DNA of 64,000 nt from an uncultured Chloroflexia bacterium (GTDB taxonomy: Bacteria; Chloroflexota; Limnocylindria; Limnocylindrales; CSP1-4), in the NCBI GenBank assembly GCA_963712745.1, contig CAVQJC010000002.1, positions 170,237 to 234,236 on the forward strand. The letters run 5' to 3'. Of the stretch, positions 1-64,000 are shown in pieces. Every line of letters begins with the position of its first letter. The first letter of the stretch is position 1. A program made the position numbers and the translations under genes. Below the pieces are notes generated by a model. The model was not told where the DNA came from and made no database searches. It saw only the letters and a program-made list of their open reading frames with translations.

Positions 1-304
1 GCCGCCAGGCGGTCTGGAACCAGGCCGCTGCCCGGTCGATGACATGGCGCTCATCATGCGCCGGCGTGAAGCGGAGCCAGCCGCGGTCGTCTGCGTCGAG
101 CGCGGTGTCCGGCGTGCGCAGCGCGGCATCGGCGATATCGTCCGGCAGCCTGACCGCCAGGGTCGGGCCTGAGACCCGCGCGAACTCGGTGCCGCCCCTG
201 ACATAGGTCACCATCTCGCCGTCGGCGGAACTGGTGACGTCGTCCAACTCCTCGGCCAGGTCCGCACACAGGCCCGCCAGGTCTGGCGCGTGGTTCTCAT
301 TCAT
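1..304 (-). CDS. Hypothetical protein, runs off the window edge
   Basis: Hand translation from ATG at 304: MNENHAPDLAGLCADLAEELDDV...DDRGWLRFTP...RAAAWFQTAWR. Open to base 1 with strong GC3 bias; not in the ORF track. Confidence 0.6.
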   Translation of the reverse strand, partial: MNENHAPDLAGLCADLAEELDDVTSSADGEMVTYVRGGTEFARVSGPTLAVRLPDDIADAALRTPDTALDADDRGWLRFTPAHDERHVIDRAAAWFQTAWR

Positions 305-366
305 GTCGCGAGCCTACCGCCCGTGGCCGCGGTTCGTAAGGTCGGGCAGGTCTCGGCGGCCGTGTG

Positions 367-1348
367 CTAGCGCTCGAACCGTCGCTGCAGCACCGCGTGG
401 ATCGGAGACGGCGATAAGGATGACGGCGCCGTAGATGAACTGCTCCAGGTAGTTGGTGAGGCCGACGGCCACGATACCGGCCTGGATGCCGCCGATCATG
501 AAGGCGCCGACGAGCGTGCCGTAGATGCTGCCTCGCCCACCGAAGACCGAGGTGCCACCGACGAAGACCGCAGCCAGGGTCGGCAGCAGGTAGCCGGCCC
601 CCATACCTGGGTAGAAGTTCACGAACTGGAGGCTGTTGAGCAGGCCCGCCAAGGCTGCGGTCAGCCCCGTCAGGGTGAAGAGCGATGATGCGGGTGCGCC
701 GGATGGGCGATGCCCATCAGGCCCGCTGCCTGCTTGTTGTCGCCGACGACGTAGGTGTTCTGGCCCAGGCGGTGTCGGTTGAGCAGCAGGCAGGCGACGA
801 CCGTCACGAGCGACCAGCCACCAGAACTCCATCGGGAATCCCCAGGAATGGCTTGCCCACGAGGACATCGCGGGTAGGTCACCGCGAGTCTCGCCAGAGC
901 GAAGGATTGCCGCGCCACAAGCACGAGCACGAGGCCACGGAAGAGGAACTGCGTGCCGATCGTCACGACCAGCGACGGCAGGCCGATGATGCGTGACGAC
1001 AAGGCCATTGAACAGGCCAGCACCGGCGCCGAGCGGCCGAGCGATACGAAGGCCGCCAGCAGCACGTTCTCGGTCGCGTCCCATATCCAGACGAAGCCGA
1101 CCATGCCCAGGGCCATGACCGAGCGGAAGGACAGGTCGATGTCCCCGGCCACGATGACCATCGTGAGGGCCATGGCCACGATGGCGAAGTAGGGCATCGT
1201 CTGCGCGTACGACATGTAGATGCGCTCGCAGCCGAAGGTCTCAGGCGCCAGAATGAGGAAGACCAGCCAGAGCAGCGATGAACGCGACAGTGATGCCGAT
1301 CTGGGAGGGGTAGCGGTGGCGAACGCGGTCAGTGGGCTCGCCCGGCAC
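367..1348 (-). CDS. Sugar ABC transporter permease (RbsC/BPD_transp_2), frameshifted
   Basis: Motifs MVIVAGDIDLS, GLPSLVVTIGT and LAAVFVGGTSVFGGRGSIYGT are spread over several frames. AAGGAG precedes GTG at 1348. Confidence 0.85.
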
Positions 1349-1403
1349 GCTCCTTCGGGCTGAGCGGCGCGGCCTCCGTTCGTGGAGGTCCTGCGTCGTC
1401 CGG

Positions 1404-2268
1404 TCAGCCTGCTCGTCAGCGATTGAGGCGAGACTGCGATCGGGTTCGAACCTCCCCGTCGAGGCGATCTCACTCATGATGTCCATCAGCTCGTCGAGGC
1501 GTGTAGCGCGAGGTCGGGAAGTCACCGGCCACTCGACCGCGGTCCAGGATGCACGATACGGTCGGCCACCGAGTAGACGTGGAAGATGTTGTGGTCGATG
1601 AAGATGGCCGACTTGCCTCTGTCGCGGATGCCGTCCACGAAGTGCAGCAGCTTCTCGGTCTCCTTAAGGGAGAGGCCCATCGTCGGCTCGTCGAGGATGA
1701 TGATGTCGGCCTCGAAGTGACAGCGCGCGCACGATCGCCAGGCCCTGTCGTTCGCCACCGGATAGACCGGTGACCGTCGTGTCAGGAGTCAACACCGCGG
1801 ACGTGAAGCCCATCGACTCGGTCATGAGCTCTTCGGTGATGCGGCGCATCTCGCCGACTCGCAGGAACCCCAGCCGACCCGCCACGGCGCGACCCATGAA
1901 GATGTTTCGCCAGAGCGGCAGTTGCTCGGCCAGCGCACGCTCCTGGAAGACGGTCTCCACGCCAAGCGCACGGGCCTTCTGTACGGTCAAGTCTCGGACT
2001 CGCCTCGACCGCCGAACCGGATCTCGCCCTGGTCGGGCTGGTGGACTCCGGTGACGACCTTGATGAGGGTCGACTTCCCCGCGCCGTTGTCACCGAGCAG
2101 GCCCACGACTTCGCCGCCGGTGAGCTTGAAGCTGACGTCCTCGAGAACATCGACACCACCAAAGGACTTGTAGATGTTGCGCAGCTCCAGGCGCGGTAAC
2201 TCGGCCTGGCGAGGGTCGGAGCCCTCGCCAGCCCTCACGTCATCCGAGACGACGTGCTGATCGGTCAC
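1404..2268 (-). CDS. Sugar ABC transporter ATP-binding protein (single domain), frameshifted
   Basis: Walker A GDNGAGKS, signature LSGGERQ, Walker B IILDEPT and H-loop IDHN lie in different frames. 3' end approximate. Confidence 0.85.
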
Positions 2269-3281
2269 TAGCGAATCTGCTGCTCGACGAGCGGCGCGAC
2301 CATGTCGATGTTGCTGGAATCGACGAAACCGCCGCCGGTGTCGATGAACAGGCCACTGAAGCCGTAGTTGTGGCTCAGGCAGATCTGGAGCGACCGCTTC
2401 GAAGCCCTGCAGCCACTGCTGCTGGTCGATGGCCAGATCGACGTAGCCGGTCTGGATGCCCTCGATGGTCGCCGGGGCCAGGTCGAAGCCAGCCACGTAG
2501 AGCGCCTCGGGAGCGATGCCCGCGGCCTCCAGGTAGGCCCGTGCCGTCGAGGTCACGTTGCCATGATCGAGGAATGCGGCCTTCAGATCGGGATTGGCCG
2601 ATGCCATACCCGTGAACGTCGAGATGCCGGCCGACGGGTCGGCATTGGTGGCATCGTCGATCTCGAGGTAGATGACGTCCATGCCGGCCTCGTTGAGGGC
2701 GTCATGGATGCCCAGGGTTCGCTCACCGCGACCGGGCTGGGCTTCAAGGCCCCACAGGAAGACCTGGTCACCGGCCTCGAGTCCGCCGCGCTTGATGGCT
2801 TCGCGGGCCAGGTCGCCGCCGGCCTTGTAGAGGACGGCGCCGACATAGCCGGTGCCGGCCGTCATGTGGGCCGCTTCGGTCTCCGCGAGCTCGGTGTTCA
2901 TGACCGTGACCACGATGCCGCTGGCGACGGCGTCGTCGACGAGCGGCTTGAACGCGTCGTCACCGGGATGACCCATGATGGCGATGCCGTCCGGGCTGGT
3001 CGCCACGGCCTCACCGAACTGGGTGATCATCTTGTTCGGATCCAGTCGGACCAGACGTATTGCACCGTGGGCCCGAAGGCCAGCTCGGCGGCCTTGGCCC
3101 CGTTGGCCACGACGGTCTCGAACGGACCACCCTGAGTGCCACCGGGGAAGAAGACGATATTGGTGCCCTCGCAGAACTTGCCGTCGTCCTGTGCCGCGAC
3201 AGCTGCAGTGGTGCCGACGGCCGCCGAGGCCGCGAGCGATACCGCGATCGTGGCTGACAGGAACCTCCGGGATACCTTCAT
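2268..3281 (-). CDS. Sugar ABC transporter substrate-binding protein, frameshifted
   Basis: Signal peptide [23 protein letters not shown]; Peripla_BP-type motifs [23 protein letters not shown]; GAGG RBS. Confidence 0.85.
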
Positions 3282-3468
3282 GTAGCGATACCTCCTCTTG
3301 CTCTCAGGGTGGACCTGGCTTGTACGCTGCTTCGTCCCGTGCTCCCTCCCTTCTGCACCCGACGGCGTTGGCCGTCCTGGAGCGTAGTTAATCAGCTAGC
3401 TCCGATACTGCTACCCCCGTCCCCAGCAGGCGCGTGACCTTCGGGATGACTTCGGGGGTCCATTCGGA

Positions 3469-3480
3469 GCAATCGTATGC
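3469..3480. promoter_or_regulatory. Putative LacI-family operator
   Basis: GCAATCGTATGC, a near-palindrome with central CG upstream of the SBP gene; matches sites at 4979-5106 and 10230-10255. Confidence 0.55.
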
Positions 3481-3692
3481 ACTCAAGCGCCGCCTGTCGA
3501 TGCCCTTGCCCCAACAAGCGATGCCACGGCAGGACGGGCGACCAGCCAGGCTCCGATTCGCCAAGCACTCGAATCGTGCCCAACGCATCCGACCCGGCGG
3601 AGGTGGAGCACGGTGACCCGCGCCCCGGGCCGATGGTCGGACTCGACCCTGAGCCGATCCGAGCGATCCGGCCAAGCGGGTCGCCCGCGACC

Positions 3693-4859
3693 TCACTCGG
3701 TGAGGAACTTGTAGCTGGTCCTCGTCTTGTACTCCTCGCCTGGAGCCAGCAACGCGTTGGGGAAGCCTTCCTGGTTCGGCGAGTCGGGGAAGATCTGGGT
3801 TTCGAGTGCGAGGCCATCACCCTGGCGGAAGGCCTTGTCGGCCTGACCATAGACGGTCCCATCGAGGAAGTTGCCAGCGTAGAACTGGATGCCCGGCTCC
3901 TCGGTCCAGACCTCCAACACACGGCCGGTCGACGGCTCCGACAGGCGGGCAGCCATCATCCAGGAGCGGTCGTCCCACGCGCCGTCAGCGCTGTGCTCGC
4001 GGTCGAGCACCCAGTTGTGGTCGTAGCCGCGACCGATGATGATCTGCTCGTGATCCGAGCGGTTCCGCTCGCCGATCGCCGTGGGTGTCGTGAAGTCGAA
4101 CGGGGTATCCGCGACGGGAGCGATTTCGCCGGTCGGGATCAGCGTCGGATCCACGGGGGTGTAGTTGCTAGCGTTGAGCTGCAGCACATGATCATCGATC
4201 GTGCCCATGCCCTCGCCCTTGAGGTTCCAGTAGGCATGATTCGTCAGGTTGATCACCGTGGTCTTGTCGGTGGTGGCCAGGTAGTCCATCAGGAGCTCAT
4301 TCTCATCCGTCAGGGTGTACGTGACCTTGACATCGAGGTTGCCCGGATAGCCCTCTTCCATGTCCGGGCTCATGTACGAGAACTGGACGGCGACGCCCTC
4401 ATCGCTCTCGACCTCTTCTGCGGTCCAGACGACCTTGTCGAAGCCTTTCAGGCCACCGTGGAGCGCATTGGGGTCGTTGTTGATGGCGAGGCTGTACTCC
4501 TCACCATCGATGGTGAACTTGCCCAACGCGATGCGATTCGCATAGCGCCCCGTGATGGTGCCGAAGTACGGGCTCATCGACTCGTAGTCGGCCATGTTAT
4601 CGAAGCCCAGGTTGACGTTCGCGATGTTGCCGTCGCGATCGGGCACGTTGACCTGACTCAGCGTGCCGCCCCACGTGAGGATCTTGACCTCCATCCCGTT
4701 GGCGTTGGTCAGGGTCCATTGCTCGACGGCGGCCCCATCCGACGTCGTGTCGAAGGGAGCGCTCGAGACGCTCTGTGCAACGGCCGCGTTGGGGAGTGCG
4801 GCTAGCAAGAGCATCGTCGCGGCGCCGATGGCGAATACACGACTAATCGATCTGTTCAC
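3693..4859 (-). CDS. galM: Aldose 1-epimerase (mutarotase) with N-terminal signal peptide
   Basis: GRYANRI, LHGG, GYPG, NLTNHAYWNL, GYDHN, QFYAGN and LETQ motifs; AxA cleavage site (NAAVA-Q); AGGAG RBS. Confidence 0.93.
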   Translation of the reverse strand: MNRSISRVFAIGAATMLLLAALPNAAVAQSVSSAPFDTTSDGAAVEQWTLTNANGMEVKILTWGGTLSQVNVPDRDGNIANVNLGFDNMADYESMSPYFGTITGRYANRIALGKFTIDGEEYSLAINNDPNALHGGLKGFDKVVWTAEEVESDEGVAVQFSYMSPDMEEGYPGNLDVKVTYTLTDENELLMDYLATTDKTTVINLTNHAYWNLKGEGMGTIDDHVLQLNASNYTPVDPTLIPTGEIAPVADTPFDFTTPTAIGERNRSDHEQIIIGRGYDHNWVLDREHSADGAWDDRSWMMAARLSEPSTGRVLEVWTEEPGIQFYAGNFLDGTVYGQADKAFRQGDGLALETQIFPDSPNQEGFPNALLAPGEEYKTRTSYKFLTE

Positions 4860-4966
4860 AACAGGCTCTCCTCCTGTGGGCGTTGACGCTGGACGGTGAC
4901 CTCCGTCTTTCCGCCGCCCAGCGTCCCCTTTGGCGAGCCCGTATGTATCGAGCTCGCGACGGCCCC

Positions 4967-4996
4967 ATTATAGTAGGTGCAATCGAACGGCGGCAA
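4967..4996 (-). promoter_or_regulatory. Sigma70-type promoter for galM
   Basis: Minus strand TTGCCG-18 nt-TATAAT. Confidence 0.6.
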
Positions 4997-5106
4997 TGGT
5001 ATGCACCAAACAGAACGCAGCGCCACTCCAGCCCTCCCGACGGGCTGCACCGAATGACCAAGGCAGCTGTCCCTGCTCATGCAAACGAGTGTGTGCACAC
5101 ATATGC
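4979..5106. promoter_or_regulatory. Two pairs of tandem LacI-type operators in the galM/lacI divergent region
   Basis: GCAATCGAACGG (4979) + GCAATGGTATGC (4993); GCAAACGAGTGT (5081) + GCACACATATGC (5095). Starts are 14 bp apart in each pair. Confidence 0.55.
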
Positions 5107-5179
5107 TTGGAGTTGCGGCGAACCATCTGGCGCATGAGCGGGTCGAGTCGAGCGTTGTGAGCCAGGGAGGACAAACGGC

Positions 5180-6281
5180 ATGTCGCGGACAACAGGCAGA
5201 TCCGGCGAGATTGCGGACGGCGAGGTCGCTCGGCAAGCGCGGCGTTCGCAAGCGCCTACGATGCGTGACATCGCCACGGTCACCGGCGTCTCCCAGTCCA
5301 CCGTTTCGCGGGTCCTCAGTGGCACCGCCACCGCAGTGCCCATCGCTGAGACCACACGCGAGCGCGTCATCAGGACGGCTCAAGAGCTGGGCTATCGGCC
5401 CAATCCTCTGGCTCGTGGGCTCCGCGGCGCGCCGACGATGCTGCTTGGCGTCATCGTCCGCGACATCACCGATCCCTTCTTCGCCGGCGCCATCGAGGCT
5501 GCCTCGCCGCCAGGCCGACAAGCGTGGCTACAACGTGGTCCTGGGCCACGCCCACGAGAGCGCCGACGAGGCCGTCGCCCTGTGGGGCATCCTCGAGGCG
5601 CGCCACTGCGATGCCATCCTCTTCCTCGGTGACCTACGCGATCGACCGGACCTGCTCAAGGACCTGAAGAACACGAGCATCCCCGTGGTGGCCTTGTGGC
5701 ACGGCTCGCGCGACAGTGGGTTCCCGACCGTCTGCGTCGACAATGCCGCCGGCATCGCATCGGTGATGGACCACCTCATCGGGCTGAGGTCATCAGCGCA
5801 TCGCCTTCGCCGGGCCGAAACGCCTCGGAGACATCGCCGAGCGGGAGTTGGCCTACCTCGCTTCACTGGAGCGCCATGACCTGCCCCGTCACGAGGAGTA
5901 CCGCCTCGAGGTCGACAACAGCTTCAGCGGCGGCAGCTTCGCCCTCGACATGCTGATGGACCTCCGCCAGCCTCCGACCGCCATGGTGACAGCCACCGAC
6001 GTCATCGCCATCGGCATGCTGCATGCGCGCCCACCGAAGGGGGCTGCGAGTGCCTCGCGACCTCTCCATCACCGGCTTCGACGACATCCCCGTGGCTGCA
6101 GTCAGCGTGCCCGCGCTGACGAGCGTGCGGATGCCCACCGAGGCCATGCTCGCTGCGGCGGTCGACATCGCCATCGGCGATAGGTCGACGCGACCAGCCA
6201 TCCAGTCCTCCAGCCGACGCTCGTGGTGCGGGCGTCGACCGGGCCGGTAGCCGGCCAGCCAGTCACAGAGAAGGAACTTGA
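5180..6281 (+). CDS. LacI-family transcriptional regulator, frameshifted
   Basis: [35 protein letters not shown], and C-terminal [15 protein letters not shown]...LTSV split over about 5 frames. Confidence 0.9.
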
Positions 6282-6283
6282 CC

Positions 6284-7972
6284 GTGGGCAACTACGTCAT
6301 CGGCGTCGACTTCGGGACCGAGTCCGGCCGTGCTGTCGTCATCGACGCGGCCAACGGGCGCGAGCTCGGCAGCAGCGTCTACCCCTACGCCAACGGCGTC
6401 ATCGATGAGACGCTGCCTGCGCCCGACGACGACGTACGGCTGGCGCCCGAGTGGGCGCTGCAGGATCCCGAGGATTACCTGCGCACCTTCCAGCAGGCGG
6501 TCCCCGCGGCCATCTCCGAGGCCGGCGTGGAGGCTGCCGACGTCATCGGCGTGGGTATCGATTTCACCGCCTGCACGATGCTGCCGACCAAGGCAGACGG
6601 CACGCCGCTGGCCACGCTGCCCGAGTTCCGCCGCAACCCGCATGCCTGGGTGAAGCTGTGGAAACACCACGCTGCCCAGCCGGAGGCGGACCTCATCAAC
6701 GCCACCGCTCGCGACCGCGGCGAGGAGTGGCTGCCGCGCTACGGCGGCAAGATCTCATCGGAGTGGTTCTACTCCAAGGCATTGCAGATCCTCGATGAGG
6801 CTCCCGAGGTCTACGACGAAGCGGACCGGCTCATCGAGGCGGCCGACTGGGTCATCTGGCGCCTTACCGGGAACGAGACTCGCAACAGCTGCACGGCCGG
6901 CTACAAGGCCATCTGGTCGAAGGCTGACGGCTTCCCCGGTGAGGACTACTTCGCGGCGCTGGATCCTCGCCTGTCGAGCATCGTCGACGACAAGATGGGC
7001 CGCGAGGTCACTTCCATCGGCGAGAAGGCCGGTGAGCTGACCGAGGAGGCCGCCTCGTGGACCGGCCTGCGCCCGGGGACCGCCGTGGCCGTGGCCAACG
7101 TGGACGCCCATGTCTCGGTGCCGGCCACGACCGTGACCGAGCCCGGCCGCATGGTCATGGTCATGGGCACCAGCATCTGCCACATGGTGCTTGGTGAGAA
7201 GCAGGCCAACGTCGAGGGCATGTGCGGCGTGGTCGAGGACGGCATCCTGCCAGGGTTGTTCGGCTACGAGGCGGGTCAGTCCGGCGTGGGCGACATCTTC
7301 GCCTGGTTCGTGGACAACCTCGTGCCGGCCGAGTACTTCGAGCAGGCCGAGCGAGAGGGCATCGACGTCCACGCCGTGCTCGAGCGCGAGGCGGCCGAGC
7401 TGACGCCGGGCCAGTCTGGGCTGGTCGCGCTGGACTGGATGAACGGCAACCGCTCGGTGCTGGTCGATGTCGACCTCTCCGGCCTCATCCTCGGGGCCAC
7501 GCTTGCGACCAAGGCGCCGGAGGTCTACCGCGCGCTCATCGAGGCGACCGCCTTCGGCACACGCACCATCATCGAATCGTTCGAGGCCTCCGGCGTGCCC
7601 ATCAACGACGTCGTCGGCTGCGGTGGCCTGCCCGACAAGAACAAGCTGCTCATGCAGATCTATGCCGACGTGACGCGGCGCGAGTTCTCGGTGGCAGCCT
7701 CCTCGCAGACGCCGGCCCTGGGTAGCTCGATGTGGGCGGCCGTGGCGGCGGGTGCTGCCAACGGTGGCTATGACACCATCGAGGATGCGACCGCGGCCAT
7801 GGCACAGCTGCGGGACGAGCACTACCTGCCCGATCCGGACGCTGCGGCCGTGTACGACGAGCTCTACGCCGAGTACAAGCTGCTTCACGACTACTTCGGT
7901 CGTGGTGCCAACGATGCCATGAAGCGCCTGCGCGCCATCCGCGATCGAGCCCTGGAGTCCGCCGCCCGCTGA
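6284..7972 (+). CDS. araB: Ribulokinase (FGGY family)
   Basis: [50 protein letters not shown]; adjacent to araA and araD. Confidence 0.93.
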
Positions 7973-7987
7973 TGGGTGGTCGGCTGG

Positions 7988-8529
7988 CCCTGGCCGGCTG
8001 CAGCCAGCTAGAGCAGCGCGCGCCGGGCTTCACGAACGGCGACCCTGGCCGGCTGCAGCCAGGTAGAGCAGCGCGCGCCGGGCTTCACGAACGGCGACCC
8101 TGGCCGGCTGCAGCCAGGTAGAGCAGCGCGCGCCGGGCTTCACGAACGGCGACCCTGGCCGTTCGCGCCGGATCTTCGCAATGGCTGAACGACCGTGAGG
8201 AGCCGACCGGCTCATGGGTCGCGAGACTCAGATTCGTGGGCGCGAGACCGTCGGGTGCGCTGCGACTATGCCCTCTGGGCATGGTCCGCCCAGCAACCGG
8301 GCTCGGCGCCCGGTCCCGTCAGCTGGCCGGGCCTCACGAACGGCGACCCTGGCCGTTCGCGCCGGATCTTCGCAATGGCTGAACGACCGTGATCGAAATG
8401 GCCGGCTCATGGGTCGCGAGACTCAGATTCGTGGGCGCGAGACCGTCGGGTGCGCTGCGTCTATGCCCTCTGGGCATCGTTGCGCCCGGCAACCGGGCTC
8501 GGCGCGCGGTCATGTCAGCTGGCCGGGCC
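7988..8529. repeat. Mosaic intergenic repeat array: three 55-bp units followed by two diverged ~194-bp units
   Basis: 55-bp units start at 7988, 8043 and 8098. A shared 29-bp motif GCCGGGCYTCACGAACGGCGACCCTGGCC occurs at 8022, 8077, 8132 and 8326. Confidence 0.95.
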
Positions 8530-8676
8530 AGGTTCTTCAATGGTCGCGAAAAGGACGATCGTCGACGTGCGGGCTGCTCGAGGCAGCGAGCCAGTTGGGA
8601 AGGCGAGCCGCCCGTGGAGCCTGCGGACGGGGCCCGGTTCGTCACCCCCCCTCCGCCTGCAGACTGTGATGAGTTC

Positions 8677-10180
8677 CTAGACGGCACCGGCAAGATGCCA
8701 GTAGGCGTTGCTCCACTGCACTTCCTTGCGGAAGCGGCGAGCCGTCGTGTCAGCGTCGATGGCGACCAGCTCGACCCCGACCATCTCGGCGAAGTCCTCG
8801 ATGACCTCGAGACCGACCGCCTGCGAGTAGGCCGTGTGGTGCGGGCCGCCCGCCAACAGCCACGACTCGGCCGCGGTGGTGAAGTCCGGCTCGCGGCACC
8901 CACAACGCACGGGCCACGGGCAGCGTCGGCAGGTCCGAGGGCGGGTCGATGGCGTCGATCTCGTTGGCCACCAAGCGCAGGCGCGTGCCCATGTCGACCA
9001 GGCCCACCACGACGCCCGGACCGGCGGCACCGCTGAACACGAGTCGCACCGGGTCCTCGCGTTCGCCCACGAAGAGGGGATGGATCTCGCATGCGGGCGT
9101 GGCGGCCGCGATGGTCGGACAGATCTCCAGCATGTGCGCCCCGAGCACGGCCGTCTGCGGTGCCCCGAAGTCGTAGGTGTAGTCCTCCATGAACGAGACG
9201 CCACCCTCGAGCCCTTCGCTCATGGCCTTGACGATGCGCACGAGCATCGACGACTTCCAGTCGCCCTCCGCGCCGAAGCCATAGCCGTCGGCCATGAGCC
9301 GCTGGGCCCCGATGCCCGGCAGCTGCTTCAGGCCGCCCAGGTCCTCGAAGGTGTCGACGAAGGCCATCGAACCGCGCTCGGTGAGGAAGGCCCGCAGGCC
9401 CAGCTCGATGCGGGCCGCATCACGCAGGGACTCGCGCCGGTCGCCTCCGGGGCGCAGCTCGGGCACGACCTCGTAGCGCTCGTCGTACTCGGCGCAGAGT
9501 CGGTCGACCTCGGCATCGGCCACCTGGTCCACGACCGCGGCCAGCTCGTTGACCGGGTAGGTGTTGCAGGCGGCGCCGAAGCGGGCCTGCACCTCGACCT
9601 TGTCGCCGTCGGTGTCGGCCACCTCGCGCATGTTGTCGCCGAAGCGGATGACCCGCAGGTCGCGCGCCTCGTGGGCGCCGGCCGCCGCGCGCATCCAGGC
9701 GCCGACACGACGCTGCACGCCCGCCTCCTGCCAGTGGCCGGCCACGGTCTTGCGGGGCAGGCGCAGGCGCGACACGATGTAGGCGAACTCGCGGTCGCCA
9801 TGGGCCGACTGGTTGAGGTTCATGAACTCCATGTCGATGGCGCCGTAGGGCAGGTCGGCGCCGTACTGGGTATGCAGGTGCAGGAACGGCTTGGTCAACG
9901 CCTGCAGCCCCGCGATCCACATCTTGGCCGGGCTGAACGTGTGCATCCAGCCGATGACGCCGATGCAGCTGTCGTCCGCGGAGGCATCGATGCAGGCGCG
10001 GCGGATGCCATCAGGCGTGGTCACGGTCGGCTTGTGGACGATCTCGACGGGGATGTCGGCCGAGGCGTTGAGCCCGGCCACCATCTCCTGTGATTGGGCG
10101 AGCACCTTGCCCAGGATGACCTCGCCGTAGAGGCCCTGACTACCGGTCAGGAACCAGATCTTGAGCCCCTCGAATGCCAT
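8677..10180 (-). CDS. araA: L-arabinose isomerase, one frameshift near the 3' end
   Basis: [57 protein letters not shown]; C-terminal AGGPHHT in another frame. Confidence 0.95.
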
Positions 10181-10229
10181 CGGTCCTCGCCTCCACACGA
10201 TTGCCCGGGCACGGCGTAGCCCGGGGGAT

Positions 10230-10255
10230 GCAATCGAGTGTATGCAAACGAATTC
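10230..10255. promoter_or_regulatory. Tandem LacI-type operators between araA and araD
   Basis: GCAATCGAGTGT (10230) + GCAAACGAATTC (10244), 14-bp period. Confidence 0.55.
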
Positions 10256-10283
10256 TCGCGGTCAAACCGGTATCATGCGGACC

Positions 10284-10997
10284 ATGATCGACATGGCGCT
10301 CAGGGAACAGGTCGCGAGGGCCAACGCGGACCTGGTGAAGGCCGGCCTGGTGACCCTCTCGTTCGGCAACGTGAGTGGCGTGGACCGCGAGGCCAACGCC
10401 CTGGTCATCAAGCCCAGCGGCGTGGCCTGCGACAGGGTCCAGCCGGAGGACCTGGTGGTGGTCTCACTGGAGGATGGCCGCGTGCTCGAGGGCACGATGC
10501 GTCCATCGAGCGACACGCCCACGCACCTGCGCCTGTACCAGGCGTATCCCGACCTCGGCGGCGTGGTGCACACGCACTCGAGCTTCGCTGCTGCCTTCGC
10601 ACAGGCGGGTCGCGACATCCCCGCGCTGGGCACTACCCACGCCGACCACTTCCGGGGAGCGGTCCCCACCTCGCGCCTGATGACCGAAGAGGAGATCGCG
10701 GGCGAGTACGAGCTTGAGACGGGCAACGTCATCATCGAGACCATCGACGGCCGCACTGACGATGCATTGCGCATGCCGGCCGTGCTGGTGCGTTCGCATG
10801 GCCCGTTCACCTGGGGCCGCGATGCCGACCAGGCCGTGGTCAACGCCATCGCCCTGGAGGCCGTGGCGGCCATGGCCCAGCGGACCCTCTCCATCGACCC
10901 CGCAGCACCGGCCATCCAGGAGGCGCTGTTGCGCCGGCACTTCGACCGCAAGCATGGTCCGGGTGCCTACTATGGACAGGCGGGGGACAAGCACTAG
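10284..10997 (+). CDS. araD: L-ribulose-5-phosphate 4-epimerase
   Basis: GNVSG, IKPSGV, PSSDTPTH, VHTHS, TTHADHF, HGPFTWG, RKHGPGAYYGQ. Start approximate; TATCAT lies 7 nt upstream. Confidence 0.95.
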   Translation: MIDMALREQVARANADLVKAGLVTLSFGNVSGVDREANALVIKPSGVACDRVQPEDLVVVSLEDGRVLEGTMRPSSDTPTHLRLYQAYPDLGGVVHTHSSFAAAFAQAGRDIPALGTTHADHFRGAVPTSRLMTEEEIAGEYELETGNVIIETIDGRTDDALRMPAVLVRSHGPFTWGRDADQAVVNAIALEAVAAMAQRTLSIDPAAPAIQEALLRRHFDRKHGPGAYYGQAGDKH

Positions 10998-11056
10998 CCC
11001 GCTACCGCGATGCTCGCGGATCCGACAGTCAGCGCGAACCCAGAGGAGGTCGACCG

Positions 11057-11365
11057 ATGTTCATCGCGGCAGTCCATGTCTACGTCAAGCCTGACCTGGT
11101 CGACGAGTTCAAGGAGCAGATCCGAGCCAACCACGAAGCCTCCATCGCCGAGCCCGGCTGCCTGCGCTTCGACGTGGCCCAGTCGAAGGACGACCCCACG
11201 GAGTTCCTGCTCTGGGAGGTCTACGTCGACGAGGAGGCGAACCGGTTCCACAAGACGACGCCGCACTACCTCGCCTTCAAGGAGCTGATGCCCCGGTTCA
11301 TGTCCCGTGACCGGCACAGCGACCTGTACGAGGGCATCTACGTGGACTCGGACAAGCTCGGCTGA
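11057..11365 (+). CDS. ABM/LsrG-like dimeric alpha+beta barrel protein
   Basis: NHEASIAEPGCLRFDV...FLLWEVY...HKTTPHY; GAGG RBS. Confidence 0.8.
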   Translation: MFIAAVHVYVKPDLVDEFKEQIRANHEASIAEPGCLRFDVAQSKDDPTEFLLWEVYVDEEANRFHKTTPHYLAFKELMPRFMSRDRHSDLYEGIYVDSDKLG

Positions 11366-12573
11366 TGCAGGGCACCGTGAAGTCGTTCAGCCTCGGCCGG
11401 CTGCCTCGCATCACCTTCGGCAGCGGCGTCTTCGGCCAGCTTCCGGCCATCGTCGCCGGCCACGGCTCGCGCGCTCTGCTGGTGACGGGCGGACGGTCGT
11501 TCGATGCGTCCGGCAGGCGCACAGAGCTGGAGTCCGGCCTGGCCGAGGCGGGGGTCACGCTGGTGGGTTCGACCGCCGTCAGCGGTGAGCCCAGCCCAGC
11601 CGACGTGGAGGGCCCGGTGGCAACCTACCGCGGAGAGGACGTCGACGTGGTCGTCGGCATCGGCGGCGGGGCCGCCCTCGACACGGCTAAGGCCATCGCC
11701 GGCCTGCTGCCGACCGAGACCGAGCTGCTGGACCACCTCGAGGGAGTGGGCCGCGGACTGCCCTACCCCGGCCCGGCCCTGCCCGTGGTGGCGGTGCCGA
11801 CGACCGCGGGGACCGGGTCGGAGGCGACGCGCAACGCCGTCATCAGCGAGCGCGGACCCAACGGCTACAAGCGCTCGTTCCGCGACGAATCGATGGTCCC
11901 TGCCGATGCCCTGGTCGACCCCGACCTGCTGGCGGGCGTACCACGCTCGCTCATCGCCGCCAACGGCCTGGATGCGCTCACGCAACTGCTGGAGGCCTAC
12001 ACGTCGCAACGCTCCACGCCCTTCACCGACGCCCTCGCCCGCGATGGGCTGGCTGCCGCCCGTGACGGGCTGCTGACCTGGCATCGCGACCCGGACGGCC
12101 CCGATGCAGCCAGGGCACGCAGCCAGATGGCCTACGCCGCGCTGCTCTCCGGCATCTGCCTGGCCAACGCCGGCCTCGGCGCGGTGCACGGTTTCGCCAG
12201 CCCGCTCGGAGCCCAGCTGCCCATCCCTCACGGCATGGCCTGTGGCGCGGTGCTGTGGCAGGTCATCCGCGCCAACATCTTGGCGCTCACCGAGCGTGAC
12301 CCGGACTCACCGGCCCTGCCCAAGTACGCCGAGGCCGGCCGCATCCTCGCCGACATGCCCTCGACCATCCGCGACGGCGCCGCCCGCGTCCAGCTCGTGG
12401 ATACGCTCCATGACTGGGTCAGGGCGCTGGAGGTGCCGCCGCTGTCGGCCTTCGAGATGACGGCCGGGCACATCCCTGCGGTGGTGGCGGACTCCCCCGG
12501 CAGCTCGATGCGCACGAACCCCATCGCCCTCACCGACGAAGAACTCAGCGCGATCCTGGAACAGGCGCTGTAG
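11365..12573 (+). CDS. Iron-containing alcohol dehydrogenase
   Basis: GIGGGAALDTAK, VPTTAGTGSEAT, DALTQLLE, GAVHG, HGMACG; start overlaps the upstream stop. Confidence 0.9.
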   Translation: MQGTVKSFSLGRLPRITFGSGVFGQLPAIVAGHGSRALLVTGGRSFDASGRRTELESGLAEAGVTLVGSTAVSGEPSPADVEGPVATYRGEDVDVVVGIGGGAALDTAKAIAGLLPTETELLDHLEGVGRGLPYPGPALPVVAVPTTAGTGSEATRNAVISERGPNGYKRSFRDESMVPADALVDPDLLAGVPRSLIAANGLDALTQLLEAYTSQRSTPFTDALARDGLAAARDGLLTWHRDPDGPDAARARSQMAYAALLSGICLANAGLGAVHGFASPLGAQLPIPHGMACGAVLWQVIRANILALTERDPDSPALPKYAEAGRILADMPSTIRDGAARVQLVDTLHDWVRALEVPPLSAFEMTAGHIPAVVADSPGSSMRTNPIALTDEELSAILEQAL

Positions 12574-13017
12574 GCGATCCGCGGCCCCACCTAGCACGCC
12601 AACAAGACGCCGGTCGGGCGGAGGCGCAGGATTTGGCAAGTCGATGGTCAGGGGCGCATCGGAACAAGTCGCCATTGCCCGGCGCGCGTATCGGCCGTAC
12701 CGTTGCTCTTGCCGTCGTCCCTCGACGCTGGCACGGGCCCTGAAGGCGTCGACCACCGGGCTCGGAACGAATCGCGATCGGAAATCGGTCAACGTGGTGG
12801 CGCAAGCGACACCGTGCATCGTATGTCTGCTCCACACGACTCCGATCGCCGTCTCCGAGTCACGAGTCGAGTAACAGGTGTACCGGCTGGCTCCGGGCCT
12901 CGTCAGTGAAGGGGTCGCGGCGGCGAGGTCATCCATCCATCTTCGACCGGCCCGATGGGGCCGGTCACCGTCGGGTCGCCAGGTCGGCGGACAGGCCTAG
13001 CGGCTCGATGGCCGTGC

Positions 13018-13752
13018 CTAGGCCTCGGCCACGCGCTGACGGCGCTCCACTCCCCTGGCATCGAGATCGGCCGCGATGACCCGTGCTCGCATCACCAGGT
13101 CTCGGTCACGCGTGATGGTGGAAGCGATCCAATCGATGTAGGTCGGCTCCCGTTCGGCGACCTCGCCCAGCGTGAGGCCGTGGAAACGCCCGAATCCGAG
13201 CACGGTCTCGCGCGCGTCCTCAAGGCTGGGCAGGCGCGCCCCGGATGGGTCGACCCTTCGGTGCACCGGGCCGTTGGGTGCGCTGGCTCGCAGGTCGGGC
13301 CCCTGTCGATACTCGCGCCAATCGACAGGAGGCTGCCCGGCGAGGGTCGTGTGTCGATGCTTGAGCCCGGTCCGGCGAACGGCGACGCTGTTGCGCGGCC
13401 TGAACGAGGCCGAGGTATCGAAGCGCGCGGTGACCGGCGGGCTCGGCGGGGGCGGCGGAGGGCCAACCTCGTAGTCGCCGGGCGCCCGGCCCTCCGCGTA
13501 CCGCTCGCGGCGGGCGTGCGGGGTCGAGTCGTAGCGCGCCCGGCGGACCGGATCGCTGAGGACGTCGTAGGCCGCGTTGATGCGCGCCATCCTCGTTGTC
13601 AGGCGCTCACGCTCCTCGCTGTCGGCGCCGGCCCGGTCCGGATGGTGCTCGCGCGCGAGCTCCCGCCAACGGCGCTTGATGTCTTCGGCGGAAGCGTCGT
13701 GGCGCACATCGAGCACGCGGTAGGGATCGCCTCGGAAGGTCGGAGCAGACAC
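13018..13752 (-). CDS. DnaJ/J-domain protein with a small C-terminal FGRFHG...YIDW domain
   Basis: DPYRVL...IKRRWRELAREHHPD...INAAYDVLSDPVRRARYD; GTG start at 13752. Confidence 0.85.
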   Translation of the reverse strand: MSAPTFRGDPYRVLDVRHDASAEDIKRRWRELAREHHPDRAGADSEERERLTTRMARINAAYDVLSDPVRRARYDSTPHARRERYAEGRAPGDYEVGPPPPPPSPPVTARFDTSASFRPRNSVAVRRTGLKHRHTTLAGQPPVDWREYRQGPDLRASAPNGPVHRRVDPSGARLPSLEDARETVLGFGRFHGLTLGEVAEREPTYIDWIASTITRDRDLVMRARVIAADLDARGVERRQRVAEA

Positions 13753-13781
13753 GTAGTCGAGGCTACCACGCAGCCCGCCCG

Positions 13782-13878
13782 GCACGGCCGGACGGCGCTG
13801 TGGGCACCTGTCCAGCACACGGCCGGCTGGCGTTTTGGGCACCTGTCCAGCACACGGCCGGCTGGCGTTGTGGGCACC
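13782..13878. repeat. 35-bp tandem repeat (~2.7 copies)
   Basis: TGGGCACC recurs at 13801, 13836 and 13871; unit TGGGCACCTGTCCAGCACACGGCCGGCTGGCGTTK. Confidence 0.9.
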
Positions 13879-13902
13879 CGCCCGGCGGGGTATCGTCGCG
13901 GC

Positions 13903-14988
13903 ATGCGCCTGCCCCTGGAGCCGCCGATCGAACCGATGCTGGCGAAGCTCAGCGCCGCGCTGCCCCAGGGAGAGGGCTGGCTCTACGAGCCCAAGTGGGA
14001 CGGCTTCCGGGCGCTGGTCTTCCGCGACGGCGAGGAGTTGCTCATCCAGAGCCGCGACCGCAAGCCCCTCGACCGCTACTTCCCCGAGCTGGCCCAGCCA
14101 CTCCTGGCCAACCTGCCACCGCGCTGCGTGCTCGATGGCGAGATCGTCATCGCCCGCGAGGGAGCGCTCGATTTCGAGGCGCTGCTGCTGCGCATCCATC
14201 CGGCCGCCTCGCGCGTGGCCATGCTGGCCGAACAGTCGCCGGCCTCGTATGTCGCCTGGGACCTGCTGGCCATCGCGGACGAAGCGCTGCTCGACACCCC
14301 CCAGGCCGAGCGCCGGGTCCAGCTCGAGGACGCCCTGGCAGGGGCTCGAGCGCCCATTCACCTGACGCCGCTGACGCGCGACCACGCGGTGGCGGCCGAC
14401 TGGTTCGCCCGCTTCGAGGGCGCCGGCCTCGACGGCGTCATCGCCAAGGATGGGGCGGCCGTCTATGAGCCCGGCAAGCGACGCATGCTCAAGATCAAGC
14501 ACGCGCGCACGGCCGACTGCGTGGTGGCCGGGTTCCGCTGGCACAAGAACGGCAAGGACACCCACGTCGGCTCCCTCATCCTCGGTCTCTTCGACGACGA
14601 GGGCGTGCTCCACCACGTGGGCGTGACCTCCTCGTTCAAGTGGGACCGGCGCGCGGAGCTCGTCGGAGAGCTGGCGCCGCTGCGTGACAACGCTCTCGAA
14701 GGGCATCCGTGGCAGGAGTGGGCGGCCTGGTCGGCCCAGGCGGAGGAACGCGGTCAGCGCATGCCTGGGGCAACGTCCCGCTGGAACCGGGGCAAGGACC
14801 TCTCGTGGGAGCCACTTCGTATCGAGCGCGTCGTCGAGGTCGCCTACGACCACTTGCAGGGCGACCGGTTTCGCCACGCCACCACGTTCACACGCTGGCG
14901 ACCGGACAAGGCGCCTGCAGATTGCCGCTACGCTCAGCTGGAGACCACGGCACCATATGAGCTTGGGGACATCTTCGTAGAGGAGTGA
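13903..14988 (+). CDS. ligC: ATP-dependent DNA ligase (LigC-like)
   Basis: EPKWDGFR, LDGEIV, AWDLL, DGVIAK, MLKIK, SRWNRGKDLSWEPLR, RWRPDK. Confidence 0.9.
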   Translation: MRLPLEPPIEPMLAKLSAALPQGEGWLYEPKWDGFRALVFRDGEELLIQSRDRKPLDRYFPELAQPLLANLPPRCVLDGEIVIAREGALDFEALLLRIHPAASRVAMLAEQSPASYVAWDLLAIADEALLDTPQAERRVQLEDALAGARAPIHLTPLTRDHAVAADWFARFEGAGLDGVIAKDGAAVYEPGKRRMLKIKHARTADCVVAGFRWHKNGKDTHVGSLILGLFDDEGVLHHVGVTSSFKWDRRAELVGELAPLRDNALEGHPWQEWAAWSAQAEERGQRMPGATSRWNRGKDLSWEPLRIERVVEVAYDHLQGDRFRHATTFTRWRPDKAPADCRYAQLETTAPYELGDIFVEE

Positions 14989-15054
14989 GGTCTCGCATAT
15001 TCGTTATTCGTGAAGAGGCGGGTACACTTGCGCGTGCCTATAAGGGAGGAGCTC

Positions 15055-16179
15055 ATGGATCAGAACAACCCGCGCGATGACGCGACGGGCGGCCAGCCTC
15101 CGGCAGAGCCGGGTGGCGATGCTGCGGCCTGGAACCAACCCCCGGCGCAGAACCAGCCCCAGCCGCCTGCAGGCGGTGACCAGGCTGCTGCCGAGTACGC
15201 GGCCTGGTCGGCCGATACCACGTATCAGCAGCAGCAGGCGCAGGCAGCGCAGCAGGGCGACACGCAGGCCTACGCCGCGCCTGAGCCGCAGTCGGCCACC
15301 TACAGCGACCAGCCGGCGGCGGCGCAGCAGTACCAGCAGCCTGGATATGACCAGCAGGCTGCCTACGCCCAGCAGCAGCAGTATCAGCAGCCGCAGCAGC
15401 AGTATCAGCAGCCGCAGTACTACGACCAGAGCGCGTACGGCCAGCAGTATCAGCAGCCGCAGCAGCAGTATCAGCAGCCGCAGTACTACGACCAGAGCGC
15501 GTACGGCCAGCAGCCGCAGCAGCCGCAGCAGCCGCAGCAGCCGCAGTACTACGACCAGAGCGCGTACGGCCAGCAGCCGGGCTACTACGATCAGAGTGCA
15601 TACGGGCAGCAGGGATATCCCCAGCAGCCGGCCCAGCCGTATGCCTACGCCCAGCCCGGCCAGGACCAGTACTACGAGCAGGGCTCGACCGGCTACCGGC
15701 GCTCGTTCATCGCGGTGCTCGCCGCCTGGGTGATGCTCACCTGGGGCTTGGTCTTCAGCATGATCGGCGCGCTGGTGCTGTGGTTCAGGTCCGTGACCGA
15801 CCTCATCCCCGAGGGCGTCGTGCTCAGCGCGGACGTGTCAGATCTGGCCAACAAGGCCGACGACCAGATCATGGCCGTCGGTGGGTTGGCTCTGCTCCTG
15901 GGCATCGTCCAGATCATCGGCGCGGTGGGCATCTTCGGTCACCGTCGCTGGGGTCGCGCGTTCGGCATCGTGCTCGGCCTGCTGGGCGTGCTGGCCGGGC
16001 TCGGCATCATCACCGTCTCGGCCGGGTTCGAGGCCCTGGATGTCGGACTCGAAGAGGCCATCAAGGGTGAAGAAGGCTCACTGGCCGCAAGCGCCCTCGT
16101 CCTCTTCAGCTACCTGCTCATCCTGCTGGCCATGTTCGTCGGCAAGCGCCACTTCAAGAAGAAGGGCGTGGACGACTAG
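15055..16179 (+). CDS. Membrane protein with Q/Y/P-rich low-complexity N-terminus and ~4 TM helices
   Basis: GGAGGA RBS; four YYDQSAYG repeats; four hydrophobic segments after residue ~215. Confidence 0.85.
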   Translation: MDQNNPRDDATGGQPPAEPGGDAAAWNQPPAQNQPQPPAGGDQAAAEYAAWSADTTYQQQQAQAAQQGDTQAYAAPEPQSATYSDQPAAAQQYQQPGYDQQAAYAQQQQYQQPQQQYQQPQYYDQSAYGQQYQQPQQQYQQPQYYDQSAYGQQPQQPQQPQQPQYYDQSAYGQQPGYYDQSAYGQQGYPQQPAQPYAYAQPGQDQYYEQGSTGYRRSFIAVLAAWVMLTWGLVFSMIGALVLWFRSVTDLIPEGVVLSADVSDLANKADDQIMAVGGLALLLGIVQIIGAVGIFGHRRWGRAFGIVLGLLGVLAGLGIITVSAGFEALDVGLEEAIKGEEGSLAASALVLFSYLLILLAMFVGKRHFKKKGVDD

Positions 16180-16203
16180 ACGACCGCCTCCCAAGGCACC
16201 AAC

Positions 16204-16238
16204 GAACGACCCTCGGGGCTCCTCCCCGGGGGTCGTTC
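16204..16238. terminator. Hairpin between convergent genes
   Basis: GAACGACCCTCGGGG-ctcct-CCCCGGGGGTCGTTC. Confidence 0.7.
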
Positions 16239-16247
16239 CTTGTCCGC

Positions 16248-16490
16248 TCAGCGCGCGGCTATGAGCCACTCGGCGATGTCGCCTGCGCTCGGCACACGAC
16301 CCGCAGACTTGACCGTGCCGTCGATGACCAGCCCGGGCGTGTTGAGCACCCCGCGCGAGGCGATGGTGGCGTCATCGGACACCTTCACGACCTCTGCCTC
16401 GACGCCTGCCATGGCCGCAGCCTCGCGGGCGTTCGACTCGAGCTTGCGGCAGTTGGCGCAGCCGTGCCCGAGCACTTCGATCCTCACCAT
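16248..16490 (-). CDS. Small redox-active disulfide protein (thioredoxin_3/MTH895 type)
   Basis: IEVLGHGCANC...GVLNTPGLVIDG. Confidence 0.88.
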   Translation of the reverse strand: MVRIEVLGHGCANCRKLESNAREAAAMAGVEAEVVKVSDDATIASRGVLNTPGLVIDGTVKSAGRVPSAGDIAEWLIAAR

Positions 16491-16518
16491 GGATGGACTC
16501 CTTTCGATGCTCCGCGCA

Positions 16519-17568
16519 TCAAGATGCGAGCGCGTTGAACAGGAAGCCGACCGCCAGGATCCCGCTGACGACGACTCCCAGGAAGATGGCCAGCAGCGCC
16601 GGACGAGCGACGCGCCGGAGGATGACGAACTCAGGCAGGCTGATGGCGACCGTGGCCATCATGAAGGCCAGCACGGTGCCCAGGGGCAGGCCCTTGTCGA
16701 GCAGTGCCTCGACGATGGGGATGACCCCCGCGGCGCCGGCATAGAGGGGCACCGCCAGGGCGACGACGATGGGCACCGCCAGGGGGTTGTCCGCACCACC
16801 GATGTCGACGATGACGTCGGTGGGGACATAGCCGTGGATGAAGGCGCCGACTCCGATGCCGATGACGACCCAGGGCCACACCTTGCGTACCAGCGCACGC
16901 GTGGCGTCCCAGGCGTCCCGGACTCGTTGCTCGATAGAGAGGCGAAGATCGATCGCCTCCGCTGATGCGCCGGCTTCACGCGCCTGTAGCACCCACGGTT
17001 CGAGGAACCGCTCCAGCGGCAACCGGCCCAGGAGGAGCCCGCCGGCGATGGCCACGGCCAGCCCCGCCACCATGTAGACGATGGCGACCTGCGGGCCGAA
17101 GAGGCCCCACAACAGCACCAGGGCGACCTCGTTCACCAACGGTGAGCTGATGAGGAAGGCCAGGGTCACGCCGACCGGGATGCCGGTCTGCAGGAAACCG
17201 ATGAAGAGCGGCACGGCCGAACAGGAGCAGAACGGCGTCACCACCCCGAAGAGCGCTGCTGCCACCGTGGCCGCGGCGACGCCGCGGCCGGCCAGAGCCG
17301 AACGGACCCGCTCGGGCGGCACGTAAGACCGCAGGAAGCTGACGAGCGTGACGATCCCGAGCAGGAGCAGCAGGACCTTGGGCACGTCGTAGAGGAAGAA
17401 GGCCACGGCCTCCCCGAGCGGGCTACCCTCCTCCAGACCGAGCAGATCGAAGGCGATCCACTGGCTGACCGGCCAGGCCGCGAACCAGGCCAACAGCCAG
17501 GCCGCGACCGCGAGCAGGGCCGCCGGCCAGAACGGGAGCTGGTGTCGGTGGAGCGCGAGCGTGCCCAT
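16519..17568 (-). CDS. arsP: ArsP-type permease (DUF318)
   Basis: TPFCSCSAVP, AFLISSPLVNE, GAFIHGYVP, GTVLAFMM, SLPE. Confidence 0.85.
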   Translation of the reverse strand: MGTLALHRHQLPFWPAALLAVAAWLLAWFAAWPVSQWIAFDLLGLEEGSPLGEAVAFFLYDVPKVLLLLLGIVTLVSFLRSYVPPERVRSALAGRGVAAATVAAALFGVVTPFCSCSAVPLFIGFLQTGIPVGVTLAFLISSPLVNEVALVLLWGLFGPQVAIVYMVAGLAVAIAGGLLLGRLPLERFLEPWVLQAREAGASAEAIDLRLSIEQRVRDAWDATRALVRKVWPWVVIGIGVGAFIHGYVPTDVIVDIGGADNPLAVPIVVALAVPLYAGAAGVIPIVEALLDKGLPLGTVLAFMMATVAISLPEFVILRRVARPALLAIFLGVVVSGILAVGFLFNALAS

Positions 17569-17933
17569 CAGAGGATCTTGGCCACCGCCGCGAGTGCGGA
17601 GCGGATGGCGGCCTCGTCGCGCTCGTAGTACTTCCAGCGCGCGTCGACCGCGTGACGGCTGCCCCGGACCAGACCGGCCTCGCGCAGGCGCGCGAGGTGA
17701 TTGCTGAGGTTGTTCTGCTTGACATCGAGCGCAGCCGCCATCTCGCACACGCAGTGGGGGCCATCGCGCAGGATGGCCAGGATGCCGGCCCGGACCGGCT
17801 CCGCGAGCATGGTCGCGACCGCGACCGCTTCAGCGGTGGGCGGCTGGCCGTGCTGCCGCAGGCTGGGCCGGAGCTCGAGCTCGCTGGCATCGAGCACGCC
17901 CGGATACCGCTCGACGCAGGTGCTGCAACCCAT
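17568..17933 (-). CDS. arsR: ArsR/SmtB transcriptional regulator
   Basis: AEPVRAGIL...HCVCEMA...QNNLSNHLARLREAGLV; extra N-terminal CSTC. Confidence 0.85.
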   Translation of the reverse strand: MGCSTCVERYPGVLDASELELRPSLRQHGQPPTAEAVAVATMLAEPVRAGILAILRDGPHCVCEMAAALDVKQNNLSNHLARLREAGLVRGSRHAVDARWKYYERDEAAIRSALAAVAKIL

Positions 17934-17952
17934 GGTTTCCCCCGTTGTCCGA

Positions 17953-17995
17953 TATGTCAGCCTCGAATGTGTCATCGCCGGCTGAGATACCTCAG
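17953..17995. promoter_or_regulatory. Putative ArsR operator
   Basis: TATGTCAGCCTCGAATGTGTCAT plus near-palindrome CTGAGATACCTCAG; 16/23 match to 24742-24764. Confidence 0.45.
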
Positions 17996-18061
17996 AGCCG
18001 GTCGGCCCCAACTCCCCGGGCCGGCCGGCACGAGGGTCCGGCGGCTGGCTATGCTGTGCCC

Positions 18062-18910
18062 ATGACCACGATCCCGAGCGTGACGCTCAACGACGGCACC
18101 TCCATCCCGCAGCTGGGCTACGGCACCCACCTGGTGCCGCCCGAGGAGACCGCGGCTGCGGTGCAGGCGGCCCTCGAGGCCGGATACAGGCATATCGATA
18201 CCGCGCAGATGTACTTCAACGAACGCGGCGTCGGGGAAGGCATCCGCGCCGCTGGGCTGAACCGCGAAGAGGTGTACGTGACGAGCAAGCTGAGCAACGC
18301 CATGCACCGGCCCGGGGACGCACGTCGCGCGATGGAAGGCACGCTGGCCGAGCTCGGCACCGACTACGTCGACCTCTTCCTCATCCATTGGCCGCTGCCG
18401 ACGCTCTACGACGGCGACTTCGTGACCACCTGGCGGACCCTCGAGGAGTTCACGCGAGAGGGTCGCGCGCGATCGGTCGGCGTCTCCAACTTCGAGATCT
18501 CGCACCTCGAGCGACTGGCTGACCACGCGGACATGCTGCCGGCGGTGAACCAGATCGAGGTCCATCCCTACATGCCCAACGACGGGGTGCGGACGTACGA
18601 CCGCCTGCAGGGCATCGCCACCCAGGCCTGGTCACCGCTGGCCAAGGGCGCGGCCCTGGTCGATCCGGTCATCACGGGGGTCGCCGATCGCCTGGGCCGA
18701 ACACCCTCACAGGTCGTGGTGCGCTGGCACATCCAGCGCGGCGACATCGTCTTTCCCAAGACCATGAGCCCTGAGCGGATGCGCGAGAACATCGACGTCT
18801 TCGACTTCGAGCTCTCGACCGAACACCTCAAGGCCATCAGCAAGCTCGACAAAGGCGAGGCCGGACGGATCGGTCCCCATCCCGACACCTTCGATTGGAT
18901 CCCGTCGTAG
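18062..18910 (+). CDS. Aldo/keto reductase (DkgA-like)
   Basis: GYRHIDTAQMY, VTSKL, DLFLIHWP, GVSNF, NQIEVHP, AWSPL, FPKT. Confidence 0.92.
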   Translation: MTTIPSVTLNDGTSIPQLGYGTHLVPPEETAAAVQAALEAGYRHIDTAQMYFNERGVGEGIRAAGLNREEVYVTSKLSNAMHRPGDARRAMEGTLAELGTDYVDLFLIHWPLPTLYDGDFVTTWRTLEEFTREGRARSVGVSNFEISHLERLADHADMLPAVNQIEVHPYMPNDGVRTYDRLQGIATQAWSPLAKGAALVDPVITGVADRLGRTPSQVVVRWHIQRGDIVFPKTMSPERMRENIDVFDFELSTEHLKAISKLDKGEAGRIGPHPDTFDWIPS

Positions 18911-18938
18911 CGGCCGGCACGGCAGCGAGGCACAGACC

Positions 18939-21119
18939 ATGATCGACCCGGGTCCCGAGCTGAGCGATCCGAACCGGGCAGCGTCCCCCTCGTCCGTACC
19001 GGCCTGGCTGGGCAATCTCGCGGCCGTCGGATGGCGCCTCCTGGCCACCATCGCCTTCCTCGTCGCTCTCGCGTACCTGGGGTCGCTCATCTGGACGGTC
19101 CTGGCTGCGATCGGACTGGCCATCATCGTCTCGGTCGTGCTTGCACCGGTCATGATCCGGCTGCGCAATAGCGGACGCTCGCGGAACTCGGCCGCCGGCA
19201 TCGTATGGGCGGCCACGCTGGGCGCGGGCATCCTCGTGCTGGCGGTGCTCGCGATCTCCCTCATCCCCGCCCTGGTCGACGTGGTCGGCCAGATCCAGGA
19301 CGGTCAGGCAGAGGTCGAGGCACAGATCGCGGAGCTCTCGCTGCCGGCCTGGCTGAGCGAGCTGGTGAGCGACGTCATCGGCCGAGCTGAGGGCATCAGC
19401 GGCGATGCGATCTCCTCGATGGTGGGATCCGCCGCGAACCTGGTGGGCATCCTCGTCATCGGTTCCTTCCTGCTCTTCTTCTTCCTGCGGGATGGCGACA
19501 AGGCCTGGCGCTGGCTGTTCCAGTGGCTTGACGAGGAGAAGCGGGAGCGCATCGACAGCGCCGGAGACGAGGCCCTCGAACGAGTCGGCAGCTTCGTGCG
19601 TGGCACGACCGGCCTGGCAGCCGTGGCGTCGGTGACGAACCTGCTCTTCATGCTGGTGCTGGGGACGCCGCTGGCTGTGGCGCTCGCGATCCTCACCTTC
19701 GTGACTGCCTACATCCCCTACTTCGGCGGGCCTATCGCGGCCTACCTCATCATCCTCGCGACCTGGGGTGCTGAGGGCTCGACCATCGCCCTGGTGATGA
19801 CCGGCCTGATCCTCGCGCGCTTCCTGCTGGTCCACTTCCTGCTGCGTGAGCGCGTCTACGCCCAGGCGCAGGAGCTGCACCCTGCGGTCGTCCTCATCGT
19901 GCTCCCGGTCGGACTGCAGATCGGCGGCCTGTTCGGTCTGATCCTGGCCGTGCCGCTGGCCGCGGTCGCCCTCTCGGTCGCGCAGGCGGTGGCATTCATC
20001 CTCGAACCCGAGACACCGCGGCCGCTTCCGGACCTGGTGCCGGCCTGGCTCGACGGCGCCGCCCAGTGGGCCTGGCGCGGTCTGATCGTGCTCGCCGTCG
20101 GGGCCGTGCTCGTGCTGGTCCTGACCACGATCCCGCTGGTCGTCCTGCCGGTGATCGTCGCGCTCATCCTGGCAGCCACCATCGTGCCGCTGGTCGACTA
20201 TCTCGTACGGCGAGGCCAGTCACGCAACCTGGCCACGGCGGTCGCGGTCACAGGCAGCGCGGCTGCCATCATCGGTGTGCTCGCCCTGTCCCTCGGATCG
20301 CTCGCCCGGCAGGCCGACGAGATCGGCCGGACCGCCAAGACCGGGGCTGGAGATGTGGACGCGGCGGCCGGGGGCTATCTCGGACTCGGCACGGACGCCA
20401 TCGAGTCGGGCGCGGATGCTGGCGTCTCCACCATCGCTGACATCGCCGGCGGCCTGGGTCCACTCGCGCTGGTGCTGGTGCTGTCGGTCCTGCTGACGTT
20501 CTACTTCCTGCGCGATGGAGCCGGCATGTGGGCCAGCCTGATGTCCCATCTTCCCGAGGAGGCCGGGAGCGAGCTCTCCGCGGCCGGATCACGCGCTTTC
20601 AGCGTGCTCGGCGGCTACATGGTGGGCACCGGCGCGATCTCCCTCGTGGGCGCCGCCAGCCAGTTGGTGATCATGTGGTTCCTGGGCCTGCCCCTGGCCT
20701 TGCCGGTCTTCGTGCTCTCGTTCTTCGGCGGATTCATCCCGTACATCGGCGGCCTGCTCACGACCGGCCTGGCCTTCCTTATCGCGGTGGCCGTAGGCGA
20801 CAACCTCGACATCGTCGTCATGGCCATCTGGACGCTGGTCTTCAACATCGTCCAGGGCAACGTCGTCGCGCCCATCGTGTACAACCGCACCACGCACATC
20901 CATCCGGCGATCGTGCTGGCGGCCATCCCCGCGGGCTCCGCCGTAGCCGGCATCCTGGGCATGTTCCTGGTGGTGCCCGTGCTGGGCGTGGTGGCCTCGA
21001 CCTGGCGGTCGATCCTGCGCCTGATGGGCTCCGATGTGGGTGAGCCCGTGGTGTTCGACGACGAGGACGAGGAGCGCGCGGCGGAGGGTCCCTCCGACCC
21101 GGCCCCCGACCCTGCCTGA
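18939..21119 (+). CDS. AI-2E family transporter with two tandem AI-2E units
   Basis: Duplicated motifs FFFLRDG/FYFLRDG, YIPYFGG/FIPYIGG, LHPAVV/IHPAIV; 726 aa. Confidence 0.85.
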   Translation: MIDPGPELSDPNRAASPSSVPAWLGNLAAVGWRLLATIAFLVALAYLGSLIWTVLAAIGLAIIVSVVLAPVMIRLRNSGRSRNSAAGIVWAATLGAGILVLAVLAISLIPALVDVVGQIQDGQAEVEAQIAELSLPAWLSELVSDVIGRAEGISGDAISSMVGSAANLVGILVIGSFLLFFFLRDGDKAWRWLFQWLDEEKRERIDSAGDEALERVGSFVRGTTGLAAVASVTNLLFMLVLGTPLAVALAILTFVTAYIPYFGGPIAAYLIILATWGAEGSTIALVMTGLILARFLLVHFLLRERVYAQAQELHPAVVLIVLPVGLQIGGLFGLILAVPLAAVALSVAQAVAFILEPETPRPLPDLVPAWLDGAAQWAWRGLIVLAVGAVLVLVLTTIPLVVLPVIVALILAATIVPLVDYLVRRGQSRNLATAVAVTGSAAAIIGVLALSLGSLARQADEIGRTAKTGAGDVDAAAGGYLGLGTDAIESGADAGVSTIADIAGGLGPLALVLVLSVLLTFYFLRDGAGMWASLMSHLPEEAGSELSAAGSRAFSVLGGYMVGTGAISLVGAASQLVIMWFLGLPLALPVFVLSFFGGFIPYIGGLLTTGLAFLIAVAVGDNLDIVVMAIWTLVFNIVQGNVVAPIVYNRTTHIHPAIVLAAIPAGSAVAGILGMFLVVPVLGVVASTWRSILRLMGSDVGEPVVFDDEDEERAAEGPSDPAPDPA

Positions 21120-21214
21120 CATGCTCTCTGCCGAACCGTTGCCATGAGAGCCCGGTTCAGGCACCCTTGATTGGTCGAGCCAGCCCCCCGGCAAGCCAAC
21201 GGAGGGGGTGTGCG

Positions 21215-22201
21215 ATGCGAGCGATCGTCCACGAGAAGTACGGGCCACTCAACGAGGTGCTCAGCGTCCAGGAGGCTGAGACCCCGACCGTAGCTGAGGG
21301 CGAGGTGCTGGTACGGGTCCAGGCTGCCTCGATCCACATCGGGGACTGCCACGGCATGCGGGGCGTGCCCTACGTCATGCGCCCGATCTTCGGCCTCCGC
21401 AAGCCCAAGGCGCGCGTGCCAGGCACGGATATGGCAGGCGTGGTGGAGCAGGTGGGGAGTGGCGTGACCACGCTCAAGCCGGGCGACGAAGTCTTCGGCT
21501 GGGGCAAGGGCGCCTTCGCCGAACTGGCACTCGCGCCGGAGGACCAGCTCCTGCCAAAGCCGGCAGACCTCACCTTCGAACAGGCGGCGGCCCTGGGTGT
21601 CTCGGCCATCACCGGCCTCGTGGCCATCCGCGACGAGGGCAAGGTGCAGGCGGGGCAGAAGGTACTCGTCAACGGAGCATCCGGCGGCGTAGGCACCTTC
21701 GCGGTGCAGGTAGCCAAGGCCCTGGGCGCCGAGGTGACCGGCGTGTGCAGCGGCCGCAACGCCGCGCTGGTCCGGTCGATCGGAGCGGACCACATCATCG
21801 ACTACACGAAGGAGGACTTCACCCAGGGCGGGCCGGTCTACGACCTCATCCTCGACAACGTCGGCAACCACTCGTTCAGCGACCTGCGACGCGCCGTCGC
21901 CAGCGGCGGGAAGCTGCTCTCCAACGGCGCGCCGGTCAACGGCTGGTTCGGTGGGCTGGACCATGTCGTCGAAGCCATGGTCCAATCGATCTTCTCGAGA
22001 AAGCAAGGGCGTCCTTTCGTCGCCATGGGCAGCATCGAGCGGCTGACGGACGTGCGCGACCTCGCTGAAACGGGGGATATCAAGCCGGTCATCGACTCCA
22101 GCTTCCCCCTGGAGCAGGGCCCCGAGGCCATCCTCCACGTCGTCGATGGCCATGCCGCGGGCACGGTGGTCATCACCATGGACAGCCCGCCTGCGACGTG
22201 A
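21215..22201 (+). CDS. NAD(P)-dependent MDR/quinone oxidoreductase-like protein
   Basis: PGTDMAGVV, GAFAE, VLVNGASGGVGTFAVQ, IIDYTKED, IKPVID. Confidence 0.9.
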   Translation: MRAIVHEKYGPLNEVLSVQEAETPTVAEGEVLVRVQAASIHIGDCHGMRGVPYVMRPIFGLRKPKARVPGTDMAGVVEQVGSGVTTLKPGDEVFGWGKGAFAELALAPEDQLLPKPADLTFEQAAALGVSAITGLVAIRDEGKVQAGQKVLVNGASGGVGTFAVQVAKALGAEVTGVCSGRNAALVRSIGADHIIDYTKEDFTQGGPVYDLILDNVGNHSFSDLRRAVASGGKLLSNGAPVNGWFGGLDHVVEAMVQSIFSRKQGRPFVAMGSIERLTDVRDLAETGDIKPVIDSSFPLEQGPEAILHVVDGHAAGTVVITMDSPPAT

Positions 22202-22788
22202 CCGCCGCCCAAGGACGACCCCACGGGGACGCGACGCTGAATCACCGGGTCGTCGTTGTGCGGCATGGTGGCCCGGAGGTCCTGGCACTCATCGAGGAGC
22301 CGCTGCCCGAGCCCGCTGCTGACGAGGTCCGCGTCAGGGTCCAGGCGGCAGGAGTGTCCGCCTACGACCTCATGCACCGTCGGTCGGGCCGGCTCCCGGG
22401 CACTCCCAAGGTGCCGTTCACACTGGGCGAGGACGTAGTCGGCGAGGTAGACGCGGTGGGCGCCAGGGTGACGGAGCTGGTGCCCGGGCAACGTGTGGCT
22501 GCCGCCACCTGGTCGCGTGGATCGGGTGGCTACACCGAGTACATCTGCCTGCCGGCCAGTGACTTCGTGCCCGCACCCTTCTTCCCGACGCTCGACAAGC
22601 TTGCCCGGACGGACCCCGCCTGGTACCGGGATACGCTAGGGGAGCTGCTGGACCTGCTCGCCGACCGCGTGATCCGGCCGATCGTGGCAGAGCGCGTCCC
22701 ACTGGCCCAAGCCGCCCGAGCTCACGAGTTACTCGAGCGAGGTGGGCACCGGGGCAAGGTCGTCCTTGTGACCGACATCCCAGACTAG
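22198..22788 (+). pseudogene. MDR oxidoreductase with in-frame deletion of the Rossmann domain
   Basis: ADH_N region (HGGPEVL, LGEDVVGEV, GGYTEY) joins directly to the C-terminal IRPIVAERVPL...GKVVL; no GxxGxxG motif. Confidence 0.7.
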
Positions 22789-22839
22789 CGGTAGGATCTC
22801 GGCTGGCCGGCCAACGCGCCCTTGACGCACGCCTTGACC

Positions 22840-22980
22840 ATGGCCTCGCCCGTTTCGAGCGTGCCGACCGGGCCTCTGACCGCGCGGTTCACCGCCGGCG
22901 ATATGGCGGGCCGCTACATCACGACCTTCGAGATGGACGGTCGCAACAGCCACAAGATGTTCGTGGACGTAGTCGAGTAG
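22840..22980 (+). pseudogene. Short ORF or C-terminal gene remnant
   Basis: 46 aa ending FTAGDMAGRYITTFEMDGRNSHKMFVDVVE; coding-like codon use in the 3' half. Confidence 0.3.
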
Positions 22981-23104
22981 GACGCAGGACCCGAGCGACG
23001 GACGGGGAATGAGCGTAGATGCTGGCCCCGCCCGTCCGTTCGGCGTCCGAGCACCAGGAACCGCGGCGGGCCGTCGGCGCCCGCCGATCAGCGAGGCCGA
23101 CCGA

Positions 23105-23434
23105 CTACTTCGCGGGCAGGGTCTCGGCGTAGCTGACGCCCTCATCCACCCAGGCTCGTAGGGCCCGTTCGTCACGGAACCCCCTTTCGTCCACGGTGAT
23201 CCACCCGAGCATGGGTCGCGAGGTGAAGTCCATGGTCCGGGCACCGGGCTTGGCGAGCGCCCGTTCGTGCGCGTCCTTGCCGACACGAACCATCAGCTCT
23301 GCACCGTTCACGCCAACGGCCATGTTGCCGCCGATCATGAAGGCGACCCCTCCGAACATCGCTTTCTCGGTGAGGGCCGGGTGTTCTCCGATGCAGGCAC
23401 GGACTCGCCCCGCGAGTGCTTCGTCGTAGCTCAT
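23105..23434 (-). CDS. TfoX/Sxy N-terminal domain protein
   Basis: MSYDEALAGRVR...EKAMFGGVAFMIGGNM...LMVRVG...PMLGW; AAGGAGG RBS. Confidence 0.85.
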   Translation of the reverse strand: MSYDEALAGRVRACIGEHPALTEKAMFGGVAFMIGGNMAVGVNGAELMVRVGKDAHERALAKPGARTMDFTSRPMLGWITVDERGFRDERALRAWVDEGVSYAETLPAK

Positions 23435-23552
23435 CACGACCTCCTTGTGTGGCCAAGTGGGTCCGTGCGGCTGCCCCAGCTTGGATGAGGCCCCAAGATG
23501 CGGCAAGACGCGGTGTAGACGACTCGAAGTCGGACTTCACGACGGGATGGTC

Positions 23553-24641
23553 TCAGTGGACCTGAGTCAGCCCTGGCTCCGTCGTCGGCTGCGGTCTGAC
23601 CGGGTCGGGGAACAGTCGCGGACGGAGGCGGATAGCCGACCACACCAGCGCCAGCATGATGGGCACTTCGATGAGCGGGCCGACCACCGTAGCCAGGGCG
23701 ACGGTGGGCGAGAAGGCCGTGATGGCGATGGCGATGGCGATCTCGAAGTCACGCCCGGTCGAGTTGAAGGCGACTGCGACGCCGTCGCCGTAGGCGAAGC
23801 GCAGGCGGGAGCTGATGAGCAGCGCCGCGAAGAACATGACCACGAAGAAGATGGACATGGGGATAGCCATGTCGACGACGATCATCGGCTGCTCCAGGAT
23901 GAGGTCACCTTTGAGTGCGAACATCACGATGAGCGTGAACAGCAGGCCCACGATGGAGAGGCCATTGAGGTACGGCTTGAGCGACTCCATGGCCACTTCC
24001 CCTCGCCGCCGCACCACGTACTGCCGGGTCAGGACGCCGGCCGCGAGCGGCAGACCCAGGTACAGCAGCACGCTCTCGAAGACGACCCAGACCTCGAAGG
24101 CGACGTCCCCGATGAGCAACTGCGAGTAGACCGGGATGAGCGCCATCTGGATGACCGAGTTGAGGGCCACGAAGACGAGGGCCATGGCCGTATTGCCGCG
24201 TGCCAGATAGGTGAACACGATGACCATGGCGATGCATGGAGCAAGCCCGTAGAGGATCAGGCCGGTTCGTAGCTCCGGATCCGAGACGAAGACGTTGGCC
24301 AGCAAGAACATGAAGAACGGGGCGACGAGGTAGTTGAGGATCATCACCACAGCCAGCTGCCTGGGCGATCGGAAGGCGTCTCCGACCTCGGTGAGACGCA
24401 CGTTGGTCATAGCCGGATACATCATCGCGAACAGACCCAGAGGCACGCCCAGCGAGATGAGAGCGGGCACGCTGGCGTCGAACGTTCCGCCCGCCATGGC
24501 CTTCAGCGCGTCGATGGGAGGCGTCAGCTCGAAGTCGGAGATGTTCAGCAGACTGCCGATGCCGATGCCGATGGCCATGCTGACCCCGACGAACACGGGC
24601 AGGAGCCTGAAGTCCTCGAGCCGGAGAAGGAGCGAACGCAT
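23553..24641 (-). CDS. acr3: Acr3 arsenite efflux transporter
   Basis: MMYP, GLAPCIAMV, VALNS, LLFTLIVMFALKG, FEIAIAIA, VVGPLIEVP. Confidence 0.9.
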   Translation of the reverse strand: MRSLLLRLEDFRLLPVFVGVSMAIGIGIGSLLNISDFELTPPIDALKAMAGGTFDASVPALISLGVPLGLFAMMYPAMTNVRLTEVGDAFRSPRQLAVVMILNYLVAPFFMFLLANVFVSDPELRTGLILYGLAPCIAMVIVFTYLARGNTAMALVFVALNSVIQMALIPVYSQLLIGDVAFEVWVVFESVLLYLGLPLAAGVLTRQYVVRRRGEVAMESLKPYLNGLSIVGLLFTLIVMFALKGDLILEQPMIVVDMAIPMSIFFVVMFFAALLISSRLRFAYGDGVAVAFNSTGRDFEIAIAIAITAFSPTVALATVVGPLIEVPIMLALVWSAIRLRPRLFPDPVRPQPTTEPGLTQVH

Positions 24642-24741
24642 ACGTCAGCCCTTCCGGTGGCCGGATCCCGAGTCAGCGCCGACACCGGACGCCGCCCTCG
24701 TACGCTCTTGCTGCTTCATGCCTCATCCCCCACCCGTAACC

Positions 24742-24764
24742 TACCTCAGCAGCGAGTGTCTCAG
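24742..24764. promoter_or_regulatory. Putative ArsR operator upstream of acr3
   Basis: TACCTCAGCAGCGAGTGTCTCAG, similar to the arsR upstream site. Confidence 0.4.
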
Positions 24765-24858
24765 GGAAGATCGGTGCACATCAGAGCCAACGGTCACGGG
24801 TCGTCAGGGCCCGCGGCCTGGCCGCGCGCGCTCGCGCTCAGATCTGCAGGCCGACACT

Positions 24859-26184
24859 CTAGGTTTCCCCGTGTTCGCCGGCTTCCGCGAGCCGCTCCTT
24901 GTACTCCGCCCAAGGATCGTAGTCCGGGTCGAGCGGCTCTTGCGCTGGCCGCTCCATCTGCGGCACGTGCTCGAGGTTGACGCGGATGCGGGTCCAGGTG
25001 GTGGAACGGCCGCGCATGGCGTCGACCAGGACATCGGCCGGCTCCAGCTTCGCGGCGGCCTCGGGATGGCGAGCCTTCCAGCGTTCGAGACCGGCCAGCG
25101 CATCGACCTTCTTCGCAGCGCGGGCGATCTCGATGAGCGGCTTGGTGGACTTGCGTCGGCCGCTGGGCGACGGCTGGGTCACAGCCTTGCGCTTGGAAGG
25201 CTGGACCCGCGGCGGCTCACCCTCCTGCTTGCGGTAGTGGGGCGGCCACGGCGCATCGCCCAACCCCTCGGCCTCGTGCCTGGCCGACAGCTCCAGCAAG
25301 GCCTCAAGCGACCCGACTGCTTCATCGATGCCCGCGTGGCGGTCGCCGTGCGCCTCGAACAGCGCCGGCACCGTGGCCAGGGTGTAGTCCTCCGCTACGA
25401 CAGCCGGAACCTCGTCCCAGTCGAGCGGCATCGAGACGCGCGCATCGGGCAGCGGCCGCACCGAGAAGGCCGAAGCCACGGTGCGGTCCTTGGCATTCTG
25501 GTTGTAGTCGAGGAAGACCCCGTGGCGCTCCTCCTTCCACCACTTGCTGGTGGCCAGCTCCGGCGCCCGCGTTTCGACATCGCGGGCCAGAGCCAGCGCC
25601 GCCCGCCGCACTTCCGGGTAGGTCCAACTGCGGCTCGATGCGCACGTTGATGTGGATGCCGCGCGAGCCCGAGGTCTTGGGCCAGCCCACCAGGCCGACC
25701 GCCTCGAGCGCCTCCCGCGTCACCAGGGCCACCTTGCGCACGTCGTCCCAGGGCACGCCGGGCACCGGGTCGAGGTCGACGCGCAGCTCATCGGGATGGT
25801 CGAGGTCCTCGGCACGTACCGGGTGCGGATTGAGGTCGAGGCAGCCCAGATTGGCGACCCAGGCCAGCGAGGCCGCGTCGCGCAGCACGATCTCCTCCGC
25901 AGTACGGCCGGAGGGGAACGAGAGCGAGACCGTGTCGATCCACTCGGGCCGCTTGTCGGGTGCGCGCTTCTGGAAGAAGAACTCACCGTCGGCGCCGTTC
26001 GACGAAGCGCTTGAGCGCCATCGGCCGTCCGCCCGCACCGCGCAGGGCGCCATCGGCCACCGCGAGGTAGTAGCGCACCAGGTCGAGCTTGGTGTAGCCC
26101 GGGTCCCGACCAGTAGACCTTGTCGGGATTGGTGACCTTGACCTCGCGCCCCCCGACGTCGAGCAGCTCGAAGTTGGTGGCCAT
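24859..26184 (-). CDS. LigD-type primase-polymerase (Prim-PolC-like) with C-terminal extension, frameshifted
   Basis: VTNPDKVYW, TKLDLVRYY, FFQKRAP, PDELRVDLDP, KTSGSRGIH, FLDYNQNAKDRTVASAFSVRP across about 4 frames. Confidence 0.9.
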
Positions 26185-26733
26185 GCGGCTACGCTTCGGA
26201 AGCCCCCTCGGCGTGCCCGGCAGCATGTGCCCCTCGGCCAGCCAGCGCTCGCGGTCGTGGCGCAGGATCTCCAGCGTCTCCGCCACCCCGGCCCAGCCGT
26301 CGATCTCGACCGACTTGTCCTCGAGGTTCTTGTAGGTGTGGAAGAACTGCTCGATCTCGCGCAGCTTGTGCGGCGAGACCTGGCGCAACGCCTCGAGGTA
26401 TGCGTAGAGGGGGTCGGCCAGCGCGACACACAGGACCTTGTAGTCGACACCCTGCTCGTCGGACATCCTGAGCACGCCGACCGGGCGGGCCCAGACGTGA
26501 CAGCCCGGGAAGGTGGGCTCGTCGATGAGCAGCATGGCGTCGGTGTGGTCGCCGTCGTCGGCCCGCGTGCCCTCGATGAATCCGTAGTCGAAGTTGTAGA
26601 ACACGGCCGAGCTCAGGACCCGGTCGAGCCGGATGACCTTGGCCTCCTCGTCGTACTCGTACTTGTTGCGGCTGCCGGCGGGGATCTCGACGACCACCTC
26701 GATGACGGCAGGGAAGCCGGCTTGAGTCTGCAT
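26185..26733 (-). CDS. ppa: Inorganic pyrophosphatase (family I); as sequenced reads in frame into Prim-Pol
   Basis: EIPAGSRNKYEYD, LDRVL, DYGFI, DGDHTD, MSDEQGVDYKV, FFHTYKNLE. Confidence 0.9.
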
Positions 26734-26782
26734 CCGCGCAGTCTACGGCCACCGGGGACTCCGCGACCGATAGACTCATCGG

Positions 26783-27310
26783 ATGGACGCCATCAAAGCC
26801 ATCCGCACGCTTCGGGTCGTGCGCGAGTACAAGCCGCAGCCGCTGACCGACGACGAGGTCCGCGCCATCGCCGACGCTGCCCGCAAGACCGGCTCGTCCA
26901 AGAACACCCAGCGCTGGGACTTCGTCACCATCCAGGATCCCGAGGCGCTGAAGCGTCTGTCTGGCGTGACCATCTACGCCAAGCACCTGCCCTACGCCGG
27001 TGCCGCCATCGGGCTCATCGTCGATGCGCCGAAGCCCGAGCATGCGCGCTCGGTGCTGTGGGATCTTGGCCGTGCCGCGCAGAACATCACGCTTGCCGCC
27101 TGGGACATGGGCATCGGCTCATGCCCCATCACGGTGCAGGACTTCGATCTCGCCGCAGACGTGCTGGGCCTGCCCGACAGCAAGCAGTGTCAGTACATCA
27201 TCGCCCTGGGCTGGCCGGCCGACCCGGACGACCTGACCCGGTCTCCGCGCGCAGGCGGGCGCAAGGACTACGACGAGGTCGTGCACAACGAGCGCTGGGG
27301 TCAGCACTAA
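26783..27310 (+). CDS. Nitroreductase family protein
   Basis: IRTLRVVREY, SSKNTQRWDF, DLGRAAQNITLAAWDMGIGSC, RK. Confidence 0.88.
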   Translation: MDAIKAIRTLRVVREYKPQPLTDDEVRAIADAARKTGSSKNTQRWDFVTIQDPEALKRLSGVTIYAKHLPYAGAAIGLIVDAPKPEHARSVLWDLGRAAQNITLAAWDMGIGSCPITVQDFDLAADVLGLPDSKQCQYIIALGWPADPDDLTRSPRAGGRKDYDEVVHNERWGQH

Positions 27311-27332
27311 CCGGGACACGGAGGAGAGGACG

Positions 27333-27764
27333 ATGAGAGCCAAGATCGGAGCAATGGTGGCCGCAGCGGCTGCCGCGGCGAGCGCAGCAGGAGCAGCCGC
27401 CTGGGCCAAACGCCGCAAGGGCGACAAGGGGTCCCACGTGGCGGCAAGCAAGGCCGCGGGAAGCGCCGACGTGGTGCGAGCGCAGCCGGCGGGAGCTGCG
27501 GCCAAGCCCGAGCCGGAAGCTGGGATCAAGCCCGCGGCAACGGTGGACCGACCCGCAGTGGGCGAGGACGACCTGACCACCATCAAGGGGCTGGGCAAGG
27601 TCACGGTCACCAAGCTGGCTGAGCGAGGCATCACCAGCTTTGCCCAGATCGCGGCTTGGACCGATGCCGACCTGACCGAGGTCGGGCCGCAGATCAACGT
27701 CAGCCCGGGCCGCATCAAGCGCGAGGATTGGGTGGGCCAGGCACGGGCCCTGTCCGAGGGGTAG
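27333..27764 (+). CDS. Ala-rich N-terminus plus helix-hairpin-helix domain protein
   Basis: DDLTTIKGLG...GITSFAQIAAWT...RIKREDWVGQA; AGAGGA RBS. Confidence 0.7.
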   Translation: MRAKIGAMVAAAAAAASAAGAAAWAKRRKGDKGSHVAASKAAGSADVVRAQPAGAAAKPEPEAGIKPAATVDRPAVGEDDLTTIKGLGKVTVTKLAERGITSFAQIAAWTDADLTEVGPQINVSPGRIKREDWVGQARALSEG

Positions 27765-27833
27765 CGAGCGCCCCGCCGTCTCGGCCGGGACGCCGGGCTG
27801 CCCGACCGCGACCGGCGGCTCAGCTCGCCATCG

Positions 27834-28313
27834 TCAACGCGACTCCTCGAGGGCGATGACGAACGGGCCCCAGGGCCACTCGTGGGGCAGCATCCAGCCG
27901 CGTCGGCCGAAGGGCGAGCGCACCGGTCGCGGGGGCCGTTCGGAGACACGAGAGGGCGGCAGGAACCGGGGTCGCTCCAGGTAGAAGGCGGCCAGCCCCG
28001 CACCGTGCCGGCCGACGTACGCGGCCAGCAGCGAGTCCTCCTCGGGTCCCTCCAGCAGCAGCTGGACCGGGCCGTAGCGGACTGCGGCCGTGGCGGCGCC
28101 GAGGAGGCGGTCGTGAGCCACTCGCTCGAACGGCAGCGGGGTCATCGCCATGGCCCCGGTGAGGTCCGGGACGGCCCATACCAGCGCGACGATACGGTCG
28201 GCCGGACCGGTCTGTCCGGGCACCACCTCCTGGGCCAGCGCGGCGATCGCGCTTCGTCCGCCGGGCGCGCGCAACCGGATCAGCAGGTCCTCGAGTCGAG
28301 CTGGTCCGGGCAT
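27834..28313 (-). CDS. Hypothetical protein (possible degenerate VOC fold)
   Basis: LLLEGP...LAAYVGRHGAGLAAFY resembles glyoxalase-like proteins. Confidence 0.55.
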   Translation of the reverse strand: MPGPARLEDLLIRLRAPGGRSAIAALAQEVVPGQTGPADRIVALVWAVPDLTGAMAMTPLPFERVAHDRLLGAATAAVRYGPVQLLLEGPEEDSLLAAYVGRHGAGLAAFYLERPRFLPPSRVSERPPRPVRSPFGRRGWMLPHEWPWGPFVIALEESR

Positions 28314-28428
28314 CGCCTCACATGCTACGTGCGCGGGGCAGCACAGCGCCGCCGGGCAGATGTGACACCGGCGGCGCGGGGCAGGCGAGGGGATCGGCCC
28401 TCAGGCTGATCCCTGCTGTATCGATGTC

Positions 28429-28614
28429 CTAGCGGTTGCGTGCCAGGAAGGCCATCACGTCTTCCAGCCGGAAGCGGCGGTCCCCCCGCTTGCAGACCCG
28501 ATAGAACGGCAGTTCGCCACGGTCGCCGAGACGTTTGACCGTGTTGACATGCAGGTGGAGGAGCTCAGCGACCTCGCTCGCGGTGAGCATGGGGCCGAGA
28601 TCGTTCGCTGCCAT
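28429..28614 (-). CDS. Excisionase-family HTH_17 (BldC-like) DNA-binding protein
   Basis: MLTASEVAELLHLHVNTVKRLGDRGELPFYRV...RRFRLEDV. Confidence 0.85.
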   Translation of the reverse strand: MAANDLGPMLTASEVAELLHLHVNTVKRLGDRGELPFYRVCKRGDRRFRLEDVMAFLARNR

Positions 28615-28954
28615 GGACGCCATCTAACGTTCCTTATCTCGCGTTCAGTGGGCTGCTGGACGTTGCTCGGTGCTCGGCTCGCTCGGCGCCACTGGAGGCC
28701 GAGCCACCAAGATCCTTGCGGACGCTTGTGATGCGGTCCATCGAGGTGTTGGTCGGCATGGTGGCGTCCGAACTGCCCCTCATCAACCCGTACTTGGGTC
28801 AGCCCCACAGGTACCGGGGGCCCGGTGCGTGGCTGCACCGACCGGCAGAATCGGGCCGAGCGCCAGGGACGGCGGGGCGTCGTACGCTGTGGTCACCCCT
28901 CGATCCCATCGGGACGCGAGGGCTCAGCGAGTAACCGACAGACACGGGAGACAG

Positions 28955-29272
28955 ATGATGATCCTGGCCACCTCCGACACCATCGAAGGACGCGAGATCG
29001 CCGAGACCATCGGCATCGTGCGCGGCAATGCGGCTCGTGCCCGTGGCATCGGCTACGACATCACCGCCGGCATCCGCAACATCTTCGGTGGCGCAGTGCC
29101 CGAATACTCGAACCTCATGACCGAGTCGCGCGACGAAGCCACTCAGAAGATGATCGAGGCAGCCCAGGCGTCGGGCGCCGACGCCATCGTGGCCGTGCGC
29201 TACACGACCTCGACGATCGCCAGCGGCGTCAGCGAGATCCTCGCCTTCGGTACAGCCGTCAAGTTCAAGTAG
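28955..29272 (+). CDS. YbjQ/UPF0145 family protein
   Basis: GIVRGN...IRNIFGG...SRDEATQKM...GADAIVAVRY...AFGTAVK. Confidence 0.9.
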   Translation: MMILATSDTIEGREIAETIGIVRGNAARARGIGYDITAGIRNIFGGAVPEYSNLMTESRDEATQKMIEAAQASGADAIVAVRYTTSTIASGVSEILAFGTAVKFK

Positions 29273-29489
29273 GACCGGCAGCCGCCGCCATCGGCGACGG
29301 CAGCTGACTCACGGGCGGCGAGGACTCGACGGAGATGGCGACCATCACGGGCCCGTTGCCGGGAGTAGATCCCGGGCGGGGACCGGTCGTGGAACTCCCG
29401 AGCCCGGAGGCGGTGTTCGATCTCGGCTTGGCGCGCGCTGCGTCATTGCACGACTGCTACAACCCACGAAGGGCACAGCCCTCCCGCGG

Positions 29490-30489
29490 TCAGCCTCGGT
29501 GGCGCCGTCTGAGGATGTCGAGGTAGACCGCGAGGATGACGATGATGCCGGTGATGGTGATCTGCCACTCCTGCGGCACCGACAGCAGGCGCAGGCCGTT
29601 CGTGAGCACGCTGATGATGAAGGCGCCGATGACGGTGCCGAAGATCGAACCTTCGCCACCGCTCAGCGAGGTGCCGCCGATGACGGCCGCGGCGATGGCA
29701 TCGAGCTCGTAGCCGAAGCCCTCGGCAGGCTGGGCCGAGTTGAGTCGCGCCGCGAGACCACGCCGGCGAGGCCCGCGAAGAGGCCGCTGAGCACGTAGGC
29801 CGAGGCCTTGTAGCGCATCGCGCGCACACCGGAGAGGCGGGTGGCTTCCTCGTTGCTGCCGATGGCGAAGATGTAGCGACCGAGCACCGTCTTGCGACAG
29901 GATGAAGCCGGCCACGATGGCCACGCCGAAGAAGACGAGCACGAGGTTCGGCAGAGGGAGGTCGAAGCCGGGGTCAGCGAATCGACGATGGAGCCCATGA
30001 AGGTCTCGGTTGAACTCGGGATTGTTCGGGAAGTAGACCGGGCGAACGTCGGAAAGGACCAGCGCCAGGCCGCGGGCGACGTTGAGCATGCCCAGCGTGG
30101 CGATGAACGGCGGCAGTCCGACGCGAGCGATGAGCGTGCCGTTGATGAGACCGATCAGGCCGCCGGCAAGGACGCCGACGACGATGCCGATGGGCACCGG
30201 CAGGCCGGATTGGTGATGAACGACCGCGGTCGATGACCGCGGAGAACGTCATGTTCGTGCCGATCGAGAGGTCGATGCCGGCGGTGATGATGACGAAGGT
30301 CACGCCGATGGCGAGGATGCCGACGACCGAGGTGGCCAGGATGATGTTGATGACGTTGTTGGACGTCAGGAAGAACGGGGAGGCGATGGTGAAGAAGATG
30401 ACGATGATGACAAGCGCACCCAGCGCCAGGACACGCTGGACCGCGTCGGACCTGAAGATGGACCCGGCTCGTTTCAGTGCGCTCTGCAT
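29490..30489 (-). CDS. Sugar ABC transporter permease (RbsC-like), frameshifted
   Basis: [57 protein letters not shown]. Confidence 0.88.
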
Positions 30490-32036
30490 CTATGCCCTCG
30501 ACCAAGTCCTTGACTTCGGCGACCGACTCGCGCTGCGTCGCGAGCGTCATGATCTTCTCCTGGTCCGCTTCGCGGCGGTCAGCTCGCCGGTGAGTCGGCC
30601 CTCGCACATGACGATGATGCGGTGGCTCATGCGCAGGATCTCCGGCAGCTCCGAGCTGATCATGATGATCGACTTGCCCTGCGGCGGCCAGCTCGTTGAG
30701 CAGGTGGTAGATCTCCTGCTTGGCGCCGACGTCGATGCCTCGCGTGGGCTCATCGAAGATGAGGATGTCCATCTCCGCGGTCAGCCACTTGGCGACGACG
30801 ACCTTCTGCTGGTTGCCGCCCGAGAGGTTGCGCGCCTTCTGGCCGATGCCCGGCGTCTTGATGTCGAGCTCCTCGACGCGCTGCTCGGCGGCCGCCTTGG
30901 TCTTGGCGGTATCGACCTGGCCGAGGCGACTTGAGGAACTGTCTGAACGAGGCCAGGGCGATGTTGGTCTCGAGGTCCAGGCCCAGGGTCAGGCCGTGTC
31001 GCTTGCGGTCCTCGGAGAGATAGGCGATGCCCATCCCGCACGGCCTGGGCCGGGTTGGTGATCTCCGCGACCTCGCCGTTGACGAGGATCTCGCCGGCGT
31101 CCTTGCTGGTCGGCCCCGAAGATGAGCCTGGCCAGTCTCCGTGCGACCGGCGCCGACGAGCCCGGCGACACCGAGGATCTCGCCGCGGCGCAGCTCGAAG
31201 GAGACGTCCTGGACTGCGCGGCCCGCGCGAGAGGCCCTTGACCTCGAGGACCACGTCCGGCTCGGCTAGGTCCGCCTCGGCACGTGGGGCGCCTCTTCGT
31301 AGATGGTGCGGCCGACCATCATCGAGATGATCTCGTCGATGATCACGGCGCCGATGTCGACCGTGTCGACGTGCTGGCCGTCACGCATGACCGTGACGCG
31401 GTCGGCGATCTCGCGCAGCTCCTCGAGCCGGTGGCGAGATGTGGACGATGCCCTTGCCCTGCTCTCGCAGCGAGCGGATGATGCGGAAGAGTTCCTCGAT
31501 CTCGGTCTCGGTCAGGGCGGCGGTCGGCTCGTCCATGATGAGCACCGACGCATCGAGCGACAGCGCCTTGGCGATCTCCACCATCTGCTGCTGCGCGACC
31601 TTGAGGTCCATGACCTTGGCGGTAGGGTCGAGCTTGAGGCCGAGCCGGTCGACGAGCTCGGCGGTCTTTCGGACCTGTGCCTTGTCGTCGACCGTGAAGC
31701 CGAGGCGGCCGCGCGGCTCACGGCCCAGGTAGATGTTCTGGGCCACCGTGAGGTGGGCGCCAGCACCAGTTCCTGGTGGATCATGCTGATGCCGAGGTCA
31801 CGACCGGCGCGCGGGTTGGGAACCTCGACCTGCCGGCCCTGGACCTCGATGGTGCCGGCGTCCTTCTGGTAGACGCCGGTGAGGACCTTCATCAGCGTCG
31901 ACTTGCCAGCGCCGTTCTCACCGACCAGCGCGTGCACCTCTCCGGGGCGCAGCTCGAACCGGGCATCCCGCAGCGCCTGCACGCCGGGGAAGGCCTTGTC
32001 GATGCCCTGCATCCGGATGAGTAGGTCGGCCGCCAT
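30490..32036 (-). CDS. Two-domain sugar ABC ATPase (RbsA-like), frameshifted
   Basis: [50 protein letters not shown]. Confidence 0.88.
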
Positions 32037-32058
32037 CCGGGTCCTCGCTCAGACGGAA

Positions 32059-32105
32059 TGGACGAACGGGACTGCCGCTCGGATCGCGGCAGTCCCGTCG
32101 GTCCA
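32059..32105. terminator. Intercistronic hairpin after the SBP gene
   Basis: ACGGGACTGCCGC-tcggatc-GCGGCAGTCCCGT; typical SBP mRNA stabiliser or attenuator position. Confidence 0.7.
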
Positions 32106-32123
32106 GTGACTCAAGGGTTCGGG

Positions 32124-33118
32124 CTACTCGTAGAGGACCGCCTTGACCTCGCGGAGTCGATGGTTCGACGCATCGGCCCAGATGAAGCCGGTGTCGATCA
32201 TGGGCGGCACCTCCATGCCCTGGAGCGCCATGGCAGCCGCTTCGACGCACTTGGCGCCGATGCCGACCGGGTTCTGCTGGACCGCACCGGCCATGGTGCC
32301 GTCCTTGATGGCGTTGATCTGGAACTGAGGCCAGAGTCATAGCCGATGAGCGACGAAGTCGCCGACCATATCGAGTTCGGTGACCGCGTTGATGACGCCG
32401 ATCGCGGAGCCCTCGTTGGCACCGAAGAAGCCCTTGATGTCCGGGTTGGCCGTGATCATGCCCTTGCGATGTCGGTCGACTGCATCTGGTGCTCGCCCGG
32501 CGCCGTAGTCGGGGCCGACGATCTCGATGTCGGGATACATCTCGGCCATACGGTTGACGAAGCCGTCGCGGCGGTCGATGCCGGTGCGGCTGGTCGAGTC
32601 GTGGACGATGACACCGACCTTGCCGGCGCCACCGATGAGCCTCGGCCATCTTGTCGGCGGCCAGCGCGGCGGCAGCGATGTTGTCTGGTCGCGGCGGTGG
32701 TGATGGGAATGTCACCCTCGACGCCGGAGTCGAAGGCGATGACCGGGATGCCGTCGGCCTGGATCTTCTCGAGCAGCGGCAGCGCAGCCTGGCTGTCGAG
32801 CGCGGCGAAGCAGACCGCGTCCGGATTCTTCTGGTACTCGGCCTGCGAGCATGTCGATCTGGATCTGGACGTCGCGACTCGGTCGGCGGGCCGTGAAGTT
32901 GACGTCCATGTTCAGCTCAGCAGCCTTCTGCCTCGGCGCCAGGCCGTGACGGCCTGCCAGAACTGGTGCTGGAAGCCCTTGGAGACGATGGGCACGTAGA
33001 TGTCGGCGTCGTCGGCGAACGCATCCGGGCCGGCCATCTCGTCCTGGGCCACGGCCGGGGCTGCCATCACAGCCGCCAGCGCGATGGCTGAAGTCAGCGC
33101 GAGTGCACGTGTCTTCAT
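32124..33118 (-). CDS. Sugar ABC substrate-binding protein (RbsB-like), heavily frameshifted
   Basis: Signal peptide MKTRALALTSAIALAAVMAAPAVA; IVSKGFQHQFWQAV, NPDIKGFFGANEGSA, IGYDSG; AAGGAGG RBS. Confidence 0.85.
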
Positions 33119-33170
33119 GGTCCTCCTTCGTTGTCCTCTCAGCCCGAGGCACGGATCAGAACGGCCGTGC

Positions 33171-33202
33171 GCATAGGTTTGCGGGCTGTCCCATGCACTA
33201 TA
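33171..33202 (-). promoter_or_regulatory. -10 box with LacI-type operator(s)
   Basis: GCATAGGTTTGC (33171) and weaker GCTGTCCCATGC (33185); TATAGT on the minus strand at 33197-33202. Confidence 0.5.
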
Positions 33203-33339
33203 CCCGCGACGCGGACGCCCGCGCCGGACGGAGGGCACATTGGCAGGGTCCGTCCGGACCTGCAGTCAGGGCCATCCGGCGGTGTTCATGGGAACGTTCC
33301 CAGGGGTGTTGGCGCTGGTACCAGCGGGTGTGCCGGCGG

Positions 33340-35718
33340 TCAGCCAACTGGCAGCCAGAGCAGGCTCACCTCGTCGACGCTGATATCGGTCTTCTCCAGC
33401 CCTATCTCGATGGGCTCGATGGCCAACGCCTTCTCGTTCCACTCCTGGTCGATCTCGGCGATGGCTTCCCCCAGGTCCTGCTCGAGGTCCTCGAGCGCGA
33501 GGTTCTTCTCCTCGATGCGGTTGTCGATGGTGCGGATGCGCTGCGCGGACGACTGCCCGCGGGTGGCCGCCCGCCCCGCCGAGCGGGCGATGGTAGTCGT
33601 GCTGGTACGTCCGCCGAGGATGCTGCCGAGCACCGAGCTGCCGATGGAGATGAGATCCTGGTTGCGCTGGTTGCGCACGTCCGACTGCAGTTCGTCGATG
33701 CGGTCCTCGTACTTGGCGATGGCGACCCGCAGGTTGTCCATCCTGGCGGTGAGCCGTTCGCGGATCTTCGAGAGCTCCTCGTCCCTGGCCTCGTCGGCAG
33801 CGCCACGACAGCGCGCGGCGAAGGCAGCTTCCGACTCGCCGATGCGGGAGTAGAGCTTGAGCTCGCGGTTGGCCTGCAGCGTGATCGTGCGGGCGCGGTG
33901 CAGATTGTCCTTGAGGCCTGCGGTGACCGAGCGGAAGAACGCCTTGTCGGCGATGGGCGCATCGGTCAGCAGGTAGGTCGCCGCTTCGGGTGGGTCGCGA
34001 CGCAGGTCACGGCTGTCGTAGTCGACATCGATGGCCTCTCCCCAATCGACGTCCCTGCTCCCCAGGCGCACGAAGGCCTCCCATTCGACGGTCTCGCGCA
34101 GGGCGGCCTTGGTGTCGTCGAAGAGCATCTGCACGCGCGTCACCAGCGACGGCGTCAGGCGGGCGCCGCCCGGCACGGCGCCGACCTCGGCCGCCCAGGG
34201 AGCGGCGACATCGAGGTAGTACACGTCCACACCATCGGCGACCTCGGGCGCGACGTTCGTCTCGTCCTCGGCCAGCTCGGGCGTCGGCGGCTCGGGGGCG
34301 ACGGGCGCCCCAGCGGCATCGGCCACCGCTCCGGCCGCGGGTCCCGCCGCCCGGTCGCCGGTGAGTCGCTTGATCTGATCGCGCGTCAGGGGGCCGGCCA
34401 GGTAGGACATGGCCCAGCGCGTGGAGAACCGCTGCGGCGCGTCCGTGCGCGTGCTGTGGAAGAGGAACTGGCGCTTGTCCAGCGCGGAGATGGTCGCGTC
34501 GGTCGCAGCCTTGTCGACCTCCCCTGCGGCAGAGGTCATGCCCTCGAGCAGGCGTGCCTTGTCGCGCTCGGTCTGCAGCCGGCCGATCATCCAGGTGCCG
34601 GCATTGCTGAGCGCCTTGTAGTCGAGGTCGACCGGGTTCTGGGTGGACAGCACCATGCCCACGCCGTGCGCACGAGCCTGCTTGAGGATGGTGAGGATGG
34701 GCTTCTTGGCCGGCGGCACCGCGGTCGGAGGTACGTAGCCGAAGACCTCGTCCATGTAGATGAGCGCGCGCAGCTCGCCGGTGCCCGACTGCCGGCGGGT
34801 CCAGGTGACCATCTTCGAGAGGACCATGGTGACCACGAACATGCGCTCGGCCTCGGAGAGGTGCGAGACCGAGATGATCGCCGCCTGGGGCAGACCGTCG
34901 GCCTTGAGCATGGCCTCGATGTCGAGCGGACGACCCTGGTTCCAGGAGGCGAACGAGGGCGAGGCCAGCAGGCCGTTGAGCTTCAGGGCCAGTGCTGCAC
35001 GATCCCCGGGCGGGTAGAAGGTATCGAGGTCGAGCACACCCAGCTTGCGCATGGGCGGGTCCTGGATCTGGCCGATGAGCGTGGCCAGGTCCAGGTCCTG
35101 ACCACCCGACCAGCTGCGTTCGACGAGGTTGGCGATGAGGATGTGCTCGGGGCTCGCCAGCGGATCGGCCTCGACGCCGACCAGCCCGAGCAGGCCGGAA
35201 GTGAAGCCCTCGACCTCGTCGCGCAGGGTCTCCAGGTCGTCGGCCGAGCCTGGAGCCTTGAGCGAGCCGATGAGGTCGAGCGGTACGCCCGCGGTGGAGC
35301 CGGGCGTGTAGATGGTGAAGCCGGCCGCCTGGCGGAGGCGTGCGATACGGTCGGGCGTGATGCCGCTGCGGGCGAGACCGTCGCGCCAGGTCTGGGCGGT
35401 CTTCTCTGCGAGCTCGTCGGGCGTGATGCCCTCACGAGCCGCAGCGGCCTCCTCGATCCAGGGCCGGAAATCGGACGGACGCAGCTGGGGGAAGGTCAGC
35501 AGCAGGTTGCCCATGTCGCCCTTGGGGTCGATGACCAGGCAAGGGATGCCCTGAAGCAGCGCGTCCTCGAGCAGGTCGATGCCCAGGCCCGTCTTGCCCG
35601 AGCCGGTCATGCCCACGATGACGCCGTGGGTGGTCAGGTCGGCGGGATCCACCGTCAGTGGCCCCTCCGCATCGACACGCTGGCCGATGTACAGCTCGTT
35701 CGGGTCGATGCCGGTCAT
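33340..35718 (-). CDS. HerA/FtsK-superfamily ATPase (DUF87/DUF853-like) with C-terminal coiled coil
   Basis: THGVIVGMTGSGKT, IDPKGD, IYTPGS, IYMDEVFG, STQNPVDLDYK; 792 aa, intact. Confidence 0.85.
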   Translation of the reverse strand: MTGIDPNELYIGQRVDAEGPLTVDPADLTTHGVIVGMTGSGKTGLGIDLLEDALLQGIPCLVIDPKGDMGNLLLTFPQLRPSDFRPWIEEAAAAREGITPDELAEKTAQTWRDGLARSGITPDRIARLRQAAGFTIYTPGSTAGVPLDLIGSLKAPGSADDLETLRDEVEGFTSGLLGLVGVEADPLASPEHILIANLVERSWSGGQDLDLATLIGQIQDPPMRKLGVLDLDTFYPPGDRAALALKLNGLLASPSFASWNQGRPLDIEAMLKADGLPQAAIISVSHLSEAERMFVVTMVLSKMVTWTRRQSGTGELRALIYMDEVFGYVPPTAVPPAKKPILTILKQARAHGVGMVLSTQNPVDLDYKALSNAGTWMIGRLQTERDKARLLEGMTSAAGEVDKAATDATISALDKRQFLFHSTRTDAPQRFSTRWAMSYLAGPLTRDQIKRLTGDRAAGPAAGAVADAAGAPVAPEPPTPELAEDETNVAPEVADGVDVYYLDVAAPWAAEVGAVPGGARLTPSLVTRVQMLFDDTKAALRETVEWEAFVRLGSRDVDWGEAIDVDYDSRDLRRDPPEAATYLLTDAPIADKAFFRSVTAGLKDNLHRARTITLQANRELKLYSRIGESEAAFAARCRGAADEARDEELSKIRERLTARMDNLRVAIAKYEDRIDELQSDVRNQRNQDLISIGSSVLGSILGGRTSTTTIARSAGRAATRGQSSAQRIRTIDNRIEEKNLALEDLEQDLGEAIAEIDQEWNEKALAIEPIEIGLEKTDISVDEVSLLWLPVG

Positions 35719-35812
35719 GGGTGCCTCACCTCGGTCGCCGGCACGCGGGCACGTGCCGTGCGCTCAACGTAGCCAATTCGTGCGCGCAAGACGAGTGACG
35801 GGCGAGGCCGCG

Positions 35813-37792
35813 TCAGCCCTGGCTGGTGTTGCGCTCCGCCTCAGGAGTGGTGGCCTCGTCCTCCTCGCGGCGTCCGACCGCGATGATGGCCGGGATGCGG
35901 GCCGGGCCACCCTCGCCATCGAGGAGCGCGCCCGGGGTCGAGGCGATGACGCCGATCGAGACGCGGAAGCCCGCACGTCGTTGGAGACGCGGCATCAGGG
36001 TCCCCTGCCCCACCGGGGCTTCGTTGGGGAACCACTTCAGCCACTCCTCGTAGAAGACGTCGAAGTCCGCACCCTCGCGCAGCGACCAGTTGGCCCAGAC
36101 GACCTCGTCGAGCGAGCTGCCGTGCTCCTCCAGCGTGGTCTTGAGGTTGGCCATGCACTGGCGGGTCTGGTCCTTGAGCTCGCCACTGACGGTCATGCCG
36201 GTCTCGGGGTCGACCGGGCCGATGGACGAGACGTAGACCATGCCGCCGGCGCGTACGGCCCGGCCGCGGCCGACTTCGGCGGCCGGCCGGGTCAGCGATT
36301 CGCCCATGCCGCCGATTCCCCAACGGGACTTGCCCGCGTGGGTCGGCTGAGCGGGGTCCTCGGGCGGGATGCCGTACTCGCCCTCCGGCAGGTGGAGGCC
36401 GCGGATCTGGAAGGTGGGCATGAAGGTCGGCCGCAGGCCGGTGGGCTTGAGATACCCCTGGATCTTGCCGTCGACCACGCCGGTCTGCTCGAACTTGAAG
36501 ATCTCCTGGGTCAGGATGTCGTCATCCTCGACGCCGTAGACCTCGGTGATGCTGATGATCTTGCGAGAGCCGTCGCGCAGCCGGGCGGTGTGCACGATGA
36601 CATCGACCGCCGAGGCGATCTGCTCGCGGATGGCCCGCATCGGCAGCTCGTAGCCGGTCATGAGGATCATCGTCTCGAGGCGGCGAAGCATGTCCCGTGG
36701 CGTGTTGGCGTGGCCGGTGGAGAGCGAGCCTTCCTGTCCCGTGGTCATGGCCTGGATCATGTCCAGCGCCTCACCGGCACGACACTCGCCCACCACGATG
36801 CGGTCGGGACGCATGTGCAGGGCATTGCGCAGCAGGTCGCGGATGGTGATCTCACCCTCGCCTTCGAGGTTGGCCGGGCGGGCTTCCAGCGTGACCACGT
36901 GTGTCTGACCCAGCAAGAGCTCTGCGGCGTCCTCGATGGTGATGATGCGTTCTTCCTCGGGGATGAACGACGAGAGCACGTTGAGCGTCGTGGTCTTGCC
37001 CGAGCCCGTTCCGCCACTGAGGAACACGTTCAGCCGAGCCTCGACGCAGGCCTTGAGGAATTCGAACATCTCCGGGGTGGCGGTGCCGAACTCGGTCAGG
37101 TCCTCCACGGTGAAGCGCGTGGCGAACTTGCGCACGGTGATGACGGGACCGACCAGCGAGAGCGGCTTGATGATGCAGTTGACACGGGAACCGTCCGGCA
37201 GGCGTGCATCGACGCGCGGGTTGGACTCGTCGATGTGACGGCCAAGGGGCGTGATGATGCGGTCGATGACGTTGAGCACATGTTCGTCGTTACGGAAGCT
37301 GACGGACGACTTCTCGAGGCGGCCGGCACGCTCGATGTAGACCTGGTAGGGACCGTTGACCATGACCTCGGTGATGGTCGGGTCGGAGAGCAGCGGTTCG
37401 ATGGGTCCGAAACCGGCGACCTCGTCCACGACGCCCTGGACCAGTCGGCTGCGCTCGTCGCGGGTGAGGCTGAGGTCGTTGTCGGCGATGAACTCGGCAA
37501 CGAAGTCATCGATCTCGCCGGACAGCCTCTGACGCACGCCGGCGGGGTTGGACAGGTCGATGCGCGACGACAGGGCGTTGGCCACGGCCTGCTCGACGCG
37601 GGTGCGGATCTGCCGGAAGCTCTCCTCGCGCTTGGAGAAGGTCGGGGACGCGACGGGTGCGGGGGCCGGATCGACCCGCGGCGCAGCAGGCACGACCGCG
37701 CTCGACGCTGGGACTCCGGGTGTGACCGGAGCACCGGGCGCGGGCGGCGCTTCTCCACGCTTCGCAGCTTCGACTCGTTCGAGCAGTGACAT
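35813..37792 (-). CDS. CpaF/TadA secretion ATPase fused to a C-terminal RidA/YjgF-like domain
   Basis: [56 protein letters not shown]; then [21 protein letters not shown]...[24 protein letters not shown]. Confidence 0.88.
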
Positions 37793-38017
37793 CAGCACTT
37801 CCAATCGGGTCCCGTCCGCGGGACGATTGGATGGCAGCATACCCCGGCCCCGGTAGTCCAGACCCCTGAAGGACCACTCCGAACCGGACCTTTCGCTGGT
37901 CCACGTCGCGGAGCCGCAACGAAACGGACCACCGGACGGTTGACGGCCGGGACTGTCGGGCCCACCGGCATACGCGTGGTGTGGCGTGCGCGTGGAGCGG
38001 CGTGCGCGGAGCAAGGC

Positions 38018-38045
38018 GGAGCGCCGGGCTGAGGCCCGGCGCTCC
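38018..38045. terminator. Perfect 12-bp hairpin downstream of the RTX gene
   Basis: GGAGCGCCGGGC-tgag-GCCCGGCGCTCC; second hairpin at about 38064-38082. Confidence 0.6.
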
Positions 38046-38110
38046 CGGCCTTGAGAGGGGTGTCGGGCCTCGGCGAGGCCCGTGATGAGGTTTGTCGGTC
38101 GGGCTGACGG

Positions 38111-38806
38111 CTACGGGTTCTTGTGCTCGCAGTCGCGTGCGACGCGGTCCCTGCCATCGGCAAACACCGTGTCATCGCCGGGACCGCAGATGATGACGTC
38201 GCGCTGGCCATCGTCGGCGTAGATGACGTCGTCACCTCGCCCTGCCCGAACCTTGTCGCGGCCTGGGCCCAGGTCGATCTTGTCGTCGCCCGCGCCTCCT
38301 CGCACACGATCATCGCCGTTCCCGGCGCGCACGCCGTCAGCGCCAGAGCCCAGGCGGATGGAGTCACCCCTGTCACCGCCGTAGACGATGTCGTCGCCGG
38401 AACCAGCCCAGATGACGTCGCGGCCATCCTCACCGGCAAGCTTGTCGTTGCCGGCGCCGCCGCGGATGAGATCTCCCTGGTCGCCGCCCCAGACTTCGTC
38501 ATCGCCGGCGCCGGCGATGACCTTGTCGCGCCCGGCGCCCGCGTAGATATCGTCATCGCCGGTGCCGCCGCGAACGAGGTCGCTCCTGTCGTCGGCGTAG
38601 ATCTCGTCGTTGCCGCCGAGGCCGATGAGCTTGTCACGATCCCCGGGTTCAGCCTTGTAGTAGTCGTCTCCCGCGGTGTCGATCCAGACGTTGTCGAACC
38701 CGTGCGGCCAGAAGTGCGGACCATGGGCGGCCGCGACAGACGAGAACACGAGCAACAGCGCGGCACTCGTGGCGGCCGTCACGCCGAGGTTTCGAAGCTG
38801 GGGCAT
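38111..38806 (-). CDS. Secreted calcium-binding RTX (GGxGxD) repeat protein
   Basis: Sec-type signal peptide, many GGxGxDxL nonapeptides, C-terminal ICGPGDD...ARDCE; AGGAGG RBS. Confidence 0.88.
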   Translation of the reverse strand: MPQLRNLGVTAATSAALLLVFSSVAAAHGPHFWPHGFDNVWIDTAGDDYYKAEPGDRDKLIGLGGNDEIYADDRSDLVRGGTGDDDIYAGAGRDKVIAGAGDDEVWGGDQGDLIRGGAGNDKLAGEDGRDVIWAGSGDDIVYGGDRGDSIRLGSGADGVRAGNGDDRVRGGAGDDKIDLGPGRDKVRAGRGDDVIYADDGQRDVIICGPGDDTVFADGRDRVARDCEHKNP

Positions 38807-38891
38807 ATCGCGAGTCCTCCTGCGTTTCCGAGCGGCCGGCTCGAGCACGGCGCCGATCCTCCTGTCCGCTCGCGTGGAACGTTCCCGAGAG

Positions 38892-38931
38892 TATACGACA
38901 AGTTGTCGTATATCTACGACGCGTTGTCGTA
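38892..38931. promoter_or_regulatory. Twin BlaI-type operators TACGAC-N5-GTCGTA
   Basis: TATACGACAAGTTGTCGTATA (38892-38912, perfect arms) and TACGACGCGTTGTCGTA (38915-38931). Confidence 0.85.
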
Positions 38932-38977
38932 CCATGGCTTGATGCGCGCTATAGTGGGTGAAGCAGTGGGAGGCACC

Positions 38978-39370
38978 GTGCCGACACGACAACCCCTCGC
39001 CAACGCCGAGCTCGCGATCATGGAGCTGCTCTGGGACGAGGACCGCCTGACGGCGCGTCAGATGCGCGAGCGCCTCTATCCCGGGGCCGAGAAAGCCCAG
39101 CACGGGACCGTCCAGCGGCTGCTGCAGCGCCTCGAAGAGAAGGGCTACGTGGCTCGCGACCGCGATCTGCCGGTGCACCTCTTCAGCGCAGAGATCAGCC
39201 GCGAGGCCTACGGCAGCGGCCAGCTCGAGTCGATCGCCGAGCGCCTCACCGCGGGGTCGTTGGCACCCCTGGTCACACACCTCGTGGAGCAGCACCGCAT
39301 CCCGCCCGACGAGATCGAACGGCTTCGCCGCATCCTCGACGCGTCCTCCGAAGCCACCGGGGACGAGTGA
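38978..39370 (+). CDS. BlaI/MecI/CopY family repressor
   Basis: LANAELAIMELLW...TVQRLLQRLEEKGYV...GSLAPLVTHLV; GGAGG RBS. Confidence 0.9.
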   Translation: MPTRQPLANAELAIMELLWDEDRLTARQMRERLYPGAEKAQHGTVQRLLQRLEEKGYVARDRDLPVHLFSAEISREAYGSGQLESIAERLTAGSLAPLVTHLVEQHRIPPDEIERLRRILDASSEATGDE

Positions 39371-40692
39371 GCGGGGTCATCGTCCAGCTCGCGCTGGGCA
39401 ACGTGGCGGCCTCGGCTGCGCTGGCCGGTGTCGCCTGGCTCGTCCACCGCAGCGGCCGGTACCCCAGCCTGGCCCACCTCCTGTGGGTCCTCTCGCTGGT
39501 CAAGCTGATCACTCCGCCGTTGCTGTTGCTGCCGCTCATACAGGCAGAGTCCGCGCCGTCGGGGGCCACGAGCTCCACCCCGGCCACGACCTGGCTGGCC
39601 CACGAGGGCGTGGCCCTGCTGCTGGCCGTCTGGGCGCTGGGGAGCGTCGTGGTGCTGGCGCTGTCGATGTTCCGCATCGTGCGCTTCGACAGCCTGCTGC
39701 GGTCGTCGACCGCGCCGGCATCAGCTGGCATCCAGGCCACGGCCCAGGAGGCGGCCGGCCGGCTGGGCCTGCGCAAAGTACCGACCGTGTACCTGGCCAG
39801 TGACCGGATCGCGCCCATGACCTGGTGGGCCGGGGGGCGTGTGTGGGTCGTGCTGCCGGGTGACCTGCCTCAGGCGATCACACCGCCCGAGCTGCGCTGG
39901 GTCATCGCTCACGAGCTGGCCCACGTGAAGCGGCGGGACCATCTGGTGCGCTGGATCGAGTGGCTCACCTGCGTCACGTTCTGGTGGAACCCCGTGTCCT
40001 GGTGGGCGCGCCGCAATCTCCGCCACGACGAGGAGGCGAGCTGCGATGCGCTGGTGCTCGAACGCCTGGGCGCACAGCCCCGCGCGTACGCGGGAGCGTT
40101 GCTGGCGGTGGTGGAGATGCTGGCCGGACCGACGTCACGTCCGCCGGCGGTGGCGACGGGCATCGACGGCGGTTCACTCGAGCGCCGCTTCAGCCGCATC
40201 CTGGCCACGGACCGGGTGGCACGCGCACCCCGGATCCTGGCCCTCGGGGCACTCTCGATGGCGGCGGTCATCATGTCGCTCGGGATCGGCGGGGCCACCG
40301 GCACTCCTGAACCCTCGGGGTCAACGGGGTCGGCTGGTGTCATCGGGTCCACGCCGGGCGTCGCGGTCACCTCGGATGCGGGCGCCGACGAGTACCGGCC
40401 CGTGGCCTACGTGGCCGAACGGTCGGGTGCGGCTGGGAATCGAGCCGAGCGCGAACTGAAGGCCGCACGCCGGGCACTGGCCAAGGCCGACCGCGCGGTC
40501 GCGAACGTCGACGTGGCGCCGGCAAAGGCCGCGCGAAAGGTGAAGGAGGCCAGGGCCGCCGTGCACCAGGCGACGCGCGCCGTGGAACGGCTCGATCCCT
40601 CAGCGAGGGGTATGGAGCAGGCCCTGCGCTCCATCAAGCGCGACCTGCGTGAGGTCGTACGCGCGCTGAAGGCCGCGGGAACCCCGCGCTAG
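39367..40692 (+). CDS. M56 metallopeptidase (BlaR1-like) without penicillin-binding sensor domain
   Basis: TM segments, IAHELAHVKRRDH, WWNP, EASCD; C-terminus is a Ser/Gly linker plus Ala/Arg helical region. GTGA overlap with blaI. Confidence 0.9.
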   Translation: MSGVIVQLALGNVAASAALAGVAWLVHRSGRYPSLAHLLWVLSLVKLITPPLLLLPLIQAESAPSGATSSTPATTWLAHEGVALLLAVWALGSVVVLALSMFRIVRFDSLLRSSTAPASAGIQATAQEAAGRLGLRKVPTVYLASDRIAPMTWWAGGRVWVVLPGDLPQAITPPELRWVIAHELAHVKRRDHLVRWIEWLTCVTFWWNPVSWWARRNLRHDEEASCDALVLERLGAQPRAYAGALLAVVEMLAGPTSRPPAVATGIDGGSLERRFSRILATDRVARAPRILALGALSMAAVIMSLGIGGATGTPEPSGSTGSAGVIGSTPGVAVTSDAGADEYRPVAYVAERSGAAGNRAERELKAARRALAKADRAVANVDVAPAKAARKVKEARAAVHQATRAVERLDPSARGMEQALRSIKRDLREVVRALKAAGTPR

Positions 40693-41522
40693 GGTCCTTC
40701 TCCCTCGGCCTCCTTGGCGGTCTCGGCCTCCTTGGCGGTGGCTCCTGTACCGGGCCGAATGCCCGCGAAGCGATGGAGGCGCTCGGTCGTGTCAGGCCCA
40801 CTCAACGGATGGCCGTGGCCGCCGGCCACGACTCCGGGTTCGAGGTCCGCAAGCGTCTTGATGGATGCCCGAGCGGCCACGCGGTCGGCGGTCGTGTACC
40901 AGGGCGGGCCCGACAGGCCCTGGCGGCCACAGAACGCGCCGGCGAGCGTGTTGACCTGGAGGGTGACGAGGGCGTCACCGGTGATGAGCACGCGGTCGGT
41001 CGGTCGGAAGTAGGAGACGTGACCCGGGGTGTGGCCCGGCGTGGGCACCCAGCACCAATCAGGCAGGTGTGGGACCTCGCCGCTGGGCCCCAGCACGTCG
41101 ACCACCGCAGCGAGGCTGTTCCGTGCGAGCATCGCGTCGCGGCGGCGCCGGCCGAGAGCGCTGATGGCCGGCAGGATCAGGTAGCGGTCCATGGGTCCGG
41201 CGTTCCGCCACATGGCACCGAAGCTGCCCCTGGCGATGGCCAGCTCGGCGGGATGGACAAGGACCCGGCATCCCCAGCGCTCGGCGAGCGCGCGAGCTGC
41301 CCCCGAGTGGTCGGGGTGGTGGTGCGTCAGGAGGATGGCTGCGGGCCTGGCGTCGCGGCCGAAGAGCGACTCAGCGGCCTGCTCGATCCGGGCCAGGTCG
41401 CTCGCCCAACCGGCGTCGACGAGGAGCCACGAAATGCCGCTGGCCACGAAGTAGACGTTGGTTTGGCTGCGGCCGTGCGGCCCAAGGCAGTAGACGCCGT
41501 GCGCGATCTCCGTGGCCTGCAT
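40689..41522 (-). CDS. MBL-fold metallo-hydrolase (cytoplasmic)
   Basis: LVDAG, THHHPDHSG, TPGHTPGH, TGDAL, GHG. Confidence 0.88.
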   Translation of the reverse strand: MQATEIAHGVYCLGPHGRSQTNVYFVASGISWLLVDAGWASDLARIEQAAESLFGRDARPAAILLTHHHPDHSGAARALAERWGCRVLVHPAELAIARGSFGAMWRNAGPMDRYLILPAISALGRRRRDAMLARNSLAAVVDVLGPSGEVPHLPDWCWVPTPGHTPGHVSYFRPTDRVLITGDALVTLQVNTLAGAFCGRQGLSGPPWYTTADRVAARASIKTLADLEPGVVAGGHGHPLSGPDTTERLHRFAGIRPGTGATAKEAETAKEAEGEGP

Positions 41523-41596
41523 GGTCCCCTCCCCCGACGATCTGCCCTCGAGCCGAGACCCGCTGCGACCCGATGGTACGGCGCCACTGCGGCTGG

Positions 41597-41893
41597 CTAG
41601 CGACTGCTGCCGTTGCGATAGGGCCGGATCACCAGCTCGGCATTGCCGTCGAGATCCTGGAAATCCACGGTCGCGTCGCCGATGTCGCGGTGGACGGTGG
41701 CCTCCACGTACGTGCGCATCTTGCTGGATCCTCCGAGGACGTCGTCGGGCTCGGGCGTGGCGACGAAGTCGAAGGTGATGGCGGGCCGGCCTTCTACCAG
41801 CGCATAGAAGCGGATGCCCCAGTTATCGGGGGCCCCGAGATCGCTGCGTGCGGCCATCATGGCCGTGGCCGCGGTAGGAGTGAGCGAGAACAC
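41597..41893 (-). CDS. HesB/IscA-like fold protein lacking cysteines
   Basis: SLTPTAA...IRFY...FDFVATPEPDDV...TYVE...IGDATVDF; directly downstream of the zinc-ribbon gene. Confidence 0.5.
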   Translation of the reverse strand: MFSLTPTAATAMMAARSDLGAPDNWGIRFYALVEGRPAITFDFVATPEPDDVLGGSSKMRTYVEATVHRDIGDATVDFQDLDGNAELVIRPYRNGSSR

Positions 41894-41904
41894 GATGGCC
41901 GCCC

Positions 41905-42222
41905 CTACCGGTAACTCTGCCGCTGTGCGCTGAAGCAGTCGCTGCAGTAGACGGGCTTGGAGCCGGTCGGCTGGAATGGCACCTTCGCCTCGCGGCCGCA
42001 ACTCGCGCATGTCGCCGCATACATCTGGCGGGACGCACCAGATGAGTAGCCGCCGCCACTGCCCTGGTCTCCCGAAGCGCCACGTGATGCCTTGCGGGCA
42101 GCACGGCAGGACGGGCAACGGCGGGGCTCGCTGAACTCGCGCTCGGCGTAGAACTCCTGTTCGCTGGCGGTGAACACGAACTCCGCATGGCAGTCGGCGC
42201 AGGTCAGTGCCTTGTCGGTCAT
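41905..42222 (-). CDS. Zinc-ribbon / CxxC-x17-CxxC domain protein
   Basis: DKALTCADC...FTASEQEFY...PRRCPSCR; MYAATCASCG...VPFQP...PVYCSDCF. Confidence 0.92.
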   Translation of the reverse strand: MTDKALTCADCHAEFVFTASEQEFYAEREFSEPRRCPSCRAARKASRGASGDQGSGGGYSSGASRQMYAATCASCGREAKVPFQPTGSKPVYCSDCFSAQRQSYR

Positions 42223-42333
42223 GGTGAACAAAGAGAGACTCCTTCTCGCGTGACCCCAGAGAAACTGTCTCGCCGTGGTCGATGAGAGGGAGTGACAGTG
42301 CTGCCGCGCGTGCTTGCCGGCGCAGTGGCGCCG

Positions 42334-42350
42334 GAGCCCTAAGCGTAACA
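42334..42350 (-). promoter_or_regulatory. Extended -10 motif shared with the csp gene
   Basis: Minus strand TGTTACGCTTAGGGCTC versus TGGTACGGTTAGGGCTC at 50361-50377. Confidence 0.6.
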
Positions 42351-42521
42351 GACCCAGGTCGGCCCTCCCACCATGTCGTCGTCGTACCGGCCAGGCGTGG
42401 CCTGATCGTCCGACCTTCCGGCCGGGGATCTCGCCCGCATGGCCCGATGCCCCGTCGGCGGGGTACCATCCTCCGCCACGTTGCGCCACGAGGAGTCCGT
42501 GCTGCCATCCCTCCGCGACTG

Positions 42522-43388
42522 ATGTTGCCGGCTTCGAGACCCCCCGAACGGGTCCGGCGAATCCTGCGCGGGCTGGTGGTCGTCCACCCGGTACCGAGCG
42601 CGATCAATGCCGCCCTCGTGGGCTCCCTGGCGCTCGTCGCTGGCGGGGAACTCGTCGTGGCCGCTCTTGTGGCCATCGCGATGCTCGGATTCCAGACGAG
42701 CATCGGGACCCTGAACGACGTCGTGGATGCGGGCCGGGACCGCCTGGCGGGGCGTGCGAAGCCGATCCCGGCCGGACTGGTCTCGGAGCGCGCGGCCATG
42801 GGCATCGCCATCATCGGGGGAACCACGGGGCTGATCATCTCCGGGGGCTTCGGCGCCGCGGTCCTGGCCCTGGGGGCTGCCGGGTACGTCACTGGCCTGG
42901 CCTACGACGTCTTCATGCGGCGTCTGGGCCTCGGCTGGCTCTGCTTTGCGGCCGCGCTCCCGCTCCTGCTGACGTGGACGTGGATGGCAGCGGCGGGCAC
43001 CCTACCACCAGGGTGGCCGCTCCTGTTGCCCCTCGCTGCACTAGCGGGCCCGACCATCCACCTCGCCAACAGCCTCGTCGATGTCGACGCGGACGAGATG
43101 GCCGGCACGGTCAGCCTCGCGACCCGGCTGGGCATCGGGCGCTCGCGATGGGTCCTGACGGCCCTCGAGGTCACCGTCTACGTGCTCGCCTGGGCCACGC
43201 TGTTCACGCTCACCGCACTGCCGCTTCCGTCGGTGGTCGTGGCCCTGCTCGCGACGCTGGCGGGGGCACTGGGCCTGGCGTTTTCGTGGCAGGCCGAGTC
43301 CTGGGCTCGCGAGGCTGGCTGGCTACTCCAGGCTGGCGCGCTGGCCGCGCTGGCTGTGGCCTGGGTCGCCTCGATGGCGGTACTCTGA
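42522..43388 (+). CDS. UbiA prenyltransferase family protein
   Basis: LNDVVDAGRDRLAGRAKPIPAG, AYD, NSLVDVDADEMAG; multiple TMs. Confidence 0.85.
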   Translation: MLPASRPPERVRRILRGLVVVHPVPSAINAALVGSLALVAGGELVVAALVAIAMLGFQTSIGTLNDVVDAGRDRLAGRAKPIPAGLVSERAAMGIAIIGGTTGLIISGGFGAAVLALGAAGYVTGLAYDVFMRRLGLGWLCFAAALPLLLTWTWMAAAGTLPPGWPLLLPLAALAGPTIHLANSLVDVDADEMAGTVSLATRLGIGRSRWVLTALEVTVYVLAWATLFTLTALPLPSVVVALLATLAGALGLAFSWQAESWAREAGWLLQAGALAALAVAWVASMAVL

Positions 43389-43443
43389 GGTCGTACCGAA
43401 GCAGGCTCCGCGTCGTCCTCTGATCGCTGTCAGCGACTGGTGG

Positions 43444-43707
43444 CTACCAGCCGATGCGCCGCCGGAGCCTCGAGCGCAGGCCTTCGCTCGCCGGGAGTGC
43501 TTCCGTACCTGCGGCACCGGCGAACCTGCGACTGCGCGGATCGTCCCCGCGAAGCTGGTAGGTCACGGTCAGCGTGTTGTGATCCCACACCTCCGAGGTC
43601 GGCAGGTAGCCGCTGCGCTCGGCCTCCGCGGCGCCCGCCGCGTACTGACGGGATACCTCTGTCTCGCTGATGGCGGAGTAGACCATGACCATGGTCGTCT
43701 TCGACAT
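43444..43707 (-). CDS. Hypothetical protein
   Basis: AAGGAGG RBS; coding-like N-terminal half. Confidence 0.5.
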   Translation of the reverse strand: MSKTTMVMVYSAISETEVSRQYAAGAAEAERSGYLPTSEVWDHNTLTVTYQLRGDDPRSRRFAGAAGTEALPASEGLRSRLRRRIGW

Positions 43708-43950
43708 GAAGGGCCCCTCCTTCCTCAAGTCGAGTTCAGGTTGGCACTATCCCAGGGCCTTGAGTCGGGGCGGGGCCGCCTTGCGGTGCTTCGCGGCACC
43801 GGCTTGCTGAGGTTTCGCCGCGCGCGGTTGGAGCAGGATGTGCCGGCGCTGGCCTCCCGCTCCTTAGGATCGAGAGAGCCGCGTGGCTACTGCTGAGGGC
43901 AACGGGCGCTGTTTACTGGCATGCGCGGTCCGAGCCCGGCGTGCAGCCAC

Positions 43951-44355
43951 CTACCGCGCCTGCGAGACGTCCGTGTTCGGTGTCCACGGGCCGTCGAGCA
44001 GCACCGCTTCATCGTCGCCGGTCCAGGGTGGAAGCGCGATGCAGGTGAAGGTCAGGGGCTCGTTTCCTCGACAGCGATACTGGAATGCCGTACCGAGGGG
44101 GATGTCGATACACACACCGGGCCGAAGCTCGGTGACCGTTTCCGCCCCGCCAGGCGCCCTGCGCCAGATGTCGCCCAAGCCCGACAGCACATACCAGTAC
44201 TCATCGATGGTGCGGAAGTGGCAGGCACGGCCGATCATGCCCGGCGGCACGGTCGCATGGATCATGTTGCCGTGCGGCCCGTCCACCAGGAAGCGGACAT
44301 AGGCGCCCAGCGGCGAGCGGCCCTCGTCTGCGGTGTCCAGGTGCACTGTCTTCAT
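43951..44355 (-). CDS. Cupin domain protein
   Basis: EYWYVLSGLGDIW, LRPGVCIDIPLGTAFQYR, PPW. Confidence 0.8.
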   Translation of the reverse strand: MKTVHLDTADEGRSPLGAYVRFLVDGPHGNMIHATVPPGMIGRACHFRTIDEYWYVLSGLGDIWRRAPGGAETVTELRPGVCIDIPLGTAFQYRCRGNEPLTFTCIALPPWTGDDEAVLLDGPWTPNTDVSQAR

Positions 44356-44612
44356 CGCCGTCCCCGATGGTGCCAGCCTAAGGGCTCCTGCCCGGTCGCA
44401 TCAAGGGGCGGCGGCCAGGGTCGCGGACCGAGGCGTCGTCGTCTTCGAGGCGCGCCGTGACCCGCCACGTGGATCGGGCGCAGTCGTCGACGAGCACGGC
44501 TCCCTCGACCAGCGCAGCAGGTCATGGAGGACCGCCTGAGCGACCCCGAGCAGCGGTGTGAGTTGCCGGGCAGCGAGCGACAGCGGTGGAGGGACGCCGA
44601 CCGTGGTCGCAG

Positions 44613-45278
44613 TCAGCTCGACAGGGACGCCAGGGTCTCGAGCGCCACCAGGCCCGATCGGTCGTGCACCGCGGTCTGGTGCTCGAGGCGGACACGGCAC
44701 GAGAGCTCGGCGTCGAACACGACGAGGGCGACGCGGAGCACCTCCCCCTCAGCCTCGGCGTTCGCACGCGCATCGTCGAGCTGGTTGAGCACGTCCGCGT
44801 TGATGCCACGAGCTCCCCATTTGCAGTCATAGGCCTCGGCCGCGCCCGAGCGCTCGACGGTCACGTCGTAGGGGTGGATCTCCGCGCGCACCCCATCGAA
44901 CAGGATGCGCCGCTCTCGACGGACACCCTGGGTGCCGACCCGGCGACCGAGCAGCTCCACGGTCAGCGATTCGACGAGCGCGCCGCGCAGCTGGTTGCGT
45001 GTCTGGTCGCCCCGGTCGGCGATGGCCAGCGAGACGGCCAGGATGGCCTCCGATCGTTCCCGGGCGGACAGTTCGACGGCCGGCCCGAACAGCGTCGGGA
45101 ACATGGTCCTCCAGCCATCAGGATCGAGCGTCTCGCCGTTCATCACCGCTCTGGCCAGCACCCGCTGGGCGGGCGTGGCATCGGCGAGGAGGCCGGCCGC
45201 CTGCGCCACCACCGGTTCCGCCTGGATGGCCGCGTAGGTGATGGCGCGGGCATCTTGCGCAGCATCCTGGAACCTCAT
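44613..45278 (-). CDS. PD-(D/E)XK nuclease-like hypothetical protein
   Basis: RGALVESL helix, HPYDVTV, AYDCKWG, NQL; ATGA-coupled to the upstream ORF. Confidence 0.55.
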   Translation of the reverse strand: MRFQDAAQDARAITYAAIQAEPVVAQAAGLLADATPAQRVLARAVMNGETLDPDGWRTMFPTLFGPAVELSARERSEAILAVSLAIADRGDQTRNQLRGALVESLTVELLGRRVGTQGVRRERRILFDGVRAEIHPYDVTVERSGAAEAYDCKWGARGINADVLNQLDDARANAEAEGEVLRVALVVFDAELSCRVRLEHQTAVHDRSGLVALETLASLSS

Positions 45279-45580
45279 GACCGCTCACCCAGGGTGAGGA
45301 GCACGATCTGGGGGAACGTCGAGAGCCAGTCGATAGCGCGGTGCGGGTCGCTGATACGGCCGATCTCATCGACAGCACGGCTGATGGCCGCCTCTTCAAG
45401 GGCGGTCACGGACTCCGTGCCCCGCTCGTCGATGAGCTCCTCGATCCGCTCTCGCCATGCGGCCACGAGGTCGGTCACGTACATCCACTCGTCCTCGATG
45501 TCCTCCGCAAGGCTCGCCAGGCCCTCATAGGCTGCGAGCGCATCGCGCGCCTGGTCACCGAGAGTCGTCACTGCATCCAT
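45275..45580 (-). CDS. Small acidic helical hypothetical protein
   Basis: 101 aa, D/E-rich (EDIEDEWMYV, DPHRAIDWLSTFP); TAGTCT 7 nt upstream. Confidence 0.7.
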   Translation of the reverse strand: MDAVTTLGDQARDALAAYEGLASLAEDIEDEWMYVTDLVAAWRERIEELIDERGTESVTALEEAAISRAVDEIGRISDPHRAIDWLSTFPQIVLLTLGERS

Positions 45581-45817
45581 ACCAGCAAGACTACGCGAGC
45601 TTGGCAGCCATCACGGAACCGACACGGACCGAACGATGTCGCAACGGACCGAAGGGTACGCACATGCTGGCGAGGCGGGAACTGGTCTACGGCGCGGCCC
45701 TTGCCACTCCAGGCCCACCCGAGGACGACTGGCTCTCCATCGCCGAGGTTGTCGGACTCCCGCCCACCGAGGAGCAGCTCGCTGTCGACCGCACCATATC
45801 CGGTGATGGTGTGAGAT

Positions 45818-46648
45818 CTAGTCGGTCCTGTCGCTCGAGTTCGACTCGACCGCGTTCATGGTGGCGGGCAGCACCAAGACCTCGACGGGTTCGGTCCGGC
45901 CCCGGACCGCCACGGTGCGGCGCTCGAAGTCGGCCTCACTGATCCCCGCCGCCGCCGCACCGCGGACCGAGACGAGCAGCTCGCCGGCCGCGGCCTCACT
46001 CGCGAGTCGTGCCGTGGTGTTGACCACGTCGCCGAGCGCGGTGAAGTCGCTCACGAGGTCATCGGTCGCGGTCGAACCGACGAACGCCTCGCCGGTGTGC
46101 ACGGCGGCGCCGATGGGGATCGGGCCCGACGGGGTGGCTTCGGTGCGGCCGGCTCGCGCGAGGAGCCGCTGTCCCGCGGCCACCGCAGCCGCGGTGTGGC
46201 GCTCACCGCTGACCCCACCGAAGAAGAGCCCGATGACCTCGTCGCCCACGAACTTGTCGACGATGCCGCCGGTAGCGACCACGGCGTCGGAGGCGAGACG
46301 ATAGAAGCGATCGAGAAAGGCTCGGAACTCGGTCGCCGAGAGGCGCTCGCCGATGCCGGTGGAGCCCCGGATGTCCGCGAACAGCAGGCTCACCGGGATC
46401 TCCGCGCCCTGCACGCCCTGCTTCTGGAGGCCCTTGATACAGAAGTTGCACATCAGGGGATTGCCCGCGTAGCGGGCGAAGCCCAGGTGCCGAAGGACGG
46501 CACCGCCGGGTCCCGCGAACGGCGCGGCGCAAATCTTGCAGTTGGGCCCACGGGGGACGTGCGAGAAGACGCGACGCATCACGGCGGTTCCCCGGTCCTG
46601 GCCGGTGAGGAACGCCTGCATCTCCTCCTCGGGCGTCAGCTTGACCAC
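45818..46648 (-). CDS. Class III adenylate cyclase with N-terminal CxxC...CxxC module
   Basis: CKIC/CNFC; LFADIRGST, DKFVGDEV, DFTALGDVVNTTARL (Lys/Asp pair indicates adenine specificity). Confidence 0.88.
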   Translation of the reverse strand: MVKLTPEEEMQAFLTGQDRGTAVMRRVFSHVPRGPNCKICAAPFAGPGGAVLRHLGFARYAGNPLMCNFCIKGLQKQGVQGAEIPVSLLFADIRGSTGIGERLSATEFRAFLDRFYRLASDAVVATGGIVDKFVGDEVIGLFFGGVSGERHTAAAVAAGQRLLARAGRTEATPSGPIPIGAAVHTGEAFVGSTATDDLVSDFTALGDVVNTTARLASEAAAGELLVSVRGAAAAGISEADFERRTVAVRGRTEPVEVLVLPATMNAVESNSSDRTD

Positions 46649-46854
46649 GATCGCCGGACTCTAGCGACGCGAGGGCCGGCCGGCAATAGGTTGGCAACAG
46701 CTTTCCGAATGGAGGTCGGCAGCCAGCGTGAACCGTATGTCCATGGCCCTTGACACCCAACACGATGGTGAGTTCGTGTCGACCACGGGCGCCTGGCTCG
46801 ATATCGGAGACCCACTTGTGTCAGGCTCCAGTCTGGTCCCAACCTGGTGTCCCG

Positions 46855-47430
46855 ATGAGTCGCAGAACGCTCCTCGCTCTCGATGTCTCCGCCAAGCTGG
46901 CCCTCTTCGGGTTGCTCCTGCACGCGCTGGCGAACCCGGATCTGCCCCAATACGCGGACAAGGCCATGCAAGGTCGTGCCGTCATGTATCCGCTGGCGGT
47001 CCTTGCCATCCCCGTGGGCTGGTGGCTGCTCTCGCGCCAGCGTCCGTTCCCCGTCTTGTCCGACCTGCTCTTCACGCTGCCGTTCCTCATCGATACGGCG
47101 GGCAACGCGCTCGACTTGTACGACAGGATCGAGTGGTGGGACGACGTCAACCACTTCGGGAACTGGGTCCTGCTGTCAGCTGCCTTCGTAGCCCTTGGCT
47201 GGCCTCGCGACGCCGCCCGATCCACGCGTGTGGCGCTGGGCGTGGGCTTCGGGGCGGTCGCGGCCATCGTCTGGGAAGTGCTCGAGTACATCACCTTCAT
47301 CCCGAACTCGCCGGAGGCAGCGACCGCCTACCAGGACACTCTTGGCGACCTCGCCCTGGGTCTGCTGGGCAGCCTCGTCGGTGCCTCGGTGGCAGCCTGG
47401 TACCTCGAGCGCCAGCGACACGAAAGCTAG
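46855..47430 (+). CDS. Integral membrane protein (DUF2238/YjdF-like)
   Basis: LYDRIEWWDDVNHF, VWEVLEY, YQDTLGDL. Confidence 0.7.
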   Translation: MSRRTLLALDVSAKLALFGLLLHALANPDLPQYADKAMQGRAVMYPLAVLAIPVGWWLLSRQRPFPVLSDLLFTLPFLIDTAGNALDLYDRIEWWDDVNHFGNWVLLSAAFVALGWPRDAARSTRVALGVGFGAVAAIVWEVLEYITFIPNSPEAATAYQDTLGDLALGLLGSLVGASVAAWYLERQRHES

Positions 47431-47591
47431 CGGACCGCGCGCCTGCGCCAGAGGAACAGGCGATGGAGCACCGAGGCGCGCTCCGATACGGACCCGCCCA
47501 GGCGTCGATGGGTCAGGCGGGCACCCGAAGGTCGTGTGGGGCATGACGCGGAGCCGGACCGTCCCGCGGGACGTCCGCCGCGGGCCGAGAG

Positions 47592-47626
47592 GGACGCGAC
47601 CCCGACGCGCGGCCGGGGTCGCGTCC
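47592..47626. terminator. Hairpin between convergent genes
   Basis: GGACGCGACCCC...GGGGTCGCGTCC. Confidence 0.6.
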
Positions 47627-47647
47627 TGAGCGTGCGCTGGTCGGGCG

Positions 47648-48142
47648 CTAGGTCCTGACCGTGACCTTCTCGCAGCCGGTGACGAGGTCGCTGGGGTCGA
47701 CGAAGGCACGATCGCGGTCGCCATCGCCGCAGTCGACGAAGTCGGCCCCGCCACCCGCGGCCCGGATGACGTCGTCGGCATCCCCGCCGAAGAGGCGGTC
47801 CCGGCCGGCCCCGCCGGTCAGCACGTCGCGACCGTCGCCACCGCGGAGGACATCGTTGCCCAGGCCGCCGTAGAGCTCGTCGCCCCGCCCGCCGCCGCGG
47901 ACCACGTCGTTGCCGGGACCGCCGAGGATGAGGTCGCGGCCATCCTTGCCGTAGAGGGTGTCGTTGCCGCCCCGACCGCCGATGCGATCGTGGCCCGGGC
48001 CACCCTCGAGCTGGTTGGCCTTGTCGTCGCCCTTCAGCACCTCGTCCCAGGGAGGACCGAGCCCGGCGCCGCTCACGCCCGAGCCGACCAGCATGAGCGC
48101 GAGCAGCGCCACGCCCAGCGCCTTGAGGATCATCGGTCTCAT
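47648..48142 (-). CDS. Secreted calcium-binding RTX repeat protein (paralog of 38111-38806)
   Basis: Signal peptide, GGxGxD repeats, C-terminal DCGDGDRD...VTGCE; GAGGAGG RBS. Confidence 0.85.
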   Translation of the reverse strand: MRPMILKALGVALLALMLVGSGVSGAGLGPPWDEVLKGDDKANQLEGGPGHDRIGGRGGNDTLYGKDGRDLILGGPGNDVVRGGGRGDELYGGLGNDVLRGGDGRDVLTGGAGRDRLFGGDADDVIRAAGGGADFVDCGDGDRDRAFVDPSDLVTGCEKVTVRT

Positions 48143-48529
48143 CACGTACCTCCTCGTACCCCGGGATGCCTGCTGCGCGACAGCCGTGCGGCTCTCATCC
48201 CAACAATATGAGGTCCCTGAGCGCCAAAACGTTCCAAATCGGCCCCATGATCGGGGGCGACATCGCCGCCACGGCCTCGCCACGTGATGACGAGGGGCTG
48301 CCGAGGTACTCACGCACCCAGGTTGAGATCGGCACGTGACAACCGCGAGTCACGGCCTTGGGTGCCTTCGTGTGGACACGAGCGGGGCAACGGTTGCGCC
48401 GGGGCGCGGATCACAGCGGAGATGGCGGCGGGGCCATCCATGCGAACATGGCCGTCTGGCTAGTCCAGCCACTGCTCTGATCCGTACCCATCCAGGTCGG
48501 GGAGAAGAGAGCAGTTGCATCGCAAGGAG

Positions 48530-49423
48530 ATGAAGACGATGCTCGGCCAAGACCCATCGCCGCCCAACGCGATCGCTCGCCACGCACCCGCCTTGATGGT
48601 GGCTGCCGTCATCGCCGGCTCGTCCATCCTGGCCCTCGGCGCGGGCGCAGCCGCACTTTCCAGGCCGGCCCCTGTGGAACCGCTGGGCGTCCCCCTCCAG
48701 GCGCAGGCGGTCCCTGGCGATCCCATCCCGCTCTCGCCGCTCACCGACCTCACGTCACTCGAGGCCACGGTCCACATCAGCGCCGATGGCACCGTGGACG
48801 GCGAGCCGACCCAGGGCGACTTGACCGTCGAGCTATCCAGCAATGACCAGAACATGAGCCAGATCGACATCACCGGCAGCCTGCTGGGCGATGTGGTCGC
48901 CCAGGTCGGCGGCAAGGCGGTCAGCCTGTTCCGGCCGAAGAACGTCGGCATCTACACCGTGCCCGAGGGCACCTTCGCGGTAGTGACGGGACTGTTCGAC
49001 GTGTGCGTAAGACTCGAGGACTCGCAGGCGACCGAGGCCCTGGAACAGCTCAGCCCCCAGTTCCTCTTGTCCGCCCTCACCAGCAGCGACGTGGCGCGCG
49101 GCACGTTCGTGGGCGACCAGACCTTGGACGGCATGCCCGTCAAGCAGTACGTCATCGACGGCGATTCCTTCGTGGCTGCAGCGCAGGGAAGCAGCGACCC
49201 CAACGTGAGCCTCTTCGCGCAGTCGCTACTCACTGCCACGGACGCGGACCTGTACGTGGCGGCGGATGGCGGCTATCCGGTGGCCTACCGCGGCAGCTTC
49301 GGCGGCACCTTCGAGCCGCTCGAGTTCGACGGCGACCTTACCGTGGAGATCGACGTGACCGGCATCAACAGCGATACCTCGGTGATCCTGCCCAAAGCCT
49401 GCGACAAGCCGATCTCGCTGTAG
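48530..49423 (+). CDS. Exported hypothetical protein (possible LolA/LppX-like beta fold)
   Basis: Hydrophobic N-terminal helix; VGDQTLDGMPVKQY, LYVAADGGYPV, INSDTSVILP. Confidence 0.6.
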   Translation: MKTMLGQDPSPPNAIARHAPALMVAAVIAGSSILALGAGAAALSRPAPVEPLGVPLQAQAVPGDPIPLSPLTDLTSLEATVHISADGTVDGEPTQGDLTVELSSNDQNMSQIDITGSLLGDVVAQVGGKAVSLFRPKNVGIYTVPEGTFAVVTGLFDVCVRLEDSQATEALEQLSPQFLLSALTSSDVARGTFVGDQTLDGMPVKQYVIDGDSFVAAAQGSSDPNVSLFAQSLLTATDADLYVAADGGYPVAYRGSFGGTFEPLEFDGDLTVEIDVTGINSDTSVILPKACDKPISL

Positions 49424-49527
49424 ATACGACACACCGTACGGGGCCTGAGGGGTCCTGGCACTGATCATCCAGGGCCTGGTCCTGTTGAGCACGCTCCTCG
49501 GGACAGCTGGGTCCGTGCCTGACTTGC

Positions 49528-49935
49528 CTACTTGGCGCGGTACGTCCGGCTGCCGAAGAGGACGAGCACGCACGAGCCAGCCGAGTCCATCCTCGGGATG
49601 ACCCGCACCTCGAGCTTGTGCTTGGTGGCGACATCGCCGAGAGCCATCGCCAGAGCCGGGAGGCCCCCGATGCCGCGGGCGCTCACGTCACGGACATCGG
49701 CCTCCAGGGCCGAGTGATCGCCTGCAGCTCCGAGCCACACGTCGAGCGCTCCGCTCGGTCCGACGACACGCAGCAGCGAAGCCTTCGCCCTTTCCGTCGG
49801 CAGCGGGCTCGCCGGTCCGGCGCCGACCTCATCTCGGCTCACGTTGCGGCCGGGTCCGGGTGTCGTCCGGACGGGGGGACGCGGTCGCGGGCGTCGTCCG
49901 CGTCGCGAGCGCCATCGAGTGTCGTTCGTCGCCAT
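49528..49935 (-). CDS. Hypothetical protein
   Basis: Coding-like C-terminal half; start uncertain. Confidence 0.4.
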   Translation of the reverse strand: MATNDTRWRSRRGRRPRPRPPVRTTPGPGRNVSRDEVGAGPASPLPTERAKASLLRVVGPSGALDVWLGAAGDHSALEADVRDVSARGIGGLPALAMALGDVATKHKLEVRVIPRMDSAGSCVLVLFGSRTYRAK

Positions 49936-50061
49936 CGGTTCACCTGACGCATCGGGGCAGGTCACTGGTGCGGCGCAGGCCATGGGTCGTGGGGTCGCGC
50001 ATGGCATACCCGCCGTGTGGATCTGGGATGGCCCGTGTTTGCCCGGACCATCCCTGTGGGG

Positions 50062-50265
50062 TCAGGCTGCGCGCACCTGGTCGGCGCGCGGGCCTTTGGG
50101 GCTCGCCTCGATCTCGAACATGACGCGTTCGCCGCCGACGAGGCGGTCGAAGTCAAGCGAGGCATCGAGTGAGTTGCGGTGGAAGAAGTACTCCTTCGTA
50201 TCCTCCGCAGCGATGAAGCCGAAGCCGCGCTCGGCGACGACCTTCTTGATGGTACCGGTGGTCAT
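50062..50265 (-). CDS. csp: Cold-shock domain protein
   Basis: TGTIKKVVAERGFGFI...YFFHRNSL...VMFEIEASPKGPRADQV; AAGGAGG RBS. Confidence 0.95.
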   Translation of the reverse strand: MTTGTIKKVVAERGFGFIAAEDTKEYFFHRNSLDASLDFDRLVGGERVMFEIEASPKGPRADQVRAA

Positions 50266-50360
50266 GGGGACCTCCTTGGCGCTTCCCGAACAGGGAGAGC
50301 AGCGCACGGTCCGTTCGAGAAGGGGTCGACCACGCGGAGCATCGCCACGACGAGACGGGC

Positions 50361-50377
50361 GAGCCCTAACCGTACCA
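50361..50377 (-). promoter_or_regulatory. Extended -10 motif of csp
   Basis: TGGTACGGTTAGGGCTC; 15/17 identical to 42334-42350. Confidence 0.6.
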
Positions 50378-50441
50378 CGGCACGACAGCCTCCCAGTCTC
50401 CCAAGTGTCGATGAGTCAGGGAACACACGATGGGAGGCTGT

Positions 50442-51413
50442 TCACCCCAGAGCGGTCCCGAAGAACGCATCGAGTCGTTGTTGGTACTCCGCGGGGTGAA
50501 GCCACATCGCCTGGACGTGGTCCGCACCTCCCACGATCCACGTGTCGACATCGACGGCCGCCGCTCGTGCTGCCTCGATGAGCGCGTACGCGTGGGAGAC
50601 GAAGGTGGTGCGGTCCAGCTCCCCGTGCGCGATGTACAGGTGGCGCCCGCCCATGGCGGCAAGCTCGCCGAGGATCGTGTGCGACCCATAGTCGTCTCCG
50701 GACACGACACGTGCGACGAGCGTCGCGGCCGGCGCCAACAGGCGGGGTAGGCCGAGGGCGTCCAGCTCTTCGGCGAGGCGGGTCTCGACATCGGCGTAGC
50801 TGGTGTCGGCCCAGACGGCCGCGATACGGTCATCCTGACCTCCGGCGATGATGGCCGTCGCGGCACCCATCGACGTCCCGAGCGCGCCGATGCGGCCCGG
50901 CTCGACGCCCCGGGCGATGAGCCAGTCGACGGCCGCCATGACATCGTGGAATTCCTCGGTGCCGCCCGCATGGCGCCCGTCCTCGATGCTGGACTCCCCA
51001 TGGTCACGGAGGTCCAGCATCAGGACGCCGTAGCCGAGATGACTGAGCATCCCGGCCGGCAGCAGCACCTCCCGGTCGCGGACGCAGGAGCCGAGTCCGT
51101 GGATCACCACCACAGCAGCTGCATCTGCCCCATCGGGCGATGGCAGCCACCAGGCGTGAAGCTCGATCGGTGAAGCGCGACCGGGGAAGCGCACGTCGTG
51201 GTAGTCGGGCACGAAGAATGGCGTTGCGTCGAAGTCAGGGTCCGCCCACGACGGCGGTCGCCACGACGCCGGCGTGTTCTCGCTGAAGCGGCCGCCGCAG
51301 TGAGCCTCCACGTGGGACGCGCTTCCGTACACGAAGGCTGCCGCGCCGACGTAGCCCGCGACGACGACGATAGCCACGATGAGGATCGCCACAAGTAGCT
51401 TCGAGCGCGACAC
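50442..51413 (-). CDS. Membrane-anchored alpha/beta hydrolase
   Basis: VIHG, DLRDHGES, GTSMGA nucleophile elbow, HGELD, ADH. Confidence 0.88.
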   Translation of the reverse strand: MSRSKLLVAILIVAIVVVAGYVGAAAFVYGSASHVEAHCGGRFSENTPASWRPPSWADPDFDATPFFVPDYHDVRFPGRASPIELHAWWLPSPDGADAAAVVVIHGLGSCVRDREVLLPAGMLSHLGYGVLMLDLRDHGESSIEDGRHAGGTEEFHDVMAAVDWLIARGVEPGRIGALGTSMGAATAIIAGGQDDRIAAVWADTSYADVETRLAEELDALGLPRLLAPAATLVARVVSGDDYGSHTILGELAAMGGRHLYIAHGELDRTTFVSHAYALIEAARAAAVDVDTWIVGGADHVQAMWLHPAEYQQRLDAFFGTALG

Positions 51414-51460
51414 TCTGACTCGATCTCCCAGCCACCATTCTCCGCGCACCCGTAGGCGGG

Positions 51461-64000: not shown

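What the first reader, a model, noticed from the sequence alone, without database searches (positions are those of the whole stretch)
33340..37792. Orphan TadA/CpaF ATPase fused to a catalytically dead RidA domain, paired with a HerA-like ATPase
Seen: an uninterrupted 659-aa frame with a full CpaF ATPase followed by a Rid/YjgF-like domain (~35940-36270). The usual PAR(S) motif reads PVGQ and VEIE reads VSIG. A co-oriented 792-aa HerA/FtsK-type ATPase starts ~95 bp downstream. No flp, tadB or tadC is in the window. Known: RidA needs the Arg of PAR for imine deaminase activity, forms trimers and binds small metabolites at subunit clefts; CpaF ATPases are hexamers. Inference: a metabolite-sensing Rid module could cap and gate a pilus/secretion motor, perhaps acting in trans on a tad locus elsewhere or with the HerA-like protein as a DNA/protein translocase. 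I know of no description of this architecture.
Basis: partly seen in the sequence, partly recalled or inferred. Interest (0 to 1): 0.8.

Follow-up and report, generated by a model that had tools for sequence, protein, structure and literature searches.

The report
Pilus motor ATPase with Rid cap
A soil and sediment bacterial lineage carries a second copy of its pilus motor ATPase with an inactive-looking Rid domain attached to the face that such motors are reported to use for pilus retraction; the neighbouring HerA-like gene looks like a later insertion, not a partner.

Summary
The minus strand at 35813-37792 encodes a 659-aa CpaF/TadA-type ATPase joined in frame to a Rid-fold domain. In that domain PAR reads PVG and VEIE reads VSIG. 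A 792-aa HerA-like ATPase starts 94 nt downstream.

The fusion is not an assembly error. 118 of the 120 best database hits have both domains. 69 of 80 related genome loci are of the fused type. It was found in only one family of Limnocylindria (Chloroflexota), in 45 of 60 sampled genomes. Those genomes also keep a normal tad locus elsewhere.

The fused gene stands alone: tadB/C, cpaB, tadZ and flp are near 0 of 69 fused loci.

The pairing with HerA is not supported. It appears in 1 of 52 fused loci with enough flank and in 1 of 80 HerA-like loci. In the window the HerA-like gene sits as an insertion between the fusion and a sugar ABC operon.

My reading, at about 40%: this is an alternative Tad motor. 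Its platform-contact residues on the N-terminal face are invariant. Its C-terminal "retraction" face is capped by Rid domains and shows relaxed constraint, which would make it a one-way or gated motor.

I rate it a new variant of a known kind. My searches found no description of it.

The parts
35813..37792 (-). cpaF-rid gene: 659-aa CpaF/TadA-type ATPase fused to a Rid-fold domain (stop codon 35813-35815)
   Evidence: ORF and translation; Pfam and NCBIfam. M1 and L3 at the ATG of 37792 are invariant in 25 homologs. 118 of 120 best hits share the architecture.
37418..37792 (-). N-terminal part (residues 1-125): low-complexity Pro/Ala stretch, then helices, as in the disordered region plus three-helix bundle of CpaF
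   Evidence: Helices at 54-77, 83-105 and 111-126 in the AF2 model, at pLDDT 59-77. Aligns to C. crescentus CpaF from residue 28 or 69. It is the least conserved part of the fused clade: 0.57 against 0.85 in canonical CpaF.
36581..37417 (-). T2SSE ATPase core (residues 126-404) with Walker [10 protein letters not shown] (260-268), Walker B/Glu DRIVVGE (330-336) and His box TGH (359-361)
   Evidence: Pfam T2SSE 6e-60. PDB CpaF 8rkd/8rjf E 1e-119 over residues 69-466. The motifs are 66 of 66 conserved.
36371..36580 (-). [quoted passage not shown]
   Evidence: Aligns to the C-terminus of C. crescentus CpaF. The charged residues E459, K460 and E462 are each 34 of 35 in canonical CpaF and variable in the fused clade.
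36290..36370 (-). Linker (residues 475-501) with conserved GIPPEDP, K488, R490 and W491
   Evidence: Column counts over 118 homologs. pLDDT below 50 in the AF2 model. Identical contigs of runs X1 and X2 cover it.
35942..36289 (-). Rid-fold domain (residues 502-617). PAR is replaced by P-V-G (G595, then Q596), VEIE by VSIG (S612, G614), and YSQA by G-R-G-R-A.
   Evidence: Pfam; PDB sequence matches. AF2 model pLDDT 88.3. Foldseek top hits are all RidA/YjgF. Column counts.
35816..35941 (-). Variable C-terminal tail (residues 618-659), absent from about half of the homologs
   Evidence: Gaps in 65-77 of 118 rows; pLDDT below 50.
35719..35812 (-). 94-nt spacer with a short hairpin (GGCACG..CGTGCC) and the ribosome-binding site of the next gene
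   Evidence: Read directly from the sequence. The spacer to the HerA-like gene is about 600 nt in L008 and about 250 nt in L137.
33340..35718 (-). 792-aa HerA-like P-loop ATPase (DUF87/HerA_C at the N-terminus, Walker A GMTGSGKTG at 36-44, coiled-coil-like C-terminus). An accessory gene inserted here.
   Evidence: Insertion shown by collinearity with L006-L009.
38018..38045 (-). Perfect 12-bp hairpin with a 4-nt loop, between the upstream RTX-repeat ORF and the fusion gene. It is likely the terminator of the upstream gene, so the fusion would have its own promoter region.
   Evidence: Read directly from the sequence. The consensus scan did not list it because it has no T tract.

Best explanation
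SHOWN.
- The gene encodes an intact, conserved paralog of the Tad-pilus motor ATPase CpaF/TadA. A Rid-fold domain follows its complete C-terminus after a linker of about 27 residues.
- The fused form arose once.
- It was found only in one family-level group of Limnocylindria (Chloroflexota).
- It co-exists with a canonical flp-cpaB-tadZ-cpaF-tadB-tadC locus elsewhere in the genome.
- It sits alone among unrelated housekeeping genes.
- The Rid domain descends from standalone Rid proteins that still have the catalytic Arg. It has since lost that Arg and the Tyr17 equivalent, while gaining its own invariant residues. It is therefore very unlikely to be an imine deaminase, yet it is under strong selection.

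INFERRED.
- The protein is an alternative motor for the same Tad machine. It would dock on the TadB/TadC platform with its N-terminal (extension) face, whose contact residues are invariant.
- The six Rid domains, probably as two trimers, would sit over the C-terminal face. Recent work on Caulobacter CpaF says that face must reach the platform for retraction.
- The paralog would thus be a one-way (extension-only) motor, or one whose C-terminal face is gated by the state of the Rid cap. The canonical CpaF would keep both directions.
- The HerA-like gene downstream is a lineage-specific insertion and not part of the system.
For: Real and conserved:
- 118 of 120 listed hits carry PF00437 and PF01042, at 63-100% identity.
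- 69 of 80 genome loci are of the fused type.
- Contigs of other runs agree with the window, with no indel listed.

ATPase intact:
- Walker A, Walker B/Glu and the His box are 66 of 66.
- E 1e-119 to solved C. crescentus CpaF.

One origin, faster evolution:
- 36 fused rows form one clade (SH-aLRT 100, stem 0.53).
- End branches are about 0.1-0.35, against about 0.003-0.14 for canonical CpaF of families f1 and f4.

Distribution:
- A fused Rid domain (E 2e-43 or better) was found in 45 of 60 f1 genomes, and in 0 of 7 (f2), 0 of 66 (f3), 0 of 66 (f4) and 0 of 1 (f5).
- 43 of the 44 fused genomes listed have a second CpaF match.
- The window's own genome has cpaF-tadB-tadC on contig C6.

Stands alone:
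- TadB/C, CpaB, TadZ and Flp are near 0 of 69 fused loci.
- They are near 11, 9, 11 and 9 of 11 canonical loci.
- The recurrent neighbours of the fusion are LeuRS, a YgjP peptidase, LytR, RNase PH, CbiMQ and ABC transporters.

Rid domain:
- AF2 model pLDDT 88.3. Foldseek top hits are all RidA/YjgF; the best is 2dyy, E 3.6e-9, TM 0.72.
- G595 and Q596 are 118 of 118.
- 17 of 17 fused rows lack the Arg; 10 of 10 nearest standalone relatives (38-49% identical) keep P-A-R and YSQA.
- Arg105 is essential for imine hydrolysis (PMC4433059, passages read).

Faces of the hexamer:
- Residues were mapped through the alignment to PDB 8rkd.
- Extension-face contacts named by Yen et al. 2025 (PMC12019362, passages read) are G204, R205, D208, E331 and G334. 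They correspond to window G184, R185, D188, E310 and G313. All are 66 of 66 in fused and 35 of 35 in canonical CpaF.
- The retraction-face R387 corresponds to window R366. It is R in 35 of 35 canonical but 10 of 66 fused loci (P 19, K 18, A 8 and others).
- E459, K460 and E462 of the C-terminal motif are each 34 of 35 in canonical CpaF and variable in fused.
- Whitfield et al. 2026 (bioRxiv 10.64898/2026.02.24.707734, abstract and passages read) report that R387A and a C-terminal mCherry fusion on C. crescentus CpaF abolish visible retraction but not extension. They also report that single-orientation CpaF orthologs degenerate in these same regions.
Against: - The window's own protein keeps R366, as do 70 of 118 of its closest database homologs. 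The relaxation is therefore a property of the clade, not of this gene.
- The RL(K/R)DGSRK hairpin is fully conserved in the fused clade. I take it to be the beta13-beta14 turn, but the passages I read gave no residue numbers. If I am right, the C-terminal face is not simply decaying.
- No interaction with TadB/TadC was tested, and nothing links the gene to pili except homology and co-occurrence.
- 15 of 60 f1 genomes lack the fusion, some in genera where others have it (g5: 5 of 9). It is dispensable.
- The full-length AF2 model was poor (pLDDT 53.7; ATPase domain 27-43), so it gives no picture of where the Rid domain sits.
- The inversion model of CpaF rests on a preprint and on AlphaFold3 models.
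- The pore-loop tip differs between the paralogs: canonical K, A, P against fused E, E, T at C. crescentus positions 333, 335 and 337. This could mean a different partner.
Confidence: 0.4

Rival explanations
1. Metabolite-gated motor. The Rid domain binds a small molecule at its subunit clefts and passes that state on to ATPase activity or hexamer symmetry. This does not exclude the cap model; it would be the cap's control input.
For: The domain is strongly conserved although catalytically disabled. It has its own invariant polar and aromatic residues: R511 (R/K), W566, W569, E583, W584, Q596, R605, R606, R610. Relative to standalone relatives it carries a 2-residue insertion, QRRAGF. Rid pockets bind carboxylates in solved structures (PMC4433059, passages read).
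Against: The carboxylate-anchoring Arg and the Tyr17 and Glu120 equivalents are gone, so the known pocket is not kept. No ligand, pocket model or metabolic gene neighbourhood points to a molecule. The conserved residues could equally form a protein interface.
Confidence: 0.2
2. A purely structural add-on. The Rid domain serves only as an oligomerisation or stabilising module for the hexamer, with no effect on direction or regulation.
For: Rid proteins are typically trimers (PMC4433059, passages read). Three Rid domains fused in tandem occur in nature (PMC4433059), so the fold is used as a building block.
Against: Canonical CpaF forms hexamers without it (PMC12019362, passages read). A pure clamp does not explain the relaxed constraint at R366 and in the C-terminal motif, nor the fixed pore-loop changes.
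Confidence: 0.15
3. A motor for something other than the Tad pilus. The paralog has been recruited to another export, uptake or remodelling task with partners encoded elsewhere.
For: No pilus gene lies near any of 69 fused loci. It evolves faster than canonical CpaF. The pore-loop tip and the N-terminal helices differ from the canonical paralog. It scores below the cut-off of the nearest NCBIfam model, TIGR03819 (307 against 373).
Against: No alternative platform was found: the own genome has only the two T2SSF matches of the tad locus. The platform-contact residues are identical to those of canonical CpaF. The full CpaF architecture, N-terminus included, is kept.
Confidence: 0.15
4. A two-ATPase translocase. 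The fused CpaF and the HerA-like ATPase work together on DNA or protein.
For: The two genes are co-oriented, 94 nt apart. The same order is seen in L008 and L137. Nine contig lengths are shared between the hit lists of the two proteins, four of them short (7917, 17660, 20243, 44818 nt). This suggests the pair recurs in a sublineage; it is indirect, because I could not fetch those contigs.
Against: - 1 of 52 fused loci with at least 3 kb downstream has the HerA-like gene.
- 1 of 80 HerA-like loci has any CpaF-like gene; L138 is too short to tell.
- 0 of 60 other f1 genomes have the HerA-like gene, including one of the same genus.
- The close relatives L006, L007 and L009 are collinear but lack it.
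- The spacer varies from 94 to about 600 nt.
- The HerA-like family occurs on its own at 43-64% identity in varied metagenomes, with no conserved neighbour.
Confidence: 0.05
5. Assembly artefact or pseudogene: a lost stop or a frameshift joined two genes.
For: The neighbouring ABC transporter genes in the same window are frameshifted, so this assembly or lineage does carry broken genes.
Against: The same fusion occurs in 118 database clusters from several sources and in 69 loci of other genomes. The linker itself is conserved. Independent contigs agree, with no indel.
Confidence: 0.01

Closest known systems
CpaF/TadA, the Tad (tight adherence) pilus motor ATPase (C. crescentus CpaF; PDB 8RKD, 8RJF, 9E24-9E29)
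   Same: Full-length homology over residues 28-466 (E 1e-117 to 1e-119). About 61% identical to the genome's own canonical CpaF. Same catalytic motifs and the same platform-contact residues on the N-terminal face.
   Different: Carries a folded domain of about 115 residues after the C-terminus. Encoded away from flp, cpaB, tadZ and tadB/C. Evolves faster. The R387 equivalent and the charges of the C-terminal motif are not conserved. The pore-loop tip is changed.
Engineered CpaF-mCherry C-terminal fusion in C. crescentus (Whitfield et al. 2026, bioRxiv 10.64898/2026.02.24.707734)
   Same: A folded domain attached to the C-terminus of CpaF. In the preprint this blocks the C-terminal face and abolishes observable retraction while pili still extend (passages read).
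   Different: That fusion is artificial and replaces the only motor. Here the fusion is natural, conserved, likely oligomeric, and sits beside an unmodified paralog. No assay exists for it.
Dedicated extension and retraction ATPase pairs of type IVa pili (PilB and PilT)
   Same: Two paralogous hexameric motors share one platform, and one of them is often encoded away from the pilus operon. The latter point is from my own knowledge, not from a call. Both faces of the ATPase ring are used in the models cited.
   Different: In PilB/PilT the retraction motor is the stripped-down one and uses an AIRNLIRE motif. Here the extra paralog is the larger one, and the face proposed for retraction is the one that is covered.
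RidA/YjgF/YER057c/UK114 (Rid) family: archetypal RidA and the Arg-less Rid4-Rid7 subfamilies (Niehaus et al. 2015, PMC4433059)
   Same: Same fold. Like Rid4-7, it lacks the Arg needed for imine hydrolysis.
   Different: It is fused to a motor ATPase. The Arg is replaced by Gly (Trp in Rid4 and Rid7, variable in Rid5 and Rid6), and the Glu that Rid4-7 keep is Ser here. Its nearest relatives are Arg-bearing standalone proteins, so the loss is recent and independent of Rid4-7.
HerA/FtsK-superfamily ATPases with DUF87 and HerA_C (YjgR-like) domains, for the 792-aa neighbour
   Same: The N-terminal P-loop region passes the DUF87 and HerA_C cut-offs. Weak matches to the HerA core at residues 280-430.
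   Different: About 800 aa with a long C-terminal half that matches no family. No NurA, Sir2 or other known HerA partner is nearby. The family is unnamed ('DUF87 domain-containing protein').

Membership tests
PilT/VirB11-like secretion ATPases (Pfam T2SSE), CpaF/TadA branch | T2SSE domain above the curated cut-off | tested here: met
   203.3 bits against 24.9
PilT/VirB11-like secretion ATPases (Pfam T2SSE), CpaF/TadA branch | Walker A, Walker B with catalytic Glu, and His box intact | tested here: met
   [16 protein letters not shown] and TGH are 66 of 66 in the fused clade
PilT/VirB11-like secretion ATPases (Pfam T2SSE), CpaF/TadA branch | Closest solved relative is CpaF, over N-terminal helices, NTD and ATPase domain | tested here: met
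   8rkd/8rjf E 1e-119; 9e24 E 7e-117 over residues 28-466. The next hit is an archaeal GspE at 1e-41.
PilT/VirB11-like secretion ATPases (Pfam T2SSE), CpaF/TadA branch | Encoded in a tad locus with tadB/tadC, tadZ, cpaB and flp | tested here: not met
   0 of 69 fused loci, against 9-11 of 11 canonical loci
PilT/VirB11-like secretion ATPases (Pfam T2SSE), CpaF/TadA branch | Drives pilus extension or retraction; binds the TadB/TadC platform | not testable with these tools
   Needs an experiment, or a model of hexamer plus platform, which is above the size limit here
NCBIfam TIGR03819 (TadA family conjugal transfer-associated ATPase) | Score above the curated cut-off | tested here: not met
   307.4 bits against 373.15. 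It is the best-scoring model, but the protein is not a member.
Rid (YjgF/YER057c/UK114) family | Ribonuc_L-PSP domain above the curated cut-off | tested here: met
   51.8 bits against 27.3
Rid (YjgF/YER057c/UK114) family | Chorismate-mutase-like Rid fold | tested here: met
   AF2 pLDDT 88.3. The listed Foldseek PDB hits are all RidA/YjgF/L-PSP entries, with probability 1.00 and TM 0.66-0.75.
RidA subfamily (imine/enamine deaminase) | Arg105 (E. coli numbering), which binds the substrate carboxylate | tested here: not met
   Gly in 118 of 118 homologs. The alignments to 2dyy and 2csl place PVG opposite PAR.
RidA subfamily (imine/enamine deaminase) | Tyr17 and Glu120 equivalents | tested here: not met
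   YSQA reads G-R-G-R-A and VEIE reads VSIG. The standalone relatives keep Tyr but already have Ser for Glu.
Rid4-Rid7 subfamilies (Arg-less Rid proteins) | Arg replaced by Trp or variable, with Glu kept; assignment by NCBI CDD models | not tested
   No CDD models were at hand. By residues it does not fit (Gly and Ser), and its nearest relatives carry the Arg.
HerA/FtsK-type ATPases (for the 792-aa neighbour) | DUF87 or HerA_C domain above the cut-off | tested here: met
   30.2 against 23.2 and 25.1 against 22, but only residues 10-73 match
HerA/FtsK-type ATPases (for the 792-aa neighbour) | Known partner nearby (NurA, Sir2, DUF4297 or a conjugation gene) | tested here: not met
   No PADLOC hit in the neighbouring ORFs. 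No conserved neighbour in 80 loci.

The most novel reading that the evidence does not exclude
Limnocylindria split the two directions of a Tad pilus between two motors by a route not seen before. The canonical CpaF can flip and use both faces. The CpaF-Rid paralog is locked to extension because two Rid trimers plug its retraction face. The plug could be released or tightened by a ligand bound at the remodelled Rid clefts. Metabolic state would then set the direction of a pilus motor.
Probability: 0.12. Interest if true: 0.85.

Novelty: new variant of a known kind. Interest (0 to 1): 0.6.

Why it matters
How a single Tad ATPase both extends and retracts pili is an open question. A 2026 preprint proposes that the hexamer flips and uses its C-terminal face for retraction. 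Here nature has attached a folded, probably trimeric domain to that same face, kept an unmodified paralog beside it, and maintained both in most sampled genomes of one bacterial family. This gives a ready-made comparison for testing the inversion model.

It would also be a Rid-fold domain that has lost its catalytic residues and is attached to a motor, which bears on the unexplained Arg-less Rid proteins.

For annotation, these genes are currently labelled plain 'pilus assembly protein CpaF'.

Tried and rejected
- Complex prediction, three copies of the Rid domain (residues 495-622, alignment A1). Verdict 'no answer': score 0.41 against a mark of 0.42. This is no evidence either way on trimer formation. 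The queue was full, and the same job was accepted.
- Full-length AF2 model from a 25-row alignment. Mean pLDDT 53.7, with the ATPase domain at 27-43. It could not show where the Rid domain sits, and I ran no fold search on it.
- Consensus promoter and terminator scan of 33000-38400: 0 promoter-like sites, and 2 terminator-like sites against 1.4 expected. Nothing usable.
- PADLOC. The fusion matched only one candidate family, weakly, over the Rid part (PD-T4-2_B, E 2e-9). The HerA-like protein matched mad8 (E 5e-12) and HerA models. No neighbouring ORF matched, so no defence system was recognised.
- The large open frames around the standalone Rid genes in L086 and L087 (717 and 643 aa) first looked like other fusions. 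They are read-through of upstream sequence in high-GC DNA; the Rid genes have their own starts.
- ORFs 32912-33238, 32712-33152, 32346-32999 and 31918-32715 were at first treated as small unknown genes beside HerA. They are frames of a frameshifted sugar-binding protein gene.
- Run search. No run held half of the sampled words, and only short Logan contigs could be laid. No listed identical piece covered 36406-36437. Depth and habitat were not interpreted.

Full report
**What is in the sequence.**

The window is high-GC DNA (66-71%), so both strands carry long open frames. Codon-position GC marks the minus-strand frames as the real ones: GC3 is 0.86 and 0.90. There are two co-oriented genes.
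- 35813..37792 encodes 659 aa from an ATG. Its first residues, M1 and L3, are invariant in 25 homologs.
- 33340..35718 encodes 792 aa.
- They are 94 nt apart. The spacer holds a short hairpin and a GAGGTGAGG ribosome-binding site for the second gene.
- Upstream, a perfect 12-bp hairpin at 38018-38045 separates the first gene from an RTX-repeat ORF.

**Domains.**

The 659-aa protein has two Pfam domains:
- T2SSE at residues 126-404 (E 6e-60).
- Ribonuc_L-PSP at residues 502-617 (E 1e-13, 51.8 bits, cut-off 27.3).

Its best NCBIfam model is TIGR03819, but it scores below the cut-off (307 against 373). Its closest solved relative is C. crescentus CpaF, with E 1e-119 over residues 69-466.

The Rid part alone matches solved RidA proteins; the best is PH0854 (2dyy), E 2.4e-14. 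Those alignments place PVG opposite PAR and VSI opposite VEV. A model of the Rid part built on 27 sequences reached pLDDT 88.3. Its listed Foldseek matches in the PDB are all RidA/YjgF/L-PSP entries.

**Is the fusion real?**

Yes.
- 118 of the 120 best database hits (63-100% identical) carry both PF00437 and PF01042. One of the 118 is the window's own protein. The other two hits are longer CpaF-like proteins without a Rid domain.
- A pattern scan of one genome per species returned 80 loci. 65 match beyond residue 600. Two more (L014, L029) match to residues 619 and 622 in split pieces. Two (L011, L075) run into a contig end inside the linker. That makes 69 of the fused type; 11 are ordinary CpaF genes.
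- The linker is itself conserved: GIPPEDP, K488, R490, W491.
- Short contigs from two other public runs are identical to the window across 35870-36405, and no indel was listed. One of those runs may be the window's own sample, and 36406-36437 had no listed identical piece.

**Where it occurs.**

The record titles call the organisms Candidatus Limnocylindrales or Limnocylindria, Chloroflexota, or 'uncultured Chloroflexia'. A few short contigs carry other labels (Verrucomicrobiia, Pseudonocardiales, Saccharimonadales, Anaerolineaceae) but nest inside the same clade. I take these as binning or labelling noise, which I did not check.

I searched a sample of 201 genomes of the class with the linker plus Rid part.
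- Strong matches (E 2e-43 or better, 50-70% identity, inside open frames of 360 aa or more) occur only in the window's family, f1: 45 of 60 genomes besides the window's own.
- There were none in f2 (0 of 7), f3 (0 of 66), f4 (0 of 66) or f5 (0 of 1).
- The negative tallies for f3 and f4 include nine genomes that the tool marks as unpublished.
- Presence is patchy within f1, for example 5 of 9 genomes in genus g5 and 0 of 3 in g10.
- In a search of 1.84 billion cluster representatives with the Rid part, the closest matches were fragments plus one full-length 630-aa protein. After those came standalone Rid proteins and three-domain Rid proteins. Only the best 150 of 2465 matches were shown.

**Origin.**

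I built a tree of the ATPase part from the window, 35 fused loci (every second one of the 69; 34 left out) and all 47 non-fused CpaF-like rows.
- The 36 fused rows form one clade, with SH-aLRT 100 and a stem of 0.53.
- That clade sits in an unresolved three-way split with the canonical CpaF of f1 plus f4 and that of f3 plus f5.
- End branches in the fused clade are about 0.1-0.35, against about 0.003-0.14 in the canonical f1/f4 clade, so the paralog evolves several times faster.

The nearest relatives of the Rid part inside the class are standalone genes of about 125-160 aa, 38-49% identical. They share QTRQCL and NEEWxRWFP with the fused domain. They keep YSQA and P-A-R-Q-G, and they already read ISI(A) where RidA has VEIE. 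In alignment A3, 17 of 17 fused rows lack the Arg and 10 of 10 standalone rows keep it; five references with in-frame stops were left out.

So the domain came from an Arg-bearing Rid protein. After fusion it lost the Arg and the Tyr and gained a two-residue insertion (QRRAGF). Arg105 is essential for imine hydrolysis, and the Arg-less subfamilies Rid4-7 are thought not to be imine hydrolases (Niehaus et al. 2015, PMC4433059, passages read). The genome has two ordinary Rid genes elsewhere, on C1 (139.6 bits) and C11.

**Context.**

The genome is a 4.2-Mb assembly in 20 contigs, 84.6% complete. It has a canonical cpaF followed by two T2SSF genes on contig C6, and weak Flp-like matches on C7.

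| Tad gene within the flanks | Fused loci (of 69) | Canonical loci (of 11) |
|---|---|---|
| TadB/C | 0 | 11 |
| CpaB | 0 | 9 |
| TadZ | 0 | 11 |
| Flp | 0 | 9 |

The recurrent neighbours of the fused gene are unrelated: LeuRS, a YgjP-like peptidase, LytR_cpsA_psr, RNase PH, a LOG-like protein, MazG, CbiM/CbiQ, sugar ABC transporter parts, and adenylate cyclase-AAA proteins. 43 of the 44 fused genomes listed have a second CpaF match, so the fusion adds to the normal motor and does not replace it.

**The HerA-like neighbour.**

The 792-aa protein passes the DUF87 and HerA_C cut-offs only over its first ~75 residues, and matches HerA cores weakly at residues 280-430. It belongs to a widespread family of about 800 aa that carries no functional name. 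Members are 74-84% identical in Limnocylindrales-type records and 55-60% identical in records titled Acidimicrobiales, Gammaproteobacteria and others.

Evidence against a functional pair:
- It follows the fusion in 1 of 52 fused loci that have at least 3 kb downstream (L008).
- 1 of 80 HerA-like metagenome loci has any CpaF-like gene (L137); L138 is too short to tell.
- 0 of 60 other f1 genomes have the protein at E 1e-10, including one genome of the same genus.
- It has no conserved neighbour of its own.

The window is collinear with L006, L007, L008 and L009. The shared order is BlaR1-BlaI, an RTX-repeat ORF, the fusion, and then a sugar ABC operon. The HerA-like gene lies between the fusion and the operon only in the window and L008.

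Evidence for a recurring pair:
- Nine contig lengths are shared between the two hit lists, four of them short. The insertion therefore seems to persist in a sublineage.
- I could not fetch those contigs.

I read the adjacency as an insertion, not a partnership.

**How it may work.**

The ATPase motifs are intact: 66 of 66 in the window plus the 65 loci that match beyond residue 600.

I mapped C. crescentus numbering through the 8rkd alignment. The construct index plus 79 gives P386 and R387 as in the preprint.

| Face and C. crescentus residue | Window residue | Fused (of 66) | Canonical (of 35) |
|---|---|---|---|
| Extension face: G204 | G184 | 66 | 35 |
| Extension face: R205 | R185 | 66 | 35 |
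| Extension face: D208 | D188 | 66 | 35 |
| Extension face: E331 | E310 | 66 | 35 |
| Extension face: G334 | G313 | 66 | 35 |
| Retraction face: R387 | R366 | 10 | 35 |

- The extension-face residues are those that Yen et al. 2025 (PMC12019362, passages read) name as platform contacts (counts).
- The canonical set is 35 rows. Twelve more distant paralogs from f3 and f5 genomes were left out.
- At R366 the fused clade reads P 19, K 18, R 10, A 8 and others.
- E459, K460 and E462 in the C-terminal motif are each 34 of 35 in canonical CpaF and variable in the fused clade.
- Mean column conservation is close between the clades in the NTD (0.85 against 0.89) and in the ATPase core (0.90 against 0.92). 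It is lower in the fused clade in the N-terminal helices (0.57 against 0.85) and in the C-terminal motif (0.78 against 0.88).

Whitfield et al. 2026 (bioRxiv 10.64898/2026.02.24.707734; abstract and passages read) report three things. [quoted passage not shown] R387A and a C-terminal mCherry fusion abolish visible retraction. CpaF orthologs predicted to use only the extension orientation have degenerated at the alpha11 N-terminus, the beta13-beta14 turn and the C-terminal motif.

The natural fusion places a folded domain at that same C-terminus and shows relaxation at two of the three regions. I therefore propose a motor that uses the same platform through its N-terminal face, and whose C-terminal face is capped, or gated, by Rid domains.

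Points against this reading:
- The window's own protein keeps R366, as do 70 of 118 close homologs.
- The RL(K/R)DGSRK hairpin, which I take to be the beta13-beta14 turn, is fully conserved.
- No binding or structural evidence exists.
- The pore-loop tip differs between the paralogs.
- The inversion model itself rests on a preprint.

I put the whole reading at about 0.4. Its descriptive core is above 0.95.

**Known or new?**

Full-text searches found nothing that describes this architecture or Tad systems of this class:
- CpaF with RidA.
- Limnocylindria with pili.
- L-PSP with pilus assembly, ATPase and fused.
- Limnocylindria with Tad.

The single hit was seen only in the listing. Niehaus et al. 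mention Rid fusions in general and three-domain Rid proteins, but none with a secretion ATPase in the passages I read; I did not open their supplements. Source annotations call these genes plain 'pilus assembly protein CpaF'. I rate it a new variant of a known kind.

Noticed in passing
window 29493-33118, minus strand: A sugar ABC transporter operon (periplasmic binding protein, ATPase, permease) downstream of the HerA-like gene. It is collinear with intact genes in L006, but in the window it is split over several frames in all three genes. Either it decayed after the insertion or the assembly has indel errors.
   Followed up: partly
window 38111-39295, minus strand (the true start is probably near 38900): An ORF with 7 RTX calcium-binding nonapeptide repeat matches (E 8e-26), directly upstream of the fusion and co-oriented with it. 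It ends at a 12-bp hairpin. It is conserved at 38-53% identity in L006-L008 only. Its first ~110 codons overlap blaI on the other strand and are probably not coding.
   Followed up: partly
G000:C1:512290-514669 (loci L133-L136): A second copy of the HerA-like gene in the same genome. It is about 60% identical, with three stop codons, and its pieces lie in different frames. It looks like a pseudogene.
   Followed up: no
window 38960-41522: A BlaI-like repressor (38960-39370, +), a BlaR1/M56 peptidase (39367-40692, +) and a convergent metallo-beta-lactamase-fold gene (40689-41522, -). The BlaI-BlaR1 pair is conserved upstream of the fusion in L006-L008.
   Followed up: no
G182:C2:17719-19662 and G182:C9:202588-204393; G194:C64 and C79: Two genomes of the family hold two copies of the fused gene. 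In G194 both copies are cut by contig ends.
   Followed up: no
window residues 312, 314 and 316 of the fusion (nt about 36845-36859): The tip of the extended pore loop differs in a fixed way between the paralogs. Canonical CpaF reads K, A, P (30-34 of 35); the fused clade reads E, E, T (38, 66 and 61 of 66). Together with H326 for R and T350 for N, these are among only 8 positions fixed differently in the two clades.
   Followed up: partly
loci L006, L014, L020, L024, L026, L027, L032, L033, L083; window 45818-46660: Large adenylate/guanylate cyclase plus AAA-ATPase proteins recur beside the fused gene in about nine loci, and a cyclase-domain ORF lies 8 kb away in the window. They may simply be abundant in these genomes.
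   Followed up: no
run X11 on window 36438-37832: A metatranscriptome library holds four short contigs identical to the ATPase part of the gene. This is a weak hint of transcription, because DNA carry-over cannot be excluded.
   Followed up: no
proteins P0146, P0150, P0157 and others: Many proteins of 370-460 aa with three tandem Rid domains appear among the matches to the Rid part. They correspond to the '3x-RidA' covalent trimers mentioned by Niehaus et al. 2015.
   Followed up: no
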